64,000 nucleotides of DNA, taken from assembly GCA_013822685.1 (NCBI GenBank), contig PNKV01000013.1, positions 13,095-77,094 on the forward strand. Reading direction: 5' to 3'. The notes below the pieces were generated by a model that was given only the letters and a program-made list of their open reading frames with translations, made no database searches and was not told where the DNA came from. Below are positions 1 through 64,000 of this stretch, piece by piece (positions within the stretch are counted from its first letter, which is position 1; every line of letters begins with the position of its first letter). The translations under genes were made by a program, and so were the position numbers. This stretch comes from Leptothrix sp. (in: b-proteobacteria). GTDB taxonomy: Bacteria; Pseudomonadota; Gammaproteobacteria; Burkholderiales; Burkholderiaceae_C.

Positions 1-768
1 CGTGAGTTTGAGCTCCTGGGTCAAGGCCTCGATGGCGGCCTCATCCGAAGTCTCCCGCATCACCAGCAACCAGTTGTCGTCGCCGGTGGGTTCGTGCAGG
101 GCGAAGCTCAGGCGCCGACCACCTTGCTGCACCAGCCAGGATGGTGGCGGCTTGCCCGTGGCCATGTCGGCCAGGGCGCTGGGCGTGACCTGGCGCAGCC
201 ACACCACCAGCTCATCGGGGGCCACGGTCTCGGGCGTCTCGAAGTACTGCTGCAAGAGCTTGCGCGCCAAGGGCGTCTGCCACATCACGCGGCCATCAGA
301 AAGGCGCACCGTCATCGATGCGTGGCCAAAAGCGTCCAGGGCATTGCGGGCCTGGCGCGCCTGCCGGGCACTCGCCATGTGAGAGACGATGCGGGCCAGC
401 ACTTCCCGGGGCCGGATCGGCTTGGTGACGTAGTCCACGCCGCCAGCGTCGAAGGCGGCCACCACGTGCTCGGTCTCGGTCAGGCCCGTCATGAAGACGA
501 TGGGGATGTGGCTGGTTTCGGGCTGGGCTTTCAGGCGGCGCGCCACTTCGAAACCATCCATGCCGGGCATCAGGGCGTCGAGCAGGATGATGTCGGGCAC
601 GGACTGGCTGGCGCGCTGCAGAGCGGCTTCGCCATGCGTGGCGACCAGCACCGTGTAGCCGGCTTCGTCCAGCGCATCGTGCAAGAGCGAGAGGTTGTCG
701 GGCACGTCATCAACGATGAGCACGACGTCGGTGCGGCTGCGGTCGAGTCGGTCAAGCATCGGGATCAT
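1..768 (-). CDS. Response regulator (REC plus probable LuxR-type HTH), 3'-truncated by the window edge
   Basis: Manual translation from ATG 768: MIPMLDRLDRSRTDVVLIVDDVPDN...IILLDALMPGMDG...DYVTKP...EALTQELKLT. Start overlaps the kinase stop (ATGA). Absent from the ORF track because it has no stop in the window. The HTH itself lies beyond the edge and is inferred. Confidence 0.85.
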   Translation of the reverse strand, partial: MIPMLDRLDRSRTDVVLIVDDVPDNLSLLHDALDEAGYTVLVATHGEAALQRASQSVPDIILLDALMPGMDGFEVARRLKAQPETSHIPIVFMTGLTETEHVVAAFDAGGVDYVTKPIRPREVLARIVSHMASARQARQARNALDAFGHASMTVRLSDGRVMWQTPLARKLLQQYFETPETVAPDELVVWLRQVTPSALADMATGKPPPSWLVQQGGRRLSFALHEPTGDDNWLLVMRETSDEAAIEALTQELKLT

Positions 769-3700
769 GGCCGCGATTGTGCATGGAACTGCACCAACGC
801 CCGCTTGACGGCATCGGCCAAGGCGTCCAGCTGGAACTGCCTGGCCAGGTGGCGCATGTTTTGCACAAAGACTTCGCATTGCGGTTCGGCCGCCGCGATC
901 TGGTCCAGTGTTTTGTGCACACCGCGCACGTAGCCCGCGTCGATCAGCTCTTCCAGGCTTTGCAAGGCCTTGAGCGATGGCAGCACCTGCATGCCGTCGC
1001 CCGCCGCACTTTGCGCGACGGCGTCCAGCATGGGCTTGCCAATGGCGGGGCGCTGAGCCTCGATCCACTGCAAGGTCAGGCGCCGACCCAACCAATCCAG
1101 CAGTTCCGCCTTGCGCACGGGCTTGACGATGAAGTCTTCGAAGGTGATGCCCACGTCGTTGTCCATGCCCTTGTCAAAGGCGTTGGCCGACACGATCGCG
1201 ATCGGCGCGCGGCTCAGTCCTTCCTGCTTGATGGTGCGGATCGTGGCCCAGCCGTCGATGCCCGGCATGGCCAGGTCCATCAGCACCGCATGGGGCTCTT
1301 GCGCCTGCGGGCAACTGCGCAACAGGGCCAGGCACTCCAAACCTGACGCCAGCGGGGTGACATCAAAGCCCAAAGGCTCGAGGATGCGCACGAGCAGGCC
1401 ACGGTCGGCCTCTTCGTTGTCCACCACCCAGACCCGGCGGCGGTCGCCCACATAGCCGGTGCGCACGCCCAAGGGCACGCTGCGATCGGCGTGCGTGAGC
1501 CGCACCTGCGGCAGGAACAGGCGGATGCGGAACACCGTGCCCTGCCCCTCCACGCTGCTGACCTTCATCTCACCGCCCATCAGGTCGGTGAGCATTTTGC
1601 TGATGGTCAGCCCCAGGCCGGTGCCTGCGACGGCCGAGCCCGCCACCGATGAACCGCGCGCGAAGGGCTCGAAGACCCGCTCAAGTTCGTCAATCGGGAT
1701 GCCCGGCCCGGTGTCGATGACCTCGACCAAGGCAATCTCGCGCGCATAGCTGACGCGGAATTTCACCCCACCGTGCGCTGTGAACTTCACCGCGTTGCCC
1801 AACACATTGAACAGGATCTGACGCACGCGTCGCTCGTCGGCCCGCACCACCTCGGGCAAGGCCGCGTCCAGCTCCACGTCAAAGCTCAGGCCCTTGCTCA
1901 AGGCCTGAGGTTGCAGCATGTTGATGATCTGCTGCAGCGACTCGAACAGGCGCATGGGCTTGACGTCCAGCGTCAGCTTGCCGCTTTCTATGCGGGCGAT
2001 GTCCAGCGTGCCTTCAATCAAGGACAGCAAATGGTCGCCGCCACGCTTGATGACCTCCACCCCATGCCTGGCATGCTCGGGCAGGCGTTGATCCTCGTCC
2101 AGCAACTGCGCATAGCCCAGGATGCTGTTGAGCGGCGTGCGCAGCTCGTGGCTGATGGTCGAGATGTAGCGGCTCTTGGCCTGGTTAGCCTGCTCGGCAG
2201 TGCGCTTGGCCTGCTGCAGTTTTTCGTCAGTGCGCCGGTGCAGTTCCACCTCGCGCACCAGCAGGTGCGTCTGGCGGTTGGATTCTTCTTGCGCCACCTT
2301 GCGGCTCTTGTGCGCCAGCACCAGCCACCAACCCACCACCCCCGAGATCACCAACAGCACCGCAAACACCTTGAGGAAGCCGCTTTGCAGCGCATCGGTC
2401 AGGCCTGCTGTGGCCGGTTGGTCCAAAGCCCGCAACTCGTGGTTGAAGATCAGCGCGAACAGCAACGCCAGCGCGGGCACCAAGCCCCCCATCAACAGCA
2501 TGAAATGGCCAAGCTCGGTGTCCAGCCGTTGCCAGACAAAGGCCGGCAGCAGCTTCTTACCCACGGCCCGCCATTGCACCGACCAGCGTGCTTCAGGCTT
2601 GCACAAATCATGGCAGCGCGCATCCAGCGAACAGCACAGCGAGCAGATGAAGCCCTGGTAGGCCGGGCAATGCGCCATGTCCTCGCCTTCGTACTCGCGC
2701 TCGCACACCGTGCAGCGGTAGACGCCCTTGGTGCCTTGCCGGGACGGGCAGGTCTCGCAATTGGGTGCCTTGAGCTCGGCTTGGCGGGCGATGTAGTAAC
2801 GCCCCTGGGTGAACCAGGCGATCAGCGGCGAGGTGACCAGCGCCGTGACCAGTGCGATCAGTGCTGAGAAGGCCTGCGCCATCGGCCCCAGCCAGCCCAG
2901 GTAGGCCGTGACCGACAGGATGGACGCCGCGCTCATGGCACCCACGCCCACCGGGTTCACGTCATACAAATAAGCCCGCTTGAACTCGATGCCCTTGGGC
3001 GACCAACCCATGGGCTTGTTGATCACCAGGTCAGCCACCACGGCCATCATCCAGGCGATGGCAATGTTGGAGTACAGCCCCAGCACACGCCCCAGGGCCT
3101 GGAACACGTTCAACTCCATCAGCATCAAGGCGATCATGGTGTTGAACACCACCCAGACCACGCGCCCAGGGTGGCTGTGGGTGATGCGCGCGAAGAAGTT
3201 GGACCACGCCAGCGAGCCTGCGTAGGCGTTGGTGACATTGATCTTGAGCTGCGAGATGACCACGAACAGGCACGTGGCGGCCACCGCCCAGCTCAGGTTC
3301 GAGAACATGGACTCGTAGGCCAGCAGGTACATCTGATTGGGATCAACCGCGCGGTCGGCCGGCACCGACATACTCAGCGCCAGGTAGGCCAACACCGTGC
3401 CCCCCAGCATCTTGAGCACGCCGGGAATCACCCAGCCCGGCCCGCCCATGAACACGCTGAACCACCAGCGCGCCTTGTGCTGGGCTTGCCGCTCGGGCAT
3501 GAAGCGCAGGTAGTCGGCCTGCTCGCCCATTTGCGTGATCAGGGCCACGCCCACCGTCATGGCCGCGCCAAACGACATCAGGTTGAACCCCGGCGCCTGC
3601 CCTTGTGCACCGCCATAGCCCACCAGGTCGCTCAGCACATGCGGGTTCGCCTTGAACACGTAGATGTAAGGCAGCACCAGCATCACCAACCAGATCGGTT

Positions 3701-4328
3701 GCGTCCACACCTGCAATCGGCTGATGACGGTGACCCCGTGCGTGACCAGCGGCACCACCACCACCGCGCAAATCAAATAGCCCCAGGCGGGTGGGATGTC
3801 GAAGGCCAGCTCAAGGGCGTAGGCCATGATCGCGGCCTCCAGCGCGAAGAAGATGAAGGTGAAGGTGGCGTAGATCAGCGAGGTGATGGTGGAGCCGATG
3901 TAGCCAAAGCCCGCGCCGCGCGTCAGCAGGTCCATGTCCACGCCATGGCGCGCCGCGTACACACTGATCGGCCAACCGGCCAGGAGGATGATCAAACCCG
4001 TGGCCAGGATGGCCCACAAGGCGTTGATGAAGCCGTGCTCCACCATCAGGGTGGCGCCCACCGCTTCCAGCACCAAAAACGAGGCCGCGCCGAAGGCGGT
4101 GTTGGCCACCCGCCATTCGCTCCATTTGCGGAACGACCGGGGGGTGAAGCGCAGGGCGTAGTCTTCCAGGGTTTCGCTGCCAACCCAGGTGTTGTAGTCG
4201 CGCCGCACCTTGACGACGCGTTGCAAGGCCTGGTCTCCCAGCAAATCGGCCGAAGACGCCCCTCCGGCGGGCGGCAGCTCATCAATACGCCGTTCGGCGG
4301 CTGGACTCATTTGGCGTGTGTCTTGCAT
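765..4328 (-). CDS. Hybrid sensor histidine kinase with N-terminal NCS1/APC-like permease domain, Cys-rich linker, HisKA-HATPase and REC
   Basis: About 12 hydrophobic segments, then ISHELRTPLN (H box), NVLGNAVKFT, DTGPGI, GTGLGL and REC LMDLAMP...FIVKP. Start is 4328 or 4310 rather than the track's 4397. Confidence 0.9.
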   Translation of the reverse strand: MQDTRQMSPAAERRIDELPPAGGASSADLLGDQALQRVVKVRRDYNTWVGSETLEDYALRFTPRSFRKWSEWRVANTAFGAASFLVLEAVGATLMVEHGFINALWAILATGLIILLAGWPISVYAARHGVDMDLLTRGAGFGYIGSTITSLIYATFTFIFFALEAAIMAYALELAFDIPPAWGYLICAVVVVPLVTHGVTVISRLQVWTQPIWLVMLVLPYIYVFKANPHVLSDLVGYGGAQGQAPGFNLMSFGAAMTVGVALITQMGEQADYLRFMPERQAQHKARWWFSVFMGGPGWVIPGVLKMLGGTVLAYLALSMSVPADRAVDPNQMYLLAYESMFSNLSWAVAATCLFVVISQLKINVTNAYAGSLAWSNFFARITHSHPGRVVWVVFNTMIALMLMELNVFQALGRVLGLYSNIAIAWMMAVVADLVINKPMGWSPKGIEFKRAYLYDVNPVGVGAMSAASILSVTAYLGWLGPMAQAFSALIALVTALVTSPLIAWFTQGRYYIARQAELKAPNCETCPSRQGTKGVYRCTVCEREYEGEDMAHCPAYQGFICSLCCSLDARCHDLCKPEARWSVQWRAVGKKLLPAFVWQRLDTELGHFMLLMGGLVPALALLFALIFNHELRALDQPATAGLTDALQSGFLKVFAVLLVISGVVGWWLVLAHKSRKVAQEESNRQTHLLVREVELHRRTDEKLQQAKRTAEQANQAKSRYISTISHELRTPLNSILGYAQLLDEDQRLPEHARHGVEVIKRGGDHLLSLIEGTLDIARIESGKLTLDVKPMRLFESLQQIINMLQPQALSKGLSFDVELDAALPEVVRADERRVRQILFNVLGNAVKFTAHGGVKFRVSYAREIALVEVIDTGPGIPIDELERVFEPFARGSSVAGSAVAGTGLGLTISKMLTDLMGGEMKVSSVEGQGTVFRIRLFLPQVRLTHADRSVPLGVRTGYVGDRRRVWVVDNEEADRGLLVRILEPLGFDVTPLASGLECLALLRSCPQAQEPHAVLMDLAMPGIDGWATIRTIKQEGLSRAPIAIVSANAFDKGMDNDVGITFEDFIVKPVRKAELLDWLGRRLTLQWIEAQRPAIGKPMLDAVAQSAAGDGMQVLPSLKALQSLEELIDAGYVRGVHKTLDQIAAAEPQCEVFVQNMRHLARQFQLDALADAVKRALVQFHAQSRP
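4311..4327 (+). promoter_or_regulatory. Putative sigma54 promoter for ureA
   Basis: TTGGCGTGTGTCTTGCA, GG at 4313-14 and GC at 4325-26 (12-nt offset), about 55 nt before the ureA ATG. Confidence 0.65.
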
Positions 4329-4355
4329 AGTGGGTACTTCATCAACGGCCGTTGC

Positions 4356-4372
4356 CGCAATTTCGGTGCCGA
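4356..4372 (-). promoter_or_regulatory. Putative sigma54 promoter for the sensor kinase/response regulator operon
   Basis: Minus strand TCGGCACCGAAATTGCG, GG 4370-69 and GC 4358-57. Confidence 0.65.
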
Positions 4373-4381
4373 GAACAACAA

Positions 4382-4684
4382 ATGGAACTGACCCCACGAG
4401 AGAAAGACAAATTGCTGATCTTCACGGCCGCCCTGCTGGCCGAGCGGCGCAAGGCCCGGGGACTCAAGCTGAACTACCCGGAAGCCGTGGCCCTGATCAC
4501 CGCCGCCATCATGGAAGGGGCCCGCGACGGCAAAACCGTGGCCACCTTGATGAGCGAAGGCAAGACCGTGCTCAGCCGCCATGACGTCATGGACGGCGTG
4601 GCCGACATGGTGCCTGAAATCCAGGTGGAAGCGACCTTCCCGGATGGCACCAAATTGGTGACAGTGCACCAACCCATTGCTTGA
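4382..4684 (+). CDS. ureA: Urease subunit gamma
   Basis: [14 protein letters not shown]...KLNYPEAVA...[17 protein letters not shown]-type sequence. Confidence 0.98.
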
Positions 4685-4704
4685 GATGACTCATACATCT
4701 TGAA

Positions 4705-4723
4705 TTGCACCAATCAAGTGCAA
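4705..4723. promoter_or_regulatory. Putative NtrC-type binding site
   Basis: TTGCAC-CAATCAA-GTGCAA; TGCACCA-N3-AAGTGCA versus consensus TGCACCA-N3-TGGTGCA; lies in the AT-richer ureA-ureJ gap. Confidence 0.6.
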
Positions 4724-4759
4724 TCAAACTCATCCACGCCTCACCCTGGATTCAAGAAC

Positions 4760-5428
4760 ATGCCGAAAACCTCCTTCCGCCGCACCATCGTGGTTTGCGC
4801 TCCGTGGGCCGCCGGTCTGGCTGCGGCCACCCTGACCTCCGTGGCGCAGGCCCACGTGGGCGCCGATGGCCTGGCCCATCAGCATGGCGCCTTTGACAGC
4901 TTCACGGCGGGTGCGGCCCACCCCTTGACAGGGCTGGATCACCTGGCCGCCATGGTCAGCGTGGGCTTGTGGAGCGCCTTGAGCCTGCGCCCTCAATCAA
5001 CACCAGCCGCCAGCGCCAGGCAGCTGCTGGCCGCACCTCTGGCGTTTGCCGCCACCTTGCTGATCGGTGCCTTGATGGCGCTCAATGGCCTCACTTTGCC
5101 CGGTGTAGAACCCATGATCGCGGCCTCGCTGTTGGCCCTGGGGCTGCTGGTGGCCACGCGCACCGCATTGCCGACCGGCGTTGGCGCCGCCCTGGTGGCC
5201 GGTTTTGCCCTGTCCCACGGGTTGGCGCATGGCCAGGAGCTGGGGGGCCACGCCAGCGCCGCACTCACCGGCATGGTCCTGAGCACCATGGCCCTGCACT
5301 CCGTCGGCATCGGCTTCGGGCTGGCATTGCGCCAGCAACGCAGACGCTGGCTGCCGCGCATCGCGGGCGTCGGTGTCGCTGCCTTGGGCCTTGGCCTCTT
5401 GAGCCCCGCCATCGCTGGCGTGTTCTGA
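4760..5428 (+). CDS. ureJ: HupE/UreJ family Ni transporter/accessory protein
   Basis: Signal peptide, AH..., HPLTGLDHL and HGLAHG motifs. Confidence 0.92.
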
Positions 5429-5439
5429 GGAGCGCCACC

Positions 5440-5745
5440 ATGATCCCCGGCGAACTCCTCACCGATGGCCCCGACCACCCCCTCAACCCAGGCCGCCGCA
5501 CCACCACCCTGGTCGTTGAGAACTCGGGCGACCGCCCCATCCAGGTCGGCTCGCACTACCACTTTGCCGAGACCAATGGCGCCCTGAGCTTTGACCGCCC
5601 AGCCGCGCACGGCATGCGCCTGAACATCGCCTCCGGCACCGCCGTGCGCTTCGAGCCCGGCCAGCAGCGCACCGTCGAACTGGTCGATTACGCTGGCGAT
5701 CGCATCGTCCACGGATTCCGCGGCCTGGTTCAAGGCCCGCTCTGA
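5440..5745 (+). CDS. ureB: Urease subunit beta
   Basis: MIPGE...[17 protein letters not shown]...[18 protein letters not shown] (C-terminal part of track ORF 4969..5745). Confidence 0.97.
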
Positions 5746-5772
5746 CCACCCTTTGCCAAGGAAACCACCCAG

Positions 5773-7500
5773 ATGGCCACCATCCAACGGCGTGCCTACG
5801 CTGAAATGTTCGGCCCCACCGTGGGCGACCGCCTGCGCCTGGCCGACACCAACCTCATCATCGAAGTCGAACAAGACTTGACCCTGGCAGCTGGAGGCTA
5901 CGGAGAGGAAGTCAAGTTCGGCGGCGGCAAGACCATCCGCGACGGCATGGGCCAAAGCCAGCGCATCAATGGCCCTGGCCCGATGGAGGCCGCCGACTGC
6001 GTGTTGACCAACGCCCTCATCGTGGACCACTGGGGCATCGTCAAGGCCGACATCGGCATCAAGGCCAGCCGCATCTTCAAGATCGGCAAAGCGGGTAACC
6101 CCGATGTGCAACCCGGTGTGGACATCGTCATTGGCCCTGGCACCGAGATCATCGCGGCCGAGGGCATGATCGTGACGGCCGGCGGCATCGACACCCACAT
6201 CCACTTCATCTGCCCGCAGCAGATCGAAGAGGCGCTCAACAGTGGCGTGACAAGCATGCTGGGTGGCGGCACAGGGCCGGCCACCGGCACCTTCGCCACC
6301 ACGTGCACGCCCGGGCCGGACAACATCTCGCGCATGCTGCAAGCCGCCGAGGCCTTCCCGATGAACCTGGGCTTTCTGGGCAAGGGCAACGCCAGCCGCC
6401 CCGAGGCCTTGCGCCAGCAGGTCGAGGCCGGCGTGATCGGCTTGAAACTGCACGAGGACTGGGGCACCACGCCTTCGGCCATCGACTGTTGCCTGAGTGT
6501 GGCCGAGGAAACCGACACCCAGGTCTCGATCCACAGCGACACGCTGAACGAATCGGGCTTCGTCGAGAACACCATCGCGGCCACCAAGGACCGCACCTTG
6601 TGCGCCTTCCACACCGAAGGCGCGGGCGGTGGCCACGCGCCCGACATCATGCGCGTGGTGGGCGAGGCCAACTTCCTGCCCTCGTCCACCAACCCGACCA
6701 TGCCCTACACGGTCAACACCATTGACGAGCACCTCGACATGCTCATGGTGTGCCACCACCTTGATGCATCGATCGCCGAAGACCTGGCCTTCGCCGAAAG
6801 CCGCATCCGCCGCGAAACCATCGCCGCCGAAGACATCTTGCACGACCTGGGCGCCATCAGCATGTTCAGCTCCGACTCGCAGGCCATGGGCCGCGTCGGC
6901 GAAGTCATCATGCGCACCTGGCAGACGGCCCACAAGATGAAAGCGCAACGCGGCGCCCTGCCCGGCGACTCCGAGCGCAACGACAACACGCGGGTGAAGC
7001 GCTACGTCGCCAAGTACACGATCAACCCGGCTTTGTCGCATGGCATCGCGCACGAAGTGGGCAGCATTGAGGTGGGCAAGTGGGCCGACTTGGTGGTGTG
7101 GAAGCCCGGTTTCTTCGGCATCAAACCCAGCCTGATCCTCAAGGGCGGCTTCATTGCTTCAGCGGCCATGGGTGATCCGAGTGCGTCCATCCCCACGCCA
7201 CAGCCGGTGCATTACAGGCCCATGTTCGGCGCGTTTGGTGGTGCGCTGGCGCAGGGTTCACTGACCTTCATGAGCCAGGCTTCGATCGACGCGGGCATGC
7301 CCGGTCAATATGGTTTGAAGAAACAGGCCGTGGCCGTGCGCGGCAACCGCAGCGTGAAGAAGGCCGACATGATTCACAACCACTACCTGCCGGTGATGGA
7401 AATCGACGCGCAAACCTACCAAGTGCGCGCTGATGGGCAGTTGCTGACTTGTGAGCCAGCCACCGTGTTGCCGATGGCGCAGCGTTACTTTTTATTCTGA
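5773..7500 (+). CDS. ureC: Urease subunit alpha
   Basis: [39 protein letters not shown] and [12 protein letters not shown] all intact. Confidence 0.99.
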
Positions 7501-8265
7501 GCCGCTGAAGGACGAACTGCGTTTCAGCAGGTCCACCAGCTGCAAGGCATTGAAGGTCGCCGCGCCCAGCGCCGTGTTGTCGAAAACACACCAGACCGCT
7601 TCGAAGCGCTGGGCATCATCGTGCAGCCGGTGAGCCAGGGCTTGCAGGTAGGCCTCGTCGTAGTTGTCGTAATAGATCCGGGGCGAACCATGCAGGCGGT
7701 AGTAGGCCACCCGGGCAGAAGGCTGGTGGCCTGCGGCACCAGCCAAAGGCCAGGCCGCGCCAGCGCAAGGCGCCGGATCGGCCAGGACCAGATCGATGCG
7801 ATGCCGCGCCAGCAACGCTGCGCTTTGCTCACCAAACCAGCTTGCATGCCGGGGCTCGATCACCGCAGGCCCCTCGTGCCGTGCGCGGAGCATGCCGAAG
7901 AAACCCTCGGACCGGTCTGAATTGAAGGCCAGGCTGGGCGGCAATTGAACCAGGAGGCAGCCCAGCTTGGGGCCCAATTGCCCGGCTTCCAACAAGAAGG
8001 CCTCCAGCAGATCTTGGCAATCCGCCAGACGGCGCTCGTGCGTGATCGCCTTGGGCACCTTGACCGAGAACCGAAAATCTGCCGGCACGCTGGCCGCCCA
8101 CCGCGCGTACGTGGCCGGCTTGTGGGGCCGGTAAAAGCTGGAGTTGATCTCGACGCCTGAGAAACGGCTGGCATAGCGCTCAAGGTGGCTGCCCTCGGGC
8201 GCGAACAAATCCTGAGCCTCCTTGGGCAGGGCCCAGCCCGCACAGCCGATGCGGTATGGGCTCAT
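7492..8265 (-). CDS. DUF72 (YecE-like) protein
   Basis: [47 protein letters not shown] and CVFDN motifs; start MSPYRIG. Confidence 0.9.
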
Positions 8266-8266
8266 G

Positions 8267-9352
8267 TCAGCGCCCCTCGCCAGGCGGAAATACGATGAGG
8301 TGGTCCATCTCCAGACGCACGCCGATCGATTCGTCGAGCGCGTGGTCGTGGTGCGAAGGCACCAGCGACAGCACCTTGGCGCCGCTGGGCAACTCCAGGG
8401 TGTAGAGGATCTCGGCACCCCGGAAAGCCTTGTGCTTCACCAACGCCCGCACCGGGCTGGCATCGTCATGGACCACGTCATCGGGCCGCAATAACACCTC
8501 CACCTGGCTTCCAGGGGCACACGGTGCCAGGCTATCCGCGCGGCAAATCGGGCCGGGTGAGATCACATCCCCCAACTCGATGCTCAAGCATTGAGCATCA
8601 CGCACCTGGCCCGACACAAACACGCCCTGGCCGATGAAGTCGGCCACGAAACGACTGCGAGGCCGGTGGTACAGGTTGTAAGCCGTGTCGATCTGCTGGA
8701 TGCGCCCGTGGTCCATCACCACAATCTGATCGGCCATGGCAAAAGCCTCGTTCTGATCATGCGTGACGAACACCGCCGTGGTGCCCGTCGCTTTGAGCAC
8801 GCCACGCACCTCGGCGGCCAGTTGCTCGCGCAGGGCGACGTCCAGGTTGGAAAAAGGCTCGTCCAGCAACAGCAAGCGTGGCCGAGGGGCCAAGGCCCGC
8901 GCCAAGGCCACCCGCTGCTGCTGCCCGCCGGACAACTCATGCGGAAAGCGTTTGGCGGCCGAAGCCAAGCCCACCGTGTCCAGCCATTGCCGCGCCGTTT
9001 GAAGTGCTTCCGCCCCACCCCTCAAGCCAAAGGCCACATTGCGTTCCACGCTCAGGTGGGGAAACAAGGCGTAGTCCTGGAACACCATGCCGATGCGCCT
9101 GCGCTCAGGGGGCACATGCCGCCCCTGCCCACTGACCACATCGCCCTCGATGCTGATGGACCCCGCCGCCAGGCGCTCGAAGCCGCCCACGCACCGCAGC
9201 ACCGTGGTCTTGCCGCAGCCCGAGGGGCCCAGCAAACAGCAGATGTCTCCTGCAGCGACCGACAGGCTCAACTGCTCAATGGTGGGCCGGCCCTCATAGG
9301 CGTGCTGGATGCCCTGCAGTGCCAGCGATGGATGCGGTGGTGAATGATTCAT
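8267..9352 (-). CDS. fbpC: Fe3+-type ABC transporter ATP-binding protein
   Basis: GPSGCGKTT, LSGGQQQRVALARAL, LLLDEPFSNLD, VTHDQ, TOBE-like C-terminus. Confidence 0.9.
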   Translation of the reverse strand: MNHSPPHPSLALQGIQHAYEGRPTIEQLSLSVAAGDICCLLGPSGCGKTTVLRCVGGFERLAAGSISIEGDVVSGQGRHVPPERRRIGMVFQDYALFPHLSVERNVAFGLRGGAEALQTARQWLDTVGLASAAKRFPHELSGGQQQRVALARALAPRPRLLLLDEPFSNLDVALREQLAAEVRGVLKATGTTAVFVTHDQNEAFAMADQIVVMDHGRIQQIDTAYNLYHRPRSRFVADFIGQGVFVSGQVRDAQCLSIELGDVISPGPICRADSLAPCAPGSQVEVLLRPDDVVHDDASPVRALVKHKAFRGAEILYTLELPSGAKVLSLVPSHHDHALDESIGVRLEMDHLIVFPPGEGR

Positions 9353-9383
9353 ACAGGGCGGCACCTTACACTAGGCCGCATCC

Positions 9384-11033
9384 ATGATGTCCTCCTACTC
9401 CCACCGCATCCGACCCCGTGGGATGACCCTGTTCGCGCTGCTCATCGCTGTGGTCATGGTCATCCCGCTGCTGTCCGTGGCCACCAATGTGTTCAATGCG
9501 GGCACCACCGGCACCTGGACTCACCTGATGGACACGGTGATGCCCGACTACATCATCGCCACCGTGGTGTTGTGCCTGGGCGTGGGCATCGGCACGGCGC
9601 TGGTGGGCGTGGGCGCGGCCTGGCTGGTCACGCATTGCGAGTTTCCGGGGCGCCGCGTTTTTGAATGGGCCCTGGTGCTACCGCTGGCCATGCCGGCCTA
9701 TGTGATGGCTTATGCCTACACCGATGTCCTTCAGTTCTCCGGCCCCGTTCAAACCTGGCTTCGGGCCAGCCTGGGCTGGACCCGTGCCGACTACTGGTTC
9801 CCCGACGTCCGCACCCTGGCCGGGGCCATCTTCATGTTCATCGGGGTGCTGTACCCCTACGTGTACATGCTGACCCGAACCGCTTTTCTGGAAAGAGGCG
9901 GCGCCGTGACCGAAGCCGCCCGGTCTCTGGGCTTGAGCCCGTGGCAAAGCTTCATCAGGGTCTCGCTGCCGATTGCGCGCCCGGCCATCGCCGCCGGAAT
10001 GGCCTTGGCTTTGATGGAAACACTGGCCGACTACGGCACCGTTTCCTACTTTGCCGTTCAAACCTTCACCACCGGCATCTACCGGGCCTGGTTCTCATTG
10101 GGCGACCGCGTGGCTGCTACCCAGTTGGCGATGTGCCTGCTGGGCTTTGTGCTGGTGGTCTTGAGCATCGAGCAAAGCTCACGCGGACGGGCCCGCTTCC
10201 ACGGCACCGGCTTGCGCAAACCCTCGCGAGGCCACCGCCTGCGCCCCTGGCAATCGGGCTTGGCCGTGGTGGCCTGCCTGATCCCTCTGCTGGTCGGCTT
10301 CGTGCTGCCCGCAGGCGTGATGCTGCACATGGCCCTGACCGACGGCGATGCCCAGTTCGGCGCGCGCTTCCTGACCTTGGCGCGCAACAGTTTTATGGTC
10401 TCGGCCATGACGGCCATGCTGGCGGTGGCGCTGGCCCTCATCGTGGCTTATGCCAGGCGCCTGCACCCCACGCTTTGGACGGGCATGGCCCACAAAGCCG
10501 TGGGCATGGGCTATGCCCTGCCGGGGTCCGTGATCGCCGTGGGCGTTTTGATCCCGGTCACCCAACTGGACAACGCCCTGGTATCGGCCTTGAAGACCCA
10601 CCTGGGTTGGCAAGGCGGCTTGATCCTCACGGGCGGCATCGCCGCGCTGGTGTACGCCTGCCTGGTTCGCTTCCTGACCGCCGCCCTGCAAAACGTGGAC
10701 GCCGCCTTGCACCGGGTCACGCCCCACATGGACGACGCGGCGCGCAGCCTGGGGCTGTCCCCAGGCAAGACCTTGCTCAGGGTGCACCTGCCCCTGCTTC
10801 GGCGAGGCCTGCTGACCGCAGGGCTGCTTGTGTTCATCGATGTGATGAAGGAGTTGCCCGCCACACTGGTCATGCGGCCGTTCAACTTCGACACGCTGGC
10901 CACGCAGGTCTACAACCTGGCCTCGGACGAGCGATTGAGCGAAGCCTCCACCGCCGCCCTGGCCATCGTGGCGGTGGGCCTGGTGCCGCTCATCATCTTG
11001 TGTCGGCAGATTGCCGCCGAGCGGCAAGCTTGA
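9384..11033 (+). CDS. fbpB: Fe3+-type ABC transporter permease (two-repeat)
   Basis: LPLAMPAYVMAY, EAARSLG, LADYGTV, KELPATL.MRPFNFDTLA. Confidence 0.9.
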   Translation: MMSSYSHRIRPRGMTLFALLIAVVMVIPLLSVATNVFNAGTTGTWTHLMDTVMPDYIIATVVLCLGVGIGTALVGVGAAWLVTHCEFPGRRVFEWALVLPLAMPAYVMAYAYTDVLQFSGPVQTWLRASLGWTRADYWFPDVRTLAGAIFMFIGVLYPYVYMLTRTAFLERGGAVTEAARSLGLSPWQSFIRVSLPIARPAIAAGMALALMETLADYGTVSYFAVQTFTTGIYRAWFSLGDRVAATQLAMCLLGFVLVVLSIEQSSRGRARFHGTGLRKPSRGHRLRPWQSGLAVVACLIPLLVGFVLPAGVMLHMALTDGDAQFGARFLTLARNSFMVSAMTAMLAVALALIVAYARRLHPTLWTGMAHKAVGMGYALPGSVIAVGVLIPVTQLDNALVSALKTHLGWQGGLILTGGIAALVYACLVRFLTAALQNVDAALHRVTPHMDDAARSLGLSPGKTLLRVHLPLLRRGLLTAGLLVFIDVMKELPATLVMRPFNFDTLATQVYNLASDERLSEASTAALAIVAVGLVPLIILCRQIAAERQA

Positions 11034-11034
11034 T

Positions 11035-12060
11035 TCAGCGCCAGCCAGCGCGGTCGAACACCTTCTGAGCCAGCACCGCGTTGGCACCCAGTTGGCCCAC
11101 GGGCAGCGCATCAGCCTTGAAGGCCCCCAAGGACTCCAGCGCCGGGTTTTTGACCTTGGCCGAGCTGACCACGGGCCACTCGTTGTTGCCATCGGCAAAG
11201 TAAGCCTGGGCCTCATCGCTGCTCAGGTACTCCAGGAAACGAATGGCCGCGTCGCGGTTCGGCGCGGTCTTGATCACACCAGCGCCCGACACGTTGATAT
11301 GCGTGCCCCAGGACTTCTGGTTGGGCCAGGCCACGCCCAGGTCTTTGACCACCTGCAGATCTTCGGGCTTGCTGGAGCGCATGAGCCGCGCCAGGTAGTA
11401 GCTGTTTGAAATGGCCACGCCGCATTCGCCAGACGCCACCGCCTTGATCTGGTCGGTGTCTCCGCCCTTGGGCGAGCGGGCAAAGTTGGCCACCAGGCCC
11501 TTGGCCCAGGCTTCGGTCTTGGCCTCGCCCAGGTGAGCGATCATGGCCCCGCCGAGCGACAGGTTGTAGGGGTGCGAGCCCGAGCGCACGCAAACTTGCC
11601 CCTTCAAGCGCGGCAAGGCCAAGTCTTCATAGGTTTGAACCATGTCGGCCTTGATGGTGGCCTTGTTGTAGACGATCAAGCGGGCCCTGGTTGAAAACGC
11701 CACCCACGTCGGCGTGCGCAAAGTGGCTGGAATGCGGGCTTCCAGTACCTTGGATTGCCAGGGTTGAAACAGCCCGGCCTTGTCCGCGACCTCAAGGCGC
11801 GACGCATCCACCGTGATCAGCAGATCGGCCGGGCCATTGGCGCCCTCGTTTTTGATCCGCTCCAGCAACTCGTCTTCCTTGCCATCCAGGCGGTTGATCT
11901 TGATGCCGGTCTGCTTGGTGAAGTTGGCGTACATCGCCTCGTCGGTTTGATAGTGGCGGGCTGAGTAGATGTTGAGCACGCCGCCCGATTGAGCATGAGC
12001 ACTGACCACGGCGGCGCCTGCAAGCACCCCAGTTAAAACGGTTTTGACGAAGATGTTCAT
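11035..12060 (-). CDS. fbpA: Fe3+ ABC substrate-binding protein (FbpA/FutA type)
   Basis: Signal peptide, LNIYSARHY, ADLLITVDA, HPYNLSL, SNSYYLAR, NNEWPV. Confidence 0.9.
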   Translation of the reverse strand: MNIFVKTVLTGVLAGAAVVSAHAQSGGVLNIYSARHYQTDEAMYANFTKQTGIKINRLDGKEDELLERIKNEGANGPADLLITVDASRLEVADKAGLFQPWQSKVLEARIPATLRTPTWVAFSTRARLIVYNKATIKADMVQTYEDLALPRLKGQVCVRSGSHPYNLSLGGAMIAHLGEAKTEAWAKGLVANFARSPKGGDTDQIKAVASGECGVAISNSYYLARLMRSSKPEDLQVVKDLGVAWPNQKSWGTHINVSGAGVIKTAPNRDAAIRFLEYLSSDEAQAYFADGNNEWPVVSSAKVKNPALESLGAFKADALPVGQLGANAVLAQKVFDRAGWR

Positions 12061-12107
12061 GAGCTTTCGGCCGGTTGGCGTCCAATTTATCCTTCAAAAA
12101 TAATAAC

Positions 12108-12126
12108 AGCAATGATTCTTATTTGA
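12108..12126 (-). promoter_or_regulatory. Putative Fur box upstream of fbpA
   Basis: TCAAATAAGAATCATTGCT matches GATAATGATAATCATTATC at 11/19 including the AATCATT core; AT-rich island. Confidence 0.55.
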
Positions 12127-12166
12127 TGGCTCGTGGGTGTCACGCTTTTTGCTTACCATTGAGCCC

Positions 12167-12766
12167 ATGCTGACCGTCAATAAACTCCTCCCTCAGGGCC
12201 AAGGCCTGGCCAACGCGCTGCTCAAGCGCGCCCACACCGTTGAACTCGACTGGGACGTTCGCCAGAAAAGCCGATTCGACGCCACCGACAGCGCCGGTCG
12301 GCAACTGGGCATCTTCCTGAGCCGGGGCACCGCCGTGCGCGGTGGCGACGTGCTGGTGGCCGAAGACGGCTCGCTGATCCGCGTCACCGCCAAGCCCCAG
12401 CCCGTGCTGGTGATCACGCCCTGCGCCGAGCAGGGCAAGGCTTTCGACCTGGTCCGCGCCGCCTACCACCTGGGCAACCGCCATGTGCAGATCGAGCTGC
12501 AGCCCGATCACCTGAAGATCGAGCCCGACCATGTGCTGGCCGACATGCTGCGCGCCATGCACCTCACCGTGGTCGAAGCCCACACCACCTTTGAACCTGA
12601 AGGCGGGGCCTATGCGGCTGGTGGCGGGCACGCTCATGGCCATGAAGGCCACGGCCATGCCGCCCCAGCCGCACCCGCGCGCGGCAAGCCTGTTGGCGTC
12701 GCCGTGAAATCCGCCGCAGCGCCGCACGTTCACGGCCCCGGCTGCAACCACGGCCACGATCACTGA
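12167..12766 (+). CDS. ureE: Urease accessory protein UreE
   Basis: [29 protein letters not shown], His-rich tail. Confidence 0.96.
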
Positions 12767-13521
12767 TGCCCAAGGTCTTGGCCGCCGCCGGGCCTTTGAG
12801 CGCCGCGGCCCGACTCCAGTTGATGTGGCTGGCCTCGCCCGCCTTGCCCGTGGGCGGTTTCAGCTACTCAGAAGTATTGGAAGCCGCTGTCGAATCAGGC
12901 CGGGTGACCAACGAGGCCACCGCCGGCGCCTGGCTGCGCGATCAATTGCACCTGAGCCTGGCCCGCGCCGACCTGGCCGTGGTGGCCAAGGCCCTGCCCG
13001 CCTGGCAGCGTCACGATCTGAGCCGCATCACCGAGCTCAACGACTGGGTGGCGCACACGCGCGAAACCACCGAGTTGAAACTGCAGGCCGAACAGATGGG
13101 CCGCTCGCTGGTGGAATGGTTGCGCAACCGGGGCGCCTCCGTGGCCCCTAACGATCCGCGCCTGGCCCAATGCGCCGGCTTGAAACCCGCGCCCACGTGG
13201 CCGGTGGCCTTCGCCTTGGCGGTGGCCCAGTGCCTGCCCGACAACCCCGGCAGCACGGCCCCTCACAGCCACATCGTCAAGGACACCTTGTTGAGCTTTG
13301 CCTTTGGCTGGGCCGAGAACATGGTGCAGGCCGCCATCAAGTCCGTTCCGCTGGGCCAAAGCGCCGGCCAACGCATCTTGCAAAGCCTGATTGACGAGAT
13401 CCCCGCGGCCATTGACCACGCGTGCGCCCTGCCCGACAGCGAGCGCCAGGCCTTCACACCCATGCTGGCCATCCTGAGCAGCCAGCATGAAACCCAATAC
13501 TCACGCCTATTCCGATCATGA
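12766..13521 (+). CDS. ureF: Urease accessory protein UreF
   Basis: [34 protein letters not shown]. Confidence 0.96.
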
Positions 13522-14165
13522 GCACCAACCTGCACAACATCCCCAACCGCACCAAGAAACTGCCCCCTCTGCGCGTAGGCGTGGGCGGCCCAGTTGGCTC
13601 CGGCAAGACCACCTTGGTTGAAATGCTCTGCAAGGGCATGCGCGACACCTACGACCTGGTCGTCGTCACCAACGACATCTACACCAAGGAAGACCAGCGC
13701 CTGCTGACCGTGGCCGGCGCGCTGGAGCCCGAGCGCATCATGGGCGTGGAAACCGGCGGCTGCCCGCACACCGCCATCCGCGAAGACGCCTCCATCAACC
13801 TGGAAGCCGTTGACCGCATGCTGGCCAAGTACCCCAACGCCGACATCGTTTTCATCGAATCAGGCGGTGACAACCTGGCCGCCACCTTCAGCCCGGAGTT
13901 GAGCGACCTGACCATCTATGTGATCGACGTGGCGGCGGGCGAGAAGATCCCGCGCAAAGGTGGCCCCGGCATCACCAAGAGCGATTTGTTCGTCATCAAC
14001 AAGACCGACCTGGCACCGCACGTGGGCGCCAATCTGGAGGTGATGGAGGCCGACACCAAACGCATGCGCCCGGCACGGCCTTTTGTGATGAGCAACCTGA
14101 AGACCAAGGCAGGGCTGGATGAAGTGATCGCTTTCATCCAAACCAAAGGCTTGCTCAAGAGCTGA
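13518..14165 (+). CDS. ureG: Urease accessory GTPase UreG
   Basis: [27 protein letters not shown]. Confidence 0.98.
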
Positions 14166-14240
14166 TGGTGGCCCCAGCAGGAATCGAACCTGCATCTGCC
14201 CCTTAGGAGGGGGCTGTTCTATCCATTGAACCATGGAGCC
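14166..14240 (-). tRNA. tRNA-Arg (anticodon CCT)
   Basis: GGCTCCA/TGGGGCC acceptor stem, GCCCC-CTCCTAA-GGGGC anticodon arm, GGTTCGATTCC T arm, encoded CCA. Confidence 0.96.
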
Positions 14241-14260
14241 AAACCGACCGCAATTGTGCC

Positions 14261-15055
14261 TCAGGTCTCACGCCCAAGTTCCATGTGACGGCTTTCGTCC
14301 TTCAAGGCCACACCAGAGACACTCAAACGTCGGGCTTCGCTCAACAGATGCACCAGCTTGCGGGCGGCAGTTTCATAAGCCAGGCCTGCTGGCCGCACGT
14401 TGGAAATGCAATTGCGCTCGGCGTCGGTTCGGCCTGGACGCGGCATCCAGGTCAAATACAGGCCCATGCTGTCGGGTGAACTGAGGCCTGGCCGTTCGCC
14501 GATCAGGATCACGACCAAGCGGGCACCCAGAAGCTCACCAATTTCATCAGCCACTGCCACGCGGCCTTGCTCGACGATGACCAAGGGGGCAATTGACCAT
14601 GAGGGCTGCTCGATTTCTACGGTGGGCAGCAACTCCAGCGCCATCTGAATGACTGGCGCCGCGTGGGTGCCCACCGCCAAGGCGGACAAGCCATCGGCCA
14701 CGACGAAAGCCAGGTCGTGTTGGCGCCGTGACGCAAGGGGTGATGAGGCCATCAAGGCTTGCCGTGACGGCGCATCCAGGCACCGACCCAAGTCTGGCCT
14801 TTTCAAATAGGCATCCCGGTCCGCCGCGGCACTGTGCAACACCATGGTCTCGTGGCCCAGCGTGGCCAAAGCGGCCTGCAGCGATGGAACATCCAAGGCC
14901 AGGTGCACAGCATCCCTCGCCTTTGCATGCGCCAGCTGAAACGCCAACTGCGGCGCAGTCGGCAAACTCACACCCGCCCGCCCCAGGGCAATGCGCGCTT
15001 GGGTAAACCGGCGCAGCGCCAGCCAAGGGTTGTGGGTGACCGGAGGCTGGCTCAT
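14261..15055 (-). CDS. eutC: Ethanolamine ammonia-lyase light chain
   Basis: T.ARIALGRAG, YLKRPDLGR, VADGLSA, IGERPGLSSPDSMG.Y, RNCISN. Confidence 0.95.
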   Translation of the reverse strand: MSQPPVTHNPWLALRRFTQARIALGRAGVSLPTAPQLAFQLAHAKARDAVHLALDVPSLQAALATLGHETMVLHSAAADRDAYLKRPDLGRCLDAPSRQALMASSPLASRRQHDLAFVVADGLSALAVGTHAAPVIQMALELLPTVEIEQPSWSIAPLVIVEQGRVAVADEIGELLGARLVVILIGERPGLSSPDSMGLYLTWMPRPGRTDAERNCISNVRPAGLAYETAARKLVHLLSEARRLSVSGVALKDESRHMELGRET

Positions 15056-16413
15056 GGCGCCCCCAGCAAGGCATGCTGAAAGCCAGGCGGCAACTCGTCC
15101 AAAAGCCTGAAGCCCGCGCCCTCACCCTGCATGATCTGCATGTGCTGCAGCCAGGTCTCGAACTCGGGCGCCGGCCGCAAGCCGAGCACACGGCGCACAT
15201 ACAGCGCATCGTGGAACGAGGTGCTCTGGTAGTTGAGCATGATGTCGTCCGAGCCAGGCACCCCCATCACAAAGGTGCAGCCCGCCGTGGCCAGCAAGGT
15301 GAGCAGCACGTCCATGTCGTCCTGGTCGGCTTCGGCATGGTTGGTGTAGCAAACGTCGCAGCCCATGGGCAAGCCCAGCAATTTGCCGCAAAAGTGGTCC
15401 TCCAGCCCGGCGCGGATGATCTGCTTGCCGTCGTAGAGGTACTCGGGGCCAATGAAGCCGACCACGGTGTTCACCAGCAAGGGCTTAAAGTGCCTTGCCA
15501 CCGCGTAGGCGCGTGCTTCACAGGTTTGCTGATCGACACCGTGGTGGCCGTTGGCCGACAAGGCGCTGCCTTGGCCGGTCTCGAAGTACATGACGTTGTT
15601 GCCCACAGTGCCGCGTTTCAAGGCGAGCGCGGCCTCGCGCGCCTGGCCCAGCAAAGCCAGGTCGATGCCAAAACTGCGGTTGGTGGCTTCGGTGCCGCCA
15701 ATGGACTGGAACACCAGGTCCACCGGCGCACCACGCTCCATGGCCGCCATGGTGTTGGTGACGTGGGTGAGCACGCAGGATTGGGTGGGAATGGCGTATT
15801 GGTCAATGAGCTCGGCCATCATCGTCACCAGTTTGATGACCTGAGGCACGTTGTCGGTGGCCGGGTTGATGCCGATCACCGCATCTCCGCTGCCATACAG
15901 CAAGCCGTCGATCAAGCTGGCCGCGATGCCACTGGCGTCGTCGGTGGGGTGATTGGGCTGCAGGCGGGTGGCCAGCCGGCCCGTCAAGCCGATGGTGTTG
16001 CGAAAAGCCGTGACCACCCGGCACTTCTGGCCTACCAGGATCAGATCCTGGTTGCGCATGATCTTGCAAACGGCCGCCGCCATCTCAGGCGTGATGCCGG
16101 GCGCCACGGCAGCCAAGGTGTCGCTGTCGGTCTCGTCTTGCAACAGCCAGTTCCGGAAATCTCCCACCGTGAGGTGCGAAATCGGCGCAAAGGCCTGGGC
16201 ATCGTGGGTGTCGATGATCAGGCGCGTGACCTCGTCGTCCTCATAGGGAATCAGCGCCTGGTTCAAGAAAGTGCGCAAGGGCAAATCGACCAAGGCCATC
16301 TGCGCCACCACCCGCTCTTGTGCCGATTGCGCGGCAATGCCCGCCAAAAAGTCACCCGATCGCGCGGGTGTGGCCTTGGCCATCAGGTCCTTGAGGTCAC
16401 GAAATGCAGTCAT
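15052..16413 (-). CDS. eutB: Ethanolamine ammonia-lyase heavy chain
   Basis: RLQPNHPTDD, YFETGQGSALS, NTVVGFIGPEYL, GCDVCYTNH, MLNYQSTSFHD. Confidence 0.96.
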   Translation of the reverse strand: MTAFRDLKDLMAKATPARSGDFLAGIAAQSAQERVVAQMALVDLPLRTFLNQALIPYEDDEVTRLIIDTHDAQAFAPISHLTVGDFRNWLLQDETDSDTLAAVAPGITPEMAAAVCKIMRNQDLILVGQKCRVVTAFRNTIGLTGRLATRLQPNHPTDDASGIAASLIDGLLYGSGDAVIGINPATDNVPQVIKLVTMMAELIDQYAIPTQSCVLTHVTNTMAAMERGAPVDLVFQSIGGTEATNRSFGIDLALLGQAREAALALKRGTVGNNVMYFETGQGSALSANGHHGVDQQTCEARAYAVARHFKPLLVNTVVGFIGPEYLYDGKQIIRAGLEDHFCGKLLGLPMGCDVCYTNHAEADQDDMDVLLTLLATAGCTFVMGVPGSDDIMLNYQSTSFHDALYVRRVLGLRPAPEFETWLQHMQIMQGEGAGFRLLDELPPGFQHALLGAP

Positions 16414-16465
16414 GGCGAGACAAATTCAGCCCAGACCACCACAGTCTGCCTGATTTTGGGGAAGG

Positions 16466-16481
16466 CGGCACCCGCATTGCT
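16466..16481 (+). promoter_or_regulatory. Putative sigma54 promoter for the antiporter
   Basis: CGGCACCCGCATTGCT, GG 16467-68 and GC 16479-80, about 40 nt before ATG 16520. Confidence 0.65.
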
Positions 16482-16519
16482 GATAGGGGTGTTCCACCGA
16501 TTCATGGGTTGTATTTCAC

Positions 16520-17794
16520 ATGCACATTGCCTGGTTCGTGCTGGTGGGCGCCGTTCTGATCGCCATGGCCTTTTCAGGCCACCTGGTCAAACGGCTGCCC
16601 CTGTCCCCAGCCATCCTTTACCTGGGCGTTGGCGCGCTGATCGGGCCACTGGGCGTCCGCATGCTGGATCTGTCGCCACAAGACAGCATGCCGTGGCTTG
16701 AACTCCTCACGGAAGTGGCCGTGCTGATCACGCTGTTCACAGTGGGCTTGCGCTTGCGCGTGCCTTTTTCAATGTCAGCGTGGGCGGTGCCCTTGCGCCT
16801 GGCCACGGCGGGCATGGTCATCACCACGGCCTGCATTGCCTTGATCGGGTGGCTGCTGCTGGATTTGCCCTGGCCTGCCTTGCTGCTGCTGGGGGCCATC
16901 CTGTCGCCCACCGACCCGGTGCTGGCCTCCGAGGTGCAGATCCGCCACCCCGCTGACCGCGACGACTTGCGCTTCTCGCTGACCGCCGAAGGGGGGCTCA
17001 ACGACGGCATGGCCTTCCCTGGCGTCATGTTGGCACTGGGATTGATGGGCTTGCATGAGATCGGCGACCTGGGCTGGCGCTGGCTGGCTGTCGATGTCGT
17101 GTGGGCGGTGGCGTCCAGCCTGGTGCTGGGCTGGTTGTGCGGCTACGCTGTGGGCCGATCCGTCCACGCCTTGCGGCAAAGCGGGCATGCCCTTGACGCG
17201 GAAGAGTTCCTGGCCTGTGGGGTGATCGCCCTGGTGTACGGCGCCGCGCTGGCCATCCACGCCTATGGCTTCCTGGCCGTGTTCGCGGCGGGTGCCGCCA
17301 TGTCTTATTGCGAGCGCGCCATGCGGGCCGACAAGATTCCCCTTCCCCACCAGGATGGGGCCCATTCGTCGCGCTTGATCCACTTCAGCGCGCAGAGCGA
17401 GCACCTGGCCGAGGTGGCCATCGTGCTGATCATCGGGGCGTCGCTGGCATCGGTCGATTGGCATTGGGCCACCGTGGCGTTCGCGCTCTTGGTGATGGTG
17501 GTGGCACGCCCGGTGTCGGTTCTGGCCACGGTGCCTTTGCACCTGATCGACCGGCCACAGCGGCGGTTGGTGGCCTGGTTTGGCATCCGCGGCGTGGGAT
17601 CGGTGTACTACCTGGCCTATGCCATCAACCACGGCATCGACGGCAGCGTTGCGCACACCTTGACCAGCGCAGTCATGATCACGATATTCGCGTCGATCCT
17701 GGCCCACGGCATCAGCGCCACGCCCTTGATGAGCCGCTATATGCGCCTCAAAAGACGGCAGCCCAAACCCCACCGTGGCCAGGAACGGGGTTGA
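16520..17794 (+). CDS. CPA1 (NhaP-like) cation:proton antiporter
   Basis: About 12 TM segments, ILSPTDPVLA, EGGLNDG, RP and WFGIRGVGS motifs. Confidence 0.88.
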   Translation: MHIAWFVLVGAVLIAMAFSGHLVKRLPLSPAILYLGVGALIGPLGVRMLDLSPQDSMPWLELLTEVAVLITLFTVGLRLRVPFSMSAWAVPLRLATAGMVITTACIALIGWLLLDLPWPALLLLGAILSPTDPVLASEVQIRHPADRDDLRFSLTAEGGLNDGMAFPGVMLALGLMGLHEIGDLGWRWLAVDVVWAVASSLVLGWLCGYAVGRSVHALRQSGHALDAEEFLACGVIALVYGAALAIHAYGFLAVFAAGAAMSYCERAMRADKIPLPHQDGAHSSRLIHFSAQSEHLAEVAIVLIIGASLASVDWHWATVAFALLVMVVARPVSVLATVPLHLIDRPQRRLVAWFGIRGVGSVYYLAYAINHGIDGSVAHTLTSAVMITIFASILAHGISATPLMSRYMRLKRRQPKPHRGQERG

Positions 17795-17803
17795 TGGGCC
17801 CCC

Positions 17804-20800
17804 TCAGCGCTTGGAGGCGACCAGAGGCTCTTTTTTACGGCAACTGCCCGGGCCATCGGGCCCCTTCTCTTGCACCAGGGGCATCAGGGCCGGTGCCAGC
17901 GACTTGAGCACCTGGGTCGACAGCGCGCTGGTGAAGGTGTACTTGGCCGCGTAGGGCTCATGCACGTAGGCGGTCAAGGTGCCAAAAAATCGGTCGCCAA
18001 TCAGGAAGACGAAGGTCGCTGAGCGGTTAACCACGCGCGATGAGATGAGCCCGCCACCGGGGCCGTGGACATCGAAGCGGTGGTCGCCCGTGCCGGTTTT
18101 CCCACCCACGTCGATCGCACTGCCATCGGGCCGCGCAAACGCACCTTTGAGTCGCTTGGCTGTGCCCCCTTCCACCACGATGAGCAAAGTGCGGCGCACC
18201 ACGTCGGCCACCTCTTCGGGCAGGACGCGTTCGGCCTTGGCGGTGGTTTGTTCAAGCCGGGTTTCGAAGGGCGTGCCCGTGCCGAACTCGAGGCGCTGCA
18301 GCTTGCTGACCGGCATGCGCATGCCCCGGTTGACGATGATGCCCATCAACTCCGCCAGAGCGGCCGGGCGATCGCCCGATGCACCTAAGGCCGTGGCGTA
18401 AGACGGCGTCAAGGAGGAAAACGGGTAGCCCAAACGACGCCAGTCGCGGTTGAGGGCGGTGAAGGCGTCGCGCTCCAGCAAATTGCGGATGCGGGAATCC
18501 TGTGCGGTCTTGTGGCGGGTCTTGAACAGCCAGCCATAGACCTCCTGGCGCTGGTCGCGGCTGGCCTCCATCACCTCCGTCAGGCTGGCTTTGGGGTGGG
18601 CTTTCAGGTAGCCCACCAGCCAGAGGTCGAGCGGGTGAACGCGGGCGATGTAACCCCGGTCGGCCAGTGAGAACTTGTCGGGCGCGTAGTCGTCGTACAG
18701 GCGCTGGAGCTTGGTCTCGCCCAGGTCCTTCTGGGGCAACTGCTCTTTCATGAAGGCCGTGAACTGAACCAAGGTGGCCTGTGGATCAATACCGCGGTAC
18801 ATCGCCGCCAAACGCGAAGGGGCGGCGTTGGCACGCTTGGTGAGCAGCGCCTGCGCTTCGTCGGTCGATTTGCCTTTGTACTTCTTGTAAAAGCGGCGCA
18901 GGAACTCGCGGCCTTCGCTGTCGGCAAAACGGGCCAGGTACTCCTGGCGGCGTGGGTCGTCCGGGTCTTCCAGCAGGTCGCTGTCGGCCTTGCTGTTGTT
19001 GGCCATGTAGGTGTAGATCACATCACGCATCAGGCGGATGAACACCAGGTTGACCGAATGCCGGAAGGCCTCGCGCAGGTCCATCACGCGGCCGTCTTCT
19101 TCAGACTCGAAGTTGTTGAAGTGGTGTGCGCCGCCCCCTGTGAAGAAGGTCTCGCCCGGGCTGGCCGAGTACCGGCGGTCCATGGCAGCTTCCAGCATGG
19201 TCGCCAGGCTCTTGTCTTTGGCATCCAGCAGGTAATCGCGTGCCCAACGGCGCAGCACATCCCTGCGTTGCACGGTCACCGCGCTGAGGTCCTCTTCACT
19301 CATGGGGCTGTACTGCCCATGCAGATCGGCGATGACCTTGAGGTAGGAGATCAGTGTGCGCAGCTTGGCGGTGGAGCCCAGGTCGAGCTTGGCACCTTCG
19401 TTGATGTCGAAGGGTTGGTCCAGGTTGTCGCTTTGCACACGCAGCAGGTTGGCCTGGCCGCTGCGCTCAAACAAGGTGAAGCTCAAGGTCAGCTTGCTGG
19501 GGTCATCACCCTCTTGCAGCATGTGGTAGCCGTAGAGGCCCTGCGCCTTGGCCAGTTTGGGGTCCTTGAGGTCGCTGAGCAGGCGGGTGGCTGTGCGCTG
19601 CAGTTCGCCATCCAGCGTGCTGTTGGTCTTCAGATCCAGGCGGTCCAGGTCATACAGCCGCGGCACCTTGAGCATGGTGGACAGCGTGGAGCGCATGGCC
19701 GTGATGGCCTTGCGGTCCACGAAAGAAACGGGCCGCTCGGTGGGTTGCACGGGGTGCAGCTTGAGCTTGATGGGCAAGGCCGCATCGCGCAGCGAGATGG
19801 GGATCAGGTTGACGCTGGCCAGCAGGCGCAGGTGGCTGTCGGCCAGCCTTTGCAGGTCTTCGTGCCCATCCACCAGGTAATACGAAGGACGCCGCTGGGC
19901 AATGAACAGGGACAACACCTGCTTGTAGGCCTCGGCCTGGCGCTGCAGTTCGGGGCCGGAGGCGGCCGGCGATTTGACGGCGGCATTCAGCAAGGCATTG
20001 ACCTCGGCGAAATCGCGGCCGTACCAGGCCCACAGGCCGTCGCCCACGCCGTGCACTTCACCCACACCCGGCTTGGCTGACAAAGGCACGGAGTTGACGT
20101 AGTCAAGGACGATGCGGCGGCGGGCGCCACGGGTGTCTTCGCCATCCAGGTAGGCGCGCACAGAGGCCGAGGCCACCTGGCGCAGCTTCTCTTTCATGGA
20201 CGAAGTGCGGCCATCGGGCGAGTGCCGGTATTTTTCGATCTGCGTGGCCAAGGTGCTGCCGCCCGCCGAACCCTGTCCATCACTGACGTGCCGGGCCACC
20301 TGGGTGATCACAGCCTTGCCCAGGCGGCTCCATTCGATGGCCGGGTTGTGGGTGGGGTAAGTGGCGTCCAGCAACTCCCGGTTCTCGATGAACAGCAAGG
20401 CGTCGACCAGGGGATCGGGAATGGCCTCGAAGCGGGGATAGACCCGCTCGGGAAAACGCACCGCGTACATGGCCTGGCCACTGCAATCCAGGATCTGAAG
20501 GCCAGCTTGGGAGGGTTCGTGGTAGGCCGTGAAAATGCCCTTGTCGGTCACGCGCAGCAGGTCGGCCGACATGCGCGCCTGCGCGCTGATCTGGTAACCC
20601 TGCCCACCCAGGCGTTTCACAAAATCGGGAATGTGGCTGTAGCCGAGCCGGTCGTCATAGGGGCCTGGCTGTGGAAAACTGAGTGCGCTGCTCGGTCCGG
20701 GCTCCACTTTGTAGGTCAGGCCCTGGGCCAGACCACTCAGATAGCGGGCCTGCAAGCGCGAAGTTTGCACTTCGTCCGAAATGAAATAAGCGCCCGCCGC

Positions 20801-20875
20801 GATGACAAGCACCACGACGCCGCCAATGAGCAGCCGCGCCAGTATTCGGGGGGACTTGGGTTGGGAATCGGTCAA
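17804..20875 (-). CDS. Large GT51 transglycosylase / transpeptidase-domain protein (atypical class A PBP)
   Basis: N-terminal TM, GGSTLATQIEK, GSTAK (SxxK), HSVN (SxN), GKTGTG. Confidence 0.82.
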   Translation of the reverse strand: MTDSQPKSPRILARLLIGGVVVLVIAAGAYFISDEVQTSRLQARYLSGLAQGLTYKVEPGPSSALSFPQPGPYDDRLGYSHIPDFVKRLGGQGYQISAQARMSADLLRVTDKGIFTAYHEPSQAGLQILDCSGQAMYAVRFPERVYPRFEAIPDPLVDALLFIENRELLDATYPTHNPAIEWSRLGKAVITQVARHVSDGQGSAGGSTLATQIEKYRHSPDGRTSSMKEKLRQVASASVRAYLDGEDTRGARRRIVLDYVNSVPLSAKPGVGEVHGVGDGLWAWYGRDFAEVNALLNAAVKSPAASGPELQRQAEAYKQVLSLFIAQRRPSYYLVDGHEDLQRLADSHLRLLASVNLIPISLRDAALPIKLKLHPVQPTERPVSFVDRKAITAMRSTLSTMLKVPRLYDLDRLDLKTNSTLDGELQRTATRLLSDLKDPKLAKAQGLYGYHMLQEGDDPSKLTLSFTLFERSGQANLLRVQSDNLDQPFDINEGAKLDLGSTAKLRTLISYLKVIADLHGQYSPMSEEDLSAVTVQRRDVLRRWARDYLLDAKDKSLATMLEAAMDRRYSASPGETFFTGGGAHHFNNFESEEDGRVMDLREAFRHSVNLVFIRLMRDVIYTYMANNSKADSDLLEDPDDPRRQEYLARFADSEGREFLRRFYKKYKGKSTDEAQALLTKRANAAPSRLAAMYRGIDPQATLVQFTAFMKEQLPQKDLGETKLQRLYDDYAPDKFSLADRGYIARVHPLDLWLVGYLKAHPKASLTEVMEASRDQRQEVYGWLFKTRHKTAQDSRIRNLLERDAFTALNRDWRRLGYPFSSLTPSYATALGASGDRPAALAELMGIIVNRGMRMPVSKLQRLEFGTGTPFETRLEQTTAKAERVLPEEVADVVRRTLLIVVEGGTAKRLKGAFARPDGSAIDVGGKTGTGDHRFDVHGPGGGLISSRVVNRSATFVFLIGDRFFGTLTAYVHEPYAAKYTFTSALSTQVLKSLAPALMPLVQEKGPDGPGSCRKKEPLVASKR

Positions 20876-21042
20876 GGGTCACTCAGCTGGGAAAACAGGC
20901 CGCTGGCGAGCGGCCAATACGGGCATTTCGCGAAATCCAGCATAAAGCGGATCGGCCTTTTTCATCATTAAAAATGGCTGTGGCTTTCCCGCTTCTTTGG
21001 TGTTGCACCACACGATGTGTGTTGGGCGCAACGGCCCCTGGC

Positions 21043-22485
21043 TCAAATTACCCTCAAGCGCGCGATCCGGTAGACGGATTCGTAACGGGCGGCGCTGCCA
21101 GACCAGCCCAGCGACTGCGCCATGCCGCTCTGAACCAGTCGCTCCCAGACCGGCGGATCGCGGAAGCGGCTGAAGGCGCGCTCAATGACCGCGCTGAGTG
21201 CCTCGGCCGTGGGTGGGGCGAAGACGAAACCTGTGGCGTCATCCACCACGGAATCGGCCAGGCCGCCCGTGGCGTGCACGATGGGCGGGGTGCCGTAGAC
21301 CAGGCTGTAGAGCTGGTTCAGGCCGCACGGCTCGAACCTTGACGGCATCAGAAAACAGTCGGCGCCCGCCTCGATCAGGTGGGCCAGGCTTTCGTCAAAA
21401 CCGATGCTCACGTGGACGCGCCCGGGGTGCTGCTGGGCCATGGACCGCAGGGCATCCTCCAGATCCGTGTCGCCCTTGCCCAACATCACCAGCTGGCCGC
21501 CTTCTTGGATGAGCTGGGGCACCAGCTGCAAGATCAGGTCGCTGCCTTTTTGCTGCGTCAAGCGGCTGACGACGCCGAACAGCATCGCCCCCGGGTCAGG
21601 GTTCAGCTGGCACCGGCTTTGCAGCGCTGCCTTGTTCGCCCGCTTGCCGGCTTTCACGGTCGTGGCGTCGTAGCGCTGCGGGATGAAGGTGTCCAAGGCC
21701 GGATTCCAGACCTCGGTGTCGATGCCGTTGAGGATGCCGTGCAGCCGATCGGCGTGGTCACGCAACACACCTTGCAGGCCAAAGCCCAGCGCCTCTTCCT
21801 GGATTTCCCGGGCATAGGTGGGGCTGACGGTGGTGATCGCATCGGCGAACTGCAAGCCGCCTTTCATGAAGGACAGCTGCGACCAGTACTCCAGGCCGCT
21901 GACCGACAGCCATTCCTCCGGCAGGTCCAGCTTGGGGGCCTCATCCAGCGGGAACAGCCCTTGGAAAGCCAGGTTGTGGATGGTCATGATGCTGGCGGCC
22001 CGACCCGGCAGGCGGCTCAGGTAGGCGGGCGCCAGGCCTGTCGGCCAGTCGTTGCAATGAACGATCTCGGCTTGCCAGCCAGGCACCGGGCTGAGTTGGC
22101 TGCCCAGGCGGGCGGCCACCTGGCTGAGCCAGGCAAAGCGAACGGCGTTGGTGGCGTGGTCCTGGCTGCTGTCGTTTTGGTAGGGGCCGCCAGCCAGCTC
22201 ATACAACTCGGGGCAGTCCAGCAGCCACAGTGTGAAGCCGGCGGCCTGATTCACGGCGGGTGCCGCCTGCACCAACCGCGCTGCGGGCCACACACCCTGG
22301 GCAGGGATGTCGGCGAGCACTTGGCCGTGGTCCACCAACTGGCGCAAAGCGGTGTAGGCAGGCATCAGCACCTTGACGTCCAAACCACGTTCGGCGAGTG
22401 CCCTGGGCAATGCCGCGGACACCTCGCCCAAGCCGCCAGTCTTGACCCAGGGGGCGCATTCGGGGGTGACGAACAAGATCTTCAT
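21043..22485 (-). CDS. glgA: Glycogen synthase
   Basis: MKILFVTPECAPWVKTGGLGEV, HCNDW, TIHNLAFQG, PSRFEPCGLNQ. Confidence 0.96.
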   Translation of the reverse strand: MKILFVTPECAPWVKTGGLGEVSAALPRALAERGLDVKVLMPAYTALRQLVDHGQVLADIPAQGVWPAARLVQAAPAVNQAAGFTLWLLDCPELYELAGGPYQNDSSQDHATNAVRFAWLSQVAARLGSQLSPVPGWQAEIVHCNDWPTGLAPAYLSRLPGRAASIMTIHNLAFQGLFPLDEAPKLDLPEEWLSVSGLEYWSQLSFMKGGLQFADAITTVSPTYAREIQEEALGFGLQGVLRDHADRLHGILNGIDTEVWNPALDTFIPQRYDATTVKAGKRANKAALQSRCQLNPDPGAMLFGVVSRLTQQKGSDLILQLVPQLIQEGGQLVMLGKGDTDLEDALRSMAQQHPGRVHVSIGFDESLAHLIEAGADCFLMPSRFEPCGLNQLYSLVYGTPPIVHATGGLADSVVDDATGFVFAPPTAEALSAVIERAFSRFRDPPVWERLVQSGMAQSLGWSGSAARYESVYRIARLRVI

Positions 22486-25400
22486 GACGGGGATGACTGG
22501 GACGGCGCCTGGTCGGCCGGGACCAGCACGGCGGCTGGCCAATGGGTGAACAAATCGGCCAACGGCAGGCCGCCAGACGGCCCCTCGGCGGCCACGATGA
22601 CGCGGCCTGTGAGGACATCCCGCCACCGGACCGGGGCGTCGACCGGCAAGCCCAGGCGCGCATCGCCCCAGCATTCGGCCTGCTGCTTCAAGGCATGGAT
22701 ATCGCCCTGGGCCAATGAATACAGCAAACGGCCCACCACCGTGAGGCATTGCTGGCCCTCCAGCGCCCTGGCATAGGCCACCACGTGGGGCGCGGCCGCA
22801 CCGGCCACGGGCAATGTCTGGTAAGTGCCTCGGCTGAACAACTCCGGGTGGCGCGCCCGCAACTGCAGCAGCCGCCAAGTGAACAGCATCTTGGGACCAC
22901 CGTCGCGCCAGTTCTCACGCAGGTCGTTCAGGGCACGCTCATCGGCCTGGCCGCCGGCGAACAGCGATTGCACCTGGGCATGCCGGGCTTTCAAGGCTTT
23001 GAAGTCCACGGGGCGGCGGTTGTCGGGGTCCACCAGGCTGAAGTTCCAGGTTTCACAGCCCTGGTAGATGTCTGGCACACCCGGCGCAGTCAATTTCAAG
23101 GTCACGAGGCCCAGGCTGTTCAGCGCGCCAAACGGGGTGATCCGGTCCACCAGGGATTGCAGGTCCTTCAAGAAGGGATTGGGTTCGAGCTGCCCCAGCA
23201 GCGCGTCGATGAAACGCGTCAGGGCCGCTTCGTACGCCTCGTTGGGATTGATCCAGCTGGTCTGCTCCTTGGCCTCGCGCACGGCTTTGAGCATGTAGGC
23301 CTGCACGCGCTGGCACAAGTCAGCCAGCGACTCGCGCGTGAGGGGTTCCAGGGGCCACATGCCCACCAGCGTCTGGTACAGCAGGTACTCATCGTTGCGT
23401 GTGGGAGCGAGCACGCCGTCGACGCGGGCCGTGCGCTTGTGGTTCATGGCCTGCCACCGTTCAATGGCGCCTTGCCACACCTCGGGCATTTCAGACAGCA
23501 CATCAATGCGCGTGCGCACGTCTTCGGACCGCTTGGTGTCGTGGGTCGAGGTGGCCAGCATGTTGTGCGGCGTGAAGCGGGCGCGGTACTGGTTGGCCGC
23601 GTGGAAGGCGCTGACCGACAGGCCAAAGTGGCGCGGGTCACCCCCCACATCGTTGAGCGAGGCCAGCCGGTGGTAGCGGTAAAACGCGGTGTCCTCCATG
23701 GACTTCGCCATGACCGGCGCGGTGAACTGCTGCCACCGGTAGACCAGGTTCAGCATGGCTTGCCGGCGATCCGGGTCTGGTTCGGTGGGCGCGCCCAGCA
23801 TGACGTCCCGCAGGTAGTCGATGACGCTGACCTCCGAAGCCCGGCTGCGGCGCTTGGCAGCGGCCGTGGCCCAGTCGATGTGCTGGCGATCGGCATCGCT
23901 GAAGCCGCGCTCGCCAATGTAGGTGCGGTAAACAGGAAAGGCCGCCGCGACGGCGCGCAAGGCCACGCGCAATCGGTTGCGAGTGAAGTCGCATGTGCGG
24001 CGGTCGCCCAGCGCGATGCGGTGCAGTGCCTCGGTCAGCACTTCCAGGTCACTGGACAAGGAGGTGGCGATGATGTCGAGTTTGGCCTGGTACAGAACCT
24101 CATCGAACACCAGCTTGTGGCCGATGAAATCGGTGTACAGGCGGTCGAAATCTTCTTCGTGCTCGCCATCCACGAACAGGCCGTTGACCAGGTTGGAGAA
24201 GCGGTAGCCCGTGCCACCATGCACGGGCCAATCAGTCGGCAAACGCTCATGGTCGGCCAGGATTTTTTCCACGGCCAGGAACAAGGCCCGGGGCGCCTCA
24301 TCCGGGTCATCGGCGGCCCTCATGGTGCTGAGGTAGCGCGATTGCAGCCGCGCGAAATAGCCTTGCGGGTCGCACAGGCCGTCCGGATGGTCAATGCGCA
24401 GGCCCGCCACCTTGCGTGCCTGTAACCACTGGAAGATGGTGTGGTGCGTGGCCTCGAACACGGCTTCGCGCTCCATGCGCACGGCGGCCAGCGTGTTGAT
24501 GTCGAAGAAGCGGCGGTAGTTGATGTCATCACCCGCCACCCGCCAGAAGGCCAGCCGGTAGGCCTGCTTCTGGATCAGCGCATCCAGGGCGTCGAAACTG
24601 GCGGCATCACCCGGCGTGCCGTTGATGACGGCCAGGCACGCCTCTGCCCAAGGCGCCAGCCAATTGAAGCGGCCAGCCAGCTGGGCCAATCGCTTCTTGT
24701 GGATGCTCTTGTCGCGGTGCCGCACCGCCCGTTGCGACGGCGTCAGATCGTCTCGTGGGGGCAGGCTGGCCAGCGCGTGCAAGAGCGACTGAACAATCTG
24801 GACTTCCTCGCTGGCCGACTCGTCAGTGGGCGCTGGGGCGGGTGCCCTGGCCATGATGTCGGCATAGTGGCGCGGGTCGATGGGGAAGCGGTGGTCGTGG
24901 TAATGGATCCAGAACTCGCCAGCCGTGGCATCGAACGAGAGCTTGAGCTCGCCCGCCTCCAGCACCTTGCCATAGTGATCACCCAACACCGGCAGCAGCA
25001 CCTGGCCTGAGAGCTCGGGCGCGGGCGGTTTCCACTCGATGTCGAAGGTCTCGGCATGCACGGAGGCCGGGCCGCTTTCCAGCACGTCCAGCCACCAGGC
25101 GTTGTCGGCCTGAAGCACGCCCATGTGGTTGGGCACGATGTCGATCAGCTGGTGCATGCCGTGGCGGGCCAGGCAGGCGCACAGTTGCTCAAAATCGGCT
25201 TCGTCGCCAATCTCGGGGTTGAGCGCGCTGTGGTCGATGATGTCGTAGCCATGCGTGCTGCCTGCCCTGGCCCGCAGGTAGGGCGAGGTGTAGAGGTGGC
25301 TGATGCCCAGGGCATCCAGGTAAGGCACGATGTCCGTGGCGTCGCTGAAGCGAAAGTCCTTGTGCAATTGCACCCGGTAAGTGGCGCGGGGGATCACCGC

Positions 25401-27650
25401 GGTCGACATCGGCGGCAGTTCGTCCTGCAGGCCGTGAGGCGCCACATCGCTGGGCCGCGCCTTCCGCAGCGCCTCGCTGACCGACTGCAGGCGGGGATCG
25501 CTGGCCAACGTCTCTAGGGAGACGGCCAGCTTGCGCCGCCAGTTGGGGAACTGCGATTCGCTGGTGCCCGGGATGTTGACCTGGATGAGCTGCTGGGTGA
25601 CGTCTTCCAGCTGCACGCCCACCAGTTGAGCGGGCGTGCAGCCCAGGAAACTGTAGACCGCGTCGGTGAATGCCGGCGAGGTGTCGTCCGTCATGGAGGG
25701 ATGCACGCTGCCATCCTCGGGGATGAGGCCTTCTTGTTCCAGGGCCAACAGCAATTGGGCCCGGTCCTGCGCGCGGCCCACCACCTGCTGGGCCCTCACC
25801 TCGTCATTGGGAAACAGGCCCAGCTCGGTCCGCAGGTCCACATCCTTGCCGTTCCAGAAGCCACGCAGTGTGGGCAAGTCATGGGTGCTGACCACGGCCA
25901 GGGCATGGGGCGACCACTCCTCGGGCCGCTTGAAACGACCATCGTGCGTGCGCTCGAAGAACAGGGGACAGTACGACAGCAGGTACTGCTCGCGCATGGC
26001 CTCGCGCATGCGGGGTGGCACGGTGCCCAAGTCTTCGCCAATCACCAGGCATTGGTGGCGATGGCTTTCCAGCGCCAGGATGCCCATCATCTCGTCGACG
26101 GGATAGTTCATGTAGGCGCCTGACTTGGCGCCGTCTTCCGGATGGATCCAGAACAGCCGCATCAAGGCCATCACGTGGTCGATGCGCAAGGCACCCGCAC
26201 AGCGCATGTTGGCGCGCAGGGTGTCGATGAAAGGCTGAAAATCCTGCTCGCGCAAACGCGATGGGATCATGGGCGGCAAGCCCCAATCCTGGCCGGCCAG
26301 GTTGTACTCTTCAGGCGGTGCACCCACGTGCAGCTCCATGGCATACAGGCTGCGCCGGGACCAGGTTTCCGCTCCACCCTCGTTCACGCCCACGGCCAGG
26401 TCCCGGTACAGGCCGATGGCCATGCCCAGCGACTCGGCCCGCGCCTGGGCAGACTGCAGCTGCACCTCGGCCTGCCATTGCAGGTACTCGAAGAACTCGA
26501 CGCGCACCTCGTGTTCGCGCTCGAACTCGGCCACCTCTGGCGAGCTGGGATCGCGGTAGGCTGGCGGCCACAAAGACCAGCCCCACACCGACGAGTCTTG
26601 CGCGTGAAAGTGCGCTTGCAAGGTTTCGAACAAGGCTTGGCGCCGCAGCTCACCACCGCGCTCTTTCTGGTAAGCCCTGAAGGCACGGCCGCGGCGCGTG
26701 TCGCCCGACAAATGGCGCAAATGGAAGTGCTTGAACAGCATCTCCAGCACCTCGAGCTTGGCCGTGGCCACGGCCTGGTAGTTGACGATCTCGGGCTCGC
26801 GGAAAGCCTGCAAGCGCTGCTGAAACGCCACGCTGTTGACCAGGTCGCTGGCGAATCGGCACTCGGCATAGTCAGGCACGGCCGTCACGTCGATGTACAG
26901 CACGTTCATCGCGTTACGGCTGGACGGGCTGTAGGGGCTGGCCCGCTCTGGCTCGTGGGGGAACAAGGCGTGCAAGGGGTTCAACCCCACAAAGGATGCG
27001 CCCTGCCCGGCCACGATCTCCAGCAGCCGTTTCAGGTCGGAGAAATCGCCAATCCCCCAGTTGTCGTTCGACCGCAGTGCGTAAAGCTGGATGCTCGGCC
27101 CCCACAGGCGCTCGCCCTGCTTCAGCACCTTGGGCTCGTGGCACCGGGGTGGGCACACGATGACCCGCGTGCGTGCCAATTCGCCCGACGCTTGCGCGGC
27201 CGACCGCAGGGTGAGTTGGTGGTAGCCCAAGGGCAGCGTTCGCGGCAGGTCAATCTGCAGATGGATCGCCTCGGGATGGTCATCGGCGGAGGCGAACATC
27301 AAGCCGCCGAAGCGTTCGGCGTTCTCGCATTCCAGCGACCAGGTGTAGCGCTTGTCCGCGTTGCCAAATTGGGGCTGACTTGACAGCATGACCGCGATGC
27401 TGACGGGCTGGCCCTGGCGCAGCACCAGGGCCGAGGGCAGGATGCGCTGTTCCTCGCGGGCCTTCAGCTTGAGCAAGGTATTGTGCGCCGCTTCGTCGCT
27501 GTCGACCTCCAGGCCCATGGCCTTCAACAGTTTGCGCAGGGACGCTTCGGGCACCTGGCGCGCCTGCCCCCAGAAATCGTCGTAGCAGGTGGCCAACCCG
27601 ACATGTGCGCACAGCGACTCAAGGCCTGTGGAGATTGACGCGTTGTCCAT
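22482..27650 (-). CDS. malQ-treY: Fusion of 4-alpha-glucanotransferase (MalQ) and malto-oligosyltrehalose synthase (TreY), about 1722 aa
   Basis: N-half LYALRS...WGIGDF, LRIDHVMAL, GEDLG, STHDLPTL; C-half PRATYRVQ, STHGYD, DIVPNHMG, GLRIDHPDGL, STHDTKRSED, GVPDIYQG; no stop between the halves. Confidence 0.93.
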   Translation of the reverse strand: MDNASISTGLESLCAHVGLATCYDDFWGQARQVPEASLRKLLKAMGLEVDSDEAAHNTLLKLKAREEQRILPSALVLRQGQPVSIAVMLSSQPQFGNADKRYTWSLECENAERFGGLMFASADDHPEAIHLQIDLPRTLPLGYHQLTLRSAAQASGELARTRVIVCPPRCHEPKVLKQGERLWGPSIQLYALRSNDNWGIGDFSDLKRLLEIVAGQGASFVGLNPLHALFPHEPERASPYSPSSRNAMNVLYIDVTAVPDYAECRFASDLVNSVAFQQRLQAFREPEIVNYQAVATAKLEVLEMLFKHFHLRHLSGDTRRGRAFRAYQKERGGELRRQALFETLQAHFHAQDSSVWGWSLWPPAYRDPSSPEVAEFEREHEVRVEFFEYLQWQAEVQLQSAQARAESLGMAIGLYRDLAVGVNEGGAETWSRRSLYAMELHVGAPPEEYNLAGQDWGLPPMIPSRLREQDFQPFIDTLRANMRCAGALRIDHVMALMRLFWIHPEDGAKSGAYMNYPVDEMMGILALESHRHQCLVIGEDLGTVPPRMREAMREQYLLSYCPLFFERTHDGRFKRPEEWSPHALAVVSTHDLPTLRGFWNGKDVDLRTELGLFPNDEVRAQQVVGRAQDRAQLLLALEQEGLIPEDGSVHPSMTDDTSPAFTDAVYSFLGCTPAQLVGVQLEDVTQQLIQVNIPGTSESQFPNWRRKLAVSLETLASDPRLQSVSEALRKARPSDVAPHGLQDELPPMSTAVIPRATYRVQLHKDFRFSDATDIVPYLDALGISHLYTSPYLRARAGSTHGYDIIDHSALNPEIGDEADFEQLCACLARHGMHQLIDIVPNHMGVLQADNAWWLDVLESGPASVHAETFDIEWKPPAPELSGQVLLPVLGDHYGKVLEAGELKLSFDATAGEFWIHYHDHRFPIDPRHYADIMARAPAPAPTDESASEEVQIVQSLLHALASLPPRDDLTPSQRAVRHRDKSIHKKRLAQLAGRFNWLAPWAEACLAVINGTPGDAASFDALDALIQKQAYRLAFWRVAGDDINYRRFFDINTLAAVRMEREAVFEATHHTIFQWLQARKVAGLRIDHPDGLCDPQGYFARLQSRYLSTMRAADDPDEAPRALFLAVEKILADHERLPTDWPVHGGTGYRFSNLVNGLFVDGEHEEDFDRLYTDFIGHKLVFDEVLYQAKLDIIATSLSSDLEVLTEALHRIALGDRRTCDFTRNRLRVALRAVAAAFPVYRTYIGERGFSDADRQHIDWATAAAKRRSRASEVSVIDYLRDVMLGAPTEPDPDRRQAMLNLVYRWQQFTAPVMAKSMEDTAFYRYHRLASLNDVGGDPRHFGLSVSAFHAANQYRARFTPHNMLATSTHDTKRSEDVRTRIDVLSEMPEVWQGAIERWQAMNHKRTARVDGVLAPTRNDEYLLYQTLVGMWPLEPLTRESLADLCQRVQAYMLKAVREAKEQTSWINPNEAYEAALTRFIDALLGQLEPNPFLKDLQSLVDRITPFGALNSLGLVTLKLTAPGVPDIYQGCETWNFSLVDPDNRRPVDFKALKARHAQVQSLFAGGQADERALNDLRENWRDGGPKMLFTWRLLQLRARHPELFSRGTYQTLPVAGAAAPHVVAYARALEGQQCLTVVGRLLYSLAQGDIHALKQQAECWGDARLGLPVDAPVRWRDVLTGRVIVAAEGPSGGLPLADLFTHWPAAVLVPADQAPSQSSPS

Positions 27651-29524
27651 CAGTTTGCGGTCCGATCGATCCACCAAACACCCGCCCATGGTCCAAGCCC
27701 ACGGGCAGACACTTCGCCCTCCACCACCGCACCAGACGCCGGCAAGGCGGGCGCGGCACCACGCCAGCTCAGTGCCTGCTCGGACAGGTTGACCACCATG
27801 CGCAGCGCAGACCCATCCCCCAGCGCCCACCACACTGAAAGCGCCCGCTCACCGATGCGCTCGGCATGGTGCTCGCCTGTCCGCAGCGTGCTCAGGTGAG
27901 GCGCGACATGGAGGCGGCGCCAAGCCAGCAGCTCGCGGTAAAAGCTTCGCCAGCGCTGGCCTGGCGGCTGGCCCGCAGCGGCCCAGTCCAGCTTGCTGCG
28001 TTGAAAGGTGCCCTCATCGCAGGGATCGGGGATCAAGGCCTGCGTTTGCGCGTCCGAGAACTGGGGGAACTGCGCGAACTCCCTGCGACGGCCTTCGGTC
28101 ACGGCCTGGCGCAGTTCGCCACTCCAATCGCTGAAATACAGAAACGGCGTGGCCGCGCCAAACTCTTCGCCCATGAACAACAAGGGGGGCGCGGGCATGA
28201 GCAAGTGCATGGCAGTGATGAGGCGCAAGGCCGGCTCACTGACCAACTGGCCGAGGCGATCGCCCATGGCCCGGTTGCCCACCTGGTCGTGGTTCTGCAA
28301 AAAATTGACCATGTTCAGCAGGGGTTGGGGCGAGGTCGTTCGCCGCCTGGGCTGGGCGTGCTCCCAGTTGTGGGGGCCGCCCTGCCAGACCAGGCCGTCT
28401 GTCAGGCTGGTGGCCAGTTGGCCCAGGGTGTCGTCCGTGTATTCAGCGTAATAGCCATCCTTCTCGCCGGTCAACAGCACGTGCACGGGGTGGTGAAAAT
28501 CACCGTTCCACTGCCCCTCGAACAGGCCAGGTGTGCCGGGCTTGTCCAGGCGCGAGGCATCGTTGCTGTCGTTCTCAAGAACCAGGTGAATGTGGCGCTG
28601 CGGAAAGGCCTGGCGCACCCTCACCGACATGGCAGCCATGATGTCCAGCCGAGAGTCGTCCAGCATGGCGTGCACGGCATCAAAACGCAGCCCGTCGAAG
28701 CGGTACTCTTCCAGCCAGTACAGGGCGTTGTCGATGAAGAAGTCGCGCACCGTGGCGCTGCCCGGCCCATCGAAGTTGATGGCCGCGCCCCAAGCCGTGT
28801 GGTGCCGCTCAGAGAAAAAACCGGGCGCGTAACGCGACAGGTAGTTGCCATCCGGACCAAAGTGGTTGTAGACCACGTCCAGCATCACCATCAAGCCCAG
28901 GCCGTGGGCTGCGTCGATGAAGCGCTTGAGGTCGTCGGGGCTGCCATGGCTGCATTGCGGCGCGAACAACAGCACGCCGTCGTAGCCCCAGCCAAAGCGC
29001 CCGGGGTAACTGGCCTGCGGCATCAACTGCACGGTGGTGATGCCCAGTTGGGCCAGTTCAGGCAAGCGCGCCTGGGCCGCCGCATAAGTGCCTTCGGGCG
29101 TGAAGGCGCCCACATGCATCTCGTACATCACGGCCTCGTTCCAGGGCACGCCTTGCCAGCCCTGCGAGTGGGCCCACTCAAAGCTCAGCGGATCAACGAC
29201 CTCGCTGAAGTCATGCACGCCATCGGGGTTGTTGCGCGAGGCTGGGTCTGGCACATCCAGCTCACCATCAATGCGCCAACGGTAACGGCTGCCTGCCGTG
29301 GCCTCGGGCACATACAGCTCGTACCACTCGCGGGCGGGATCTTCATCGCCTTGGCAGGCATTGCCATGGGCCTCGATGAAGCGCGCCTCGTCGCCTTCGG
29401 CCACCAGGATTTTCAGGACCAGTTCGACCCGCTTGGCACCGGGTGCCCACAGGCGAAAGTCCACGCCGCCCCCTTCGCGCACCTGGGCGCCAAAGCGCAT
29501 GGCATGGGCGTGGCGGGTGCTCAT
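27650..29524 (-). CDS. treZ: Malto-oligosyltrehalose trehalohydrolase
   Basis: FRLWAP, YEMHVGAFT, WGYDGV, DVVYNHFGPDGNYL, GLRFDAVH, NHDQVGNRA.G.RL. Confidence 0.94.
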   Translation of the reverse strand: MSTRHAHAMRFGAQVREGGGVDFRLWAPGAKRVELVLKILVAEGDEARFIEAHGNACQGDEDPAREWYELYVPEATAGSRYRWRIDGELDVPDPASRNNPDGVHDFSEVVDPLSFEWAHSQGWQGVPWNEAVMYEMHVGAFTPEGTYAAAQARLPELAQLGITTVQLMPQASYPGRFGWGYDGVLLFAPQCSHGSPDDLKRFIDAAHGLGLMVMLDVVYNHFGPDGNYLSRYAPGFFSERHHTAWGAAINFDGPGSATVRDFFIDNALYWLEEYRFDGLRFDAVHAMLDDSRLDIMAAMSVRVRQAFPQRHIHLVLENDSNDASRLDKPGTPGLFEGQWNGDFHHPVHVLLTGEKDGYYAEYTDDTLGQLATSLTDGLVWQGGPHNWEHAQPRRRTTSPQPLLNMVNFLQNHDQVGNRAMGDRLGQLVSEPALRLITAMHLLMPAPPLLFMGEEFGAATPFLYFSDWSGELRQAVTEGRRREFAQFPQFSDAQTQALIPDPCDEGTFQRSKLDWAAAGQPPGQRWRSFYRELLAWRRLHVAPHLSTLRTGEHHAERIGERALSVWWALGDGSALRMVVNLSEQALSWRGAAPALPASGAVVEGEVSARGLGPWAGVWWIDRTAN

Positions 29525-31677
29525 CCCGGCTCCTGCGTGAACACGACCATGGACCGGGCTGCCAAGGGATAGGTCTCGCCCGCACGCCAGGCCAGCTGGT
29601 CCGGTTGCCCGCTGTCGTGGCTGGTGTCAAAGCGCGCGGTCCAGTCCTTTTGCTCGTAGTGCGCGGGCAGGATGAAGGGCACATCTTCGTGGTGCCCGTT
29701 GATCAGCATCAACAGCGTTTCGGCATTGGCGCGCCGGCCGTGTTCATCGTATTCACCGGTGTGGCGGCCGCAGAACATGGACGCCACGGTGCGCGCCTCG
29801 GGCTGTTGCCAGGCTTCGGTGGTCATCTCCCGGCCCTCGGCATCGAACCAGGTGACGTCGCGGTGGCCGTCTTCGTCAATGTGCCCGTCCAGGAAATCGG
29901 TGCGGCGCAAGCCGGGCTGGGCCTTGCGGAACTCGATCAGGCGCTGCACGTAGGACAGCAGGTCTTGTTGCTCTGGCGTGAGGTTCCAGTCAAACCAGCT
30001 GATCTCGCTGTCTTGGCAATAACCGTTGTTGTTACCCCCTTGCGAGCGCCCGATTTCATCGCCCCCCAGCAGCAAGGGCGTGCCTTGCGAGAGGAACAAG
30101 GTGGTCAGCAGGTTGCGTTGCTGTTGCAGGCGCAGGGCGCGAACCGCTTCATCGTCGGTGTCACCCTCAGCACCGCAATTCCAGCTGCGGTTGTGGCTTT
30201 CGCCATCGCGGTTGTCCTCGCCATTGGCCTCGTTGTGCTTGTCGTTGTAGCTGACCAGGTCGCGCAGGGTGAAGCCATCGTGCACGGTGATCAGGTTGAC
30301 GCTGTCGGTGGGGCAGCGGCCCCGGTGCTCGTACAGGTCACTGGAGCCACACATGCGGCGCGAGAGTTCGGCCACGGTGTGCTCCTGGCCACGCCAGAAA
30401 TCGCGCACGGCATCGCGGTACAGTCCGTTCCACTCGACCCAGCCCGGCGGGAATCCGCCCACCTGGTAGCCGTTGTCACCCAGATCCCAGGGCTCGGCGA
30501 TCAGCTTGACGCGCGACAGCACCGGGTCTTGCGCCAGGGCCGCGAAGAAGCTGCTGTGGTGGTCAAAAGCCGATGCACTGCGCCCCAGCGTGGTCGCCAG
30601 GTCAAACCGGAAGCCATCCACGTGCATCTGCGTCACCCAATAGCGCAGGCTGTCCATGATCAGGCGCAACACCACCGGGTGATGGCTGTTGAGGGTGTTG
30701 CCGGTGCCGGTGTAGTCCACGTAATAGCGCGGATCCTCGGGGCTGAGGCGGTAGTAGGTCGCGTTGTCGATGCCCTTGAAGCACAGCGTGGGGCCCAGGT
30801 GATTGCCTTCGGCCGTGTGGTTGTAGACCACGTCCAGGATCACCTCCAGGCCCGCCGCGTGCAGGTCCTTGACCATCTGCTTGAACTCGTTGATGGAGCC
30901 GGTGGCGCTGTAGCGCATCTCGGGCGCGAAAAACCCGATGGTGTTGTAGCCCCAATAGTTGCGCAGGCCGGACTCGACCAGGCGCTGGTCGTCGATGAAG
31001 GCGTGCACTGGCAGCAACTCGATCGACGTCACGCCCAGCTTCTTCAAGTGGTCAATCACCGCGGGTGATGACAGGCCGGCGTAGGTGCCCCGATGGGCCT
31101 CGGGCACATCGGGGTGGCGCTGGCTCAGGCCCTTGACGTGAACCTCATAGAAGATGGTGTCACGCCAAGGCACTTGCGGCGATCGGTCATCACCCCAGTC
31201 GAACGATTCGTCCACCACTTGCGACTTGGGCATGCCTGGCGCGCTGTCATCGTTGTTTTGCGCCAGGTCTTCATCGACCGCATCCAGTTCGTAGTCGTAG
31301 TGGGCCGGCGACCAATTCACCGGCCCGACGATCGCCTTCGCATAAGGATCGATCAGCAACTTGCTGGGGTTGAAGCGCAGCCCCTCTTCAGGCCGGTGCG
31401 GCCCATGCACGCGGTAACCATACAGGGTGCCGGCAGGGCAACCGCGCACATAGCCGTGCCACACGTGGTGCAGCTTGCGCGTCAGCTCAAAGCGCTGGAT
31501 CTCGTGGCCATCAGGCGCGTAGAAACACAGCTCGATCCTGTCGGCCGTGCTGGCGTAGATCGCGAAGTTGGTGCCACTGCCATCGAAGGTGGCCCCCAGC
31601 GGATAGGCCTGGCCGGCCTCCAGGTGCCACGCATGCGCCGCCTTGGCCGCCTTCTTGTCTCCCAAGGATTTTTTCAT
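29521..31677 (-). CDS. glgX: Glycogen debranching enzyme
   Basis: NYWGYNT, DVVYNHTAEG, VDGFRFDLA, HDGFTL.DLVSYN.KHN. Confidence 0.96.
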   Translation of the reverse strand: MKKSLGDKKAAKAAHAWHLEAGQAYPLGATFDGSGTNFAIYASTADRIELCFYAPDGHEIQRFELTRKLHHVWHGYVRGCPAGTLYGYRVHGPHRPEEGLRFNPSKLLIDPYAKAIVGPVNWSPAHYDYELDAVDEDLAQNNDDSAPGMPKSQVVDESFDWGDDRSPQVPWRDTIFYEVHVKGLSQRHPDVPEAHRGTYAGLSSPAVIDHLKKLGVTSIELLPVHAFIDDQRLVESGLRNYWGYNTIGFFAPEMRYSATGSINEFKQMVKDLHAAGLEVILDVVYNHTAEGNHLGPTLCFKGIDNATYYRLSPEDPRYYVDYTGTGNTLNSHHPVVLRLIMDSLRYWVTQMHVDGFRFDLATTLGRSASAFDHHSSFFAALAQDPVLSRVKLIAEPWDLGDNGYQVGGFPPGWVEWNGLYRDAVRDFWRGQEHTVAELSRRMCGSSDLYEHRGRCPTDSVNLITVHDGFTLRDLVSYNDKHNEANGEDNRDGESHNRSWNCGAEGDTDDEAVRALRLQQQRNLLTTLFLSQGTPLLLGGDEIGRSQGGNNNGYCQDSEISWFDWNLTPEQQDLLSYVQRLIEFRKAQPGLRRTDFLDGHIDEDGHRDVTWFDAEGREMTTEAWQQPEARTVASMFCGRHTGEYDEHGRRANAETLLMLINGHHEDVPFILPAHYEQKDWTARFDTSHDSGQPDQLAWRAGETYPLAARSMVVFTQEPG

Positions 31678-31680
31678 TGC

Positions 31681-32934
31681 TCAGGCGTGCCGGCTGGTGA
31701 GTTCACGCTCCACGGGCACCGTGCCCGAAAAGTACCCTCGGGGCACCACCACCACCCCGCCCTCACTGACGTGAAAGCGCTGGCGGTCTTTTTCCAGGTC
31801 ATACCCGATCAACTCGCCGGGAGGAATGTGGTTGTTCTGGTCGATGATCGCGCGCCTGATGCGGGCGCCGGCGCTGATCACCGAGCGCTCCATCACGATG
31901 CAATGCTCTAGCTGCGCATCGGGTTCGACGATCACCGAACGGCGCAGCATGGCGTGGTCAAGCCGGGCCCCGTTGATCACACTGCCTGATCCCACCACCG
32001 ACCGGTTGATCATGCCGCTCTCGATCTGGGCCGATTCAGCGGAATCGTTGCTTGAATAAATCGGCCAATGGGGGTTGCTCATGCGAAAGCGTGGCTTGGC
32101 ACCCAGCGTGTCGAAGTGCGCTTCGAAGTACGCGTCGATGGTGCCCACGTCTCGCCAATAGGCGGTCTCTTCGTAAGGCTGCGTGCCAGGGATCTCGTTG
32201 GTGGCAAAGTCGTAGGCCACCAGCTTGTGCGTCTTCATCATCCGCGGCAGAATGTGCTTGCCAAAATCGCTTTCGCCCAGCTCCTTGGCGCGCTTCAACT
32301 CTTTCAGCAACACATCGGCTTTGAAGATGTAGTTGCCCATTGAGGCCAATGCATGCCCGGGGCGGCCCGGCATGGGCTTGGCGGTCGGCGGCTTTTCAAT
32401 GAAGTCCACCACGCGGTGCTGGTCATCGGCTTCGACAATGCCAAACGACGGGCTTTGCGACAAGGGCACGGGCAAGGTCGCCACGCTCACGTCGGCCTGG
32501 GTCTTGAGGTGGAACTCCACCATCTGGCGCACATCCATGCGGTAGATGTGGTCGGCCCCAAACACCGCCACCAGGTCGGGCTGGGCACTTTCAATCAGGT
32601 GGATGTTTTGAAAGATGGCGTCGGCCGTGCCCTGAAACCATTCCTTGCCCGAATGCATTTGGGGCGGCACCACAGTGATGAAATGATTGGGGATGAACCG
32701 GCTCATGGTCCACGACTGGCGCACGTGCTCGATCAGCGACTGCGATTTGTACTGCACCAGCAGGTACACCGAATAGATCTCGGAGTTGACCAGGTTGCTG
32801 AGCACAAAATCAACGATTCGATGCTTGCCGTTGAACGGCACGGAGGGCTTGCACCGATCAGCGGTGAGCGAGTGCAGACGTGTGCCCTCCCCGCCTGCCA
32901 TGACGAAAGCCAGCACGTTTTTGCCGGCAATCAT
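31681..32934 (-). CDS. glgC: Glucose-1-phosphate adenylyltransferase
   Basis: [44 protein letters not shown]. Confidence 0.96.
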
Positions 32935-33006
32935 GGCAGCCTCCGCCGAGTCAGGTAAGGGTTTGCAGTCATGGCCAAAAGTCCTTGTAGATCGATGACC
33001 TACAAG

Positions 33007-33023
33007 GGCAATTGGCGTGCCCA
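33007..33023 (-). promoter_or_regulatory. Putative sigma54 promoter for the glgC-glgX-treZ-malQ/treY-glgA operon
   Basis: Minus strand TGGGCACGCCAATTGCC, GG 33021-20 and GC 33009-08. Confidence 0.7.
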
Positions 33024-33100
33024 TTTATTCCACGGCGTAAAACTGGAAACCCCGGGGCTCTCGCGTGTAATCCTGTCGAGAGCGCTGTAAAAGCTGCGCG

Positions 33101-34525
33101 TCAGGGCTTGGGCGGCTCGGGCCGCGTATTCACGGGCCAGCAAAGCGCTGCCGTCATCAAGGCCAAGACCACGTGGATGATGTAAACCGGCTGGAAGTCG
33201 GCATGCTGAGCACTGCCATGGCCGATCAACACCACCGTGATCGCAACCCCCAACACCGAACCAATCTGGCGCGTGGCCTGGTTGACAGCGCTGCCCACCG
33301 CATAGTGCTGCGGTGGCAGCTTGTTCACGGCCGCGGCCGACAAGGAAGGCAGCACCATGCCCACCCCCACGCCGCTGAGCAGCAAGCCGGGCAACCAGTC
33401 GCGCAGGTAGTTCACCTCGGCCCCCGGCACCAGCAAGAACCACAGGCCGCTGGCCGCGTAGACCAAGCCACCGCCCACCAAAAAAGGCCGGTGCCCCAGG
33501 CGCCCTGCCAGCCGCCCGGTGATGATCGCCACTGGCATGACCAGCAAAGGCCCCGGGGTGATGGCCAGACCCGCGCGTGGCAAGGTGTAGTGCCACACGC
33601 CAGTCATGTAAAAAAAGAAGGCAAAGAACATCATGGAGAACGCGATGCCAAACGCCAGCGTCGCCAGGTTGACGTAGCTGTAGGTGCGGTGCCTGAACAG
33701 GCCCAGGTCCACCAAGGGCGCGGGCGTGAACCGGGCCCAGGCAATGAAGCCAATGAAAGCGATCACGCCTGTGGCGAAGGTCATCACCAAATCGGTTTGG
33801 TTCCAGTTGGGCGCATCCAACTGCACGATGCTCAAGGCAATGGTGCCCACCGCCACGATCAGCAGGCCCACGCCCACCATGTCAACGCGGCGCCGGGTGT
33901 CGGGGCGCACCGATTCGGTCAACCTGGCGGCGCCGCGCCACAAGGCGATCGCGCCCAGGGGCAGGTTCAGGTAGAAGGCCCACTGCCAACCCACGGCATC
34001 CACCACAAAGGAGCCCAAGCTGGGCCCGATGGCCGCCGCCAGGCCACCCACCGCGCCCCACAGACTGATGGCCACGGCGCGCTTGTCTTGTGGAAACGCC
34101 GCCAGCACGATGGACAAGGAGGCGGGCGTCAGCAAGGCGGCGCCAATGGCCTGCAATACACGCGCCGCGATCAGCCAGCCCACACTGCCCGACAAGCCGC
34201 AGGCCGCCGACGCTGCCAGGAACAGCACCACGCCAAACATGAACACACGCTTGCGCCCGTGAGCATCGGCCAGCCCGCCCGCAGGAATCAGCATCGCCGC
34301 GTAGACCACGGTGTAAGCATTGAGCACCCAAGACATGTCCGCGGCCGAGGCCTGCGGGAAGGCATTGCGCAGGGCGCCAAACGCCGCGAACAGCATGGTG
34401 CTGTCCAGCGAGACGAGGAACACCGCCACGCTGGCGATCCAGAAGACCGGCCATGGCGAGGCCGCCGGCGCTGAAGGGTGTGGCGGCACCACAGGGATGG
34501 CGGGTTGGCTGGCTGCTGAGCGCAT
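33101..34525 (-). CDS. MFS efflux transporter (DHA2, 14-TM type)
   Basis: LDSTM, WVLNAY, GGLADAHGRKR, ARVLQAIGAA, GPSLG, W.WAFYLNLP. Confidence 0.9.
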   Translation of the reverse strand: MRSAASQPAIPVVPPHPSAPAASPWPVFWIASVAVFLVSLDSTMLFAAFGALRNAFPQASAADMSWVLNAYTVVYAAMLIPAGGLADAHGRKRVFMFGVVLFLAASAACGLSGSVGWLIAARVLQAIGAALLTPASLSIVLAAFPQDKRAVAISLWGAVGGLAAAIGPSLGSFVVDAVGWQWAFYLNLPLGAIALWRGAARLTESVRPDTRRRVDMVGVGLLIVAVGTIALSIVQLDAPNWNQTDLVMTFATGVIAFIGFIAWARFTPAPLVDLGLFRHRTYSYVNLATLAFGIAFSMMFFAFFFYMTGVWHYTLPRAGLAITPGPLLVMPVAIITGRLAGRLGHRPFLVGGGLVYAASGLWFLLVPGAEVNYLRDWLPGLLLSGVGVGMVLPSLSAAAVNKLPPQHYAVGSAVNQATRQIGSVLGVAITVVLIGHGSAQHADFQPVYIIHVVLALMTAALCWPVNTRPEPPKP

Positions 34526-34552
34526 GGCGGTGGTCCTGTCAGGGTGGTGTGG

Positions 34553-35260
34553 TCAAGCGTCGGCCGGGGCCAGGTACACGCCAGGTTCGGCCGACAAACC
34601 TTGCTTGACCTGTTGGGTGAATTCATCGGCCAACACTTCGTCCGCACCGGCTTCCAGAGCATCGAAGGTGCGCGCCGCCACCACGCCAGGGGATGTCTTG
34701 GGCGCGTCAAAGCCGGCCGTCATGTCGGTGTCGATGAAACTTACGTGCAGGCCCAGCACCTGCGTGTTCTGCGGCCGCAACTCGTGGCGCAAGCCATTGG
34801 TCAGGCCCCAGGCTGCTGACTTGCTGGCGCTGTAAGCGCCCAACACCGGTGAGTTGATCCAGCTGAGCACGGACAGCACATTCACGATGGCGCCACCGCC
34901 ATTGGCGGCCAGAACGCCCGCGAAAGCCTGGCTCAACAGCAAGGGGCCAAAGAAATTGGTCTCCATGTGCGCGCGGGTGGACTCCACACTGTTGGCCGCC
35001 AGAAAGCCGCCCAAGTTGGCAATGCCCGCGTTGTTGACCAGCAAGGTGACGTCGCCCAATTCAGCGGCCACACGGGCCACATCGGCGGGGTTGGTCACGT
35101 CCAGCTTCACGGGGGTGACGCCAGGCAGGGTGACCGACGCGGGATCACGCGCACCGGCATACACCTTGCGGGCACCACGGGCCAGCGCCTCTTTGGCGAA
35201 TGCCAAACCCAGGCCCCGGTTGGCACCGGTGACAAGAACCACGGCGTTGTCGAGTTTCAT
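34553..35260 (-). CDS. SDR family oxidoreductase
   Basis: TGANRGLG, NNAG, YSASK. Confidence 0.93.
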   Translation of the reverse strand: MKLDNAVVLVTGANRGLGLAFAKEALARGARKVYAGARDPASVTLPGVTPVKLDVTNPADVARVAAELGDVTLLVNNAGIANLGGFLAANSVESTRAHMETNFFGPLLLSQAFAGVLAANGGGAIVNVLSVLSWINSPVLGAYSASKSAAWGLTNGLRHELRPQNTQVLGLHVSFIDTDMTAGFDAPKTSPGVVAARTFDALEAGADEVLADEFTQQVKQGLSAEPGVYLAPADA

Positions 35261-35277
35261 GCTGATGTCCTTAAATT

Positions 35278-35298
35278 TTTATGATGATCATCATATTT
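35278..35298. promoter_or_regulatory. Putative TetR operator, copy 1 (SDR promoter)
   Basis: TTTATGATGATCATCATATTT, containing a perfect 16-bp palindrome TATGATGATCATCATA. Confidence 0.8.
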
Positions 35299-35305
35299 TT
35301 GGGTT

Positions 35306-35343
35306 AAAAAAAAAGAGCCACCGGTTTATTCACCAGCCGGCTC
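35306..35343 (-). terminator. Intrinsic terminator after tetR
   Basis: GAGCCGGCTGGT-GAATAA-ACCGGTGGCTC hairpin (one bulge) followed by T9. Confidence 0.65.
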
Positions 35344-35913
35344 GTACTGCGTGATCAGGCTTTGGCGGTTGGCCTTGAGCAAGGCCTTGCCTTGGGCGTT
35401 GTCGCCCAATGCGCGGGCCATTTGCAAGGCGCCCACCATGGTGCTGGCAACCACCATGGCCGTGCTGGCCGGGGTGTTGGCGGGCAGCGCCCTTTTCACC
35501 AAGCTGACCATGCCCTGCACGCGCTGAGCCGAGGCCTCGCGCACTTCGGGCGCCTGCCGCGGCATTTCAGAGCACAAGGCCGCCACCGGGCAGCCATGCT
35601 CGGCACCGCTTAGATGCGCCTCTGACAAATAGGCTTCGACCAGGGCCCGGAACTCACTAACGCCCTGGGCTTGGCGCTCAGCCATGCGACGCCTCATGTG
35701 GGCCACGCCATCTTGGCCCGCGCGTTCAAGCGCCTCGACCAGCAAGGCGTTGCGAGAAGCGAAGTGGGCGTAGAAACCGCCGTGCGTGAGGCCGGCTTCT
35801 TTCATGATGTCGGCCACGCCCATACCCTGATAGCCCGCACGCCGGATGGCGCGCGCGGCGGTTTCGACTATGCGATCGTGGGTGGCTTCTCGGCGGCTGG
35901 GTTTCGCGTCCAT
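35326..35913 (-). CDS. TetR/AcrR family regulator
   Basis: N-terminal HTH: VADIMKEAGLTHGGFYAHF.S. Confidence 0.94.
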   Translation of the reverse strand: MDAKPSRREATHDRIVETAARAIRRAGYQGMGVADIMKEAGLTHGGFYAHFASRNALLVEALERAGQDGVAHMRRRMAERQAQGVSEFRALVEAYLSEAHLSGAEHGCPVAALCSEMPRQAPEVREASAQRVQGMVSLVKRALPANTPASTAMVVASTMVGALQMARALGDNAQGKALLKANRQSLITQYEPAGE

Positions 35914-35931
35914 GCCACCATGCTAGCACGA

Positions 35932-35952
35932 TTTATGATGATCATCATATTT
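35932..35952. promoter_or_regulatory. Putative TetR operator, copy 2 (tetR promoter)
   Basis: Identical 21-mer TTTATGATGATCATCATATTT just upstream of an extended -10 (TGcTAGCAT) placed 6 nt before the ATG. Confidence 0.8.
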
Positions 35953-35953
35953 A

Positions 35954-36358
35954 TCAGTGCATGGCCTGCTGGGGGTCAACCGGCGTCTCGGTGTGCATGA
36001 CGCATTGCCAGCCTTTGCCGTCCCGCTGAATCCACGTGGAGGTGTCGTTCATTTCCTGCCGGATAGGCTCGCCTTTGCCCCGCGGCGCAATGGCCTGCTT
36101 CACGCGGTAAGTGAGGATCGCGGTTGCATCGTTTGGGAACACGACCTCCACATCGCTCAACTCAAAAGAGGTCACCACCATCGGTGCCTGCTCGGCCATC
36201 TCGCGATAGCCGGCGTGGTCGAACTTGATGGCGCCGTGCGATGAAACCATCAGCGCGGGTTCGCTCAGCATCTCCAAGGCGGTGTCCGTGTCCTGGTTGA
36301 TCATGGACTGCCAGAACTTCGTTTCAAGGTCGATCAGTGTCTTGGCGGGGGTTGGCAT
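35954..36358 (-). CDS. NTF2-like / DUF4440 family protein
   Basis: LETKFWQSM...D.AILTY.V...DTSTW.......WQCVMHTETP; RBS AAGGAG. Confidence 0.8.
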   Translation of the reverse strand: MPTPAKTLIDLETKFWQSMINQDTDTALEMLSEPALMVSSHGAIKFDHAGYREMAEQAPMVVTSFELSDVEVVFPNDATAILTYRVKQAIAPRGKGEPIRQEMNDTSTWIQRDGKGWQCVMHTETPVDPQQAMH

Positions 36359-36370
36359 GTCAAGCTCCTT

Positions 36371-36979
36371 TCAAGCAAATGCATGTTCGTCCTGCTGCCC
36401 TGCCAGGCGCAGAACGTAGCGACGGATGTCGTCAGGCCAGGCCTGCGCCAGGTCGGCCAATCGCGCGGCGTCATTGGCGAACAAGGCGCGGCTGGCCTCT
36501 TCAAAACTGGGCAAATTGCCTGCCAAGGCAGACATCGCCCGGTAAGCGGCTTCTTGCAACTGGCGCTTGCGCTCCTGCTCAGGCAAGGCGCGCCGCGCCT
36601 CTTCCACCAGCTTGCGCAGGGCCACCGAGGCGCCGCCCCGCTGGGCGTTGAGCCATTCCCAATGGCGGGGTAGCAAAGTCACCTCGCGAGCCACCACGCC
36701 CAAACGTGGCCGCCCACGGCCACGGGGCTCCAAGGTAGCCGCGTCGTCCGCCTCCAAGGCCGGCGCGCTTGGCGCTGGTTCAAGGCGCCGCAAGACGTCC
36801 TGGTCAGAACCTCGCAGGTCCAGATCAATGGGTGCGCCTGTGGCGTCGTTGAACACGAGGATCGAATCGACGGTGTCACCCGCTGCTTTCACAGCGAGTG
36901 CAACGTCACGAAGTGGGCCGGTGGCCAGCAGGCGGTGACCCACGAAGGCGGTGGCTAAATGGTTTGATGAATGTTCCAT
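36371..36979 (-). CDS. DUF2239 family protein
   Basis: TAFVGHRLLATG, VFNDATG..IDLDLRG, RGRPRLGVVAREVTLLPRHWEWL, AG.LP.FEEA.RALFA. Confidence 0.88.
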   Translation of the reverse strand: MEHSSNHLATAFVGHRLLATGPLRDVALAVKAAGDTVDSILVFNDATGAPIDLDLRGSDQDVLRRLEPAPSAPALEADDAATLEPRGRGRPRLGVVAREVTLLPRHWEWLNAQRGGASVALRKLVEEARRALPEQERKRQLQEAAYRAMSALAGNLPSFEEASRALFANDAARLADLAQAWPDDIRRYVLRLAGQQDEHAFA

Positions 36980-36986
36980 GCAAATA

Positions 36987-37033
36987 ATATTACCCGGATA
37001 AAATGCACAAGTCAATTAAACCCGGGTAAATTT
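36987..37033 (-). promoter_or_regulatory. Leaderless sigma70 promoter of DUF2239 with two candidate operator boxes
   Basis: TTGACT (37015-10)-N17-TAATAT (36992-87)-N7-ATG; boxes ACCCGGATAAA (36992) and ACCCGGGTAAA (37020). Confidence 0.7.
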
Positions 37034-37045
37034 ATTCGGCGACCC

Positions 37046-37258
37046 TCAAGACAGCTGTGGATGGAAGCCTTGCTCCTGAATGGCCATCAGGACGGCCTTC
37101 TCGGGTTGCGTGGTGACCACGTCCACAAACCCTTGCTGCAGGTCGAACTGCACCAAGGCGGTCGGGTCTAGCCTCTGGATGGCCTGGGTCACCTTTTGCA
37201 CACATTGCGGGCCCGCGAGGTCACGGACATTCACATGGACTTCTGAACCAATGGTCAT
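37046..37258 (-). CDS. Small HMA/CopZ-like protein with degenerate metal motif
   Basis: 70 aa, RBS AAGGAG, CV..VTQAIQ.LDP.A.VQ.DL...V.V......V..AIQEQGF pattern; GPQC in place of CxxC. Confidence 0.65.
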   Translation of the reverse strand: MTIGSEVHVNVRDLAGPQCVQKVTQAIQRLDPTALVQFDLQQGFVDVVTTQPEKAVLMAIQEQGFHPQLS

Positions 37259-37423
37259 GGTCTTGCTCCTTCTGGGTTGATCTCAAGAACGCTTTTGGCG
37301 TGCTCGACTTTCCTTGTCGACCTTTTCACGCGTACCGTCAAGACAAGGCCTCACAGAGGGTTGGGCGATATCATTCCGGGCCGCTTGATTTGTCTTTCTT
37401 CAACCCAATTTCTGGACACCGCC

Positions 37424-37780
37424 ATGCCCTACATGTTGATGATCGTTGAGCCCGTTGGGCAACGGCTCACCCGCACGGAAGCCCAAGGCCGCGAAGCGTA
37501 TGCCAGCATGGTTCGCTTTGGTGCCGACTTGAAGGAGCGTGGGCTGCTGCTGGCCAGCGAATCTTTGCAATCCCAGAATGGCGCCGCGCGCGTGGCAGTG
37601 CGAGACGGCCAGCGCCGCGTGTTGGATGGCCCCTTCGCCGAAGCCAAAGAGATGATCGGCGGCTTCTTCTTGCTGGATTGCCAGACCCGTGATGAGGCCA
37701 TTGCGATTGCCGCGCAATGCCCGGCGGCCGAATGGTGCGAGATCGAAGTGCGCGCCCTCGCCCCCTGCTACGAAGACTAA
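37424..37780 (+). CDS. YciI/DGPF family protein
   Basis: VLDGPFAEAKEMIGGFF, IEVR. Confidence 0.92.
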   Translation: MPYMLMIVEPVGQRLTRTEAQGREAYASMVRFGADLKERGLLLASESLQSQNGAARVAVRDGQRRVLDGPFAEAKEMIGGFFLLDCQTRDEAIAIAAQCPAAEWCEIEVRALAPCYED

Positions 37781-37797
37781 AAATTGTGCAAGGCGGG

Positions 37798-37824
37798 TGT
37801 CGAACCCGTGTCGCCTGGTTCGTC
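37798..37824 (+). promoter_or_regulatory. Putative ECF42-type promoter
   Basis: TGTCGA-N17-CGTC upstream of the second YciI gene; resembles the ECF42 motif as I recall it. Confidence 0.55.
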
Positions 37825-37881
37825 GTGTGAATGAAGGCCTGAAGTGGCCTGAGGGATACACGGCAAATCAGGAGCATTCAG

Positions 37882-38238
37882 ATGCGATTCATGATCATGG
37901 TGAAATCGACACCCGACGGTGGCGCCGGCCTCATGCCCGATGAGGACCTGTTCGCCTCGATGGCCCAGTACCACGCGCAACTGGCCAAGGCTGGCGTGCT
38001 CCTGGACGCATCGGGTTTGCAGCCTTCGTCCACCGGCTGGCAGGTGCGCTATGGCGCCAGCGGCCAAGGCACAGTGCTTGATGGCACGCCCACCGGCCAC
38101 CAAACGCAGTTGGCTGGCTACGCGCTGATCGAGGTGCGCTCACGCGCGGAAGCACTGGAATGGTCGCGGCGGTTTCCAGCCCCGGTGGGCAATGGCATGG
38201 GGGCCGAGATCGAGGCCCGCCAGCTTCACGAACATTGA
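37882..38238 (+). CDS. Second YciI/DGPF family protein (DGTP variant)
   Basis: MRFMIMVK, AGVLLDASGLQPSS.G..VR, AGYALIEVRSRAEALEWSRRFP. Confidence 0.88.
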   Translation: MRFMIMVKSTPDGGAGLMPDEDLFASMAQYHAQLAKAGVLLDASGLQPSSTGWQVRYGASGQGTVLDGTPTGHQTQLAGYALIEVRSRAEALEWSRRFPAPVGNGMGAEIEARQLHEH

Positions 38239-38252
38239 GCAAGGAGCACAAC

Positions 38253-38783
38253 GTGGTCAAAACCATCCTCATCGTGGCCGCCGTGGGCGTGGTCGCCTTG
38301 CTGGCTTACGCCGCCAGCAAGCCCGACACCTTCACCATCCAGCGCAGCGCCAGCATCAAGGCGCCGGCCGCCAAGCTGCATCCACTCATCAACGACCTGC
38401 ACCAGTTCAACACCTGGAACCCCTACAACCTGAAGGATCCCGCCATCAAGGGCGCCTACCGCGGGCCGGCGGCAGGGCCTGGCGCGCATTACGACTTCGA
38501 GGGCAACAAGGATGTCGGCAAGGGCAGCATTGAAGTCACCGCCTCGGCGCCCGACAAGGTCTCGATGCGGCTGGACATGATCGAACCTTTCGAGGGCCAC
38601 AACCAGGTCGAGTTCACGCTGGCAACGGTGGCCGAAGGCACCCAGGTGACCTGGGCCATGCACGGCGCCGCACCATTCATGTACAAGCTGGCGGGCATCT
38701 TCATCAACATGGACCAGATGATGGGCCGCGACTTCGAAGCCGGCCTGGCCAACCTGAAAACCAAAGCGGAGCAAACATCATGA
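38253..38783 (+). CDS. SRPBCC (polyketide cyclase-like) protein
   Basis: GTG start after AAGGAG; KPDTF.IQRS..I.A, WNP, GNKDVGKG, DFEAGLANLK. Confidence 0.85.
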   Translation: MVKTILIVAAVGVVALLAYAASKPDTFTIQRSASIKAPAAKLHPLINDLHQFNTWNPYNLKDPAIKGAYRGPAAGPGAHYDFEGNKDVGKGSIEVTASAPDKVSMRLDMIEPFEGHNQVEFTLATVAEGTQVTWAMHGAAPFMYKLAGIFINMDQMMGRDFEAGLANLKTKAEQTS

Positions 38784-39193
38784 GCCGTCAGATCTTCGTC
38801 AACCTGCCCGTCCGCGACCTGGACAAGACCAAGGCATTTTTCAGCAGCCTGGGCTTTGGCTTCAACCAGCAGTTCACCAACGAGCAGGCGGCCTGCATGG
38901 TCATCTCGGAAGACCACAGCTACGTGATGCTGCTGGTCGAAGACTTCTTCAAGAGCTTCATCCGCAAGTCGTTGGCCGATGCGCACCAAAGCACCGAGGT
39001 GCTGCTGTGCTTGTCGTGCGACAGCCGCGCCGAGGTCGACGAGATGGTGGCCAAGGCCATCGCCGGTGGCGGCAAGGCCTCCAAGGAGGCGAAGGACCAC
39101 GGCTTCATGTACGAGCATGGCTTTGAAGACCTGGACGGCCACCTCTGGGAGGTGATGCACATGGACATGAGTGCCGCACCGCCCCAGTTCTGA
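38780..39193 (+). CDS. VOC/glyoxalase family protein
   Basis: IFVNLPV.DL, FEDLDGHLWE. Confidence 0.92.
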   Translation: MSRQIFVNLPVRDLDKTKAFFSSLGFGFNQQFTNEQAACMVISEDHSYVMLLVEDFFKSFIRKSLADAHQSTEVLLCLSCDSRAEVDEMVAKAIAGGGKASKEAKDHGFMYEHGFEDLDGHLWEVMHMDMSAAPPQF

Positions 39194-40485
39194 TGACATC
39201 GGCCACGCACCAAGCCATCGAGGCGGTCTGGCGCATCGAATCGGCCAAGATCATCGCGGGGGTCGCGCGCATGGTGCGCGACATCGGCCTGGCCGAAGAG
39301 CTCGCGCAAGATGCCCTGGTCACGGCACTGGAGCACTGGCCCAGTTCAGGCGTGCCCGACAACCCGGGCGCCTGGCTCATGACCACGGCCAAGAACCGGG
39401 CCCTTGACCGATTGCGGCGGGCCAAGATGATCGAGGGCAAGCTGCAAGAGCTTGGCCATGATCTGCAAGCCCAGGAGGCCTTGATCGTGCCTGATTTCGT
39501 GGACGCGCTGGATGCTGCCCGGGCCGACGAGATCGGCGACGATTTGCTGCGGCTGATCTTCACCGCCTGCCACCCGCTGTTGTCCACGCAGGCGCGTGCG
39601 GCACTCACCTTGAAGCTGCTGGGCGGGCTGACCACCGACGAGATCGCCCGGGCTTTTCTGGTGTCCGAACCCACGATCGCGCAGCGCATCGTCCGCGCCA
39701 AACGCACGCTGACGGCGGCCAAGGTGCCTTTCGAAGTGCCGCGCGGCGAAGACCTGGCGCAACGCCTGGCCTCCGTCCTGGAGGTGGTTTACCTGATCTT
39801 CAACGAGGGCTACACCGCCACCCGCGGCGAAGACTGGATGCGCCCTGCCCTGTGCGACGAAGCCCTGCGACTGGGCCGCATGCTGGCCGAGCTGGCACCC
39901 CATGAGGCCGAGGCGCATGGGCTGATCGCCTTGATGGAACTGCAGGCATCGCGGGCGGCCGCCCGGGTGGATGCATCGGGCAAGCCGGTCTTGCTGATGG
40001 ACCAGGATCGCGCCCGTTGGGACCACCTGCTGATCCGGCGTGGGCTGAACGCGCTGGCCCGTGCCGAAGCGCTGGCCGAATCAACGGGGCAAGCCCTGGG
40101 CCCCTACGCCCTTCAAGCCTCGATCGCGGCCTGCCATGGCCGGGCCCGCACCGCCGGTGAGACCGATTGGGCGCGCATTGCCGCCTTGTACGACGCCCTG
40201 GCCCAGGCCGCGCCCTCGCCGGTGGTGGAGCTGAACCGGGCGGTGGCGGTGGGCATGGCCTTCGGGCCGGCCGCAGGCCTGCAGATCGTGGATGAGTTGC
40301 GAGAGGACCCCTCACTGCAGGGCTACCAATGGCTGCCCAGCGTGCGCGGCGACTTGCTGGCCAAGCTGGGCCGCACCGCAGAAGCCTGCGCGGAGTTCGA
40401 GCGCGCGGCCGAACTGGCGGGCAATGCGCGCGAGCGTGAGTTACTGCTGGAGCGTGCCCGGGCTTTGGGGCCGGACCTGCCTTGA
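39193..40485 (+). CDS. ECF sigma factor with C-terminal TPR-like extension (ECF42-like)
   Basis: WRIES, AEELAQDA, WL.TTAKNRALD, DDLLRLIF.ACHP, GGLTT.EIARAFLV.E.TIAQRIVRAK, YQLQA-type C-terminal region; next to DGPF genes. Confidence 0.9.
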   Translation: MTSATHQAIEAVWRIESAKIIAGVARMVRDIGLAEELAQDALVTALEHWPSSGVPDNPGAWLMTTAKNRALDRLRRAKMIEGKLQELGHDLQAQEALIVPDFVDALDAARADEIGDDLLRLIFTACHPLLSTQARAALTLKLLGGLTTDEIARAFLVSEPTIAQRIVRAKRTLTAAKVPFEVPRGEDLAQRLASVLEVVYLIFNEGYTATRGEDWMRPALCDEALRLGRMLAELAPHEAEAHGLIALMELQASRAAARVDASGKPVLLMDQDRARWDHLLIRRGLNALARAEALAESTGQALGPYALQASIAACHGRARTAGETDWARIAALYDALAQAAPSPVVELNRAVAVGMAFGPAAGLQIVDELREDPSLQGYQWLPSVRGDLLAKLGRTAEACAEFERAAELAGNARERELLLERARALGPDLP

Positions 40486-42681
40486 ACTGGCCGCCAACCT
40501 TTGCCCCGGATTGGGCTTGAGCCCGGCACCGCGCACCTCGAACTTCACCTCGGCCATGGTCTGGCCCTGCGCATCAATCAGGGCCAGATGGTGCCGACCT
40601 GGCCACATGGTCCACAGCGTCGGCTTGGCGGGCCCCAGGCGCTTGCCGTCGAGGCGCCAGGCCCATTGGGTCGGCACGCCCGGTGCGGCGCTCAAAGTCA
40701 AGCGCTGCGACCGGGGCGGGATGTCGGGGTCCAGCGCGATGATGGTGCGGTCGGCCGGGGCGGTGATCAGTGAGCGGGCCGAGCCCGACAAGCTGGCCAG
40801 CTGGATGTGGCTTTGTTGCGTTCCCTGCAGGAACCACTCCTGGCGAGGAGGCTCCAGTTGCCGATCGAAGCTCACGGCGGTTTGAACCACGCTGGTAGGT
40901 GCCACCGATGGCTGGGGCGACACAGGCCCGGCCCGGCGTTGAAGCTCGTCCATCACGGTGCGCCACACCGGCGCCGCACCGGTCACGCCCGACACATCCC
41001 ACATGGGTTCGCCGCTGGCATTGCCCACCCACACGCCCACGGTGTAGCGCTTTGAAAATCCAATGCACCAGTTGTCGCGCATGTCCTTGCTGGTGCCAGT
41101 TTTGGCGGCCACCCAGTAGCGGGCGGCCAAGGCGTTGTCCAGGCCAAAGGTGGGCACACGCGCTTCGCGGTCGGCCAGGATGTCGCTGACGATGAAGCTG
41201 GCGCCGGGGTCCATCACGGCTTTCGGGGCCGCGGCTGGGTCTGTGGCGCGCAGGCGCAGTGGCGTGTGAACGCCGCCATTGGCCAGGGACCGGTAAGCGT
41301 TGCTGAGGTCGGCCAAGGTAACCTCGGCCGAGCCCAAGGCCAGGCTGTAGCCGTAGTAGTCGCCCTGGCGTTTGAGCGGCAGGCCCAGGGCTTTCAAGCG
41401 CTGCGCGAAACGTTCGGGCGTGACCATGACCAGGGTGCGCACGGCCGGCACATTGAGCGAGGCCGCCAACGCGGTGCGCACCGACACGGGCCCTTTGAAA
41501 TGGCGGTCGTAGTTTTGCGGAATGTAGAGACCACCGGGTGTCGACAGGTCCACCGGCGAGTCGTGCAGGATGGAGGCGGCTGTCATCCACCGCTGCTCCA
41601 AGGCCATCTCATACAGGAAGGGCTTGAGCGTGGAACCCGCCTGGCGCAGGGCCATCACCCCATCGACCTCGGCCGCCTGCGACAAGCCGCTGCCACTGGA
41701 GCCCACCCAGGCCAGCACATCGCCCGAGGCGTTGTCGATGACGATGACGGCGCCGTCTTCAACATGGCGCTCATGGAGGCCGGCCAGGTGCTGGCGCAAG
41801 GTGTCTCGGGTGAAACGCTGCAGGCGCGCGTCCAAAGTGCTTTGAACGGCGACTGGTTTGGCCGTGCTTGCCGTGGCGGTGTTCAAGGCCAACAGCCGGC
41901 GCGCCAGATGAGGCGCGATCTGGCGGTCGGCGTCCAGGCGTTCAGCGGGGCGGCTGGCCAGGACCTGCTCCGTGTAGGTGGACAAGAACACGCACTCTTG
42001 GGCCCGGCCTTGCGCAGTGAGGATGCTGCAAGCGCGGCTGGACACGGCCACCGGCTTGGCGTTGGGCGCGCGCACCAAGGCTGCGGCAATGGCCGCCTCC
42101 TGGGCGTTCAAGCCACTGGGGTATTTCTGGAACAAGCGTGCTGACATGGCCCCGATGCCGACCAACTCGCCCCTGAAGCCAACGAGGTTGACGTAAGCCT
42201 CCAGGATCTGATCCTTGCGCCATTGGCGTTCCAACTGCCAGGCGGTGCTGACCTGGCCAACCTTCGCGCTCAGCGACCGGCCGCCTTTGGGCGTGGCCAG
42301 TTCAGCATCCAGCAGGCCGGCCAGTTGCATGGTCACGGTCGAGGCGCCGCGTGTGCGGGTGTTCCAGAGATTGGCCCAGGCTGCTGCGCCGACGGAAGAC
42401 CAATCAACGCCCCCGTGCTCGTAAAAGCGCTTGTCTTCCGAGAACAGCAAGGCCTGCCGAAAGGCGGGCGAGACCTGCACCAAGGGCACCCAATCAGACC
42501 GCTGAGCACGTGTGTCCGCCCGCAGCTGTTGAACGGGCTCGCCATGGCGGTCCAGCAACACGGCATCCGACGACCGGTACCGGGCCTTGACCTGCTCGAA
42601 GCTGGGCAAGGCCAGCGCGGCGGTGCAGGCTGCGGCACCCACCGCCAGCACACACCATGAACGCCAGGTGCTGACCATCAT
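40441..42681 (-). CDS. pbpC: Penicillin-binding protein 1C
   Basis: EDKRFYEHGGVD, GASTVTMQL, GSTLKPF, SLN, KTGTS; follows the alpha-2-macroglobulin gene. Confidence 0.92.
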   Translation of the reverse strand: MMVSTWRSWCVLAVGAAACTAALALPSFEQVKARYRSSDAVLLDRHGEPVQQLRADTRAQRSDWVPLVQVSPAFRQALLFSEDKRFYEHGGVDWSSVGAAAWANLWNTRTRGASTVTMQLAGLLDAELATPKGGRSLSAKVGQVSTAWQLERQWRKDQILEAYVNLVGFRGELVGIGAMSARLFQKYPSGLNAQEAAIAAALVRAPNAKPVAVSSRACSILTAQGRAQECVFLSTYTEQVLASRPAERLDADRQIAPHLARRLLALNTATASTAKPVAVQSTLDARLQRFTRDTLRQHLAGLHERHVEDGAVIVIDNASGDVLAWVGSSGSGLSQAAEVDGVMALRQAGSTLKPFLYEMALEQRWMTAASILHDSPVDLSTPGGLYIPQNYDRHFKGPVSVRTALAASLNVPAVRTLVMVTPERFAQRLKALGLPLKRQGDYYGYSLALGSAEVTLADLSNAYRSLANGGVHTPLRLRATDPAAAPKAVMDPGASFIVSDILADREARVPTFGLDNALAARYWVAAKTGTSKDMRDNWCIGFSKRYTVGVWVGNASGEPMWDVSGVTGAAPVWRTVMDELQRRAGPVSPQPSVAPTSVVQTAVSFDRQLEPPRQEWFLQGTQQSHIQLASLSGSARSLITAPADRTIIALDPDIPPRSQRLTLSAAPGVPTQWAWRLDGKRLGPAKPTLWTMWPGRHHLALIDAQGQTMAEVKFEVRGAGLKPNPGQRLAASSRQVRPQSPGTLQQ

Positions 42682-42685
42682 GGCC

Positions 42686-45600
42686 TCAAGGCCCCACCGC
42701 CACGGGCGCGTTGGGGAACTCGCCGAACATCTCGGGCGCGTACATGGCCTCGACCCGCGTTTGTGGCAGTCCGAAGGTGCCAGGGTTGTTCAAACGCACG
42801 GTGTATTCCAGCACCAGCGGGCCCTTGGGCAGGTAACGGTAATACGAGCGGAAGGCCTCGAAGCTGCGCTCCTGGAACGCCAGCCAGCCACGGCTGTCCT
42901 GCCGTTCGTCGGTCGTGCTCATGGCATCGTCGCGGCCCAGGCCGGTGCCCAGCAAAGTGGCGCCACCAGGGATGGGGTCGTTGACGACCACCCAGGTCAT
43001 GTCGGCCTGCGCGTCGATCTCCAGGTGCACGCGCAGCACATCGCCCCGGCTGTATTGGCCCTTCACCTTCTGCTCCACCGGGGTGACGGTCTTGGTGATG
43101 CGGTAACCGCTGCTGAAAGGCGTGGTCAGGCGGATGGCGGCTTTGCTGGTGAAGGTGAGCCAGGGCTTGCCCGTGCCTTCATGCGTGACCTTGACGTTGC
43201 TGCCTGACGGGCCTGATGCGCTGCCGGCCACCGGCTTGGGCCAACCCAGCGCCACCTTGCCGCCATCGGGCGATTGGCCCCACGAAAAGCTTTGTGGCGC
43301 TGGCCCTGGCTCAAAGCCCACCTTCGACGTGCCTGTGACCGGATCGCGCTCAAAGCGTTTCGAGAAGGCCTCGATGGCGACCGAACCCCAGGCGTTGGAC
43401 ACCGTGGTGGACCAACGGCCGCGCTGCTGGCGTTGCAGCGTGCCGGTGACCAGGCGCGGCAGGTCGTCCTTCCACGCGGCCTTGGGCAAAGTCGTCAGGA
43501 TCATGCGCACGCTGTTGACGTCGCCATTGGCCATCAGCCACCACCAACTGTCATCGCGTTCGGTTGAAAAGCCCAGGCGCGTGCCTTGCACATTCAGGCG
43601 TGCACGCAGGATCTGTTCGGCCTCGGTCATGCGCTTGTCGCGCTCGGGGATCTCCTTCACGCGGTCCAGGACGGACAACCAGTCGATGACGGCGCTGGTG
43701 GGCCACTGGTTGGGCAGGATCTGCACCGAGTCCAGCATGCGTGCTTGCGCTTTGCCCGTGCGCGACAAGGCCTCGATCGCGGCCAGCTTGCGCACGTCCA
43801 AATCACCGTTCTTCAAAAAGGCCGGCACCCAGAAGTCGCGCTTGATGCGGCCTTCGACAAACGCGGCCAAACCGCGCTCCATGCGCAGGCGCGTGTCGTC
43901 GGGCAGGCTGAAGTCGTAGCCCAACTTGCTGGCCTCGTCGCTGATGGCGAGCAGGTAAGCGGTCAGGCTGTCGCTGCCGGTGCGGCCAGAGCTGGCCGAG
44001 GGCGGGAAGTAATGCGCCAGGCCATCGTCATCCAGGTACAGCGGGATGCGGCTGGCCAAGCTGCGCCAAGCCTCGACATCGCGCAGGCCAATGGCGATGG
44101 AAGCACGTTGCTCCAGGCAATCCCACAGGTAGCGCTCGAAGAAGTCGCGCACACCGGGCAGGCCGTCAGACAGCTTGGGCTTGAAGGCGACTTCGATGCC
44201 ACCGCGCGGCACGCCTTGCGCATCGGCCAGGGCCGTGGCCGGCATGCCGATGGGGATGCTGATGCTGCCCTTGTCCAGCTGCACCAGGGTGGCTTGCTGC
44301 ACAGTCACCGGCACGGCTTCGGCCACCTTCTGCACCACCTTCATGCGGTCACGCACGGCGCCCGATTCGGCCGACACCGTCCACTCTTGCTGCTTGACGT
44401 TGAAGGGCACGGTCACATCCCAACCCGCTTCGGCGGCGGCGTTGGGTTCGATGCGGATGCGCTGCGCGGGCATAGTCTCGGTGCCGACCTGGGCAGTGAA
44501 CGAGGCCTCCATGGCCTGGGCCGTGGTGTTGCGCAAGGTGAACATGGCGCGGTAGCGGTCACCCTCGCGCACCAGCGGCGGCACGCCCGACATGATCTGC
44601 AGATCCTGCGTGGCGGCGATGCTGGCGCGCCCGGTGCCGAACAGACCCGCGTTGGCGCTCTGTACCGCATCCGCGATGACGACGATGCGGAAGGATGTGA
44701 GCGAGTCGTTCAAGGGCACCTTGACGACCGCTTCGCCCTTGGCATCGAGCACCACGCGCGGGTTCCACAACAGCAAGGTGTCGAACAACTCGCGCGTGGG
44801 AAACTGCCCGCCCCCGCCGCCCGGTGGCGCGGCCTTCTTGCCGAAGTGACGCTTGCCGATGATCTTCATTTGCGCGGTGGCGGTGTCCACGCCATAGCCG
44901 CGCTGGCGCACCATGGCGCCCAGCAGGTCCCAGCTGTCGTTGGGGCTGAGTTCCAGCAAGGCTTCGTCCACGGCGGCCAGGGCCACCTCGGTGCCGGCGG
45001 GCACAGGCTGGCCATTCGGCAAGCTGACCTTCACCCGCACCTGGCTGATTGCGCGGATCGGGTAGCGCGCCTTGTCCGGCTGCACGTCCACCTTCAAGCG
45101 GTGGCCCGCCGTGCCCACCTCGATCTCGGCGATGCCGTATTTGAAGGCCGGCTTGGACAGGTCAACCATCGCCGTCGGCGCTTGGTAATCACGCCCATCA
45201 TCATTGAAGGCCTTCCACCATTCGGTGGGCGAGCGCCAGCCCCAGGTGAAGAAGCTGTACCACGGCACCTCGTGCACGCGGCCGCGCACAGCCAGCACGG
45301 ACACGAACACGTTGGGGCCCCACTCCGCTTTCACTTCCAGCGAAATGGTGGGGTCCTTGCCATTCAACTCAACCGTGCGGGTTTCGATGATGCCGTTGCG
45401 CTCGATGGCGACAAGCGCGGTGGCATGGCGGAAGGGGCTGCGCACCTGGAACTTCGCGGTCTGGCCCGGCTCGTAGCTGCGCTGCTCGGGGATCACGTCC
45501 ATGCGGTCCTGGTTTTCGCCACCGAACCACAATTCGCCCTGGCGTGTCACCCACACCGAGGCGGCCGAGCGCGCGGTGTTGCCAGCGGCATCGTTGGCCT

Positions 45601-48600
45601 GCGCAATCAGTTCAACCTCGCCTGCGGACTTCAGCGTGCCCTCGCACAGCACCAGGCCGCGCGCATCGCTGGTGCCGCTGCACACCTGGCCCAGGTCTTC
45701 GTCGGCGTTCTGGTTGTCATAGGCATAAAAGCCCCCTACCAGGCGCTTGCGCGTGGAGTTGGTGCGGTGGGCCACGGCGCGCACGCTGACGTTCACGCCT
45801 GCTTTAGGCTGGCCGGCGGTGTCCAGCACCACCACCTGCGTGGCCACCTTCTGCTTCACCGACACCCATTCCTCGGTGCGCACACCCATCACCAGGCCGG
45901 CGGGCCACACCGGCACGGTCTGGCTCAAGGTCTGCACCTCGCCATTGGGATCGGCATAAGTGGCCTGCACCAGCATCTCACGCGGCACCTTGGTGGCCGG
46001 CAGCTTGGGCAGCAGCACATTGCCAGCGCCATTCTTGTCCAGCGTCACGGGCAGCTTGTCGGCCACCAGCTTGGCCCGCTCTTCACGTGTGTAGACGGAC
46101 GACTCTTCATCCCCTTCGTCCACATAGTCTTCCGAGAAAAACGACTTGGCATTGGGATCACGCGGCTCGCGCGGTGGGTTGAAGCGAAAGCCAGGGTAGC
46201 GCTCGGTGCGCAACGCCGACTCCAGATTCGCATCGCGCCATTGGGCCGACACGCGCACCGGCAAACCCGCCGCGCCGCCGCCATTGCCGTAGTTGATCTG
46301 CAAACCCAGGCTCACGTCCTTGGGCTGGATCAACGCTGTTTTGGGCGGGATGATGCGGCCGGTCATCACCGGCAGGCGGAACTCTTCGACGCGGAAGCTG
46401 CCCGTGTTCACACGCTGGTCATCACTGACCAACTGGATGTTGTAGACGCCCAGCTTGGCGTCTTCGGGGATGGCGAAGCTTGATTCGGCATGCCGGCCGC
46501 GCCAACTCAGTGCTTGCGAGAACTCCTGGCCCGTGCCTTCGTGCACGATGGTCAGCGTGGGCGGTAACTCACGCGGGTCGACCAGGCCCAAGCCCGTCAG
46601 TTTCTCAAGCCGCGCGTGGTGCTGCATGGACACAGTCTGGCCAGCGCGCACCAAGGTCCGGTCCAGCACAGAGTGGTAGATGGTGGACGATGGCACGTCC
46701 GTCCAACTGGTGTTCACATGAAAGCGCCAGGGTTCGATGCCCTGGTTCCAGGTTGACCAAACGAAGGCCATGTCGGCACGGCCTTGCGCATCCGTCTTGC
46801 GGGCACTCACGAAGTAGCCCGTTTCGTTCTCGTTGCGCGAAGCGCCGCTCTGGCAATACTCCCAAGTCAGGCGCGGCAACTCCTTCTTGACCATGGCCAG
46901 GCCTAGTTTGTTCGTGCGGCCAGACCACACCACCTGGCCCTGGCAATCCGAGATCTGCACCTGCGCGGCTTCCACCGGTTTGCCTTTGTCCAGCGTCGTC
47001 ACCCACACCAGCGAGTTGTTGGTGCTGGTCTTGAAGTGCACGCCCAGGTTGGTGACCAGCACGCTGGTGCGCACGAACATGGGCGCATTGCGGTCCAGCA
47101 AAGCCTGGCCAAGCTTGGCCGATTCAACCTCCACCACGTGGAAGCCGGGCTGGTTCATGGGGATGCCAATCACCTCAAACGGCCGGGCATCAAGCTTGGC
47201 ATCGCTGGACGGCAAGCTCAGCTTCTTCGCGCCGGCTTCACGGTTAAGAAGGCTCAAGGTTCGGGTCTGCACCACATCGGGCCGATCTTCGTTGTCGTCT
47301 TGCTCGTCCTCGGGCACCGCTTCGCCATAGCGCTTGGCAGGTCGCGCCGGCTTGGCTTTCTTAGGGGGTGGCGGCAACTTGATGCCCAGTTCTGACTGAA
47401 CCTCGTCGCGAGGCAAACGCCCTTCGTTGTAGCGCTTGACCTTGGCCAGCCACGCGATGATCGATTGGTCATCGGCCAGCTTCAGATCGCGCACCGCACT
47501 GCCCGGCGTGGCCAGGCCTTTCACCTTCAGATCCCCTTCAATGCGGCGCACGGTCAAGGGCAGCATGGGCTCGGCGTTCAGCTCCAGGATGCCAAACGTA
47601 GCGGCAGGGAACTTGGCCAAGGCCGGGGCCTCAGCGGTGCGGGTCTTCAAAGGGAAGGCGCTGGCATTGCTCAACACACGGCTCGCATCGTCGCGCAGGT
47701 CGGCGGGCAGCTCGATGCGGATGTCGGCGCTTTCGGGGAACGGGCCTTTGAACTCCACGGCACTCACGCCACTGTCCGACGGGTCGGTACCCACCTCACC
47801 CTTCTTGCGGCTGAACAGGTAGAAGAACTGGCGGATGCCGTTCCGCACCACCGACAGCAGTTGCTCTTTGGTCTCGCCACGCTGCAGCTCCACCTCGGGC
47901 TTGCGCTGGCCATCGGGCGAGATCAGCACGATCCGCTCTGCCAGCTTGCGGGGCACGGGCGAAGAGAACTCGATCCGCATCGGCCTGATGGGCAGGCAAT
48001 CGGCCCGCGAACTGGTGCGCTCGCAAGTGAAGCTGGCGCTGAACGGCGGCCGCACGGTGTAGTCCAGGGTGCGATCGTTCGAATTGGGCACGCCCGATGG
48101 CGTGGCAATGCCGCGCGCCCAGATCACCTGAACCCGGGCATCGTTCGGCAATGGCCGCGCGCACTGCACAGTGACCACTCTCGCCTGCTGCGGCAGCAGG
48201 TCAACCGCCTTGATGATCGCGTCGCGCACGGCACCCGTCACCACTTTCAAGGGCAGTTGTTCGCCCAGGCCCGCGACCTCGCAGCGGCCATGCCGCTCAA
48301 TGCTGGCTGCGGTGGCGGCACCGGTGAGCAGCAGCGCAAACACCTGTTCTTCCTCGATCCGGCTGCCCTCGCCCGCGACTGGGTAAGCCCGAACGATCGT
48401 TGGCCCACCGGTGCTGAAGTCGTAGGCCGCCGGGCCTTGCACCGCATCACCAGCCAAGGTTTTCAAGCCCGCCTTCAACTTGAAGCTGCACTTGGTGCCT
48501 GCCGGCACGTCCTGCGTGAAGTCATGCACCCAGGTCTTGTCATCCACCCAACGGCCCGAGCCCGCTGGCGGCGTGCTGTTGGCACAAGCCAGGTCAAACG

Positions 48601-48793
48601 GCGAAGGCAACTTGGGGTCGCCAAAACGCACCATCGATTCCGTGAACGTGGCCCGCGCCTGCCGCACCTTGGCCACCTCGCCCTGCGGCGAAAAGGTCTG
48701 CACCGTGGCTGCGGACAACACCCCCGTGGTCAAGGCCAACGCCGTCCAGGCCAGTGCCTTGGGCATGCTGCGGCGAAACCAATGTTGACTCAT
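42686..48793 (-). CDS. Bacterial alpha-2-macroglobulin (2035 aa)
   Basis: MG domains, F.VEEFRLP, RELFDTLLLWNP, CLEQ thioester motif, YAPE C-terminus; RBS GAGGA. Confidence 0.93.
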   Translation of the reverse strand: MSQHWFRRSMPKALAWTALALTTGVLSAATVQTFSPQGEVAKVRQARATFTESMVRFGDPKLPSPFDLACANSTPPAGSGRWVDDKTWVHDFTQDVPAGTKCSFKLKAGLKTLAGDAVQGPAAYDFSTGGPTIVRAYPVAGEGSRIEEEQVFALLLTGAATAASIERHGRCEVAGLGEQLPLKVVTGAVRDAIIKAVDLLPQQARVVTVQCARPLPNDARVQVIWARGIATPSGVPNSNDRTLDYTVRPPFSASFTCERTSSRADCLPIRPMRIEFSSPVPRKLAERIVLISPDGQRKPEVELQRGETKEQLLSVVRNGIRQFFYLFSRKKGEVGTDPSDSGVSAVEFKGPFPESADIRIELPADLRDDASRVLSNASAFPLKTRTAEAPALAKFPAATFGILELNAEPMLPLTVRRIEGDLKVKGLATPGSAVRDLKLADDQSIIAWLAKVKRYNEGRLPRDEVQSELGIKLPPPPKKAKPARPAKRYGEAVPEDEQDDNEDRPDVVQTRTLSLLNREAGAKKLSLPSSDAKLDARPFEVIGIPMNQPGFHVVEVESAKLGQALLDRNAPMFVRTSVLVTNLGVHFKTSTNNSLVWVTTLDKGKPVEAAQVQISDCQGQVVWSGRTNKLGLAMVKKELPRLTWEYCQSGASRNENETGYFVSARKTDAQGRADMAFVWSTWNQGIEPWRFHVNTSWTDVPSSTIYHSVLDRTLVRAGQTVSMQHHARLEKLTGLGLVDPRELPPTLTIVHEGTGQEFSQALSWRGRHAESSFAIPEDAKLGVYNIQLVSDDQRVNTGSFRVEEFRLPVMTGRIIPPKTALIQPKDVSLGLQINYGNGGGAAGLPVRVSAQWRDANLESALRTERYPGFRFNPPREPRDPNAKSFFSEDYVDEGDEESSVYTREERAKLVADKLPVTLDKNGAGNVLLPKLPATKVPREMLVQATYADPNGEVQTLSQTVPVWPAGLVMGVRTEEWVSVKQKVATQVVVLDTAGQPKAGVNVSVRAVAHRTNSTRKRLVGGFYAYDNQNADEDLGQVCSGTSDARGLVLCEGTLKSAGEVELIAQANDAAGNTARSAASVWVTRQGELWFGGENQDRMDVIPEQRSYEPGQTAKFQVRSPFRHATALVAIERNGIIETRTVELNGKDPTISLEVKAEWGPNVFVSVLAVRGRVHEVPWYSFFTWGWRSPTEWWKAFNDDGRDYQAPTAMVDLSKPAFKYGIAEIEVGTAGHRLKVDVQPDKARYPIRAISQVRVKVSLPNGQPVPAGTEVALAAVDEALLELSPNDSWDLLGAMVRQRGYGVDTATAQMKIIGKRHFGKKAAPPGGGGGQFPTRELFDTLLLWNPRVVLDAKGEAVVKVPLNDSLTSFRIVVIADAVQSANAGLFGTGRASIAATQDLQIMSGVPPLVREGDRYRAMFTLRNTTAQAMEASFTAQVGTETMPAQRIRIEPNAAAEAGWDVTVPFNVKQQEWTVSAESGAVRDRMKVVQKVAEAVPVTVQQATLVQLDKGSISIPIGMPATALADAQGVPRGGIEVAFKPKLSDGLPGVRDFFERYLWDCLEQRASIAIGLRDVEAWRSLASRIPLYLDDDGLAHYFPPSASSGRTGSDSLTAYLLAISDEASKLGYDFSLPDDTRLRMERGLAAFVEGRIKRDFWVPAFLKNGDLDVRKLAAIEALSRTGKAQARMLDSVQILPNQWPTSAVIDWLSVLDRVKEIPERDKRMTEAEQILRARLNVQGTRLGFSTERDDSWWWLMANGDVNSVRMILTTLPKAAWKDDLPRLVTGTLQRQQRGRWSTTVSNAWGSVAIEAFSKRFERDPVTGTSKVGFEPGPAPQSFSWGQSPDGGKVALGWPKPVAGSASGPSGSNVKVTHEGTGKPWLTFTSKAAIRLTTPFSSGYRITKTVTPVEQKVKGQYSRGDVLRVHLEIDAQADMTWVVVNDPIPGGATLLGTGLGRDDAMSTTDERQDSRGWLAFQERSFEAFRSYYRYLPKGPLVLEYTVRLNNPGTFGLPQTRVEAMYAPEMFGEFPNAPVAVGP

Positions 48794-48832
48794 GGGGGCG
48801 TCCTCTGCTGTGTTGTCGTGGCAGGCACGATA

Positions 48833-49771
48833 TCAGCCTTCGGACCAGGCCAGCGGCCACCCTCCTTCATGCAGGCGGCCTTGTGTGACCCGGATGCGCC
48901 AAAGGCGCAGCGCACCGGCATGCTCGGCTTGCTCCGGGCTGTCATGCTCAACCTGCGCCAAACCCTGCAGCCACAACAAGGCGCCACTGGCAAAGTCAAT
49001 GAACAGCAAGCCGACCCTGGGGTTGCTCACGATGTTGCCCAGCGTGTTGAACATCAAGTTCCCAGTGTAATCGGGCACCGTCAGCACCGTGCCATCCGTG
49101 GCCCCTCGCAACTTCACGAAACCAGACAGGCCACCTCGGTGTGAAACATCCACCCCTTCGCTTCGGGGCACATCACCGCCTTGTGCATGGGCCGACGCCG
49201 AGGCCACGAAAAACGTGTCGGCTTGCTCGATGATGGCCCGCGCCTTGGCCGACAGGTGCGCATCCTCGTCCAGCACCTGCCCCACGCCGCCCGCCCCTTC
49301 GGGCTGCCAAACCGCTTCCCGAGGCTGGATGTACTTGGGGCAGTTTCCAAAACTTTGCCGCACCGCCACCGAGGCGCCCCCCTCGTCCACCGCCGTCAAC
49401 ACGCCATTCATGCGATTGCGCCGGCGCGTGTGTGGCTGGATGCCCAGCAAGCCCACCTGCGCACCGGCTTGCCAGCTGCCAGCCAGTGGGTCTTCGGCCA
49501 ACAAGCCGCCCCGCAAGTGCAACACCTGGGGATCGGGCGAAACCATGAACCCTGGCGGCCCGGCCATCATCGAAGCCCAAGGCCAGCCTTGCTCATCCAA
49601 GGCCCCCACGATGAGGAAGGGCAAGGTGGCAAAGAAGTCGCGGTGCTGTTGGGGCATGTGGTCACGGATGAACTGGCGCCCCCTGGACTCCATCACCTCG
49701 CGCACGCCGGCCAGGGTTTGCATGTGCTGCTCGCCAGCATGGAAGGGCGAGTCGGCCTCGGCCGCGTTCAT
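48833..49771 (-). CDS. Pyridoxamine 5'-phosphate oxidase-like FMN-binding protein (two-domain)
   Basis: SPFHAGE, RNRMNG, FGNCPKYIQ, DVSHRGG..GF, PDY.GN..FNTLGN, GLLFIDF. Confidence 0.88.
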   Translation of the reverse strand: MNAAEADSPFHAGEQHMQTLAGVREVMESRGRQFIRDHMPQQHRDFFATLPFLIVGALDEQGWPWASMMAGPPGFMVSPDPQVLHLRGGLLAEDPLAGSWQAGAQVGLLGIQPHTRRRNRMNGVLTAVDEGGASVAVRQSFGNCPKYIQPREAVWQPEGAGGVGQVLDEDAHLSAKARAIIEQADTFFVASASAHAQGGDVPRSEGVDVSHRGGLSGFVKLRGATDGTVLTVPDYTGNLMFNTLGNIVSNPRVGLLFIDFASGALLWLQGLAQVEHDSPEQAEHAGALRLWRIRVTQGRLHEGGWPLAWSEG

Positions 49772-50394
49772 GCTGCAGGCTTGCCAAAGGGCTGGGTGGA
49801 TGGCATGGGCGCAAAGCCTGGCAAGGCCTCCACCTCGGCCAACCACCGTTGCACATGAGGATAGTCTTCCAGCGCAATGCCACCTTCGGGCACGCGGGCG
49901 GTGTAGCTGTACAGGGCCACATCGGCCACCGTCGGGTGCTGCTCGGAGGCCAAAAAGCGTTGGCCGCCCAAGTGCTGGTCCATCACCAGCAGCAACTGCC
50001 TGGTGGTGTCCAGCACGGCCTTGTCCGGGGTGCCGCCCATCAGCGTGGTCCAACGCGCCTTGGCCGCACCATTGGCCAAAGGGCCCGCGGCCGCGCTCAG
50101 CCACCGCTGAACCTCGGCGATCTGCGCTGGCGCCTCGGGCCACCATTGCCGCTGGGGGTCGTACTTCAAGGCCAGGTAGGTAATGATCGCGTTGCTGTCG
50201 GCCAAGGTCAGCGGGCCGTCTTCCAGCACGGGCACCTGGCCAAAAGGATTCTTGCTCAAGAAGGCCGCGCTTTTGTGTTCGCCCCCACGCAGATCGACAG
50301 GCACCTCCTCGAACGGCAAACCCAGCAAGGACAGAAACAAGCGCACGCGGTGGGCGTGGCCCGAGAGGGCGAAATCATGCAGGCGGATGGACAT
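49768..50394 (-). CDS. Glutathione S-transferase family protein
   Basis: LSGHAHRV, NPFGQVPVL, LADSNAI, PTVAD. Confidence 0.93.
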   Translation of the reverse strand: MSIRLHDFALSGHAHRVRLFLSLLGLPFEEVPVDLRGGEHKSAAFLSKNPFGQVPVLEDGPLTLADSNAIITYLALKYDPQRQWWPEAPAQIAEVQRWLSAAAGPLANGAAKARWTTLMGGTPDKAVLDTTRQLLLVMDQHLGGQRFLASEQHPTVADVALYSYTARVPEGGIALEDYPHVQRWLAEVEALPGFAPMPSTQPFGKPAA

Positions 50395-50476
50395 GTGAGG
50401 GCTCCTTGTTTGAACAGTGCCTTCAGCTTATGAGCAGGGGCCTGCAATGTGAATCCGCGCGGCAGACAAGTCATCA

Positions 50477-50491
50477 TTGCAAATTGCGCAA
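50477..50491. promoter_or_regulatory. Putative LysR-type binding site
   Basis: TTGC-N7-GCAA (T-N11-A) in the divergent GST/LysR gap. Confidence 0.55.
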
Positions 50492-50500
50492 CAATGGGCC

Positions 50501-51442
50501 ATGGACCAGCTTGATTCAATGCGCGTATTCGTGGCCGTGGCCGATGCCCAAAGCTTCGCAGGCGCCGCCCGTTCGCTCAAATGCTCGCCAGCCGCCGTGA
50601 CCCGAGCGGTGGCCGCGTTGGAGCAGCACCTGGGCGCACGTTTGCTGCACAGAACCACCCGCAGCCTGCGCCTGAGCGAAGCCGGTGAGCGCTACGTGGC
50701 CGATTGCCGCCGCATCCTCGCCGAGCTGGACGAAGCCGACGCCGTGGCCAGCGGCGCCCACGTCGATCCGCAGGGCGAGCTCAAGATTACCGCGCCGGTG
50801 CTGTTTGGCCGCATCCACATGGCCCCCTTGCTGCTTGATTTTCTGAAAGAGCACCCGCGTCTGAGCGCCCGCGCCATGTTCGTGGACCGCCTGGTGCATC
50901 TGATTGACGAAGGCGTGGACGTGGCCCTGCGCATCGCGCATCTGCCAGATTCATCCCTCACCGCCCTGAAGGTCGGCACCGTGCGCCGCGTGATCGTGGC
51001 TTCGCCCCACTACCTTGCGCGCCAAGGCGAGCCCCTGTCGCCCGACGACCTGGCGCAGCACGATGCGATCGGCATCTCCACCTCAGGCGGCTCATCCACG
51101 CCTTGGCAGTTCGCACGACCGGGCGCGGCCCACCGCGATCTCCACCCGGCGCCCGCCCCCCGCGTGCAGTTGACGGTCAACGCCAGCGAGGTGGCCATCC
51201 TGGCGGCCAAGTCGGGTCATGGCCTGATACGGACCCTGTCTTACCAGGTGGCTGAAGATGTGGCCCGTGGACACCTGCGCATCGTGCTCGCCGATTTTGA
51301 ACCAACGCCCGTGCCTGTGCACCTGGTGCATCCCGAAGGCAGGCACGCCGCCGCCAAGGTCCGAGCCTTCCTGGACTTTGCGGCGGCAAGGCTACGCGCC
51401 CACCCTGCTCTCAACGATGTTGATCCACCACGGGCACAGTGA
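50501..51442 (+). CDS. LysR family regulator
   Basis: SFAGAAR.L..SPAAVTR.V..LE..LG.RLL.RTTR HTH. Confidence 0.95.
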   Translation: MDQLDSMRVFVAVADAQSFAGAARSLKCSPAAVTRAVAALEQHLGARLLHRTTRSLRLSEAGERYVADCRRILAELDEADAVASGAHVDPQGELKITAPVLFGRIHMAPLLLDFLKEHPRLSARAMFVDRLVHLIDEGVDVALRIAHLPDSSLTALKVGTVRRVIVASPHYLARQGEPLSPDDLAQHDAIGISTSGGSSTPWQFARPGAAHRDLHPAPAPRVQLTVNASEVAILAAKSGHGLIRTLSYQVAEDVARGHLRIVLADFEPTPVPVHLVHPEGRHAAAKVRAFLDFAAARLRAHPALNDVDPPRAQ

Positions 51443-51447
51443 TTGCA
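51431..51447 (+). promoter_or_regulatory. Putative sigma54 promoter for the 83-aa ORF
   Basis: CGGGCACAGTGATTGCA, GG 51433-34 and GC 51445-46, overlapping the LysR gene end. Confidence 0.65.
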
Positions 51448-51498
51448 GCTGAAGCTTCAGCTGGCCATTCCGGCCATGCCCTCAGCAGGAGACTTGCC

Positions 51499-51750
51499 AT
51501 GGCAACGACAGTGCCCGACTCAGCAACGCCCGAGATCCAGACCATCTATCGCCAGCTTGAAAAGGGCCTTGGCCACGAACTGGTCAACGACGACAACGTC
51601 TTCGCCCTGATTGACCTGGCCAAGCAACATGGCCACCAATTGCTGGAACGTGAGCTGCGTGAATGGCAAGCCCCCTGCTCCACACCCGACGACCGCCCGC
51701 GCACCATCGCGCCCACTGGCGGCTTCAACAAGGAACACGTCAGGCACTGA
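51499..51750 (+). CDS. Hypothetical protein, 83 aa
   Basis: RBS AGGAGA, GC-skewed codon usage, soluble helical-looking sequence; family not recognised. Confidence 0.75.
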   Translation: MATTVPDSATPEIQTIYRQLEKGLGHELVNDDNVFALIDLAKQHGHQLLERELREWQAPCSTPDDRPRTIAPTGGFNKEHVRH

Positions 51751-52534
51751 ACCCGGTGATGCCGGCATAGGCCACCTTGACCTCTTCAACCCCGTGCGTG
51801 CGCTCCAGTCGCCGCACGATGAAGTGGCCGCGGGCCATGCGCTGGAAGTGCTCCATGAACAAGGTGTTGATCACTGCCCCGCCCACCGCGCCCACAATGG
51901 GCACGGCCTGGGCCATCACCTTTTCAGACACGTTCACCGAAAAGCGCGAAGCAACCTGCGCGATGAACTGCACCAAGGCGGTTCCCTTGCGCTGAACCAG
52001 CCCCTTTTGCGCCACTTGCCGTGCGGCCTCCGACACGGCCTGGGCCATGGCCGCACGGGCCGCAAAGTAGCCAGCCTCGGACGCGTCGTCCTGGCTCGAA
52101 CGGCCACCCAGCGCCAGCACCTGCACGCATTCCAGCTGTGATTCTGGCGAGCTCAGATCCTCGCCCTCGCTGCGCGCCACATCGGCAATCGAGCGCAGCA
52201 TGATCGTCGTCGACACCGGCAATTCGATCAGCAAGGTGGACAAGCCAAAAGCGCCGCCCAAAGCGCCCGACGCCCCCACCGCCAGCTTGTGCCATCCGTT
52301 GGACGAATGGCTGGCGGGCAAGCTGTTCATGGTGCTCAGGGCCACGTCCATGGCCTTGGCAATGGCCTTGCTGGCCGCCTCGTTGATCACTGAAGCCCAT
52401 TTCTTGGGCAGCATGCCGTAACCCTTTTCCAGGGGCGTGCCCAGCACATCGCTGATCCTGGCCACCAGGCCGGGGTTTTCAAGCAAGGCCTTCGCTTGGC
52501 GCAGATCGCCCAAGTCGGCTGAAGAAAGTGGCAT
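51740..52534 (-). CDS. EcsC family protein
   Basis: LIELPVSTTIMLRSIA..A..EG, VPIVGAVGGA..N..F...FQ..A.GHF..RRLER; RBS AAGGA. Confidence 0.88.
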   Translation of the reverse strand: MPLSSADLGDLRQAKALLENPGLVARISDVLGTPLEKGYGMLPKKWASVINEAASKAIAKAMDVALSTMNSLPASHSSNGWHKLAVGASGALGGAFGLSTLLIELPVSTTIMLRSIADVARSEGEDLSSPESQLECVQVLALGGRSSQDDASEAGYFAARAAMAQAVSEAARQVAQKGLVQRKGTALVQFIAQVASRFSVNVSEKVMAQAVPIVGAVGGAVINTLFMEHFQRMARGHFIVRRLERTHGVEEVKVAYAGITGFSA

Positions 52535-52563
52535 GGTCAGATCCTTTGGTTGCATGCTTGGCT

Positions 52564-52580
52564 AGCAAATGATGCGCCCG
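52564..52580 (-). promoter_or_regulatory. Putative sigma54 promoter for ecsC
   Basis: Minus strand CGGGCGCATCATTTGCT, GG 52578-77 and GC 52566-65. Confidence 0.6.
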
Positions 52581-52656
52581 CAAACACTCACTGCGCCACC
52601 AAATCAACAAAACCCTGTCTGGCTTGCAATTTCGCGGCAAAGGTATCCTGTGCACC

Positions 52657-53022
52657 ATGCATCACGCGCGCGTTCTCAGTTTTCTTCGCCGCCTTTTCAT
52701 GGTGGCCGCCCTCGCGGTCGGGCACTGCACGCCCGCCATGGCCGAGTCGCTGCGCTGCAACGGCAACATCGCCTCCGAGGGCGATTCCCGCATGTCTGTT
52801 CTGTACAAGTGCGGCCAACCGGTGCTGGCCGACAGCTTTTGCGCCCCGGTGTACTACGCCCCCACGTTGATGCCCGTGCCCCAACCGTTTGCCAGCGTGG
52901 TGATCCCTTGCCAACAGGTGGAGGAATGGCTCTATGACCGCGGCGAGGGCAACCTGATGGCCACGGTGCGCTTCAGGGCCGGCGTGGTGCAGACCATCAG
53001 CTACGGCCGAAGCCCACGTTAA
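52657..53022 (+). CDS. DUF2845-like secreted small protein
   Basis: Signal peptide, SLRC.G.I.SEGD....V..KCG.P, VEEW.Y..G; TATCCT-N7-ATG upstream. Confidence 0.8.
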   Translation: MHHARVLSFLRRLFMVAALAVGHCTPAMAESLRCNGNIASEGDSRMSVLYKCGQPVLADSFCAPVYYAPTLMPVPQPFASVVIPCQQVEEWLYDRGEGNLMATVRFRAGVVQTISYGRSPR

Positions 53023-54532
53023 GCCTCACCGCCAAGCGGTGAAAGTTGCTGCGGTCCATGCCCGCCTCGCGTGCAGCCGCCGCCATGGCACCTCCATGCT
53101 TGGCCAAGGCCGCCTCAATCCACTGCCGTTGAAAGGCATCGGTGGCGGCGCGCAGCCCTTCGCCATCCAGCACCACAACTGGCGGTGCCTCATGCCCTGG
53201 TGCTTTCAGCGCAAGCTCGGCCTGGGCCTCTTCACCCAGGTTGAGGTGAACCGGGTCAATGGCCACCCACCTTGCAGACCGCCCTTGCTCGGACAGGGCA
53301 CGCAGCGCGGCGCGGTTGATCAGGTGCTCCAGCTCGCGAACATTGCCCGGCCAGTCATAAGCCAGCAAGGCAGTTTTGGCTTGGGGTGACAAACGCAGAT
53401 TGCGTGCCCCCAGGCGGTGCTGATTTTCTTCCAGAAACCCGCCTGCCAGGCTCAGCACATCACGGCCGCGCTCTCGCAGGGGCGGCACATGCAGCGGATA
53501 CACCGACAAGCGGTGGTACAGGTCGGCGCGAAAACGCCCTTGCGCCACCTCTTGCTTCAGATCGCGGTTGGTCGCGGCCACCACCCTCACGTCCACCCGC
53601 AACGCCTTGTCGCTGCCCGGCCGCTGCAGCTCGCCGCTTTGTAGCACCCGCAGCAACTTGGCCTGCACCGCCGGTGACAGCTCGCCCACCTCGTCCAGGA
53701 ACAAGGTGCCACCATCGGCCAGCTCGAACTTGCCGACCCGGTCCTGAACCGCCCCGGTGAACGCGCCTCGCTTGTGACCGAACAGCTCGCTGTCGGCCAG
53801 GGTGTCGGGCAAGGCAGCGCAGTTGAGCTGGATGAGTGGCCGATCGTGCCGGGCGGATTGCGCGTGCAGTTGCTGGGCCACCAATTCCTTGCCAACGCCG
53901 GTTTCGCCCAGGATCAGCACCGTCAGGTCCGAAGACGCCACAATGTTGATCTCGCTCAGCAATTGCTGCAGCGGCGCACTGTGCCCCAACAAGCGCCGCG
54001 GCTGCTGGCCCGTTTGCAGCAAGGCCCGCGACACGGCCTGCTCACGCTCGGCGCGCTCGGCTAGCGCGCCAATGGTGTCCTGCTTTTCTATGCCGTCTTC
54101 CAGCAAGGCCGTCAACGCCCGCAATTGGTCGGGCGACACATCGGCCAAGCCGCCGGGCGTCAAGGCATCAAGGGTGACCAAACCCCACAAGCGCTCGCCC
54201 ACCATCAACGGTGCGCCCATGCAGTCATGCACCGGCAGGATGTGCGGGTGCCCCGCCACCAAGCCATCGTAGGGATCGGGCAGAGTGCAATCAGGGGGAA
54301 ATCGCAAGCCCTGGCCGCTGGACAACAACTGCGCCAGCCGAGGGTGTTGAGACACGGCAAACCGCCGGCCCAGCGTGTCTTCGCTCAAGCCATCGATGGC
54401 CATGGGCACCAGCACATCGCCCTCCAGCCGCAACAGGGCCGCCGCATCGCACTTCACCAGCGCCCGCGCGGAGGAGAGAAGCCGCTGGCAGGGCGTCAAC
54501 GCGCCATCTTTGGTCAATTCGACAACATTCAT
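52997..54532 (-). CDS. norR: NO-responsive sigma54 activator NorR (GAF-AAA-HTH)
   Basis: HPRL, PDPYDGL, HDCMG, TLD Fe-ligand motifs; GETGVGKE, GAFTGA, RFRADLYHRL. Confidence 0.95.
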   Translation of the reverse strand: MNVVELTKDGALTPCQRLLSSARALVKCDAAALLRLEGDVLVPMAIDGLSEDTLGRRFAVSQHPRLAQLLSSGQGLRFPPDCTLPDPYDGLVAGHPHILPVHDCMGAPLMVGERLWGLVTLDALTPGGLADVSPDQLRALTALLEDGIEKQDTIGALAERAEREQAVSRALLQTGQQPRRLLGHSAPLQQLLSEINIVASSDLTVLILGETGVGKELVAQQLHAQSARHDRPLIQLNCAALPDTLADSELFGHKRGAFTGAVQDRVGKFELADGGTLFLDEVGELSPAVQAKLLRVLQSGELQRPGSDKALRVDVRVVAATNRDLKQEVAQGRFRADLYHRLSVYPLHVPPLRERGRDVLSLAGGFLEENQHRLGARNLRLSPQAKTALLAYDWPGNVRELEHLINRAALRALSEQGRSARWVAIDPVHLNLGEEAQAELALKAPGHEAPPVVVLDGEGLRAATDAFQRQWIEAALAKHGGAMAAAAREAGMDRSNFHRLAVRLNVGFGRS

Positions 54533-54569
54533 GTCATTAAGACAACAATTGCATTGCAGTCATTTTAAC
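54513..54569. promoter_or_regulatory. Three NorR enhancer sites (GT-N7-AC)
   Basis: GTCAATTCGAC 54513-23, GTCATTAAGAC 54533-43, GTCATTTTAAC 54559-69. Confidence 0.8.
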
Positions 54570-54619
54570 AACACGCTTGCCAGTGTGTGATAAATCAAGC
54601 ACTTGCAAGCGCCCTGGAT

Positions 54620-54636
54620 TTGGCACGGAATTTGGA
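54620..54636 (+). promoter_or_regulatory. sigma54 promoter of hmp with variant -12
   Basis: TTGGCACGGAATTTGGA, perfect -24 but GG instead of GC at -12. Confidence 0.65.
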
Positions 54637-54678
54637 TTGAATACGGCAAACGTTCAAACCACCTCCAGGAGCCCAAGC

Positions 54679-55854
54679 ATGTTTTCCGCCCAGACCATCG
54701 CCCTCATCAAGGCCACCGTGCCCGTGCTCCAACAGCACGGCGAAGCCATCACCACGCACTTCTACCAATTGATGCTGCGCGAGCACCCGGAGCTCAAGGC
54801 CTTCTTCAACGAAGCCCACCAGGCACAAGGCACCCAGGCTCGGGCCCTGGCGGGCGCCGTGCTGGCCTACGCTGCCAACATCGACCGCCTGGAAGCCTTG
54901 GCAGGCGCCCTGCCCCGCATCATTCAGAAGCACGTGTCTTTGGGCGTTGAGCCTCAGCACTACCCCATCGTGGGCCAATGCCTGCTGCGCGCCATCAAGG
55001 AGGTGTTGGGCGATGCCGCCACCGACGACATCATCGCCGCCTGGGGTGAGGCCTACACGGCCCTGGCCGACTTGCTGATTGATGCCGAAGAACAGGTTTA
55101 CCAGGCCAATGCCGCCAAGCTGGGCGGATGGCGTGGCACCCGCGCCTTCAAGGTGGCGCGCAAGGAAGCCGAAAGCGAGCTGATCACCTCCTTCTACCTG
55201 GAGCCCAGCGATGGCGGCGCCCTGCCGGCCTTCCAGCCCGGCCAGTACCTGACCTTGGTGCTCAAGGTCCATGGGCAGGAGCTGCGCCGCAACTATTCCT
55301 TGTCAGACGCGCCCGGCAAGCCCTGGCTGCGCATCAGCGTCAAACGCGAAGCGGGTGGGCTGGCCTCCAACTGGTTGCATGACGAGGTCCAACTTGGGCA
55401 TGAACTGCAGGTGCAGGCGCCCAGCGGCGACTTTGTGCTGGACGAAGCCACCCGGCCCTTGGTGCTGGTCACGGGCGGCGTGGGCATCACACCGGCCATG
55501 AGCATGCTCGAAGCGCATGCCGGTTCAGGCCGCCCCATCCACTTCATCCACGCTGCGCGGCATGGTGGTGTGCACGCCTTCCGTGCACGGGTGGATGAGC
55601 TGGCCGCGCAGCATCCGAACGTGCACGCCACGTACGTCTACGAAGAGCCGCGTGGCACTGAAGTGCCCCACACCATCGGCCGGGTCAGCCAAGATCTGCT
55701 CAGCCGGCATTTGCCGGAAGACCGTGACGTCGATGTCTACTTCATCGGCCCCAAGCCCTTCATGCAGGCCATCTACCAATTTGGCAAAGACCTGGGCGTG
55801 CAGGCCAATCGGCTGCGCTTCGAGTTCTTCGGGCCCACCGAAGCCCTGGCATGA
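54679..55854 (+). CDS. hmp: Flavohemoglobin (NO dioxygenase)
   Basis: Globin (KATVPVL, HYPIVG), FAD domain (PGQYL, RNYSLS), NAD domain (GGVGITP); RBS AGGAG. Confidence 0.97.
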   Translation: MFSAQTIALIKATVPVLQQHGEAITTHFYQLMLREHPELKAFFNEAHQAQGTQARALAGAVLAYAANIDRLEALAGALPRIIQKHVSLGVEPQHYPIVGQCLLRAIKEVLGDAATDDIIAAWGEAYTALADLLIDAEEQVYQANAAKLGGWRGTRAFKVARKEAESELITSFYLEPSDGGALPAFQPGQYLTLVLKVHGQELRRNYSLSDAPGKPWLRISVKREAGGLASNWLHDEVQLGHELQVQAPSGDFVLDEATRPLVLVTGGVGITPAMSMLEAHAGSGRPIHFIHAARHGGVHAFRARVDELAAQHPNVHATYVYEEPRGTEVPHTIGRVSQDLLSRHLPEDRDVDVYFIGPKPFMQAIYQFGKDLGVQANRLRFEFFGPTEALA

Positions 55855-56030
55855 ACCACTAAGCGGGGTCGTGAGTGACCTCCCTGTTCATACGCTGGCA
55901 TAAAGCATGCATCCGAGGTTGGCTCGGGAGACATGTCGTGACCAGCCAACTTGAACGGCGCTTGCAGCCCCGCTCTCTGCCAGACACCTTCACCCGGATT
56001 GAAATTACCCGGGTGAATGCACGCGTGCCC

Positions 56031-56156
56031 ATGAACCGTGCGGAGCAACGCCTCGCCTTGCTCATCTGGGTTTGCTCCATTTGCATTGCCTTGCTGGCGC
56101 TGTCTGAAGTCATTGAACTGGCATGTCGGCTTTTCAACGCTTTTGCCCAGCAATGA
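56031..56156 (+). CDS. Possible 41-aa single-TM peptide (longer form would start at 55875)
   Basis: MNRAEQRLALLIWVCSICIALLALSEVIELACRLFNAFAQQ; no clear RBS. Confidence 0.3.
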   Translation: MNRAEQRLALLIWVCSICIALLALSEVIELACRLFNAFAQQ

Positions 56157-56178
56157 ACGATGGAGGACGTGAATGCTG

Positions 56179-56219
56179 AAAAAGAAAAACCCCCTAAGAG
56201 AACCAGTCTCATAGGGGGT
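56179..56219 (-). terminator. Intrinsic terminator after tRNA-Ser
   Basis: ACCCCCTA/TAGGGGGT stem with inner GAGA/TCTC, then TTTTCTTTTT on the minus strand. Confidence 0.75.
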
Positions 56220-56229
56220 GTTCTGTTTT

Positions 56230-56320
56230 TGGCGGAGATGGAGGGATTCGAACCCTCGATACGCTTTTGGCGTATGCTCCCTTAGCAGGGGAGTACCTTC
56301 GACCACTCGGCCACATCTCC
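56230..56320 (-). tRNA. tRNA-Ser (anticodon GCT)
   Basis: GGAGATG acceptor, CTCCC-CTGCTAA-GGGAG anticodon arm, long variable arm ATACGCCAAAAGCGTAT, GGTTCGAATCC, CCA; TATAAT upstream at 56338-33. Confidence 0.97.
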
Positions 56321-56414
56321 AGCACAACTAGCATTATAGCCGCGAAACCGCGCCAGCCTTGATGCTGCTCTTAAAAACAGCCCTCAAAACAACGGCGCGT
56401 TCACCGCCTTGGCA

Positions 56415-57674
56415 TCAAGCCGCGCGAGCTTCTTCCAGGCCAAAGGCCTTGTGCAAGGCACGCACCGCCAGCTCCATGTACTTCTCGTCAATCACGACCG
56501 AGGTCTTGATCTCGCTGGTGGTGATCATCTGGATGTTGATGCTCTCTTCTGACAGGCAGCGGAACATCGTGCTGGCGATGCCCACGTGGCTGCGCATGCC
56601 GATGCCCACGATGCTGACCTTGCAGATCTTGGGGTCGCCCACCACTTGCTGCGCGCCCAAAGCCGGCACCACCTTGGTTTCCAGCAACTCCATCGTGCGC
56701 GCGTAATCGTTGCGGTGCACGGTGAACGAGAAGTCGGTCTTGCCATCGTGCGACACGTTCTGGATGATCACGTCCACGTCGATGTTGGCCTCGGCCACTT
56801 TGCCCAGGATCTGGTAGGCGATGCCGGGGGTGTCGGGCACGCCGACCACGGTGATTTTGGCTTCGTCGCGATTGAAAGCGATGCCAGAGACAACGGCTTG
56901 TTCCATTTTTTCATCTTCCTCAAAACTGATCAGCGTGCCCGATGCGGCTTCCACATCGAGGTCAATGTCCCAGGGGGTGAAGCTGGACAAAACGCGAAGC
57001 GGCACGCGGTACTTGCCGGCAAACTCAACGGAACGGATCTGCAGCACCTTGGAGCCCAGGCTGGCCATCTCCAGCATCTCTTCAAAGCTGATGCTGTTCA
57101 GGCGGCGCGCCTCAGGGACCACGCGCGGGTCAGTGGTGTACACACCGTCCACGTCCGTGTAGATCAGGCATTCGTCGGCCTTCATGGCAGCGGCAATTGC
57201 CACAGCCGATGTGTCCGAACCACCCCGACCCAGCGTCGTGATGTGGCCGTTGGGATCGACACCCTGGAAGCCAGTGATGACCACCACTTTACCCGCGGCC
57301 AAGTCGGCGCGCACGCGAACATCGTCGATGCTTTCGATGCGGGCCTTGCCGAAGGACGAATCGGTTTTGATGGGCACCTGCCAACCAGCGTAGCTCACCG
57401 ACTCCAGGCCTTCGGCCTGCAGCGCGATGGCCAGCAAGCCCACGGACACCTGTTCGCCCGTGGAGGCGATCATGTCGAGTTCGCGGGGGCTGGCGCGGTC
57501 GGAGATTTCCTTGGCCAGGCCGAGCAGGCGATTGGTGTCGCCGCTCATGGCCGAGGGCACGACCACCAGTTGGTGGCCAGCACGCACCCACTTGGCCACG
57601 CGCTTGGCGACGTTGCGGATGCGCTCCGTGGAGCCCATCGACGTGCCGCCGTATTTGTGAACGATCAGTGCCAT
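56415..57674 (-). CDS. lysC: Aspartate kinase
   Basis: VHKYGGTSMG, TTLGRGGSDTSA, DVDGVYT.DPR, two ACT domains. Confidence 0.96.
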   Translation of the reverse strand: MALIVHKYGGTSMGSTERIRNVAKRVAKWVRAGHQLVVVPSAMSGDTNRLLGLAKEISDRASPRELDMIASTGEQVSVGLLAIALQAEGLESVSYAGWQVPIKTDSSFGKARIESIDDVRVRADLAAGKVVVITGFQGVDPNGHITTLGRGGSDTSAVAIAAAMKADECLIYTDVDGVYTTDPRVVPEARRLNSISFEEMLEMASLGSKVLQIRSVEFAGKYRVPLRVLSSFTPWDIDLDVEAASGTLISFEEDEKMEQAVVSGIAFNRDEAKITVVGVPDTPGIAYQILGKVAEANIDVDVIIQNVSHDGKTDFSFTVHRNDYARTMELLETKVVPALGAQQVVGDPKICKVSIVGIGMRSHVGIASTMFRCLSEESINIQMITTSEIKTSVVIDEKYMELAVRALHKAFGLEEARAA

Positions 57675-57769
57675 GTCAGATGAAGTTGTAGGGTAACGAT
57701 TTACTCGGTCGAGCCTTCGATTTTAGCCCGTTCGGCCAGCGCAGCCCCGCCTCGCGTGATCGAGACACG

Positions 57770-59131
57770 TTAAATTGTCAGATTGGGCACCCAAATCAGG
57801 GTGACTTGGGCCTCACCAGGGCCGGCCAACGCACGCGCATCCACCCCCAAGCCCCGAGCGAACACCAATTGGTCTTGGGCAAACACCAGGGGCCCCGCGC
57901 GCTCCCACTCGGGCACGGCCTGCGACTGAAACTGCTTGCGCAAGGCCCGCGAAGGCCGGCCAGGGCCAAGCTGAAAATCTTCGCCACCTTGGCGAGCCCG
58001 GATGTCGACCTGTGCCAGGCGTGACAAGGCCACGCCGCCTTGATCGACCACCGACACCACCAACTCACCGCCCCACTGCGGCAAGGCATACCGCGCGGGC
58101 CCATCAATGTTCAGCAGCACCGTGGGGCACGCCTCGTCACCAGACGACGGCCGGGCCAGCACGGCCGGGCGGCAAATCAACACCCCTCGGTACAGGCAGA
58201 CATCGAAAGCGCCCGCCCGCCATTGGATGGACCGGCCGGTGTCCACCAATGCCGGCAACTCCTGGGTCAGGCGCGCCACCGAACTGGCTGGCAGATGCCG
58301 ATCGGTGCACGTGGTGAACCAGTGCCGCAGCAACTCCCGCTGGTGCGGCAAAGGCAAGGCCAGCAAGGCTGGTGCGCTCAAGGCATCTCTTTGGCCTGAC
58401 ACCAACAAGGGGGCCAAGGACTGCGCCAGCCAGTCATCCAGGCAAGCGCGGGCATCGGCAGCCCTGGCGGCAGACTGCGCCAAAGACACTTCGGCTTGCT
58501 CGAACGCAGAGGCCAAGGCCGGCCAGACCGTTAACCGGACGCGGTTGCGGGCGAAGCGTGGATCGGCATTGCTGTCGTCTTCCACATGGCTGAGGCCATG
58601 CTGCGCCACATAGGCTTCGATGGCACGCCTTGGGTGCGCCAGCCATGGCCGCGCCCAGCAAATGCCATGGCGATCAACCGTTGCAGGCATGGCCGACAAA
58701 CCGGCAATCCCCGCCCCACGAAGCGCTTGCAGCAAAAAGGTTTCGGCCTGATCACGGCGGTGGTGGGCCAACAGCACGGTGTCCGCACCCACCTCGTTGG
58801 CCATCTCGGCCAGGGCCTGGTAGCGCCCTTCACGCGCCAAGGCTTCAACGCTGTCACCCGGGTTCTGATCCAGCTTGAGCCGGCGCCACGCCAGGCTGAC
58901 TGGAAGGCCTTGCCTCGCCCAGGCCTCGCATTGCGCCTGGGCATGCGCCAGCCACTCGTCAGCGTGCGCGCTCAAGCCGTGGTGCACATGCAGGGCCACC
59001 ACCCGCAAGCCGGGTTGCTCAAGGGCGGCCACGGCGGTGGCGTGCAGCAAGGCCGTGGAATCGCGGCCGCCGCTGTAAGCCACGGCAATGGCATGGCCGC
59101 CGTGCTCGTCAACGGCGCCCATGGCGCTCAA
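57770..59131 (-). CDS. tilS: tRNA(Ile)-lysidine synthetase
   Basis: [30 protein letters not shown]. Confidence 0.94.
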
Positions 59132-60099
59132 TGCTCTTTGGTGTCGTTGTAGCGGCCGTAGCTTTGCAGGCGGTCATACCGTTGCTGCAACAGCTCTTTG
59201 ACCTTCAGGTCGCTGAGTTGGCGCATGGCATCGTTCAAGGCACGCTTGAGGTTGGCCGCCGCCTGCTTGTGATCGCGGTGTGCGCCGCCCACCGGCTCGC
59301 TGACGATCTTGTCGACCAGGCCCAAGGCCTTCAGGCGGTGTGCCGTGATGCCCAGTGCCTCGGCCGCTTCTTCGGCGCGGTCAGAGGTCTTCCACAAGAT
59401 GGAGGCGCAGCCCTCGGGCGAGATCACCGAGTACACCGAGTACTGCAGCATCAACACCTGGTCGGCCACGCTGATGGCCAATGCGCCGCCCGAACCACCT
59501 TCACCGATGATGGTGGTGATGATGGGCACCTCCAAGCGAGCCATCTCGAAGATGTTGCGCCCAATGGCTTCAGACTGGTTGCGCTCTTCAGCGCCAATAC
59601 CGGGATAAGCGCCCGGCGTGTCAACGAACGTGAACACCGGCAGGCTGAACTTTTCGGCCACTTGCATCAGGCGCAAGGCCTTGCGGTAGCCCTCGGGGCG
59701 CGACATGCCAAAGTTGCGCATGGCACGCTCTTTGGTATCACGGCCCTTTTGGTGGCCCAGCACCATGCAGGCCTGGCCGTTGAAACGCGCCAGACCGCCC
59801 ACGATGGACAGGTCGTCCGCGTAGTGGCGGTCACCGTGCAACTCCTGAAAATCGGTGAACAGTTCGTTGACGTAGTCCAACGTGTAAGGCCGCTGCGGGT
59901 GCCGCGCGATCTGGGTCACCTGCCAAGGCGTCAGGCTGGAATACACGTCCTTGGTCAGCTGCAGGCTTTTCTTGCTCAGCCGCTCGATCTCTTCGGAGAT
60001 GTCCACGGCTGATTCGCTTTGCACGTAGCGCAGCTCTTCGATCTTGCTTTCAAGCTCCGCGATCGGTTGCTCGAATTCCAGAAAATGTCGTTTGCTCAT
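59128..60099 (-). CDS. accA: Acetyl-CoA carboxylase carboxyltransferase alpha subunit
   Basis: [43 protein letters not shown]. Confidence 0.98.
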
Positions 60100-60132
60100 G
60101 GCAGGTTGTCCTCGGTCACGCGCAACAGGTTT

Positions 60133-60837
60133 TTATGACGCTGCAGGCAGCGGGTCAAGGCTGCGCCACAGATACCACGTTCCCACTGTGCGATAGGGGG
60201 CCCAGGCTTCCGCGATGTCACGCGCTTCTGCACGCGACACGGGTTCGCCGCTGAAATAGCTCTGGCTGATCGCCTTGATCAGGATGGTGTCGTCCAGCGG
60301 CAGCACATTGGGCCGCATGAGGTGAAAAATCAGGAACATTTCGGCGGTCCAGCGGCCAATGCCGCGGATGTCCACCAGTTCCTCGATGATGGTCTCGTCT
60401 TCCATGCGCTCCCAATGGCTCACATGGACGCGGCCTTCGGCGAAGTGCTTCGCCAGGTCTTGCAGGTATTCGGCCTTGCGGGCCGACAATCCCGCCGTGC
60501 GAAGCTGGTCAACGCCCATGGCCAGCACTGCCTGCACCGACAAAGGGGCGCGCGATTCGGGCGGCTGCTGCCCCATCAAGGTCAACAAACGCTCCCAGAC
60601 CAACTGCGCCGACTTGGGCGAAATCTGCTGCCCCACGATGGAGCGCGCCAGGGTGGTGAAGGCATCGCGCCGGCTGTAAAGGCGGCCCTCGCCATAGTCG
60701 GCCACCAGTTTGCGCATGACGCGGTCGCGCTTGGACAGGTGCTTGCAGGCCTCATCCCAGTAGGGGGGCGTGACCAAAGCGGCTGGCAGCGGCACGGAGG
60801 TGGCATCCACCGCCGAAAAAGAAGCTGAGGACGGCAT
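60133..60837 (-). CDS. alkA: DNA-3-methyladenine glycosylase II family (HhH-GPD)
   Basis: IVGQQIS, GLSARK, IRGIGRWTAEMFL.F, W.PYRT; TGATG coupling with cysS. Confidence 0.88.
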   Translation of the reverse strand: MPSSASFSAVDATSVPLPAALVTPPYWDEACKHLSKRDRVMRKLVADYGEGRLYSRRDAFTTLARSIVGQQISPKSAQLVWERLLTLMGQQPPESRAPLSVQAVLAMGVDQLRTAGLSARKAEYLQDLAKHFAEGRVHVSHWERMEDETIIEELVDIRGIGRWTAEMFLIFHLMRPNVLPLDDTILIKAISQSYFSGEPVSRAEARDIAEAWAPYRTVGTWYLWRSLDPLPAAS

Positions 60838-62240
60838 CAGGCTTTCACCCATGTCGTGCCCTGTGGGCTGTCTTTCAACACAATGCCTTGCTGGGCAAGC
60901 TCGTCCCGGATGCGGTCGGATTCTGCAAAGTTCCGGGCTTGTTTGGCGGCTGTGCGGGCCTCGATCAAGGCCTCGATGGCCGAGGCCTCCAGGCCACCCG
61001 ATTCGCCGCCGCCCTGCATGTACGCTTGGGGCGATTGCTGAAGCAAGCCCAGCACGCCGCCCAGGGCTTTGAGCAAGGACGCGGCTTCAACCGAGCCCGA
61101 ACGATTCACTTCCGCCGCCAGATCGAACAGCACCGCCACCGCGATGGGGGTGGTGAAGTCCTCGTCCATCGCCGCTTTGAAACGCGCGGCCTGGGGATGG
61201 GCCCAATCGATGTCGATGGCGGGCACATCGGCCACGGTGCCCAACGCGGTGTACAGGCGACGCAAGCCATTGCGGGCGTCGTCCAGGCCGGCATCGCTGT
61301 AATTGAAGGGGCTGCGGTAATGCGTGCGCAGCATGAAGAAGCGCACCGTTTCGCCGTCGAAGCTCTTGAGCACGTCGCGGATGGTGAAGAAGTTGCCCAG
61401 CGACTTGGACATCTTCTCGTTGTCCACGTTCAAGAAGCCGTTGTGCATCCAGTAATTGACAAACTGTTTGCCATTGGCACCTTCGCTTTGCGCGATCTCG
61501 TTCTCATGGTGGGGGAACTGCAAATCCAGCCCACCACCATGGATGTCGAATTGCTCACCCAGCAGCGAGCACGCCATGGCCGAGCACTCGATGTGCCAAC
61601 CCGGGCGGCCGGCGCCATAAGACGACTCGTACTTCGCATCCTGCGGCTCGTCAGGCTTGGCGGCTTTCCAAAGAACGAAGTCCAGCGGATCAAGTTTGCC
61701 ATCGGCGGCGCGGTTGCCAGCACCGTTCAACTCGCGTTCGCCCGCGCGCAGCTGGTCCAGCGATTTGCCCGACAGCTTGCCGTAGCCTTCGAACTTGCGC
61801 ACCGCGTAGTTCACATCGCCATTGATGGCTTGATAAGCCAGGCCATTGGCCTGCAGTTTGCCAATCATGTCGAGCATTTGCGGCACATACTGGGTGGCAC
61901 GCGGCTCATGGGTGGGCGGCTCAATGCCCAGGGCACCGATGTCCTGGTGCATGGCCACCGTCATCTCGTCGGTCAACTGGCGGATCGTGATGCCACGCTC
62001 CACCGCCCGGCGGATGATCTTGTCATCAATGTCCGTGATGTTGCGCACGTAGGTGACCGACAGGCCCGAGGCCCGAAGCCACCGTTGCACCACGTCGAAA
62101 GACATCATCATGCGGGCATGGCCCACGTGACACAGGTCATAAATGGTCATGCCGCACACGTACAAGCCGACCCGGCCCGGAACCAGGGGGACAAACGACT
62201 CGACCTGCCGCGACAGGCTGTTGAAAATACGCAAGCTCAT
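60837..62240 (-). CDS. cysS: Cysteine--tRNA ligase
   Basis: [40 protein letters not shown]. Confidence 0.98.
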
Positions 62241-62524
62241 GGAGACAAATTCTGGTCAAGCGCCCAAGGCCGCATCCGGTGTCGGGCGACACGGGGCATG
62301 CGGCACTTGCGGCAAAGCAACAAGTGCGCGGGGCATGCACGGGCCCCGTCAAACTTGCAACGCTCAGATACAATCCAACGAGTATAGCGGCCCGCCCGCC
62401 ACCCAGGATGACAGTCACTTTTGCACGCCATGGTCGGCTGGTATCCTCGAAAAATGGCAGGCTCTCTCTTGCCGCTTTGTGCGCCCGACACAACCCACAC
62501 AAACCCATCGGATAAATACCACTC

Positions 62525-63586
62525 ATGCAAGCTGTTGCGCCTAAGTTTGGAATCCGCTTCACGGCCACGGCCGCCAAGTGCCTGGCCATTGCCGCCCTGA
62601 CCATGACCGCCGTGGCGGTTCGTGCTGATGAAGTCGGCGATGTTCAAAAACTGCTCTCGGCCGGCAAAAACACCGAAGCCTTGCAGCGTGCCGACCAGTT
62701 CCTGGCCGCCCGGCCGCGTGACCCTATGATGCGTTTCCTGCGGGCCATCAGCCTGTCGCAGGCTGGCCGCATCCCCGAGTCCATCACAGCGTTCACCAAG
62801 CTGACTGAAGACTACCCAGAGCTGCCCGAGCCGTTCAACAACCTCGCCGTGCTTTATGCCCAGCAAGGTCAGTATGACAAGTCGCGCAACGCCCTGGAAA
62901 TGGCGATCCGCACCAATCCCAGCTACGCCACCGCCTACGAAAACCTGGGCGATGTCTATGCCAAGCTGGCCAGCCAGGCTTACTCCAAGGCCCTGCAGAT
63001 CGACACCCGCTCCGCCGTGGCGCCCAAGCTGGCGATGATCCGCGACCTGTTCCCCAAAGAACGTGGTGGCACGGCCGTGGCTGGATTGACCAACAGCAGC
63101 GCCCCTTCGACGACACCCGCCCCCGCGCCGGCCCCTCTGCCTGCGCCAACACCCACCACCAACAAGCCAGCGCCAACGCCCGCACCCGCCCCTGTTGCAG
63201 TCAGCAAGCCCACGCCGCCTGCCCCCGCGCCTGCGGAAGCCAAGGCGGAAGCGGCAGAGCGCGAGGTCGAGTCCGCGCTGCAAGCCTGGGCAACAGCCTG
63301 GAGCAAGAAAGACCTCAACGCCTACTTCGCCGCTTACAGCCGCGATTTCAACGGTGGCAAGTCACGCAAGGCCTGGGAGCAAGAGCGGCGCGAGCGCATC
63401 CAGGGCAAGCGCAACATCTCGGTCAAGCTCTCAAAGATTGACGTGTCCATCAACGGCAACAAGGCCACCGCCCGTTTCCGACAGGATTACAAGGCCGACA
63501 GCCTGGACATCAGCAGCGGCAAACGCGTTGAACTCGTGCGCACCGGCGGTGAATGGGTGATCGTGAAGGAAAGCACCGGTTCGTGA
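62525..63586 (+). CDS. Exported TPR protein with Pro/Ala/Thr linker and C-terminal NTF2-like domain
   Basis: Signal peptide, PELPEPFNNLAVLYA, YATAYENLGDVY, WA.AWS..D...Y. Confidence 0.88.
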   Translation: MQAVAPKFGIRFTATAAKCLAIAALTMTAVAVRADEVGDVQKLLSAGKNTEALQRADQFLAARPRDPMMRFLRAISLSQAGRIPESITAFTKLTEDYPELPEPFNNLAVLYAQQGQYDKSRNALEMAIRTNPSYATAYENLGDVYAKLASQAYSKALQIDTRSAVAPKLAMIRDLFPKERGGTAVAGLTNSSAPSTTPAPAPAPLPAPTPTTNKPAPTPAPAPVAVSKPTPPAPAPAEAKAEAAEREVESALQAWATAWSKKDLNAYFAAYSRDFNGGKSRKAWEQERRERIQGKRNISVKLSKIDVSINGNKATARFRQDYKADSLDISSGKRVELVRTGGEWVIVKESTGS

Positions 63587-64000
63587 TGATTGGTTATTTG
63601 GGCCGACTGCCGCTGCCAGCGGCAAGTCGGCGTTTGTCCATGCTCGTCAAGGGCATGCTGCTGGTGAGCACGATCGCTCTGAGCCTTGCTGGCGCAGGGC
63701 CTGCCCATGCCCTCAAGCCCAAGCCAGCAAACCAGCCCGCCGAAGCGCGCCTGCTTGAGATTTACCGCCTGATCGGCACCGGACAAGGCAAGCTGGCCCT
63801 GAAAAAGGCCCAGACGCTGGTCGAAGAGGTGCCCAATTTCCAGTTGGCCCAACTGGTTTACGGCGACCTGCTTCTGGCCCAAACGGCGCCCCTCAAGGTC
63901 ATGGGCAGCGCGCCTGCCGACCTGACTGAGCGCGCGCCCCAACGCATCGAACAACTGCGCACTGAAGCCGAACGCCGACTCTTCGCCCTTCGCGAGCGTC
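63586..64000 (+). CDS. Probable L,D-transpeptidase family protein, 3'-truncated
   Basis: Open from ATG 63586 (or 63640); EARLLEIYRLI...PNFQLAQLVYGDLL resembles the N-terminus of YkuD-type proteins usually found after this TPR gene; catalytic domain is outside the window. Confidence 0.65.
   Translation, partial: MIGYLGRLPLPAASRRLSMLVKGMLLVSTIALSLAGAGPAHALKPKPANQPAEARLLEIYRLIGTGQGKLALKKAQTLVEEVPNFQLAQLVYGDLLLAQTAPLKVMGSAPADLTERAPQRIEQLRTEAERRLFALRER

What the first reader, a model, noticed from the sequence alone, without database searches (positions are those of the whole stretch)
36371..37033. DUF2239 looks like an undescribed ribbon-helix-helix autorepressor with a readable operator
Seen: a near-consensus leaderless sigma70 promoter with two near-palindromic boxes, ACCCGGATAAA in the spacer touching -10 and ACCCGGGTAAA just upstream of -35, 28 bp apart. 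The protein carries RGRPRLGVVAREVTLLPRHWEWL...GGASVALRKLVEEA. Known: the RGRP + beta-strand + two-helix pattern is typical of RHH/BrnA-like DNA-binding domains. Inference: DUF2239 binds (A/T)TACCCGGGTAAA-like sites, represses itself and the downstream NTF2-like gene, and may sense a ligand through its other domains.
Basis: partly seen in the sequence, partly recalled or inferred. Interest (0 to 1): 0.68.

Follow-up and report, generated by a model that had tools for sequence, protein, structure and literature searches.

The report
Conserved twin operator of DUF2239 regulator
A protein family of unknown function (DUF2239) almost certainly encodes a self-regulating DNA-binding repressor: the same pair of short palindromes clamps the promoter of its gene in at least seven bacterial phyla. 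The proposed ribbon-helix-helix fold could not be confirmed.

Summary
ACCCGGATAAA (36992-37002) and ACCCGGGTAAA (37020-37030) lie 28 bp apart on a TTGACT-17-TAATAT promoter on the minus strand. The promoter ends 7 nt before the ATG (36979) of a 202-aa DUF2239 gene.

The decisive evidence is comparative. All 80 homologous loci, from at least seven phyla, carry the motif aTTTT-ACCCGGGT-AAtA at the promoter of the DUF2239 unit: 75 of 78 have two boxes close upstream, and two have the pair ~610-635 bp upstream, ahead of an inserted gene. One box abuts the -35 and one overlaps the -10. Only one other hit occurs in 510 kb. DUF2239 is the only gene common to these loci. In the window's own 4.2-Mb genome this promoter holds the only strong sites.

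DUF2239 is therefore very probably an autoregulator, most likely a repressor, of its own transcription unit. Here that unit includes the DUF4440 gene 12 nt downstream.

The DNA-binding part is probably the near-invariant centre: a GRP arm, an extended stretch, a short helix, GGAS, then a long helix. This centre also exists as free-standing 70-88-aa proteins.

The ribbon-helix-helix fold is not shown. Pfam, PDB and Foldseek give nothing, and hhalign P is 0.012-0.056 (same-method control 1e-6). No publication mentions the family. It is a worthwhile, directly testable new transcription-factor family, but a conventional kind of switch.

The parts
36371..36979 (-). DUF2239 coding sequence (202 aa plus stop); proposed autoregulator
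   Evidence: ORF and translation. Pfam PF09998 at E = 1.5e-75, covering residues 10-193.
36590..36730 (-). Central, near-invariant module (residues 84-130): GRP arm, extended stretch LGVVAREVTLL, helix PRHWEWLNAQ, turn RGGAS, then the start of a long helix. Proposed DNA-binding domain.
   Evidence: Conservation in alignments A1 and A2. AlphaFold secondary structure. The same module exists as free-standing 70-88-aa proteins.
36704..36724 (-). RGRGRPR arm (residues 86-92); G-R-P is invariant. AT-hook-like; proposed to read the flanking A/T tracts through the minor groove (inference).
   Evidence: Invariant G89, R90 and P91. Conserved T-tract and A/T-rich flanks on each side of the core.
36782..36958 (-). 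N-terminal alpha/beta domain (residues 8-66), function unknown; candidate sensor or oligomerisation domain
   Evidence: AlphaFold model with pLDDT about 87-94. No fold match. Missing from the free-standing short variants.
36395..36577 (-). C-terminal helical domain (residues 135-195), function unknown; candidate sensor or oligomerisation domain
   Evidence: AlphaFold model with pLDDT about 94. Conserved FEEAxRALFA and WPxDI motifs.
36977..36979 (-). ATG start codon, 7 nt downstream of the -10 hexamer (leaderless geometry)
   Evidence: The same 6-7-nt geometry occurs in the congener L147 and in six other loci.
36987..36992 (-). -10 hexamer TAATAT
   Evidence: Promoter scan. A conserved TAtAAt sits at the same offset from box 2 in homologs.
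36988..37003 (.). Operator box 2 (core ATCCGGGT on the minus strand, 36992-36999), overlapping the spacer and the first base of the -10
   Evidence: It scores 32.1 bits on the position-weight matrix, the best site in the 4.2-Mb genome.
37010..37015 (-). -35 hexamer TTGACT
   Evidence: Promoter scan. The best hexamer is TTGACA or TTGACG in 46 of 72 homolog loci, and the spacer is 17 bp in 47 of 72.
37016..37031 (.). Operator box 1 (core ACCCGGGT, 37020-37027), ending 4 bp upstream of the -35
   Evidence: It scores 25.3 bits, the second-best site in the genome.
35954..36358 (-). DUF4440 (NTF2-like) gene. It starts 12 nt after the DUF2239 stop codon and has its own AAGGAG ribosome-binding site. 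Probably co-transcribed cargo.
   Evidence: Pfam PF14534 at E = 2.7e-16. Not conserved next to DUF2239 elsewhere.

Best explanation
**What it is.** DUF2239 is a sequence-specific DNA-binding protein that controls the promoter of its own transcription unit.

**How it most likely works.**
- Two copies of a roughly 16-bp palindrome (consensus TTTT-ACCCGGGT-AAAA) are built into a near-consensus sigma-70 promoter.
- Box 1 ends 4 bp upstream of the -35. Box 2 fills the end of the spacer, and its right arm is the -10 itself.
- A dimer on each box would block RNA polymerase, so the protein acts as an autorepressor.
- An unknown signal, probably received by the N-terminal alpha/beta domain or the C-terminal helical domain, would release it. 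That would derepress DUF2239 and whatever cargo follows.
- In this window the cargo is the DUF4440 gene, on what is probably a leaderless mRNA. Elsewhere it is MatE efflux pumps, DsbA-like proteins, FMN or ApbA-type reductases, and divergent glutathione transferases.

**Proposed DNA-reading head.** It is the near-invariant central module.
- I infer, but have not shown, that it is ribbon-helix-helix-like. A two-stranded ribbon would sit on the dyad and read CCCGGG in the major groove.
- The two invariant G-R-P arms would lie in the adjacent A/T minor grooves.

**Status of each step.**
- Shown: the boxes, the promoter geometry, and their strict and specific association with the gene.
- Inferred: binding by DUF2239, repression, the fold, the role of the arms, and the signal.
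For: **Association of the motif with the gene**
- The motif pair lies upstream of 73 of 81 DUF2239 genes on a strict first pass. Spacing is 26-30 bp, mostly 27 or 28.
- With a position-weight matrix, 153 hits of at least 14 bits fall within 160 bp upstream of the gene, against 5 elsewhere in 510 kb.
- Four of those five are the box pair in L017 and L026, placed in front of an AAA_33 gene inserted ahead of DUF2239. So 80 of 80 loci carry boxes at the promoter of the unit.
- Loci not used to build the matrix (L003, L017, L026, L037, L049, L060, L061, L070, L147-L150) also carry the boxes.
- The loci come from at least seven phyla by record title: Pseudomonadota, Chloroflexota, Acidobacteriota, Planctomycetota, Armatimonadota, Myxococcota and Desulfovibrio-type.

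**DUF2239 is the only constant**
- Neighbouring genes vary between loci.
- The gene is patchy, present in 4 of 25 genomes of the genus.
- In the 41 relatives the box-plus-TTGAC pattern occurs next to the gene in 4 of 5 genomes that have it. It occurs in 1 of 36 that lack it (Fisher p = 2.4e-4).

**Local regulon**
- In the window's own genome the two promoter boxes score 32.1 and 25.3 bits; the next best site scores 18.8.
- The other pattern hits look like chance matches in GC-rich sequence without AT-rich flanks or a second box.

**Repressor geometry**
- TTGACA-17-TAtAAt is conserved at fixed offsets from the boxes. A promoter this close to consensus needs no activator.

**The central module as the DNA binder**
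- It is the most conserved part of the protein.
- It exists alone as 70-88-aa proteins. Two of three such lineages keep box 2 at the promoter: 30.8 bits in L111 and L112, 20.4 bits in L113.
- In two separate 50%-identity cluster representatives, DUF2239 forms the C-terminal part (residues ~409-590 of ~595) of a protein with serine-recombinase (Resolvase and Recombinase) domains.

**Ribbon-helix-helix-like features**
- The layout is an extended stretch, a short helix, a G-G-A-S turn with invariant Ser, then a helix.
- Information in the operator peaks at the central CCGG on the dyad. That suits a reader sitting on the dyad, as with MetJ on its 8-bp palindromic metbox (established knowledge), rather than two separated helix-turn-helix half-sites.
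- BrnA-family RHH proteins fetched here also carry an RGRP arm a few residues before the strand.
- hhalign places DUF2239 on RHH_1 and BrnA in the expected register.
Against: **No direct evidence.** There are no binding or expression data.

**The fold is not established.**
- Pfam finds only DUF2239.
- PDB sequence and profile searches find nothing.
- Foldseek finds nothing for the full model or the 56-residue module.
- hhalign P values of 0.012-0.056 are not significant, whereas the same method links RHH_1 to BrnA at E = 1e-6.
- AlphaFold monomer models leave residues 70-97 at low confidence and predict no strand. No dimer model could be run.
- Helix A is short, about 9-10 residues. From memory it is about 12-15 in Arc, CopG and MetJ.

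**Other weak points.**
- The 27-28-bp spacing puts the two boxes on different faces of the helix, so cooperative binding is not obvious.
- One short-variant lineage (L114, L115) has no recognisable box.
- The matrix was trained on the same upstream regions it then scores. Its specificity rests on the absence of hits elsewhere and on the loci that were left out.
Confidence: 0.75

Rival explanations
1. The operator and autoregulation are as described, but the DNA-binding module is not a ribbon-helix-helix. It would be a new or very divergent fold: a GRP minor-groove arm plus a helical hairpin, helix-turn-helix-like or otherwise.
For: - Every database test for RHH membership failed or was non-significant.
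- The RHH_1 versus BrnA control shows that the method can detect true RHH relationships.
- AlphaFold predicts no strand.
- Helix A is unusually short.
Against: - Operator information is highest at the dyad itself. That is hard to reconcile with two helix-turn-helix recognition helices.
- The classic helix-turn-helix positions 8 and 10 would be Arg and Gly rather than hydrophobic residues (read from the sequence).
- The G-x-S turn, the module size and the free-standing 70-88-aa forms fit RHH repressors.
- Both hhalign alignments fall in the structurally correct register.
- An RHH strand forms only in the dimer, so a monomer model cannot show it.
Confidence: 0.35
2. DUF2239 binds the boxes but acts as an activator or dual regulator, for example by recruiting polymerase from box 1 near -44, rather than as a simple repressor.
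For: Box 1 is centred near -43/-44, a position some activators use. The direction of regulation has not been measured.
Against: - The -35 and -10 hexamers are near consensus and conserved, so activation is not needed.
- Box 2 overlaps the spacer and the -10 in every locus, which is the classic position for steric repression.
Confidence: 0.1
3. The boxes are bound by some other host factor, or are a promoter element such as an UP-like or extended motif. DUF2239 would not be the DNA-binding partner.
For: Binding by DUF2239 has not been shown. The A/T-rich flanks could in part act as UP-element or -10 sequence.
Against: - A separate factor would have to travel with DUF2239 through at least seven phyla and a patchy distribution within the genus, yet no other gene is conserved in the loci.
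- The window's own genome has no other strong site for such a factor to act on.
- The GC palindrome is not a known part of a sigma-70 promoter.
- The pattern is absent from 35 of 36 related genomes that lack the gene.
Confidence: 0.05

Closest known systems
MetJ repressor and its metbox (ribbon-helix-helix; established knowledge, not tested here)
   Same: - The DNA unit is an 8-bp palindrome (AGACGTCT in MetJ, ACCCGGGT here) read on its dyad.
- Repeated boxes lie over the promoter.
- The protein is larger than a minimal RHH, and a small molecule modulates it (SAM for MetJ; an unknown signal is proposed here).
   Different: - MetJ boxes are contiguous tandem repeats with cooperative dimer-dimer contacts, whereas here the boxes are 26-30 bp apart.
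- There is no detectable sequence or profile similarity.
- DUF2239 has an N-terminal domain and a long C-terminal helical domain.
- A/T-tract flanks and a GRP arm are not MetJ features.
Arc, Mnt, CopG and omega type autoregulated RHH repressors (Pfam RHH_1 and clan Met_repress)
   Same: - A small module with a strand-helix-helix layout and a G-x-S/T turn.
- Autoregulation through operators that overlap the -35 and -10.
- Free-standing 70-88-aa DUF2239 forms are of similar size.
   Different: - hhalign against an RHH_1 profile gives only P = 0.016, with no Pfam or Foldseek match.
- Helix A is shorter.
- In most members the module sits in the middle of a three-domain protein.
BrnA-type antitoxins (Pfam PF14384), which have a C-terminal RHH
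   Same: - Many members fetched here carry an (R/K)RGRP arm a few residues before the RHH strand.
- Helix A is short, followed by a Gly-rich turn.
- hhalign aligns the arm, strand and helix A in register.
   Different: - The match is not significant (P = 0.012-0.056).
- Pfam BrnA_antitoxin does not hit DUF2239.
- No BrnT-like toxin partner is present, and the neighbouring genes are variable detoxification or efflux genes.
NikR and PutA-type regulators (an RHH fused to sensor or enzymatic domains)
   Same: A DNA-reading RHH is joined to extra domains that receive the signal. NikR-like and PutA-like RHH sequences were among the RHH_1 hits in related genomes.
   Different: - In those proteins the RHH is N-terminal; here the module is central.
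- The flanking domains have no recognisable fold or ligand.
AT-hook (core R-G-R-P; HMGA proteins, bacterial CarD; established knowledge)
   Same: An invariant G-R-P is flanked by Arg, Lys and Gly. It lies next to a DNA target with conserved tracts of four or more A/T base pairs.
   Different: Here a single arm would act as an accessory to a folded DNA-binding module. Minor-groove binding is only inferred.

Membership tests
Pfam DUF2239 (PF09998) | Match to the family model above the gathering score | tested here: met
   E = 1.5e-75, 253.5 bits against a cut-off of 25, covering residues 10-193.
Ribbon-helix-helix superfamily (MetJ/Arc, Pfam clan Met_repress) | Detectable sequence or profile similarity to a recognised RHH family | tested here: not met
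   - Pfam scans of the module and of 36 diverse members find only DUF2239.
- hhalign against RHH_1 gives P = 0.016 and against BrnA P = 0.012-0.056.
- The RHH_1 versus BrnA control gives probability 91% and E = 1.2e-6.
Ribbon-helix-helix superfamily | Strand-helix-helix fold resembling solved RHH structures | tested here: inconclusive
   - AlphaFold monomers show an extended stretch followed by H104-111 and H116 onward, but no strand. Residues 70-97 have low confidence.
- Foldseek against the PDB finds no match.
- The strand of an RHH forms only in the dimer, and no dimer model could be run.
Ribbon-helix-helix superfamily | G-x-S/T/N turn that caps helix B | tested here: met
   The G-G-A-S turn has invariant Ser118 and nearly invariant Gly115 across diverse members.
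Ribbon-helix-helix superfamily | Obligate intertwined dimer whose two-stranded sheet enters the major groove | not testable with these tools
   This needs a multimer prediction or a structure. Indirect support only: operator information peaks on the dyad.
Autoregulated promoter-occluding repressor | Specific operator sites overlapping the core promoter of the regulator's own gene, conserved among orthologs | tested here: met
   80 of 80 loci carry boxes at fixed offsets from the -35 and -10. There are 153 hits upstream against 5 elsewhere in 510 kb.
Autoregulated promoter-occluding repressor | Binding of the protein to the sites and repression of transcription | not testable with these tools
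BrnA antitoxin (PF14384) / BrnT-BrnA toxin-antitoxin pair | Match to the BrnA model and an adjacent BrnT-like toxin gene | tested here: not met
   There is no Pfam hit. The neighbours are DUF4440 and an HMA-like gene here, and MatE, DSBA, GST and others elsewhere.
AT-hook | R-G-R-P core flanked by basic residues | tested here: met
   The sequence is P-R-G-R-G-R-P-R. G-R-P is invariant and the next residue is Lys or Arg.
AT-hook | Minor-groove binding to A/T tracts | not testable with these tools
   This is only consistent with the data: conserved TTTT and A/T-rich flanks lie about 4.5-7.5 bp from the dyad.
Leaderless mRNA | Transcription start at or within a few nucleotides of the start codon, and no Shine-Dalgarno sequence | tested here: inconclusive
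   - The -10 ends 7 nt before the ATG and no Shine-Dalgarno sequence is present.
- The same 6-7-nt geometry occurs in the congener and in six other loci.
- The transcription start was not mapped.

The most novel reading that the evidence does not exclude
DUF2239 founds a large, unrecognised family of bacterial one-component regulators.
- The searches found at least 8000 clusters at 90% identity (search-capped) and 1808 representatives at 50% identity, in at least seven phyla.
- The reading head would be a hybrid: a dyad-centred ribbon for CCCGGG plus two AT-hook-like GRP arms in the flanking minor grooves, one of which lies on the -10 hexamer itself.
- The protein, its near-consensus promoter and the twin operator move between phyla as one self-contained cassette. 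That cassette captures varied detoxification and efflux cargo such as MatE pumps, glutathione transferases, DsbA-like proteins and reductases.
- It responds to a still unknown small-molecule signal without using cysteine chemistry. The protein in this window has no Cys.
Probability: 0.3. Interest if true: 0.72.

Novelty: new variant of a known kind. Interest (0 to 1): 0.55.

Why it matters
- **A function for an unknown family.** DUF2239 is widespread and has no assigned function. No paper in the searchable library mentions it. This result gives it a concrete, cheaply testable role as a transcription factor, with a defined 16-bp operator and a defined promoter architecture.
- **A handle on its regulated genes.** It identifies the genes likely under its control in hundreds of genomes: MatE efflux pumps, glutathione transferases, DsbA-like proteins and reductases. 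That points to an uncharacterised xenobiotic or stress response.
- **A possible genetic tool.** The repressor, operator and promoter unit is compact, nearly identical across phyla and confined to its own locus. That would make it an attractive orthogonal switch.
- **A possible new way of reading DNA.** If the GRP-arm-plus-ribbon mode is confirmed, it would be an unusual combination of an AT-hook-like element with a ribbon-helix-helix.

Tried and rejected
**Searches that found nothing**
- Sequence search of the PDB with the whole protein and with a profile of the central module.
- Foldseek of the full-length model and of the 56-residue module against the PDB.
- Pfam and PHROGs scans of the module and of 36 diverse members at E up to 10: only DUF2239. 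NCBIfam on the whole protein: no family.
- A search for short proteins resembling the module, meant to find bridging RHH families. It returned only DUF2239 fragments and free-standing variants.
- Literature searches for DUF2239, PF09998, IPR018715 and the operator sequence. The operator hits were only cloning primers.
- A PDB profile search for a solved BrnA-type structure.

**Searches that were uninformative or unavailable**
- Profile-profile comparison with RHH_1 and BrnA alignments built from related genomes was not significant.
- A loose paired-box pattern across 201 genomes of the order gave mostly chance hits in GC-rich DNA. I replaced it with the stricter box-plus-TTGAC pattern.

**Ideas considered and rejected**
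- A toxin-antitoxin module: there is no conserved partner gene.
- A global regulon in this genome: the next-best sites score at most 18.8 bits and look like chance.
- Thiol-based redox sensing: the protein has no cysteine.
- DUF4440 as the conserved target: it is absent even in the congener.
Full report
**1. What is in the window**

The finding covers a minus-strand gene, 36979 to 36371, encoding a 202-aa protein. The protein matches Pfam DUF2239 at E = 1.5e-75 over residues 10-193.

Read on the minus strand, the upstream sequence is AATAAATTTACCCGGGTTTAA-TTGACT-tgtgcaTTTTATCCGGG-TAATAT-tatttgc-ATG.

The window has 2 matches against 0.01 expected from shuffles.
- The promoter scan reports TTGACT, a 17-bp spacer and TAATAT at 37015 to 36987.
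- Box 2 occupies the end of the spacer, and its last base is the first T of the -10. Box 1 ends 4 bp before the -35.
- The ATG follows the -10 by 7 nt and has no Shine-Dalgarno sequence.
- Conservation of the protein starts at residue 10, and the only other in-frame start lies inside the -35. The ATG is therefore the start codon and the layout is that of a leaderless mRNA.

**2. Comparative test of the operator**

A scan of one genome per species gave 80 loci encoding relatives that are 50-65% identical. By record title they include Pseudomonadota, Chloroflexota, Acidobacteriota, Planctomycetota, Armatimonadota, Myxococcota and Desulfovibrio-type genomes.

Printing the 120 nt upstream of each gene showed the same architecture almost everywhere.

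- In 73 of 81 loci (the 80 plus the window) a strict rule found two CCGG-centred boxes. They are 26-30 bp apart, mostly 27 or 28.
- The consensus for box 1 is aTTTT-ACCCGGGT-AATA-TTGACA. For box 2 it is ATTTT-ACCCGGGT-AtAAt.
- Each box is thus a roughly 16-bp palindrome with a GC core and A/T arms. The -35 and -10 sit at fixed offsets from the boxes.
- The best -35-like hexamer is TTGACA or TTGACG in 46 of 72 loci, and the spacer is 17 bp in 47 of 72.

An 18-column position-weight matrix gave 153 hits of at least 14 bits within 160 bp upstream of the genes. Only 5 hits fell elsewhere in 510 kb. Four of those five are a perfect pair in L017 and L026. There the pair sits in front of an AAA_33 kinase-like gene inserted between the promoter and DUF2239. 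Every one of the 80 loci therefore has the boxes at the promoter of the DUF2239 unit.

Loci left out of the matrix also carry the boxes. So do four further relatives fetched later (L147-L150), which have two sites each and nothing else in 3.5 kb.

**3. Specificity**

- In the window's own 4.2-Mb genome the two promoter boxes are the top sites, at 32.1 and 25.3 bits. The next site scores 18.8, and the remaining hits look like chance matches in GC-rich sequence without AT-rich flanks or a second box.
- The gene is patchy, present in only 4 of 25 genomes of the genus and 5 of 41 relatives.
- The pattern AYCCGGRTNWWWTTGAC occurs next to the gene in 4 of those 5 genomes. It occurs in 1 of the 36 without the gene (Fisher p = 2.4e-4).
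- Neighbouring genes differ between lineages: MatE pumps in about 26 loci, often with overlapping start codons; DsbA-like proteins in 13; divergent glutathione transferases in at least 20; and also FMN reductase, ApbA-type reductase and others.

DUF2239 is the only constant. The simplest reading is that it binds the boxes itself.

**4. Direction of regulation**

The hexamers are close to consensus and conserved, so the promoter needs no activator. Box 2 covers the spacer and the -10 in every locus, and box 1 flanks the -35. This is the standard geometry of a steric repressor.

In this window the DUF4440 gene starts 12 nt after the DUF2239 stop codon and has its own AAGGAG. No convincing terminator lies between them, so it is probably co-transcribed. 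It is not a conserved partner. The congener with a 78%-identical DUF2239 lacks it. That congener does keep the upstream HMA-like gene, both boxes and a 6-nt gap between the -10 and the ATG.

Six other loci share the 6-7-nt leaderless geometry. In most of the remaining loci the start codon lies 23-37 nt after the -10.

**5. Which part binds DNA**

- The centre of the protein is almost invariant across diverse members: GRP(K/R)LGVV.(R/K)E(V/I)TLLPRHW.WL..Q.GGAS..LR.LV.
- It also exists alone. Many clusters of 70-88-aa proteins consist of a disordered N-terminus plus this module.
- In L111, L112 and L113 such genes sit between a divergent glutathione transferase and an ApbA gene, with no room for the missing domains. 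They keep box 2 on the promoter, at 30.8 and 20.4 bits. A third lineage (L114, L115, followed by MatE) has only a degenerate remnant.
- Two separate cluster representatives carry DUF2239 as the C-terminal part (residues ~409-590 of ~595) of a protein with serine-recombinase (Resolvase and Recombinase) domains. Other fusions carry GNAT or ACT domains.

**6. Is it a ribbon-helix-helix?**

In favour:

- The layout is an extended stretch, a helix (104-111), a G-G-A-S turn with invariant Ser, then a helix from 116 onward.
- The size of the free-standing forms fits RHH repressors.
- Operator information peaks at the dyad. That suits a two-stranded ribbon on an 8-bp palindrome, as in MetJ with its metbox (established knowledge).
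- BrnA-type RHH proteins from related genomes also have an RGRP arm shortly before the strand and a short first helix.

Against:

- Pfam, PHROGs, PDB sequence and profile searches, and Foldseek all find nothing.
- hhalign gives P = 0.016 against an RHH_1 profile and 0.012-0.056 against BrnA profiles. The alignments fall in the right register, but the same procedure links RHH_1 to BrnA at E = 1.2e-6.
- AlphaFold monomers predict no strand and give low confidence for residues 70-97. This is expected if the strand forms only in a dimer, but no dimer model could be run.

I therefore treat the fold as an inference with roughly even odds. It is not a demonstrated membership.

**7. The GRP arm**

G-R-P is invariant and sits in a basic, Gly-rich stretch. 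That is the core of an AT-hook.

The conserved TTTT and A/T flanks lie about 4.5-7.5 bp from the dyad. At that distance the minor groove faces the same side as the central major groove. A ribbon on CCCGGG with one arm in each flanking minor groove is geometrically coherent, and for box 2 one arm would lie on the -10 itself. This is inference only.

**8. The flanking domains and the signal**

The N-terminal alpha/beta domain (residues 8-66) and the C-terminal helical domain (135-195) are confidently modelled but match nothing. The cargo genes suggest a detoxification or efflux response. The protein has no cysteine, so thiol chemistry is unlikely. The signal remains unknown.

**9. Literature and earlier notes**

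No paper in the library mentions DUF2239, PF09998 or IPR018715.

I consulted earlier notes of this scan only after my own comparative analysis. They report the same twin-operator architecture in other genomes and reach the same conclusion. They are AI notes and not independent evidence.

**10. Verdict**

The operator pair is real, highly specific and deeply conserved. DUF2239 is very probably an autorepressor of its own promoter. The RHH fold, the role of the arm, the leaderless start and the signal remain to be tested.

This is a new family of a familiar kind of switch. It is worth a bench test but not a conceptual surprise.

Noticed in passing
window 37046-37258 (-): A 70-aa HMA-fold (CopZ-like) gene lies directly upstream of the DUF2239 promoter, and its stop codon is 15 bp from box 1. 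It scores below the family cut-offs and has a single Cys (GPQC) in place of the CxxC metal site. It is conserved at 88% identity in the same position in a congener (L147).
   Followed up: partly
window 55992-56014: Two weak boxes, ACCCGGAT and ACCCGGGT, lie 15 bp apart in what may be an intergenic stretch. The matrix score is 17.0 bits, and they lack the A/T flanks and the TTGACA. This is probably chance, but it is the only other double box in the genome.
   Followed up: partly
window 33101-35913 (-): Downstream on the same strand lie a TetR-family regulator (35326-35913), a short-chain dehydrogenase (34553-35260) and a 474-aa membrane protein that looks like an MFS transporter (33101-34525). 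The TetR gene starts 40 nt after DUF4440, and a terminator-like hairpin follows it at about 35320-35337. Read-through from the DUF2239 promoter into TetR is possible.
   Followed up: no
window 37277-40485 (+): Two YCII-domain genes (about 37425-37780 and 37882-38238) are followed by three further ORFs. The last (39193-40485, 430 aa) looks by eye like an ECF-type sigma factor with a C-terminal extension. It was not scanned.
   Followed up: no
P0139, P0235 (protein ids; metagenomic): Two separate cluster representatives, 598 and 593 aa, fuse serine-recombinase Resolvase and Recombinase domains to a complete C-terminal DUF2239. Other fusions carry GNAT, ACT or DUF1330 domains after DUF2239.
   Followed up: partly
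L111 2501-2737, L113 2501-2767, L114 2501-2713: Free-standing 70-88-aa genes consist only of the central DUF2239 module. Many clusters of them exist. Two lineages keep box 2 alone at the promoter, and one (followed by MatE) has lost recognisable boxes.
   Followed up: yes
L017 and L026, about 610-636 bp upstream of DUF2239: In two Polaromonas-like genomes an AAA_33 P-loop kinase-like gene sits between the twin-operator promoter and DUF2239, as if captured at the front of the operon.
   Followed up: partly
L021, L037, L061 (Achromobacter): The two boxes are about 57 bp apart instead of 26-30. A TTGACA follows the first box and a second promoter-like stretch lies near the second. This is unexplained and may reflect two promoters.
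   Followed up: no
L019, L022, L070, L074 (divergent gene, about 111 aa): A small conserved gene with no Pfam hit lies divergent from DUF2239 in four alphaproteobacterial loci. Earlier scan notes call it GIY-YIG-like. It shares the operator region.
   Followed up: no
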